From: a virus
Lineage: Duplodnaviria; Heunggongvirae; Uroviricota; Caudoviricetes; Schitoviridae
IMG/VR virus record: IMGVR_UViG_2595698760_000001
Coordinates: 64,001-74,669 of that record
Strand: one strand, 5' to 3'
DNA length: 10,669 nt
The notes under the pieces were generated by a model. That model worked only from the letters and a program-made list of their open reading frames with translations. It was not told the DNA's origin and did no database searches. The translations under genes were made by a program, and so were the position numbers. The stretch's first letter is position 1. Each line of letters starts with the position of its first letter. Positions 1 to 10,669 of this stretch are shown here, one piece after another.

Positions 1-2125
1 AAGTGCTGTGAGGCTTCGTCAGGTTGCCGGAACCATTAATACCAAAGTGGCCACCAAACTCACCTACCCAGAGAGGAGCAATCTTCTCGTAGTAGATGAA
101 GCCCCAATGAGTATCCCACACTGAGGCCAGGTTGTTCGGCCAGTTGGCTGGAGGCGTCTGACCGTCATAAGCAAGCCAGCTCTGTGTCCCAACTGATTGC
201 CCATACTCATGAGGTGAGTAGGCAACTTTGTTAGGCAGAGACAGTTTCACCGGCCGGTCTTTAACTCCCTGTAACTGCCCGCCCCACCAGTAGGACTCGT
301 CATTGTACTGAGCCACGCCCTGGCAGAAGATAATCCAGTTCGGGTTCACAGCATGAATGGCGGCACCGGCCTGCTCCACATAATTGGCCCAGGTTGTCCA
401 GGTCAGGTCATGCGGTTCATTATGCACATCGGCCCCCACGATATTTGGGTAGCTGGCATACCGTTGAGCCAACTTGCTCCAGGTGTCCAACCATTTAGCC
501 AGGGTGTAATCCCCGTCCACTGGATTGCCGATGGTTCCCGTACCAGCTTTACCCCGGTGATGGTCGAGCACGATATACAGTCCAATCTGCTGACAATACT
601 GCACCACCATGTCGATAATCTGCAGCGAGTTCTTGCCCACAAACTCCGGGTTCAAATCCGCATCAAACGACAGGCTGGCCGGTGAAGTGTTGTTCTGCAC
701 CTGCTCTCCACAGAACGGCAGACGAATGCAGTTGAAGCCAAAGCTCTTAATCTGGTCAAGGATGTCAGTCCAGCGCCGTGCCCACACACCATGGAACGTA
801 TAGTTGGGTGACTCATTCCCGAACCAGTTAACAGACTTCAGCCTGAATGCACCTTCGGCCGGCAGAGCATCTGATGCACCACCTGCCTCTACCCGATAGA
901 ACTGGTTGCCCAGGATGGCAATACGGCGGCTGATGCCAGCCGCCTCCTGAACTTCTCCGGTAGCATTGAACACTTTGGCCAGGCCATTAGCCTTAAAGCT
1001 CACCGCAATGTTGAATGCGCCGGACGGCATAGACTCGGGAACAGTGATGCGCATATATAGCGTCTCACCCACTTCCAGTGTTGCCTCTGTCATTGCCGAC
1101 CAGTCACCGTGTGCCTTGCCATACTCAAACTCCAGCCCATTCAGGCTGGAAGGAAGATTGGTCAGATGTGCTTCTGCCGTACCCATTGCTTTAATCATGA
1201 TGTCAGCAAAGGCGCTTTCGCCCTGCTTAATGGTATCAAGAGTAACGCTGGTTAAATCAGTGGCCCCGTCAGGGTACGCTCTAAGAGCCACTGTTGACTC
1301 CCCCGATTTGATTACTCCATCGGAGACAGACAGGGCAGGCAGCACACTGGAAGGGTCAGTGCCCTGGCCAGTAAGCGCAGCAGACTTTGAGGTTGAGTCG
1401 TAACTCACCTTCAAGGCTCCCGTCCTGGCGCCCATAGCAGTAGGCTTAAAGCGCACTGCAATGACACACGAGCTTCCGTTACTCAGGCTTGAGCCACAGT
1501 TGTTCGTCTGGGTGTAATCCCCTGAGGCCACGATGCTGGCAATCGAGACAGCTTTGCCGGTATCGTTCTTCAGCGTGATGTTTTTTGCCGCAGTAGTCGA
1601 GCCAACGTCCATTGCCCCAAAGGACAGTGAAGTCGGAGACATGCTCACCACTTTATCTTCGGGGTCTGGGTCAGGGTCTGTGCCACCGCCGTCATCGCTA
1701 CCAATGCCGGAACCACTCAGCTCCACGAACTCCATGCCTGCCGCATCCCCGGTGTCGAAGTAAATGCCGCCTGTACGCAGACCATTAGCCCGGGCACGGA
1801 AGAAGACCAGCACTTCAATCGAACCGCCTGGCCCAATGGTAATGGGGAACAGTTCAACCAGCGCTGCAGTAAAGTCGCCGACTACCAGAATGTCATTTAC
1901 CACCAAATCCTTTTGTCCGGTATTGGTGAGGGTGACAGTGTGGCCTTCGGTGACGGAGTTAACTTTGATTTCACCAAAGAAGATTTCTTTTGGATGCAAC
2001 TCACCTTTGCCACCCCAGCACTGCTTGTGCAGGCCGGGGCAGTTTACCAGGCAGTCATCCTTACGGCTGGAGTGCTCCCAGTCTGTATCAAAGACGGAAG
2101 CATCCAGGAAAGGTTTGTCAGCCAT
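1..2125 (-). CDS. Tail-associated GH5 endoglucanase (cellulase) with N-terminal Ig-like (ASH/choice-of-anchor-D-like) domains; 3' end beyond window
   Basis: Translated by hand; absent from the ORF track because there is no stop in the window. ATG at 2125 overlaps the upstream TAA (TAATG). 708 open codons: MADKPFLDASVF...TVTLTNTGQKDL...DPDPDP...SPTSLSFGAMDVGSTTAAKNITLKN...SVNWFGNES...GFNCIRLPF...VLDHHR...DVHNEPH...WWGGQL...YSPHEYG...WGFIY...APLWVGEFGG. These motifs match the GH5 (Acidothermus E1/Cel5A-like) pattern, with acid/base E570 (nt 416-418) and nucleophile E689 (nt 59-61). Confidence 0.93.
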   Translation of the reverse strand, partial: MADKPFLDASVFDTDWEHSSRKDDCLVNCPGLHKQCWGGKGELHPKEIFFGEIKVNSVTEGHTVTLTNTGQKDLVVNDILVVGDFTAALVELFPITIGPGGSIEVLVFFRARANGLRTGGIYFDTGDAAGMEFVELSGSGIGSDDGGGTDPDPDPEDKVVSMSPTSLSFGAMDVGSTTAAKNITLKNDTGKAVSIASIVASGDYTQTNNCGSSLSNGSSCVIAVRFKPTAMGARTGALKVSYDSTSKSAALTGQGTDPSSVLPALSVSDGVIKSGESTVALRAYPDGATDLTSVTLDTIKQGESAFADIMIKAMGTAEAHLTNLPSSLNGLEFEYGKAHGDWSAMTEATLEVGETLYMRITVPESMPSGAFNIAVSFKANGLAKVFNATGEVQEAAGISRRIAILGNQFYRVEAGGASDALPAEGAFRLKSVNWFGNESPNYTFHGVWARRWTDILDQIKSFGFNCIRLPFCGEQVQNNTSPASLSFDADLNPEFVGKNSLQIIDMVVQYCQQIGLYIVLDHHRGKAGTGTIGNPVDGDYTLAKWLDTWSKLAQRYASYPNIVGADVHNEPHDLTWTTWANYVEQAGAAIHAVNPNWIIFCQGVAQYNDESYWWGGQLQGVKDRPVKLSLPNKVAYSPHEYGQSVGTQSWLAYDGQTPPANWPNNLASVWDTHWGFIYYEKIAPLWVGEFGGHFGINGSGNLTKPHST

Positions 2126-3078
2126 TAAGCAGCACCTCCAGATGAGCCTGCAGCAGCTTCTAAGGCTGCGACACGACCAGCCAATGCAGTTAGGTCACTT
2201 GCTGTAGCAGCGGCGTCTGCGGTCTGTTTAACGGCCGCTAGAGCGGTCTTCGTTGCAGCAGCATCGGCAGTCTGCTTCACAGTGGCCAAATCCGTCTTCG
2301 GTGCCGCGGCGTCTGCCGTTTGCTTTACCTGAGCCAGGTCAGTGCTCGATGCCTTCGCAGCCACATCGGTGGAGAGGGTATCCAGCTTTGCCTTGACCGT
2401 AACTTCAGAACCATCAGCATTGGTGTGGCCGACCAGGGTCGAACCCGTCTTCGCCTTCAGGTTCACGCCCAGGCCATCAAAGTTGTACAGCAGGGTGAGT
2501 GTCTTGGTGCCGCCGCCGGCAACGGTATACACCGTCGGGGAATTGGCCAGACTCTCATCTGCATGGACAAACACCAGGTCACCGTTCTTCAGCGTCTGCG
2601 CAAGCGACGTAGCCGTCGCCTTTGTAGTTGCATGGTAAGAAGCATTCGCCTGCAGGTTTTTGAACAGTTGGTCATAGTCTTCCCAGCTTTTCTCAGTGGT
2701 ATCCAGGCGTTGAGCCAGTTTATCCAGAGCTTCCTGGACAGTGTTATTGGCCGCTGTGCCAATGGCGCCTGCTCCGCCGGAACCAGCCAGAGTCTGCTTA
2801 TAGTTAGACAATGCCTTCATGTAAGCATCGACATCAGCCATCAGAGCAACCAGCATTGGCAGGTTGTCAAAGACGACAAGCAACTGAACCAGTTGTGCCT
2901 GGACGGCAGCAATCTGGGCCATGTGGTTATCGATGTTCACCAGAGACTCCATGTAAAACGAAGTCTGCTTGATGTACTGCAGGTTGTCGTGAACGTGGCG
3001 AACCACGTCGTATGCTGTGCCGATGTACCGGTCTACCAGCCCCGCCTCATTGCGTGGGATATCGAATACGGTGCGCAT
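2125..3078 (-). CDS. Tail appendage/fibre anchor protein, N4 gp66-like N-terminus (317 aa; alternative start 3093)
   Basis: The N-terminal LVDRYIGTAYDVVRHVHDNL motif is typical of N4-like appendage proteins (recalled family knowledge). It has two tailspike-type linker motifs (GAGAIG..TVQEALDKL; GSTLVG..TVKAKLDTL) and C-terminal Ala-rich helical repeats. ATG at 3078 overlaps the upstream TAA (TAATG), which favours this start. Confidence 0.7.
   Translation of the reverse strand: MRTVFDIPRNEAGLVDRYIGTAYDVVRHVHDNLQYIKQTSFYMESLVNIDNHMAQIAAVQAQLVQLLVVFDNLPMLVALMADVDAYMKALSNYKQTLAGSGGAGAIGTAANNTVQEALDKLAQRLDTTEKSWEDYDQLFKNLQANASYHATTKATATSLAQTLKNGDLVFVHADESLANSPTVYTVAGGGTKTLTLLYNFDGLGVNLKAKTGSTLVGHTNADGSEVTVKAKLDTLSTDVAAKASSTDLAQVKQTADAAAPKTDLATVKQTADAAATKTALAAVKQTADAAATASDLTALAGRVAALEAAAGSSGGAA
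2203..2346 (-). repeat. Three tandem 48-nt (16-aa) coding repeats
   Basis: STDLAQVKQTADAAAP / KTDLATVKQTADAAAT / KTALAAVKQTADAAAT, with a degenerate fourth unit ASDLTALAGRVAALEA following. Synonymous codons differ between the copies. Confidence 0.9.
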
Positions 3079-3776
3079 TAGTTCCAGCCCCATTTGATGG
3101 ATTTAATATTGGTGTTGGAGATACTGGTGTGAACCAAATCCTTCTCCGTCACCTCGATGCAGATATTCTCGTAGCGTTGCATGTGCTCTACGGCCTTGGC
3201 AGAGTTGTCCTGTCCATTCATGTGACTGAACACTTTGTAGGCCACATGCGCTTGCAGTGCTTCTTCCAGGAAGAATGGAATACGAATCTCCTGTTGGAGG
3301 TCATCGTCTTTCAGGACTGGATGAGTAGCCTGGTAATGCACGCTGAATACATTGCCGCTGACCGGATGGGTCAACTGGATGCAATCATACTGCGGTGTGA
3401 AGATTGCTGCATACTGCTCATTGTCATTTAATGGCAGCACCTTACCCACTTCGTTAAACACCTGAAGCACCTGAATCAAATCGCCAGTGAATGGCTCCAT
3501 GTCAGAGTCTTCAATGTATTTGCGGTGGGCCGGCTTCTTAGAGCTGACTGCAAACTCCGGGCGCAGATAGTAAAACGTGATGTGGTCATAGCTTCGCAGA
3601 ACCAGTTCCTTCTGGTTCAGGATGAAGCGGGTGTACAGAGCAACCAGTGACTGGTTGGTATACATGACCAACTTAGGGATGTTGTCGGCGCTGATATAGC
3701 CCGCCCCCTCGTTGCCGATGGACAGGTTGCTCAGCTCACCAAACGACAGGTTGCGGAACAGTTCCTCAAGTTTCAT
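3078..3776 (-). CDS. N4 gp67-like virion protein (probable head-tail adaptor), 232 aa
   Basis: Lies directly downstream of TerL as in N4. GAGGT SD precedes the ATG. The sequence (MKLEELFRNLSFGELSNL...LYTRFIL...ALQAHVAYKVFSHMNG...KWGWN) resembles this conserved N4-like family. Confidence 0.75.
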   Translation of the reverse strand: MKLEELFRNLSFGELSNLSIGNEGAGYISADNIPKLVMYTNQSLVALYTRFILNQKELVLRSYDHITFYYLRPEFAVSSKKPAHRKYIEDSDMEPFTGDLIQVLQVFNEVGKVLPLNDNEQYAAIFTPQYDCIQLTHPVSGNVFSVHYQATHPVLKDDDLQQEIRIPFFLEEALQAHVAYKVFSHMNGQDNSAKAVEHMQRYENICIEVTEKDLVHTSISNTNIKSIKWGWN

Positions 3777-3782
3777 AAAACC

Positions 3783-5375
3783 TCACACTAAGTAGGATGA
3801 AATACCGATAACATCATCCGGGCCGTCATCCATATCCCAGTGGTCATCCTTGCGAACCATTGGACTATCTTCGCTTGGTTTCCATGGGTTGAGATACATG
3901 AGCATCGAGACGGTATCCAGGCAATCATCATGTTTACTCTTGAAGCCATTGACGGTAACCATCGTTAGCTCAGACATAAATTCGCCGATGATGTTGCTGG
4001 TTTTCATCTCTTTTGGGAAGTAAACCTTGCCGGCTTTAAAGAGAGGAACAACAAGTTGGAATCGGCTGTATTTATTGGACACCGGACGAATGCCTGCCTG
4101 GGTCTTGCCTTTCTCAATGGCAAAGTTGAACCAGATGTTACGGTTCATCTGCTCGTTGCGGAGCCACTGAATAAATGCACCCTGCTGCCCGGATGTCTCA
4201 ATGCCTACAGCCTGGGGCTGGTATTCGCTCACCAGACGGAACAGTTCATCAATCGACTTGTCCATCGTCTGGCGGGCGCATACTCCATCCACCCAGAACC
4301 AGTCACCGTGGGCATTATAAGCCCAAACAGAAATGACTGAGAAGTCTGCGGTTTCCTTGTCTGAGGTGGCGAAGTCCGTGGTGATGTAGAAGTTAAACTT
4401 GCCCTGGTTCTTCAGCAGGTTCTTCCGCTCATACCACTGGATGTCGTCGTCCTGAATAATACGCTCCTCGTCGGACGAGATGCGCAGCATCAGCTCCTGG
4501 TTGAATGCCGCCAGCTTCCCGTTCTTCAGGGACGTCTCGTATTCATCGAGGATGAACTCATAGGTGAAGCGGTCTTCCCAGGCTCCCCGGAATTCTTCCC
4601 GGCTGCAGGGGAACTTCTCACAAATGGGCCATACGTTGACGTGCCAGCCGCCGGATTCGACTGCCTCATACAGGATGTCGTTCTTGTTGAACGGCGTACC
4701 GTTGAAGATGATTTTGCGGCGGGTTGGGTCGAGGGCGTAGTTGACACCCTTGTACACCGTGTCCTTGATGGCTCCCATCGCTGCCTTGGACTTAGCGTCA
4801 TCATCCGACACCAGGTCATCCAGGATGGCCATGACCGGACGCTTGCCGTAAATCTTCGTACCACGGAGACCGGTCTTCGCACCGAACATCTTGATGCCCA
4901 GGCGGTGCCCGTTTCGGTTGGTGAACTCGATGTAGTTGTCCGTGAACTTCGCCTGAGGCAACCAGTGCTGGAGCCAATCGCTGTTGTTGTAGCGGAACTC
5001 CAGGTTCTGACGAGCCGACTTCACGCCGTTATCCATGGAGTCCGAGACATAGATAAGCCCGGAGATTTCCCCGAAACCTTCGATGCCCTCGAACACAGCG
5101 ATGTATGGCGCCAGGTACTCGAACATGAGAGTCGTCTTCCCCAGGCCACGAGAGCAGAGGTTAGCGATTCGTTTTTTCTGGCCGGCAATCTCGTCGAGCA
5201 TTCGCAGGTGAACCACCGGCGTCTTGTTTGACTCACCTTCCGTGCCGTTTACCAGCTTCACGAAGTTGGTGAAGTTCAGTGAGAACTCCGACGGCTTGTA
5301 GTCACCGGCGTTCAGGTAGGCGTAATCTACCTGGTTCAGCCAGTCATCAACTGTCTTTTCTTTCTGCGCTTCCAT
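3783..5375 (-). CDS. terL: Terminase large subunit (N4 gp68-like)
   Basis: Walker A-like SRGLGKTT, Walker B-like AILDDL, coupling-motif region FNGTPF, and RNase H-like nuclease acidic motifs TTDFA and HDDCLD. ATG at 5375 has a GGAG SD; the ORF track starts one codon earlier at a TTG (5378). Confidence 0.95.
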   Translation of the reverse strand: MEAQKEKTVDDWLNQVDYAYLNAGDYKPSEFSLNFTNFVKLVNGTEGESNKTPVVHLRMLDEIAGQKKRIANLCSRGLGKTTLMFEYLAPYIAVFEGIEGFGEISGLIYVSDSMDNGVKSARQNLEFRYNNSDWLQHWLPQAKFTDNYIEFTNRNGHRLGIKMFGAKTGLRGTKIYGKRPVMAILDDLVSDDDAKSKAAMGAIKDTVYKGVNYALDPTRRKIIFNGTPFNKNDILYEAVESGGWHVNVWPICEKFPCSREEFRGAWEDRFTYEFILDEYETSLKNGKLAAFNQELMLRISSDEERIIQDDDIQWYERKNLLKNQGKFNFYITTDFATSDKETADFSVISVWAYNAHGDWFWVDGVCARQTMDKSIDELFRLVSEYQPQAVGIETSGQQGAFIQWLRNEQMNRNIWFNFAIEKGKTQAGIRPVSNKYSRFQLVVPLFKAGKVYFPKEMKTSNIIGEFMSELTMVTVNGFKSKHDDCLDTVSMLMYLNPWKPSEDSPMVRKDDHWDMDDGPDDVIGISSYLV

Positions 5376-6042
5376 CAATGGTCACTCCAAGTTTTTGGTG
5401 AGCAATATCCTGAGCCGTGAGGCCGGAACCAATAGCTGCCAACTGTTGAGCTGCCAGGCCACTCATCATGTCCTTCAACTCCTTGAGGCCAGAGTTGTCC
5501 GACATACCCACTTCCAGAGAGACTTTCTTTGTCTCGGGTTGTTTCAGGTGGGTCAGCAGACTGTTGGCCGCTTCGGCCCGTACCTTAGCCGATACGTCAG
5601 GGTCAGTCATGATTTCATACTGAACCATGATGGCTTTCTGGTGAATGTCCTGGTTCAGGACGTGAGTCGGAATAAGCGTCTGCTCCATGATTAGGTTCAC
5701 GAGCTTGTTCTTATTGTATGCAGCCACATAAGCGGCAATGTCTTTCGTGGTTGCTCCTCTGGCTACCAGGTTCTGGTAACGCTGGGGGAACGTCCGGGTG
5801 TAACACTCCTGGTTGTTGTAGCCCATCAGCTTGAAACTGACGTAGGCCACAGCGTTCATGTAGTCCTCCATCTTGTACTTGCCGTCCTTCAGGACAGACG
5901 TATACGAGATGAAGTTCTCCCGAATGTTATCCGCAATCAGCGGGTCAACAGGAATCTGGTTCAGTTTGTCTGCCAGGCTCTGCGTAGCATTGGGCTGCAG
6001 AGAACCGGGCAATGCTGCTTTAAGCAGGTCAACAGTAATCAT
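5347..6042 (-). CDS. N4 gp69-like protein (putative terminase small subunit)
   Basis: Immediately upstream of and overlapping terL, the N4 gp69 position. The likely start is MITVDLLKAALPG (ATG 6042, GAGAG SD) rather than 6120. Contains YMNAVAYVSFKLMGYNNQECYTRTFPQRY. The TerS role is an inference from position. Confidence 0.7.
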   Translation of the reverse strand: MITVDLLKAALPGSLQPNATQSLADKLNQIPVDPLIADNIRENFISYTSVLKDGKYKMEDYMNAVAYVSFKLMGYNNQECYTRTFPQRYQNLVARGATTKDIAAYVAAYNKNKLVNLIMEQTLIPTHVLNQDIHQKAIMVQYEIMTDPDVSAKVRAEAANSLLTHLKQPETKKVSLEVGMSDNSGLKELKDMMSGLAAQQLAAIGSGLTAQDIAHQKLGVTIDGSAERKDS

Positions 6043-6115
6043 TAATGACTCTCTTTTCGTGGTTGTTTGGCTAAATGCTATTATGGCAGGAAGCCTTGTT
6101 ATACAATAGCTCCGC

Positions 6116-6143
6116 ATCATACTGACTAAAGCCTAAGTGTTAA
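6116..6143 (-). promoter_or_regulatory. Sigma70-like promoter for the leftward late operon
   Basis: On the minus strand: TTAACA (6143-6138), 16-nt spacer, TATGAT (6121-6116), each a 5/6 match to consensus, about 70 nt upstream of the gp69-like start. N4 late genes are known to use host sigma70 RNAP. Confidence 0.5.
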
Positions 6144-6168
6144 ACGCATTCTCTGAGTGCTTTTAGAA

Positions 6169-6283
6169 CTAACGCCGCGGTAGAGCCGATGTCGATAGTA
6201 GCCATAGATAGCTTTTCTTATTCAAGCCACGGGCAGTGCCCCGTACAGCAGACGAGCCTGATAAGCTCCGGCGCCAGAGTTAG
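6169..6283 (+). ncRNA. Putative structured leader or small RNA (multi-branch)
   Basis: CGCCG 6173-77 pairs with CGGCG 6269-73, and CTAA 6169-72 with TTAG 6280-83. These enclose hairpins CGG-TAGAG-CCG (6178-88), ACGGG..CCCGT (6229-44) and GAGC-CTGATAA-GCTC. No ORF here. Confidence 0.35.
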
Positions 6284-6324
6284 CCAGCCCTCTGTTCACA
6301 GATGCTGGCGGATTTTCTTTCTTT
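6283..6324 (+). terminator. Intrinsic terminator-like hairpin upstream of the 202-aa gene
   Basis: GCCAGC(6283-88)/GCTGGC(6304-09) with inner TCTG-TTCA-CAGA, followed after GGA by TTTTCTTTCTTT. Confidence 0.55.
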
Positions 6325-6372
6325 GGTTTTCCCCTTTTAAAAAATAATTAACTGCAACGTTAAGGATTAGTC

Positions 6373-6981
6373 ATGTCTGAAGTTAAAAATTTCGTAACCG
6401 TTACTGAACGTTCTACCAAAGCAATGCTGTCTGCCTCTGCCACCCTGGCTAAAACCATCGGTGAGCTGACCACTCTGGCCAACACCTCTGAGCAAATCGC
6501 TCAGGAAATTGGTTTCCGTCAGAATGAGCTGTCTCAGGTTGAAGGCGACTACGACCAGAAGCTGGCTGAAGCCAAAGCTGACCTGCGCATCAAAGTGCTG
6601 AACAACGAAGACCAGGTGCTGGGCAATCTGCTGAAAGCACGCGGTCTGGTGACCATCGAACCAGGCGAACTGGATACCCTGCGTGACAACCTGACTGCTG
6701 CCGAACACGGCCAGGAAGATGCAATCGCTGCAGCCGTTCAGCAAGCAATGGCTCAGGCCAACCGTGAAATGCAGGCCCGCCTGTCTCAGCAGGAATCTCA
6801 GCACAAGGTTGCCATCGCTGAGCTGACTGCAAACAGCCGCGCTAAAGACGACCGCGTAACCATGCTGACCGAACAGCTTGATGCTGCTCGTGCTGACCTG
6901 AAGGCAGAGCGCGAAACTCGTCTGGCAATCGCCCAGGCTGAATCTCAGCGTCAGGGTGTTGTGGTCAACGCCGGTAAGTAA
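6373..6981 (+). CDS. Conserved phage coiled-coil protein (202 aa), function unknown
   Basis: AAGGA SD, double TAA stop, and strongly biased enterobacterial high-expression codons (CTG, GCT, CGT, AAA, GAA). Ala/Glu/Gln-rich helical sequence ending RQGVVVNAGK, which I recall as a hypothetical family in N4-like phages. Confidence 0.9.
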   Translation: MSEVKNFVTVTERSTKAMLSASATLAKTIGELTTLANTSEQIAQEIGFRQNELSQVEGDYDQKLAEAKADLRIKVLNNEDQVLGNLLKARGLVTIEPGELDTLRDNLTAAEHGQEDAIAAAVQQAMAQANREMQARLSQQESQHKVAIAELTANSRAKDDRVTMLTEQLDAARADLKAERETRLAIAQAESQRQGVVVNAGK

Positions 6982-7003
6982 TAAGCTGGTGACCCTCAGC
7001 ACA

Positions 7004-7413
7004 GAGTTCCCCTTCGGGGGAACTCGATGGTGAGAATCGCTACCTTACCGTTGCAGTGAGGCTTGTCGGCCAAGCCTGACCTATAGAGGAGCGGAACCAC
7101 TACCGCTCGAAACCGACCTCCGGCTTTCACCCGGATGAAATTGTGGGCCTGAGCGTCCGAAGGGAATGTGGCTATCAACCACCTTGAAAGGTTCCCTTAG
7201 GCGCAAGCCTGCGCTGGCATCGTACTGCCCAGATAGGATTTCGGTTCTATCTGTCGGTATCTTCACCAGTTTACCCGGGCTGGTTTCAAACGAAGGTATC
7301 GACAGATGGAACTGGGTGCATACAGCGGAGCGGCCTTGTGAGAGCAGGGCGTCTGGTGACTCACACATCGGGCGTCATGTTAGGCAGAAGCCCAATGGAA
7401 GCTCACGACCATC
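7004..7413 (+). ncRNA. Candidate large structured non-coding RNA (family not recognised)
   Basis: 9-bp C(TTCG)G hairpin 7004-25; long-range GATGGT 7026-31/ACCATC 7408-13; stems 7059-65/7071-77, 7089-94/7103-08, 7125-29/7136-40 and 7160-66/7192-98; GCAA tetraloop hairpin 7199-7210; 21-bp helix 7244-64/7292-7312 whose only three non-Watson-Crick pairs are G.U. No credible CDS. Confidence 0.65.
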
Positions 7414-7417
7414 AATC

Positions 7418-7480
7418 CTCCCTGCGGGACGAAGTGCGGATAATCCTTCGGGAACCCATACTGAAACGTTCCGCAGGGAG
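7418..7480 (+). promoter_or_regulatory. Structured element sequestering the RBS of the first array gene
   Basis: 14-bp stem CTCCCTGCGGGACG (7418-31)/CGTTCCGCAGGGAG (7467-80) with one G.U, and an inner TCC-TTCG-GGA hairpin (7444-53). Its 3' strand contains the GGGAG SD located 6 nt before ATG 7487. Confidence 0.6.
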
Positions 7481-7486
7481 ACCACC

Positions 7487-7654
7487 ATGACCATCCTCGA
7501 TATTCTATTCCTCACCGTTCCCTGCAAGTACAACCGCCAGTACCTCCTCCAGTATTACCTTAATTCAACCGATGAACCCCAGTGCCGTATCTCTTTTGCA
7601 TGGAGCCTCCATGAACCTGCTATCCCTTTTAGTTACCCAAGTCACAACGTTTGA
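7487..7654 (+). CDS. Small array protein 1 (55 aa, MTILDILFLTVP...)
   Basis: GGGAG SD and the shared N-terminal motif. It is the 3' part of track ORF 7166..7654. Confidence 0.7.
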   Translation: MTILDILFLTVPCKYNRQYLLQYYLNSTDEPQCRISFAWSLHEPAIPFSYPSHNV

Positions 7655-7796
7655 CCGAGGACGTATAGGCCCGACCACACTCGTTGCCCTGGGCAAACGA
7701 CTGGAGCGGCCGCTGTCTTTCCCGGATACTTACCTGACTCACCGGCTCATCGAAGCCATGCTGGAGAATTACAATGGCAACACTTACGTTGACTGA
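7611..7796 (+). CDS. Small array protein 2 (61 aa, MNLLSLLVTQV...)
   Basis: GGAG SD at 7602-05 and the motif. Overlaps ORF 1. Confidence 0.7.
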   Translation: MNLLSLLVTQVTTFDRGRIGPTTLVALGKRLERPLSFPDTYLTHRLIEAMLENYNGNTYVD

Positions 7797-7950
7797 ACTC
7801 CTGTACCGGAACCTGTTGCCGCCTGGCGCCGCAACCTATGTTCGACTGCAGCTCATCTATGAAGGGGATACCGGCAAGCTGGGCCTCATGACAGCCCAAC
7901 GTATGAGACTGCTTCAGCTCATCACCGGGGGTGACAATGCAGCTAATTGA
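7774..7950 (+). CDS. Small array protein 3 (58 aa, MATLTLTELLYRNLL...)
   Basis: GGAG SD at 7763-66; the motif is offset by 3 residues. Not in the ORF track. Confidence 0.7.
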   Translation: MATLTLTELLYRNLLPPGAATYVRLQLIYEGDTGKLGLMTAQRMRLLQLITGGDNAAN

Positions 7951-8170
7951 ACTCCTGGCTCAACGTCAGCTACTCGACGGAGACACCTTCGGCAAGACAT
8001 TGTTCGGAGTAGCCTATCGGGAAATGTATCACCAGGATGAACACCTGGGGGTAAAGCTGTACTCCCTACGATTCTTTCTGAGGAACCTTCATGCCCCTTA
8101 TCGTACTGCTGATGTGCGAAGTGCCGTACCGGCAGACTGGCTTAACCACAAGTCTGTTTTCAATCGTTGA
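7937..8170 (+). CDS. Small array protein 4 (77 aa, MQLIELLAQRQ...)
   Basis: G-rich SD at about 7927-31 and the motif. The track starts it at GTG 7931. Confidence 0.7.
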   Translation: MQLIELLAQRQLLDGDTFGKTLFGVAYREMYHQDEHLGVKLYSLRFFLRNLHAPYRTADVRSAVPADWLNHKSVFNR

Positions 8171-8261
8171 CCTGACACTGTTCAATGCGAACGTGCGGGC
8201 CGACACCTTTGAACTCCTGGAGATATTCCATGCTCATTACTCAACTGCTGAGCCAAGCTGA
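8091..8261 (+). CDS. Small array protein 5 (56 aa, MPLIVLLMCEVPY...)
   Basis: GAGGA SD at 8080-84 and the motif. It fills the apparent gap between ORFs 4 and 6, overlapping them by 80 and 32 nt. Not in the ORF track. Confidence 0.6.
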   Translation: MPLIVLLMCEVPYRQTGLTTSLFSIVDLTLFNANVRADTFELLEIFHAHYSTAEPS

Positions 8262-8469
8262 AGCGCAGTATGGTTCACTGTTCTTCCTCGTGGCCCGTCG
8301 GTACGGAGCCATCCCGAACACACACAAGACGGCCGGCTTCCTCAATACTCTGGCACCAAGCCCGGCGTATTACATTGCCGCCACCCGGGACGCTGACCGA
8401 CAGAACAACATGCGCAACAGCAGCGCCGATGCAATGGCCTATGCCGTACAGGGGAGACTGCGCCGATGA
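8230..8469 (+). CDS. Small array protein 6 (79 aa, MLITQLLSQAEAQY...)
   Basis: GGAG SD at 8219-22 and the motif. Confidence 0.7.
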   Translation: MLITQLLSQAEAQYGSLFFLVARRYGAIPNTHKTAGFLNTLAPSPAYYIAATRDADRQNNMRNSSADAMAYAVQGRLRR

Positions 8470-8642
8470 TGCTTATTCAACTGCTGATGGTTCGCCGGTA
8501 CACCCTGAAGACTGAAAGCATCACCTCTTATCTGACACTGATTGCCCTGGCGCAGACCAGAGAGTTTGACCAGGTAGGCAGAATGTTTAGTAAACGCTTT
8601 GCGGTAGAAGAACTGGTGAGGGTGCTCAATGACAATCACTGA
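8466..8642 (+). CDS. Small array protein 7 (58 aa, MMLIQLLMVRRY...)
   Basis: ATGA overlap with the ORF 6 stop, GGGGAG SD and the motif. Not in the ORF track. Confidence 0.7.
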   Translation: MMLIQLLMVRRYTLKTESITSYLTLIALAQTREFDQVGRMFSKRFAVEELVRVLNDNH

Positions 8643-8829
8643 GTTGCTGAACCAACGAATGCCGCAGCCGGAATACTGGGAGAACTTTATCTACTTACTG
8701 GAAGATGAGTTCTGCTGCATTAAGTCAGTACCCAAAGTCCAACACTTACTGGGCAGACTAACTGGCGAACACCAGAGACCGTCTGCCAAGTTCATTCGTA
8801 ACCAGTTCAAAAGGAACTTCATGGGATGA
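8629..8829 (+). CDS. Small array protein 8 (66 aa, MTITELLNQRMP...)
   Basis: GAGGG SD at 8618-22 and the motif. Confidence 0.75.
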   Translation: MTITELLNQRMPQPEYWENFIYLLEDEFCCIKSVPKVQHLLGRLTGEHQRPSAKFIRNQFKRNFMG

Positions 8830-8981
8830 GTCTTGCTGAACTTCTGTTGGTTCGTCGGTACGACGTGGGTGACCGGTTCATCGCTATAGGCAATCACATT
8901 GCCGGAGAACCGTATGACTGGTTCGATTTATCCTGCACACTACGGAGTATGCTCTATGGCCCTAAGCACCATCCTTCTTAA
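8826..8981 (+). CDS. Small array protein 9 (51 aa, MSLAELLLVRRY...)
   Basis: ATGA overlap with the ORF 8 stop and the motif. Not in the ORF track. Confidence 0.7.
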   Translation: MSLAELLLVRRYDVGDRFIAIGNHIAGEPYDWFDLSCTLRSMLYGPKHHPS

Positions 8982-9105
8982 TATCCTGCGCACCGGTGAC
9001 GCATTCGGCCTGCTGCCGGGAACCATGGCCACTCAGATGGGGCCACGACAACTGTGCAGGAAGTTTATCCGCCACACGCTGCAGGGGTTACCCCATGACG
9101 ATTAG
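8956..9105 (+). CDS. Small array protein 10 (49 aa, MALSTILLNILRTG...)
   Basis: GGAG SD at 8944-47 and the motif. Confidence 0.7.
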   Translation: MALSTILLNILRTGDAFGLLPGTMATQMGPRQLCRKFIRHTLQGLPHDD

Positions 9106-9268
9106 TGACCTTCTCGCCTGGCACCAACTAGCGGGGAGCGACGGGGTACACCGTAACCTGATGGAAGTCTGTTATCACTCCCTGCACCTGGAGTGGAATC
9201 AGATTGACCGGGTGATGCCCCTGCTGGTGGCCTTCTCTGAACGTGCTGATAAGGAGTGGTATTTATGA
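9095..9268 (+). CDS. Small array protein 11 (57 aa, MTISDLLAWHQL...)
   Basis: AGGGG SD at 9083-87 and the motif. Confidence 0.7.
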   Translation: MTISDLLAWHQLAGSDGVHRNLMEVCYHSLHLEWNQIDRVMPLLVAFSERADKEWYL

Positions 9269-9393
9269 CAATCACCCAACTGCTCTGGTGTCTCGTGCCT
9301 GGCAGTGCTGCATCCATTGCTTCTTACTGCTCATATGGGGTACGGGGCAAGGGGCTGACCGGCGGCAACCTGTTGAGGAACATGAACCAATGA
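9265..9393 (+). CDS. Small array protein 12 (42 aa, MTITQLLWCLVPG...)
   Basis: ATGA overlap, AAGGAG SD at 9251-56 and the motif. Not in the ORF track. Confidence 0.7.
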   Translation: MTITQLLWCLVPGSAASIASYCSYGVRGKGLTGGNLLRNMNQ

Positions 9394-9554
9394 AGCTGAC
9401 TGAACTCATCCTGCTGCGGGTAGAGGGCGGGGAGATGTCTGACATGACCCTGGCCGCTTACTCCTGGATAAACATGTGCCGTGAACAACGGGAGATACGC
9501 ACCACCTCAATCGTTAAGATAAAAGCCCTATGCAGAACATTGAACCAACAATAA
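9390..9554 (+). CDS. Small array protein 13 (54 aa, MKLTELILLRVEGG...)
   Basis: ATGA overlap, GAGGA SD and the motif. Confidence 0.7.
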   Translation: MKLTELILLRVEGGEMSDMTLAAYSWINMCREQREIRTTSIVKIKALCRTLNQQ

Positions 9555-9727
9555 GCATCATCGTCCACATCGCCACGCAGCACGGCAAGCATACCGATAT
9601 GTATCAGTACCTGTCCGATAAGTACGAGCACGCCGGTAATCGTTTAAAGCTGCGGGCCTTTATCCGCCGTATGACGGGATTCTCCTATGACGCTCTGCGA
9701 GCTACTGAACCAAGAACTCCCACTTGA
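9530..9727 (+). CDS. Small array protein 14 (65 aa, MQNIEPTISIIVHI...)
   Basis: Fills the array and overlaps both neighbours. The motif is degenerate and offset (TISIIV), and there is no clear SD, so the start is uncertain. Confidence 0.55.
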   Translation: MQNIEPTISIIVHIATQHGKHTDMYQYLSDKYEHAGNRLKLRAFIRRMTGFSYDALRATEPRTPT

Positions 9728-9866
9728 GACAAAGCGTCAGTCCACACTGACTGGCATCTTCTATTGGTCACACCAGGAGTTACGCCGGCGTACCTGGCAA
9801 GAAGTCCGAGGGGCTAAGGCCATCCTGGAGCATATAACCAATATGCCCTATTACCGGCCTTCTTAG
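9687..9866 (+). CDS. Small array protein 15 (59 aa, MTLCELLNQELP...)
   Basis: GGGA SD at 9676-79 and the motif; the N-terminus is close to ORF 8 (ELLNQ). Not in the ORF track. Confidence 0.7.
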   Translation: MTLCELLNQELPLETKRQSTLTGIFYWSHQELRRRTWQEVRGAKAILEHITNMPYYRPS

Positions 9867-9943
9867 ACCAAACCGTTCTATTGAAAGATTGAACCAACAG
9901 GAATCAGGGAATGTCTAACACACCGTGCCTTCCAAAATCCCCA

Positions 9944-10075
9944 ATGAGTATTTCATCTCTACTTACTGTAAGAATGACTGGGTATACCTTAATAGGTTTA
10001 GTAGACAGTGATGTCTTAGACTTAAAGATGAGCTACAAGATATATAACCTAGTCCGTATACTGAGTAAGCTATGA
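9944..10075 (+). CDS. Small array protein 16 (43 aa, MSISSLLTVR...; in-frame upstream ATG at 9911 gives 54 aa)
   Basis: The motif begins at ATG 9944, but the better SD precedes ATG 9911, so the start is ambiguous. AT-rich codons. Confidence 0.55.
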   Translation: MSISSLLTVRMTGYTLIGLVDSDVLDLKMSYKIYNLVRILSKL

Positions 10076-10230
10076 CTCTATTCAAACTCTTATCTGGAGT
10101 ATATGTTGAATACTATAGAGACCCAGAGTTCTTAATTAACTTAGCTGTATTAGGAAGTGAAACTCTATTCAATAAGAACTTCACTAACCCTACTTATGAC
10201 TTCCTCATAGCCATAGAAAAGATTGGTTAG
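10072..10230 (+). CDS. Small array protein 17 (52 aa, MTLFKLLSGVY...)
   Basis: ATGA overlap with the ORF 16 stop and the motif. AT-rich codons. Confidence 0.6.
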   Translation: MTLFKLLSGVYVEYYRDPEFLINLAVLGSETLFNKNFTNPTYDFLIAIEKIG

Positions 10231-10301
10231 AACATATAGCAAAATTCGCTAGTTATGTTCCACTGTACTATAGGGGCGCTACACTCTCAAAGTGGAGACT
10301 A

Positions 10302-10310
10302 CCCCCCCCC
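10302..10310. other. C9 homopolymer at the end of the AT-rich stretch; probable vicinity of the genome terminus/terminal-repeat boundary
   Basis: The run is seen directly. The terminus interpretation is inferred from N4-like gene order (terminase side, right-end genes, then the first early gene). Confidence 0.35.
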
Positions 10311-10372
10311 ATGTTCTACACGCCTAACGGCTATTGTGGCACTCATGCCCACTTAACCTTAGGAGTATTATC

Positions 10373-10669
10373 ATGGCTCGTCGTACAACAGTTGGCTCAG
10401 TAACTGGCGCACTCATTGACTCAATGGAAGTAGTCAGCAATGTAGCTGGCACTCTCTCTGATTCAGTAGCACATGTGCGTACAGCAGTAGAAGGCTTAGG
10501 CTATAAGGCTCATGTATTCCGTGAGTCAGCAAAGCTGGATGCACAAATCGAACTAGGCAAGATGAAGTCTGACAAGACTCTCGCTGCCAAAGTTGACTTA
10601 GCTAAGCAGAAAGCTGAAGTACAACGCTTAATGCAAACAGACAAAGAACTTGCTGCTGTCTGGAATGAA
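10373..10669 (+). CDS. Early protein, probably the first gene of the left end (N4 gp1-like); 3' end beyond window
   Basis: Strong AGGAG SD at 10361-65 and 99 open codons, MARRTTVGSVTGALIDSMEVVSNVAGTLSDSVA...ELAAVWNE. Absent from the track because there is no stop in the window. The family call rests on recalled similarity and position. Confidence 0.75.
   Translation, partial: MARRTTVGSVTGALIDSMEVVSNVAGTLSDSVAHVRTAVEGLGYKAHVFRESAKLDAQIELGKMKSDKTLAAKVDLAKQKAEVQRLMQTDKELAAVWNE

Follow-up and report, generated by a model that had tools for sequence, protein, structure and literature searches.

The tRNA cluster of phage T4 includes small stable RNAs, species 1 and 2 (RNA C and RNA D), which are structured, non-coding and cut from a longer transcript, and whose function is, to our knowledge, unexplained. 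GOLLD and ROOL, two large ornate phage-borne RNAs of unknown function, are often found near tRNA genes. Structured RNA also occurs within polycistronic phage messages, such as those of the T7 early region and of lambda, where hairpins are processed by RNase III. In the N4-like phage LUZ7, the orf69-orf70 small RNAs are late transcripts (PMC9163698).

Erwinia phage S6, a fire-blight phage and N4-like Waedenswilvirus, has a gene-free stretch of ~500 nt in its right arm. We analyzed this stretch within a window of 10,669 nt, the whole DNA under study, to which all coordinates refer. The RNA region occupies positions 6995-7486 of the plus strand, between a 202-aa gene and the small-gene array of the right end (Table 1). 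We give about an even chance to the reading that it is a plus-strand island whose RNA modules fold independently, are cut from transcripts of the right arm and are akin to T4 RNAs C and D. That five or six such modules are selectively maintained there is part of this joint reading and shares its strength.

The comparison with T4 is one of description, not of sequence. The likeness lies in the surroundings of homologous pieces: module A is found within TR2-like tRNA arrays, and a piece shared with the central part of Erwinia phage Pastis follows a Johnsonvirus tRNA array. These homologues sit in tRNA gene units in TR2 and two IMG/VR contigs (module A) and in Ea9-2 (the Pastis-like piece). S6 itself differs in having no tRNA gene anywhere in its genome (ARAGORN), and its island, at five to six modules, is larger. 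GOLLD and ROOL differ from the S6 region, which has no cmscan match at E<=10 and no sign of a single global fold, and they belong to another host group. The hairpins of T7 and lambda resemble the S6 duplexes of 24-31 bp and 14+7 bp, which lie between cistrons on one strand, the second covering a ribosome-binding site; the analogy extends to modules 3 and 5 only and leaves aside the single-stranded motifs conserved in modules A and 4, and cleavage in S6 is putative. The small RNAs of LUZ7 lie at another genome position than the S6 island.

Layout of the S6 region

Table 1. Features of the RNA region of phage S6 and its flanking genes (window coordinates)
Feature	Position	Strand	Evidence
202-aa gene, phrog_9325, coiled-coil-like	6373..6981	+	PHROG match 1.6e-73
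Module 0, GC-rich UUCG hairpin and outer stem	6995..7034	+	Fold z -5.9, compensated pairs
Module A (5' core), hairpins H1-H4	7036..7137	+	Near-invariant in S6, Fifi011 and Pastis; covariance model R1 matches
Central variable module, three hairpins	7138..7229	+	Fold z -0.9; CUAUCAA hairpin common to S6 and Pastis
Module 3, long hairpin, 24 contiguous pairs and 7-bp apex	7241..7315	+	Fold z -6.9, compensated changes
Module 4, 15+4-bp hairpin, loop ACUCACA	7333..7385	+	Comparative evidence, compensated changes
Module 5, 14-bp stem, inner stem and UUCG hairpin	7418..7480	+	Fold z -4.9, compensated pairs
First small ORF of the right-end ORFan array, 55 aa	7487..7654	+	44% identity to the same-place 76-aa protein of Pastis

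The 202-aa protein has no Pfam match. Its gene shares 93% nucleotide identity with that of Fifi011 and 74% with that of Pastis, and homologues lie beside or inside tRNA or RNA islands in two phage families, the N4-like phages and the PVP-SE1-like myophages. The gene and the RNA region form a conserved unit, and the 55-aa ORF on the far side is a real gene. The repeats of N4 are ~400 bp long; a genome end or terminal repeat was ruled out for the region, as an exact 397-bp terminal repeat is located at 10273-10669.

Module 0 is a 9-bp stem closed by a UUCG loop (7004-7025) and flanked by an outer CUCA/UGAG stem. It contains two compensated pairs in the alignment of S6, Fifi011 and Pastis and, by eye, more pairs of the Pastis stem are changed yet still paired. 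It is terminator-like, with a U tract, in Pastis only; the scan called no terminator at hairpin 7004-7025 in S6 or Fifi011. The module may mark the 3' end of the message of the 202-aa gene, or may be a hairpin-type promoter.

Module A consists of a weak hairpin H1 (7039-7054), H2 (7056-7080), the junction UGACYUAUAGAG, H3 (7089-7108), the sequence GAAAC and H4 (7119-7135, loop CUUUCAC). The junction is invariant. Two pairs of H3 are compensated (CG to AU and GC to UA), a covariation that represents one evolutionary split, and the H4 stem is kept by differing sequences in the three Erwinia phages (UCCGG/CCGGA, CCUC/GGGG and CACC/GGUG). A hammerhead was rejected for this module: its CUGAC...GAAAC carries 6 inserted nt at a point where the hammerhead core tolerates a single base, and it lacks a partner for stem III. 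The central module follows with hairpins bearing the loop CUAUCAA (7168-7182), a GCAA loop (7199-7210) and a CGUA-containing loop (7216-7229).

For module 3, the earlier note had described a 21-bp helix with three G.U deviations. These are present, and the full helix is longer: 7241-7264 pairs with 7292-7315 without mismatch, five G.U pairs being the only ones that are not Watson-Crick, and the apical stem joins 7265-7271 with 7277-7284. Two compensated and six one-sided changes fall in the stem and one compensated change in the apex. By its length, module 3 is an RNase III-type duplex. Its segment UCUAUCUG (7246-7253) can pair with either 7306-7313 or CAGAUAGG (7230-7237), and both partners are conserved. 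In module 4, the hairpin loop is invariant, as is CUUGUGAGAGC just before the hairpin; five compensated and five one-sided changes separate S6, Fifi011 and Pastis. The stem of module 5, which encloses the inner stem and UUCG hairpin, has three compensated pairs, with two more in the inner stem; the module hides GGGAG, the ribosome-binding site from which the first small ORF would be translated. The tetraloop sequences listed in the earlier note are where it placed them (UUCG at 7013-16 and 7240-43, GCAA at 7203-06), with a third UUCG at 7447, as are the repeats GTGAG (7030, 7056 and 7338) and CTCAC (7360 and 7402).

Folding, strand and coding character

The plus strand of 6985-7490 folds with -222.9 kcal/mol, compared to -178.2 +/- 7.1 for shuffled sequences (z -6.3), and the minus strand reaches z -3.7. 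Most of the signal per module comes from three long hairpins (6995-7034, z -5.9; 7228-7317, z -6.9; 7414-7486, z -4.9). The stretches separating these hairpins score close to shuffled sequence (z -0.9 to -2.0) and are distinguished by sequence conservation and covariation, not by energy; in per-module shuffles, module A, the central module and module 4 are thermodynamically ordinary. Module 4 rests on comparative evidence because it is not part of the minimum-energy fold of the single S6 sequence.

For the consensus fold of S6, Fifi011 and Pastis, the plus strand yields -166 kcal/mol and the minus strand -127, compared to -72 +/- 5 for 30 column shuffles. In the three-genome alignment, 92% of the cells are paired, a share that drops to 35-44% when partners are slid by 1-3 columns. 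The helices are kept in Fifi011 and Pastis: 26 pairs are compensated, compared to 2-4 after sliding and a mean of 13 (maximum 20) after shuffling, although the shuffle controls overstate the significance of this covariation. Because the whole element is present in three genomes (S6, Fifi011 and Pastis) and module A in six, very few evolutionary events lie behind the covariation. G.U pairs fill 54 cells on the plus strand; when the same structure is read on the minus strand, they fill 15 and the paired share falls to 83%. The assignment to a plus-strand RNA, which the earlier note had based on the G.U deviations of one helix, is borne out by both energy and pairs, and the comparisons indicate that the S6 element is selected as plus-strand RNA structure.

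The same asymmetry bears on a DNA-level explanation, in which the region would hold extruded hairpin promoters of the N4 or LUZ7 style, a replication origin or a packaging site. The early and middle promoters of N4-like phages are DNA hairpins, for which compensation is expected too. In LUZ7, a middle promoter is a GC-rich hairpin whose loop measures 3-4 nt and which lies about 15 bp ahead of a starting G (PMC9163698). Hairpin 7004-7025 fits that pattern, with its 9-bp stem, 4-nt loop and G7029/7030 at the right distance. Similar hairpins are scattered genome-wide without a common flanking motif, a search for N4-type early promoters (3-nt-loop hairpins) gave nothing near the element, and no sigma-70-like promoter was found in S6, Fifi011 or Pastis. 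However, the promoter pattern fits one hairpin at most, so that the DNA reading could explain module 0 only. The G.U pairs are plentiful and one-sided, and the five of the 24-bp helix would turn into C.A mismatches if the opposite strand were read. A replication origin was rejected, as the region has no iterons, no AT-rich stretch (GC 0.55) and no skew change. The genome ends lie elsewhere. We consider a DNA-level role very improbable.

No reading frame over the RNA region is conserved among S6, Fifi011 and Pastis. Each plus frame of Pastis is interrupted by at least seven stops. S6 and Fifi011 have open frames, but not matching ones, and the indels between these two phages are not multiples of three. 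S6 and Fifi011 are 86% identical over the RNA region and 54% over the next 300 nt. Judged by these comparisons, the region is non-coding and contains no protein-coding gene. In GenBank, hypothetical proteins gp108 and gp109 are annotated over it in Fifi011, and the other records annotate nothing there.

These annotations would fit a decaying remnant of protein genes or of a tRNA array, with no present function. Such an origin also agrees with the tRNA arrays that adjoin the same gene in relatives and with traits of module A: the H4 loop CUUUCAC, which we take to be the anticodon loop of E. coli tRNA-Glu, H4's weak BLAST matches to phage tRNA genes (E about 5), and a tRNA-Pro-like cloverleaf in module A of Pastis at sub-threshold ARAGORN settings (80% thresholds). 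Decay is hard to reconcile with compensated helices and invariant junctions that persist while the neighboring gene has diverged to 74% identity, or with an RNA far better conserved than the downstream DNA; no frame survives, and no Rfam tRNA model matches at E<=10. We give this explanation very little credence, and covariation appears to have largely refuted it already.

Known RNA families and relatives of the modules

A cmscan search of the whole window with all 4227 Rfam 15 models, on both strands and with permissive filters, gave no match at E<=10, including tRNA (RF00005), tmRNA, the large ornate RNAs and ribozymes. ARAGORN reported no tRNA or tmRNA gene in the window at default or 80% thresholds, and none in the whole genome. 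The lack of hallmarks of known RNAs, as first seen by inspection, thus holds in these searches. A tRNA identity was rejected on both results, and a tmRNA on the same two (ARAGORN at 80%) and the missing GGTTCGA-type T-loop. GOLLD, ROOL, HEARO, OLE, raiA, RNase P, group I and II introns, hammerhead, twister, pistol and hatchet were rejected for want of a cmscan match at E<=10. Our literature search found no paper that deals with a right-end origin of N4, with structured Schitoviridae RNAs or with a tmRNA of N4-like phages.

The earlier note had placed the region where N4-like phages often carry tRNAs. Relatives do carry RNA genes in this part of the genome, but the tRNA arrays of Triduovirus, Ithacavirus and Pylasvirus lie just upstream of the 202-aa gene. 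In these genera the slot downstream is taken by a tmRNA-like RNA island of ~780 nt. This island (TR2, S5, FSL SP-076 and KpCHEMY26, and also KP8) resembles the S6 region in following phrog_9325 on the same strand, in being unannotated and in its similar or larger size. It has a conserved tag frame, ANDDVVLMAA-stop, and a partial match to the Rfam tmRNA model. In contrast, tag frame and T-arm are both missing from S6, Fifi011 and Pastis, and nhmmer shows no similarity between them and this island, the S6 region having been compared with the tmRNA-like RNAs of TR2, S5 and SP-076.

A covariance model of module A (R1) gave further matches of 26-30 bits (E 1e-5 to 1e-6) in Salmonella phage TR2 and in two contigs of IMG/VR, and in all three the piece equivalent to 7036-7117 sits within a tRNA array. 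In TR2, a small ORF with a good Shine-Dalgarno sequence follows. Module A was not detected in N4, KP8, KpCHEMY26, FSL SP-076, S5, Ea9-2, Rexella or BUCT194; the S6 modules are therefore distinct sequence families of narrow range. Pattern scans of IMG/VR found the two TR2-like contigs, and the other patterns nothing. The better of two metagenome matches (L007; nhmmer 1.6e-6) was treated as chance because it belongs to a REP-like repeat family of a bacterial contig, with a second copy that lacks the motif, and one Poribacteria match in a pattern scan of genome contigs was also taken as chance.

Apart from the CUAUCAA hairpin, S6 and Pastis have different sequences in the central part. The same 7-nt loop stands on different stems in the non-coding RNA of Pastis, Ea9-2, Rexella and Salmonella phage S5. 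The Pastis piece shares 40 nt (z 13) with RNA located after the tRNA array of Johnsonvirus; in Ea9-2, the RNA sharing it comes after tRNA-Lys, and an intrinsic terminator closes it off from the following gene. The S6 central module was rejected as a homologue of the S5 or Ea9-2 RNAs, bar the CUAUCAA hairpin, as local alignments give z 1.2-1.7 against shuffles. The pieces of the island are mosaic, with module A shared with Triduovirus-like tRNA arrays and the Pastis piece with a Johnsonvirus array. We infer from this mosaicism that the modules are processed separately.

Such exchange weighs against the single large ornate RNA of ~400 nt that the earlier note had proposed, which would fold globally into one tertiary structure and bear comparison with GOLLD or ROOL. 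Nearly continuous pairing potential, many invariant unpaired stretches, GNRA and UUCG loops and a module order identical in S6, Fifi011 and Pastis would all suit such a molecule. The GUGAG and CUCAC repeats could make long-range contacts, such as the pseudoknots suggested in the earlier note; their conserved copies never vary, and the CTCAC at 7402 is not conserved. The sole long-range helix proposed to close the molecule does exist as a complementarity (GAUGGU at 7026-31 with ACCAUC at 7408-13), but it is at chance level, 12-24% of shuffled partners pairing equally well, and the homologues do not keep it in register. Moreover, the local helices are stable under different scoring schemes but the global consensus fold is not, S6 and Pastis differ in their central third, which has been swapped, modules recur singly in other phages, and no large RNA of Rfam matches at E<=10. 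The proposal of one ornate RNA is therefore only partly supported, and we regard it as quite improbable.

Possible processing, cis control and roles

As modules of an island, the RNAs would share a rightward transcript with the 202-aa gene and the small-gene array. Mid-infection transcripts of the Watson strand span the equivalent cluster at the right end of LUZ7 (PMC9163698). Host RNases would then cut the S6 transcript, and for both the 24-31-bp hairpin (7241-7315) and the ribosome-binding-site hairpin RNase III is the obvious candidate; cleavage would free small stable RNAs. Their conserved unpaired stretches and loops, UGACYUAUAGAG, CUAUCAA and ACUCACA, may touch a protein or another RNA. 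The S6 island would thereby be the counterpart of the stable RNAs of tRNA operons in a phage that lost or never had tRNA genes.

Alternatively, the region could act in cis as the 5' untranslated part of the message of the small-gene array, yielding no trans-acting product and exerting control through the ribosome-binding-site hairpin, RNase III cleavage at the long duplexes, message stabilization or anti-termination. The island runs directly into the compensated 14-bp hairpin that buries the GGGAG of the conserved 55-aa ORF, and no terminator was found between the two in S6. The alternative conserved partners of UCUAUCUG (7230-37 or 7306-13) are switch-like, and in TR2 module A likewise precedes a small ORF with a good Shine-Dalgarno sequence. 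However, 480 nt is very long for a phage leader, and the RNA is much better conserved than the genes under its supposed control. The terminator-like first hairpin of Pastis would part the 202-aa gene from the rest. Homologous pieces lie between tRNA genes or, in Ea9-2, are separated from the gene that follows by an intrinsic terminator, which is the behavior of an RNA gene and not of a leader. A leader is possible, though on the present evidence we lean against it.

The island adjoins a hairpin that masks the ribosome-binding site of the conserved 55-aa ORF; this fits a cis role too and counts against the island of processed modules. A further alternative takes the modules and the 202-aa coiled-coil protein (phrog_9325) as a mobile RNA-protein cassette, whose folded RNAs would act in trans on the host, for example by modulating its translation or by serving as decoys or inhibitors for defence nucleases that target tRNA or sense RNA. 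Some of the RNAs have hairpins like an anticodon arm, and the function would be kept even in a phage without tRNA genes. We think a cassette decidedly unlikely; if it were true, it would be an RNA-borne counter-defence or takeover function of the phage.

Because phage genomes are tightly packed, 500 conserved, compensated and non-coding bases are not accidental. Unexplained stable RNAs in phage tRNA regions date from RNAs C and D of T4, and S6 has no tRNA genes, so that the function of its modules would be independent of tRNA supply. In practical terms, GenBank at present covers this RNA with hypothetical proteins, as in Fifi011, or with nothing. S6 is a cultured phage with a tractable host, and the core of module A, sharply defined and nearly invariant, could be used as bait for a binding partner.

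Conservation, strand and coding capacity

The 74,669-bp virus record ends with the window (its final 10,669 bases) and carries an exact 397-bp direct terminal repeat; its nearest relatives are the Erwinia amylovora phages Fifi011 and Pastis (genus Waedenswilvirus, Schitoviridae, N4-like). The phage, S6, has no tRNA genes (ARAGORN, whole genome), and this program called no gene in the window or the genome with 80% thresholds included. The element, a gene-free plus-strand stretch (~6995–7486), lies ~2.9 kb inside the terminal repeat. It was considered as the genome end because the terminal repeat of N4 is ~400 bp; this is refuted, as the exact 397-bp repeat sits elsewhere. A gene begins within the repeat (ATG at position 101 of the repeat), and a short hairpin with a 3-nt loop (repeat positions 65–81, window 10337–10353) resembles an N4-type early promoter.

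Fifi011 aligns with S6 across the whole region at about 86% identity, and Pastis aligns blockwise, with 65% identity overall, rising to 80% in the 5' domain. The consensus structure calculated with RNAalifold from these three genomes has 148 predicted pairs. Standard pairs fill 92% of the cells on the plus strand, compared to 35–44% when the partners are slid by 1–3 columns. Compensated pairs number 26, against 2–4 after sliding and a mean of 13 (maximum 20) in 30 column shuffles, although with three genomes only the independent events are few and the shuffle controls overstate the significance. The consensus energy is −166 kcal/mol on the plus strand, −127 kcal/mol on the minus strand and −72 ± 5 kcal/mol in column shuffles. 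On the plus strand 54 cells are G.U, whereas reading this structure on the minus strand yields 15, with 83% paired, a comparison biased toward the plus strand because the structure was derived there; an independently derived minus-strand fold is also clearly weaker. The G.U excess and consensus energy favor the plus strand, bearing out the view of an earlier note that the element acts as a plus-strand RNA, and we conclude, as judged from these alignments, that its RNA structure is under selection. An element acting at the DNA level is very unlikely at best, and hardly any weight can be given to a functionless relic.

The element is non-coding. No reading frame is common to the three phages, whose open frames lie in differing registers; Pastis has at least seven stops per plus frame across the RNA region, and the S6/Fifi011 indels are not multiples of three. 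Two hypothetical proteins of Fifi011, gp109 and gp108 (comparison sequence L001:964–1487), overlap the region in differing frames, and neither S6 nor Pastis has a counterpart. Given the unshared frames, the stops and the indels, they are probably mis-annotations.

Local modules and the proposed closing helix

The earlier note had proposed one ornate RNA of ~400 nt at 7004–7413, closed by a helix between 7026–31 and 7408–13. All of its motifs and coordinates are correct on re-check, including the three G.U pairs within the 21-bp core of the long helix, which comprises 24 contiguous pairs (7241–7264 with 7292–7315; five G.U, zero mismatch). Folding of 6985–7490 gives a z of −6.3 for the plus strand and of −3.7 for the minus strand. 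This excess stems from three long hairpins (6995–7034, 7228–7317 and 7414–7486; z −4.9 to −6.9), and the stretches separating them fold near shuffle level. In S6, 12% of shuffled partners pair as well as the closing helix or better; Fifi011 and Pastis reach their best pairing with another partner, and 19–24% of shuffles equal or exceed it. Every helix that survives the three-phage comparison is local (see the table). A change of scoring scheme alters the global consensus topology while the local helices persist, and the element is a mosaic, with only one hairpin of the central third alignable between S6 and Pastis. The local helices, chance-level closing helix, shifting topology and unalignable center argue for a row of modules instead of a single closed fold. 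Thus, the conserved plus-strand RNA structure stands, whereas the single giant fold does not, and a single ornate RNA is at most a very improbable reading.

Coordinates of the element, its neighbors and the compared RNAs (window positions unless an L-numbered comparison sequence or an accession is given)
Feature	Position	Strand	Remark
202-aa gene	6373–6981	+	5' neighbor of element
202-aa gene, compared copies	L004:3001–3606; L005:3001–3606		
Local helix	7004–7025 plus outer stem	+	three-phage comparison
Local helix H2	7056–7080	+	three-phage comparison
Local helix H3	7089–7108	+	three-phage comparison
Local helix H4	7119–7135	+	three-phage comparison
Local helix	7168–7182	+	three-phage comparison
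Local helix	7241–7315, apical stem	+	three-phage comparison
Local helix	7333–7385	+	three-phage comparison
Local helix	7418–7480, inner stems	+	three-phage comparison
Small-ORF array	downstream of element to right genome end	+	
Terminal repeat (397 bp)	10273–10669		right-hand copy
~780-nt tmRNA-like RNA	L016:2488–3263; TR2 MW544066 29987–30762	−	
~780-nt tmRNA-like RNA, other copies	L011:4053–4836; L018:2791–3583; L022:2266–3030; L019:196–464		
Johnsonvirus RNA	L009:2308–2573 (Ea9-2); L012:1501–1790; L013:1501–1773		

The element had also been held to lie outside the known RNA families, and Rfam indeed gave 0 matches at E ≤ 10 on both strands of the whole window. In S6, a 5-bp stem of H4 carries a 7-nt loop, CUUUCAC, which E. 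coli tRNA-Glu has as its anticodon loop. H4 matches tRNA genes of Pseudomonas and Pectobacterium phages by BLAST (23 nt, 96%, E about 5), and its loop is not retained in Fifi011 or Pastis. Module A, the 5' core (7036–7137, hairpins H1–H4), is called tRNA-Pro-like in Pastis by ARAGORN only at 80% thresholds. These apparent tRNA-like touches are weak.

Relatives of the modules and the slot beside the 202-aa gene

Two pieces of the element are akin to RNAs of tRNA arrays. A permissive BLAST search with Pastis as the query gave short matches in unannotated gaps of other N4-like phages. One places module A of Salmonella phage TR2 within an 820-nt gap separating tRNA genes, the common part consisting of H2, the junction UGACYUAUAGAG, H3 and GAAAC; two compensated pairs keep the H3 stem between TR2 and the Erwinia phages. 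By pattern scan, this core also turned up inside the tRNA arrays of two IMG/VR contigs of 72 kb. R1, a covariance model of module A built from the three Erwinia phages, detects TR2 and the two IMG/VR sequences at 26–30 bits, and 94.5% of the module's cells are paired, compared to 11–41% when slid. Since R1 has no match in the full-length records of N4, KP8, KpCHEMY26, FSL SP-076, S5, Ea9-2, Rexella and BUCT194, module A is confined, among the phages tested, to Waedenswilvirus and Triduovirus-like phages. The TR2 gap (L008:2384–3201) also holds a 28-codon Cys-rich ORF (CxxxxCxxC...CxC) that has a good Shine-Dalgarno sequence and a tRNA-like stretch with the end TCCGCTCCA, for which ARAGORN makes no call; just upstream (2298–2383), it calls an odd tRNA-Tyr with anticodon AUA.

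The second piece, from the center of the Pastis element, shares 40 nt (z 13 vs shuffles) with a 270-nt Johnsonvirus RNA that occurs in Ea9-2, Frozen and Rexella directly 3' of tRNA-Lys and ends in an intrinsic terminator. This conserved, structured RNA (~265 nt) follows the last tRNA (Lys) of the array, has a strong terminator, and is unannotated or, in phage Tellus, labelled a hypothetical protein. Hairpins with the loop CUAUCAA and differing stems are found in non-coding regions of S6, Fifi011, Pastis, Ea9-2, Rexella and Salmonella phage S5 (CUAUCAC as a variant in Ea9-2); beyond this hairpin type, the central module of S6 (7138–7229) has no significant similarity to the Ea9-2, Rexella or S5 RNAs. 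A match of module 4 (7333–7385) to metagenome contig RRYU01001102.1 (L007:3708–3766; nhmmer 1.6e-6, small local set) was rejected as chance: it is bacterial intergenic, between dhaK- and dhaL-like genes, and belongs to a REP-like family of which another copy lacks the motif.

The 202-aa gene upstream of the element is phrog_9325, with no Pfam domain; its product is coiled-coil-like. Numerous N4-like phages carry homologues, as do PVP-SE1-like myophages. The gene adjoins tRNA arrays in TR2, S5, FSL SP-076 and KpCHEMY26, and lies within the tRNA region of the myophage contigs. It lies in or beside tRNA or RNA islands in two unrelated groups, the N4-like podophages and the PVP-SE1-like myophages, and S6, without tRNAs, still keeps it beside an RNA island. 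The protein may have a functional link to these RNAs, or the two may move together as a cassette.

In TR2, S5, FSL SP-076, KpCHEMY26 and an IMG/VR contig, the slot directly 3' of this gene, which is that of the S6 element, holds a conserved, unannotated RNA of ~780 nt; a literature search found no report of it. This RNA has a tmRNA-style tag frame, ANDDVVLMAA-stop (ANDDVVLMSA in FSL SP-076), preserved through synonymous changes across five phage genera or contigs. It matches Rfam tmRNA_permuted partially, at 30.6 bits (gathering score 47), is called a permuted tmRNA by ARAGORN only at sub-threshold (80%) settings, and has T-arm-like pieces at variable places. No similarity was found between it and the S6-type RNA. 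Because other genera carry this dissimilar RNA at the same place, the position after the 202-aa gene is an RNA-gene slot in this lineage, with contents that differ by genus.

Readings of the element

We regard a plus-strand island of independently folding RNA modules as the best reading, believed and doubted in about equal measure. Its main rival, in which the stretch acts only in cis, as a leader or processing region of the small-gene array, is possible but rather unlikely. The island does abut a hairpin with compensated pairs that covers the ribosome-binding site of a conserved 55-aa ORF, and 7246–7253 has two alternative conserved pairing partners, as a leader might. However, the homologous pieces in other phages act like RNA genes, and conservation is much higher in the RNA than in the downstream genes (S6 and Fifi011 are 86% identical in the RNA region and 54% in the next 300 nt).

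No sigma-70-like promoter was found in the element region of S6, Fifi011 or Pastis, and of the three only Pastis has a first hairpin that scores as a terminator. Mid-infection Watson-strand transcripts of the N4-like phage LUZ7 cover its right-end ORFan cluster, and its middle promoters are GC-rich hairpins with 3–4-nt loops, located some 15 bp upstream of a starting G (PMC9163698). Hairpin 7004–7025 fits this geometry and may be such a promoter. For the island of modules, co-transcription with the flanking plus-strand genes would be followed by cleavage of the transcript by host RNases, RNase III being a natural candidate both at the 24–31-bp duplex and at the hairpin over the ribosome-binding site. 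Small stable RNAs would be released, whose invariant loops and junctions may bind a partner.

The tRNA cluster of phage T4 contains the unexplained stable RNAs C and D, which are the closest described counterpart of the S6 island; small-RNA loci and RNA islands of other N4-like phages come next. The S6 modules are new sequence families of narrow range, outside every Rfam family. Although not the giant single ornate RNA that was proposed, the S6 element is real and merits a bench test.

Follow-up and report, generated by a model that had tools for sequence, protein, structure and literature searches.

A conserved N-terminal signature links a tandem array of small, diverse genes at the right genome end of vB_EamP-S6, a fire-blight phage

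Among the closest described systems is the gp87-gp115 cluster of Pseudomonas phage LUZ7 (Schitoviridae), a clear tandem paralog family whose 29 contiguous genes (40-75 aa) overlap at their stops and starts. It follows an N4 gp69-like gene on the plus strand and reaches the right genome end. Its conserved element is internal (h-h-L-x-x-K-Y-x-K-E, plus a C-terminal W...V) and some copies (such as gp102 and gp104) are alike by eye; middle-phase transcripts cover the cluster, the function of which is unknown (PMC9163698). The positional counterparts in coliphage N4 are gp70-gp72, which occupy the plus strand between the gp69 homolog and the right terminal repeat. In T4-type phages, the hyperplastic regions acquire, lose and exchange small accessory genes singly at short conserved gene-boundary sequences, which mediate modular shuffling and consist of non-coding promoter and stem-loop DNA. 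At the level of protein structure, S/T-x-x-E is the N-terminal capping box of helices. In turn, the capsid-targeting sequence (CTS) of T-even phages functions together with a scaffolding core, and the prohead protease cleaves it off. The internal proteins that carry it form a diverse, small and variable family with a counter-defense role, and have about ten N-terminal residues in common (PMC3012670).

The window analyzed here, 10,669 nt in total, is the right end of the genome of vB_EamP-S6 (S6), an N4-like Erwinia phage of the Schitoviridae, the family presumed in the original prediction. We found 17 plus-strand ORFs of 42-79 aa lying back to back at 7487-10230, every one with the strand and coordinates given in the original prediction. 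They are listed below in order, with their flanking elements and their orthologs in the sister fire-blight phages Fifi011 and Pastis.

7004..7413, plus strand: structured non-coding stretch upstream of the array, predicted MFE -177 kcal/mol, z -5.45 against 100 shuffles
7487..7654, plus strand: member 1, 55 aa, MTILDIL, SD GGGAG upstream; weak ortholog in Pastis (L002:1135, 22/55 identical)
7611..7796, plus strand: member 2, 61 aa, MNLLSLL, 44-nt overlap with member 1; ortholog in Pastis (L002:1289, 23/61 identical, omega 0.32)
7774..7950, plus strand: member 3, 58 aa, MAT-LTLTELL, motif shifted by 3 residues; orthologs in Fifi011 (34/57 identical, omega 0.25) and Pastis, both with the 3-residue extension
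7937..8170, plus strand: member 4, 77 aa, MQLIELL; orthologs in Fifi011 (43/76 identical, omega 0.29) and Pastis (32/58)
8091..8261, plus strand: member 5, 56 aa, MPLIVLL, 80-nt overlap with member 4; orthologs in both sister phages (32/56 and 31/56 identical, omega 0.37-0.39)
8230..8469, plus strand: member 6, 79 aa, MLITQLL; ortholog in Pastis (32/77 identical), absent in Fifi011 (deletion junction inside start and motif codons)
8466..8642, plus strand: member 7, 58 aa, MMLIQLL; orthologs in Fifi011 (45/58 identical, omega 0.23) and Pastis (GTG start); AF2 model with helices 3-13, 19-34 and 41-56, pLDDT 62
8629..8829, plus strand: member 8, 66 aa, MTITELL; orthologs in Fifi011 (48/66) and Pastis (37/66)
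8826..8981, plus strand: member 9, 51 aa, MSLAELL; ortholog in Fifi011 (45/51 identical, omega 0.03); 5' flank similar to the flank of a gene lost from S6, junction in the first motif codons
8956..9105, plus strand: member 10, 49 aa, MALSTIL; orthologs in Fifi011 (31/49) and Pastis (26/49)
9095..9268, plus strand: member 11, 57 aa, MTISDLL; recently exchanged cassette
9265..9393, plus strand: member 12, 42 aa, MTITQLL...PG; ortholog in Fifi011 (36/42 identical, omega 0.14)
9390..9554, plus strand: member 13, 54 aa, MKLTELI; ortholog in Fifi011 (39/54 identical, omega 0.45)
9530..9727, plus strand: member 14, 65 aa, MQNIE-PTISIIV (MQNIEPTISIIV), motif shifted by 5 residues; ortholog in Fifi011 (49/65 identical, omega 0.21), extension retained
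9687..9866, plus strand: member 15 (S6 Gp114), 59 aa, MTLCELL; orthologs in Fifi011 (52/59) and Pastis (29/59); AF2 model with helices 3-10 and 20-51, pLDDT 76
9944..10075, plus strand: member 16, 43 aa, MSISSLL, alternative start 9911, no SD; ortholog in Fifi011 (23/43 identical, omega 0.35)
10072..10230, plus strand: member 17, 52 aa, MTLFKLL, ATGA overlap with member 16; ortholog in Fifi011 (29/52 identical, omega 0.52)
10273..10669, plus strand: right copy of the 397-bp direct terminal repeat, identical to genome 1-397 (two ends exactly alike); contains the 5' part of an N4 gp1-like 122-aa gene and a TAAC hairpin with a 3-bp stem

Tandem same-strand genes of similar length are the mark of a paralog family, and the array consists of 17 such contiguous plus-strand genes. 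Like the LUZ7 cluster, it follows an N4 gp69-like gene on the plus strand and extends to the right end, whereas N4 gp70-gp72 are only three genes, of 42-121 aa, without the motif described below. Its position at the physical right end, just before the 397-bp terminal repeat, was overlooked in the original prediction, as was the continuation of the family beyond the array: around seven further members are found in the left early arm, and about 24 hypothetical genes of S6 are tied together by the signature. With the exception of the gene at 9944, all array genes overlap the preceding one, by 4-80 nt (five overlaps are of the ATGA type), and 13-14 of the 17 have an SD-like purine run, which largely bears out the claim that most genes carry an SD and/or an ATGA overlap. 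The sole gap, at 9867-9943 before member 16, is the single real one that had been claimed. The near-universal overlap suggests that the array would be a single polycistronic unit with coupled translation. We also observed a C at position -2 in 13/17 array genes.

All 17 ORFs are real coding genes. Each has an ortholog in Fifi011 or Pastis (dN/dS 0.03-0.62), and the pooled interior codons of eight gapless pairs yielded an omega of 0.23 in frame vs 1.37 and 1.78 out of frame.

A recount of the ORF starts gave an exact M-x-[IL]-x-x-[IL]-[IL] beginning in 15/17 cases, as originally claimed; in the remaining two ORFs (7774 and 9530) the motif lies 3 and 5 residues in, and these shifts are retained in the Fifi011/Pastis orthologs. 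Six-frame searching of the whole 74.7-kb S6 genome returned 31 matches, including 15 array starts, one site inside an array ORF (7903) and five starts of left-arm small ORFs, while the minus strand of the window gave none. As for the background, the motif was carried by 1/521 first-ATG ORFs of 40-100 aa from the rest of S6, N4, Zuri, phiEaP8, Frozen and the LUZ7 right end (binomial P(>=15/17) ~1e-33), and it is absent from the small ORFs of N4, Zuri, phiEaP8, Frozen and LUZ7; the comparison with other small phage ORFs, proposed earlier as a check, therefore shows strong enrichment. Within the motif, third codon positions hold 0.05-0.2 bits vs 0.75-2 bits at the first and second positions of the Leu/Ile codons. 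Codon choice is as free as had been claimed, the constraint therefore acts on the peptide, and the motif is conserved at this level.

Constraint at motif positions 2 and 5, both outside the search pattern, had been overlooked. Residue 2 is S/T/N/D/G in 24/37 orthogroups (background 0.28, p=4e-6), and residue 5 is E/Q/D in 28/37 (background 0.13, p=1e-17), with 24 E, 18 Q and 6 D over 69 sequences. The enrichment of T/S/N2 and E/Q/D5, together with aliphatic residues at 3, 6 and 7, resembles a capping box with a possible hydrophobic staple, and by prediction the signature most likely fits the start of a first alpha-helix of this type. The capping box is, however, a general structural motif rather than a protein family, capping in the S6 family is predicted, and the staple residue would be lost wherever the initiator Met is cleaved off ahead of Thr or Ser. 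Both AF2 models (members 7 and 15), of low to moderate confidence (pLDDT 62/76, pTM <0.4), are all-helical with helix 1 starting from residue 3; their helix counts differ and, therefore, the two models do not demonstrate a common fold.

The family is spread genus-wide and confined to S6-like (Waedenswilvirus) phages. Each sister phage has the signature on 16-20 small ORFs, some of which have no counterpart in S6; over the three fire-blight phages (S6, Fifi011, Pastis), the orthogroups that carry it number about 37. None of the 17 array proteins matched PHROGs, 23 members searched against Pfam gave no match at E<=0.1, and among 1.84 billion representative proteins the sole credible matches were S6's own. 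Likewise, a homolog search with member 8 among 5.8 billion clusters retrieved only itself, and the sole match of member 15 in BFVD was S6 Gp114.

Behind the N-terminal motif, the members are not recognizably alike in pairs, in contrast to the LUZ7 copies; another difference from LUZ7 is the N-terminal location of the conserved element, and hhalign detected no profile similarity between the S6 family and the LUZ7 paralogs (probability 0.1%, one aligned column). The all-versus-all HHalign comparison that the original prediction had proposed, run on the bodies, remained at noise level (mean score 8.6 vs 8.2 for the reversed-sequence null), and tblastx revealed no paralog pair within any single genome. 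Using a cross-validated HMM built on the bodies, we found that held-out orthogroups score above their shuffled and reversed copies (p-values of 0.003 and 2e-5 for bodies trimmed by 8 and 13 N-terminal residues, respectively). Some sub-groups show N-terminal similarity over 12-31 residues. P-[GEDN] occurs at residues 10-14 in 10/37 orthogroups vs 1.5 expected, and a P-G helix stop at residues 12-13 recurs among members. A second loose helix motif lies at residues 36-50; its p-value is optimistic, since the motif was defined after inspection of the alignment.

Gene-unit junctions fall inside the motif codons, a feature that had escaped notice. This applies to all three indel/replacement junctions examined (one-gene deletions, once in Fifi011 and once in S6, and one replacement of a single gene), each lying within start or motif codons. 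Member 11 and its Pastis counterpart are identical at 52/57 aa and 87% of nt, whereas neighbor genes are ~50% identical or unrelated, and the high-identity tract stops just past the Leu-Leu codons of the next gene. The alike 5' codons of adjacent genes would serve as crossover points, each crossover deleting or swapping exactly one gene, and such one-gene steps would lead to rapid array turnover between related phages. This resembles the T4-type shuffling of single accessory genes, except that the S6 crossover sequence encodes a conserved N-terminal peptide and varies at synonymous sites.

The large structured RNA that had been claimed ahead of the array corresponds to the conserved, strongly structured (as predicted by folding) non-coding stretch at 7004..7413, which exceeds the array genes in conservation when compared with Fifi011 and Pastis and found no credible match in Rfam. 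We identified no promoter upstream of the array: a stem-TAAC-stem hairpin, the criterion for an N4-type vRNAP promoter, does not occur at window 6981-7487, and sigma-70 promoter-like or terminator-like sites are not in excess across 6100-10669. TAAC hairpins are located only at genome positions 50 (in the terminal repeat, also window 10322), 502, 1075 and 5397, and the left-arm family members lie between these candidate hairpin promoters. By analogy with the LUZ7 right-end ORFan cluster, the array would probably be expressed in the middle phase.

We consider it probable (about 0.6) that the array represents one lineage-specific, fast-diverging paralog family of accessory proteins. The original prediction had offered two readings, a paralog family or unrelated cargos sharing a tag, and the evidence leans to the former because of the uniform size, tandem order, sub-group similarity, P-G stop, second helix motif and body profile signal. 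We infer a common ancestry and a common fold for the members. The proteins would have ~45-80 residues and be mostly helical, with a signature composed of M1, T/S/N2 (N-cap), L/I3, a small or beta-branched residue 4, E/Q/D5 (N3 of the capping box), L/I6 and L7, followed in about one third of orthogroups by a Pro-Gly type stop at residues 10-14. Purifying selection would hold the first helix at the peptide level, most likely for its role as a core fold element and possibly also as a common contact surface, while the remainder of each protein would have diverged past pairwise recognition. Judging by position and behavior, these may be accessory proteins acting on the host, either in takeover or in counter-defense.

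The not favored reading, in which the first 7-13 residues form a portable docking or targeting address on unrelated small cargos, appears rather unlikely. The cargos would share one partner or compartment, such as a hub protein of the host, a polymerase or protease of the phage, or the inside of the virion, from where co-injection would become possible, following the logic of the capsid-targeting sequence. The S6 array proteins, too, share a short N-terminal peptide and are diverse elsewhere, with body-body profile similarity at noise vs a near-uniform N-terminus in ~37 orthogroups, and the motif is kept even when 3 or 5 residues from the start; the internal proteins of T-even phages document that diverse defense-countering proteins can have only a short N-terminal targeting sequence in common (PMC3012670). 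Yet, the bodies contain a weak shared positional signal, the sizes are uniform, and P-G stops and the second helix motif recur. The prohead-protease cleavage site has the form L/I-x-E and closes the T4-type tag; [LI]-x-E is present at residues 3-5 of the S6-type motif, but its Glu is not invariant, being replaced by Gln/Asp in 24/69 sequences. Unlike the T-even CTS, the S6 motif reads like the capping box of a helix and members also occur in the early left arm, where their location between hairpin promoter candidates argues against a purely late, packaged class.

An expression signal, with codons 2-7 kept for initiation or re-initiation efficiency via the nascent peptide or start-region mRNA, seems very improbable. 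Coupled initiation is plausible, given that all genes but member 16 overlap their predecessor, and the C at -2 hints at start-context constraint. However, the freedom of synonymous positions makes an RNA-sequence or RNA-structure signal unlikely, the motif persists 3 or 5 codons past the start, N4, Zuri, Frozen, phiEaP8 and LUZ7 have overlapped small genes that do without it, and the Leu-Leu codons are mostly CTG or CTC rather than A/U-rich. Least probable of all is that the 5' codons are maintained mainly as micro-homology for cassette shuffling, in the manner of the T4-type boundary sequences: although 3/3 junctions fall there, the motif copies have low DNA identity at synonymous sites, which implies that selection acts on the peptide and that crossovers look like a by-product; moreover, only in-frame junctions would survive selection in any case, which biases what is observable.

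Small fast-evolving accessory genes hold most host-takeover and counter-defense functions of phages and are the least annotated part of their genomes. No current database groups the genes described here together, and the signature provides a handle for their joint study, with one bait peptide and one scaffold to solve. It is unlikely that the signature is an address-label helix of 7-13 residues by which at least two dozen diversifying effectors of S6-like phages dock on one partner; if it were, the partner may be a host hub protein or a virion/ejection component (co-injection with the giant RNA polymerase), and the Schitoviridae would have their own equivalent of T4 capsid targeting, its label codons doubling as a cargo-shuffling crossover site. 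The turnover of the array is visible at nucleotide resolution, as one-gene deletions and swaps with junctions in the conserved first codons. Since S6-like phages are biocontrol candidates against Erwinia amylovora, differences between isolates in these accessory genes are useful for studies of host range and resistance with laboratory strains.

All 17 plus-strand ORFs tiling window positions 7487–10230 were found as described in the original prediction, and 15 of their starts match M-x-[IL]-x-x-[IL]-[IL] exactly; in the remaining two the motif begins 3 and 5 residues later, an extension that their orthologues retain unchanged. The translation signals hold up as well, with an SD-like run in 13 or 14 genes and an overlap of 4–80 nt with the predecessor in every gene except 9944. 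A C also occupies position −2 relative to the start codon in 13/17 array genes (0.86 bits). The motif is rare elsewhere: it was present in 1 of 521 first-ATG ORFs of 40–100 aa from the rest of S6, N4, Zuri, phiEaP8, Frozen and the LUZ7 right end. Given the I+L content of the array proteins, the probability of at least 15 matches among 17 is about 1e-33. In six-frame translation, the whole S6 genome yields 31 motif matches, including the 15 array starts and five starts of small left-arm plus-strand ORFs.

The reading frames are coding. Each of the 17 ORFs has an orthologue in phage Fifi011 or Pastis (dN/dS 0.03–0.62). Pooling the interior codons from eight S6-Fifi011 pairs that align without gaps gives an omega of 0.23 in the proposed frame, compared with 1.37 and 1.78 in the alternative frames. 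This pool includes ORF 8091, which overlaps both neighbours and is kept in all three phages.

Leu/Ile codon choice within the motif is indeed free: third positions in the motif hold 0.05–0.2 bits, whereas positions one and two of the Leu/Ile codons hold 0.75–2 bits, which indicates that the constraint acts on the peptide. We then counted residues outside the search pattern, using one representative for each of 37 orthogroups. Residue 2 is S/T/N/D/G in 24/37 (background 0.28, p=4e-6), and residue 4 is small or beta-branched in 28/37. E/Q/D stands at residue 5 in 28/37 (background 0.13, p=1e-17), and P-[GEDN] occurs at residues 10–14 in 10 orthogroups vs 1.5 expected. The S/T-x-x-E pattern is known as the N-terminal capping box of helices, with Thr/Ser at N-cap and Glu at N3. 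Judged from sequence, M-T-[LI]-x-[EQ]-L-L thus reads as a helix start, with Thr/Ser as the N-cap and Glu/Gln at N3. The putative helix displays a single aliphatic face (residues 3, 6, 7 and, more weakly, 11), followed in about a third of the orthogroups by a Pro-Gly type stop. In AlphaFold2 models built on S6-only paralogue alignments, helix 1 begins at residue 3 in both members tried (7 and 15).

A match of one array protein to Gp114 of Erwinia phage vB_EamP-S6, together with the nearest records, points to that phage (S6) as the source of the window, which covers bases 64001–74669 of a 74,669-bp genome. The closest records to it belong to the Erwinia amylovora N4-like phages Fifi011, about 80% identical to S6 in nucleotide sequence across the array, and Pastis (Schitoviridae, genus Waedenswilvirus). 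The main features around the array are as follows:

Window 6373–6981, plus strand: gene encoding a 202-aa protein of phrog_9325 (function not assigned there)
Window 7004–7413: structured non-coding stretch of 410 nt, −177 kcal/mol, z −5.45 vs shuffles
Window 10273–10669: right copy of the direct terminal repeat, 397 bp, exactly identical to genome 1–397
Window 10322–10331 (genome 50–59): stem-TAAC-stem hairpin with a 3-bp stem, within the terminal repeat
Genome 502, 1075 and 5397 (left arm): stem-TAAC-stem hairpins with 5-bp stems

As the 397-bp repeat is exact and lies at both genome ends, the array occupies the physical right end of the virion DNA, with 42 nt separating it from the right repeat. 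The repeat contains the 5' part of a gp1-like gene of 122 aa, and the right copy carries this gene in truncated form. On the 5' side, the array is preceded by minus-strand late genes and then the 202-aa plus-strand gene. The product of the latter shares 55–60% identity with proteins of large myoviruses (PVP-SE1, 4MG, GAP31 and Klebsiella phages), and among the matches listed the only N4-like phages are the S6-like sisters Fifi011 and Pastis; this distribution suggests transfer between unrelated phage groups.

Motif-bearing genes are not limited to the right end. The S6 left arm encodes about seven further members (genome 1573, 2051, 2422, 2737 with a TTG start, 2862, 4100 and 4855), placed among the stem-TAAC-stem hairpins at 50, 502, 1075 and 5397. 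As to copy number in related Schitoviridae, Fifi011 and Pastis each carry the motif on 16–20 small ORFs, some of them absent from S6, and the members of the three phages, which make up the Waedenswilvirus sample in the collections searched, cluster into about 37 orthogroups. ATG-only scans undercount the family, since members with other start codons exist:

Pastis, L002:2376–2576: family member with a GTG start, VTLIELLLVRRY...
S6 left arm, L003:2737–2880: family member with a TTG start, MSISELLLQRVPGQG... (read from TTG)

Outside these phages, the motif is not enriched in the early regions of N4, Zuri, phiEaP8 and Frozen, the right ends of N4 and LUZ7, or one distant IMG/VR relative (a contig reached via its RNA polymerase II subunit). 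PHROGs and Pfam scans of all members gave no match. With member 8 (gene 8629) as query, a word-indexed search across 5.8 billion clusters recovered only member 8 itself. Profiles run exhaustively against 1.84 billion representatives recovered no relatives beyond two S6 proteins; two repetitive long proteins from this second search were judged false, their scores being summed across many stretches. For one array protein, Foldseek against viral models (BFVD) had as its sole match S6 Gp114 itself.

The original prediction left two readings of the array, one rapidly diversifying paralogue family or a shared N-terminal tag on unrelated cargos. The tag reading draws on the bodies, which in an all-against-all hhalign comparison (residue 9 onwards) stay at null level, scoring a mean of 8.6 vs 8.2 for reversed sequences, and on tblastx, which detected no intra-genome, recent or cross-frame paralogue pairs. 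The contrast between head and body is, however, partly an artefact, because the N-terminus is a fixed anchor that lets the motif pattern show without alignment, while the elements downstream are shifted by variable-length loops. Several observations speak for a family. Protein sizes are uniform, some pairs have 12–31 N-terminal residues in common or align over the full length, and 60/142 high-scoring body alignments fall within 6 residues of register vs 24/108 in the null. Body HMMs, cross-validated five-fold by orthogroup with the first 8 or 13 residues removed, score held-out bodies higher than shuffled or reversed versions of them (mean z of 1.2; Wilcoxon p=0.003 and 2e-5, respectively). 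A loose second motif, [LIVMF][LIVMFCT][RKEQG]x[LIVM], defined post hoc, occurs in the bodies of 18/37 orthogroups vs 9.7 expected, mostly at residues 36–50. Both AlphaFold2 models are all-helical, though neither is confident: member 7 (gene 8466) with helices 3–13, 19–34 and 41–56 (pLDDT 62), and member 15 (gene 9687, S6 Gp114) with helices 3–10 and 20–51 (pLDDT 76). On balance, the evidence favours a single diverged family over unrelated cargos, though it falls short of proof. For member 8, whose own ESM Atlas model has a pLDDT of 0.55, the nearest structures are HTH-type (TM about 0.55–0.6), a lead only that was not adopted.

Gene content among S6, Fifi011 and Pastis differs in whole-gene steps, with junctions located within the motif. 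Fifi011 is devoid of the S6 gene 8230–8469, which Pastis keeps. The 45 nt upstream of this deletion match the flank of S6 8230 at 25/45 positions vs 10/45 for the flank of 8466, over the 45 nt downstream the better match is the body of gene 8466 (33 vs 18), and the switch from flank to body falls within ATG...CAACTGCTG. S6, in turn, lacks one gene found in both Fifi011 and Pastis; here gene 8826 (member 9) resembles the flank of the missing gene across its own 5' flank and first three codons (40/45), and the next Fifi011 gene over its remainder (37/45). The third case is a replacement: S6 9095–9268 (member 11) and Pastis L002:4118–4291 are 87% identical in nucleotides and at 52/57 residues, while the neighbouring genes are about 50% identical or unrelated, and the high identity stops just past the Leu-Leu codons of the next gene. 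This looks like a recent single-gene exchange between lineages. Given such junctions, the similar first codons of neighbouring genes amount to direct repeats one gene apart, and crossover between them would delete or swap one gene in frame. The preference for motif junctions rests on n=3, a sample biased by selection for in-frame products. As synonymous sites vary, we treat this role in crossover as a probable by-product, not the cause, of peptide conservation.

Regarding expression, scanning of 6100–10669, including the 500 nt upstream of the array, revealed no sigma-70-like plus-strand promoter and no excess of terminator-like sites. Nor does a TAAC hairpin precede the right-end array; these hairpins are confined to the terminal repeat and left arm. 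The structured stretch at 7004–7413 has no credible Rfam counterpart, and across S6, Fifi011 and Pastis it is conserved more strongly than the array genes that follow it. It opens with a GC-rich stem of 9 bp that carries a TTCG loop and lacks a T-run, immediately behind the stop codon of the 202-aa gene. TTCG-loop hairpins were considered as a middle-promoter class and discarded, as other examples with 7–8 bp stems precede T-runs and are terminator-like.

Gp70–72 of coliphage N4 are the positional equivalent of the array at the genome right end, and the closest known system is gp87–115 of Pseudomonas phage LUZ7, 29 small ORFans of the same position and layout. Once translated, the LUZ7 genes are clearly paralogous, but the motif they share is internal and differs from that of S6, and their profile shows no similarity to that of the S6 proteins. 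In LUZ7, gp87–gp115 (L012:8699–14346) visibly share an internal h-h-L-x-x-K-Y-x-K-E and a C-terminal W...V; a limited literature search found no description of this family. The LUZ7 cluster is covered by middle-phase transcripts (PMC9163698), and by analogy middle-phase, polycistronic expression with coupled translation is expected for the S6 array. T-even internal proteins are diverse and have only an N-terminal targeting peptide in common (PMC3012670). The S6 set would resemble them in logic only superficially; protease cleavage and presence in the virion are the defining features of the T-even case. A role as acidic DNA mimics is ruled out by the mildly basic character of the array proteins (median pI 8.8).

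The individual array genes had, as anticipated, been deposited before as hypotheticals; the new elements are the family signature and its spread across the genus, along with the helix-capping-box reading and the mapping of junctions. Accessory host-interaction genes, which these may well be, are typically small and quick to diverge, and they show presence-absence variation even among closely related phages.
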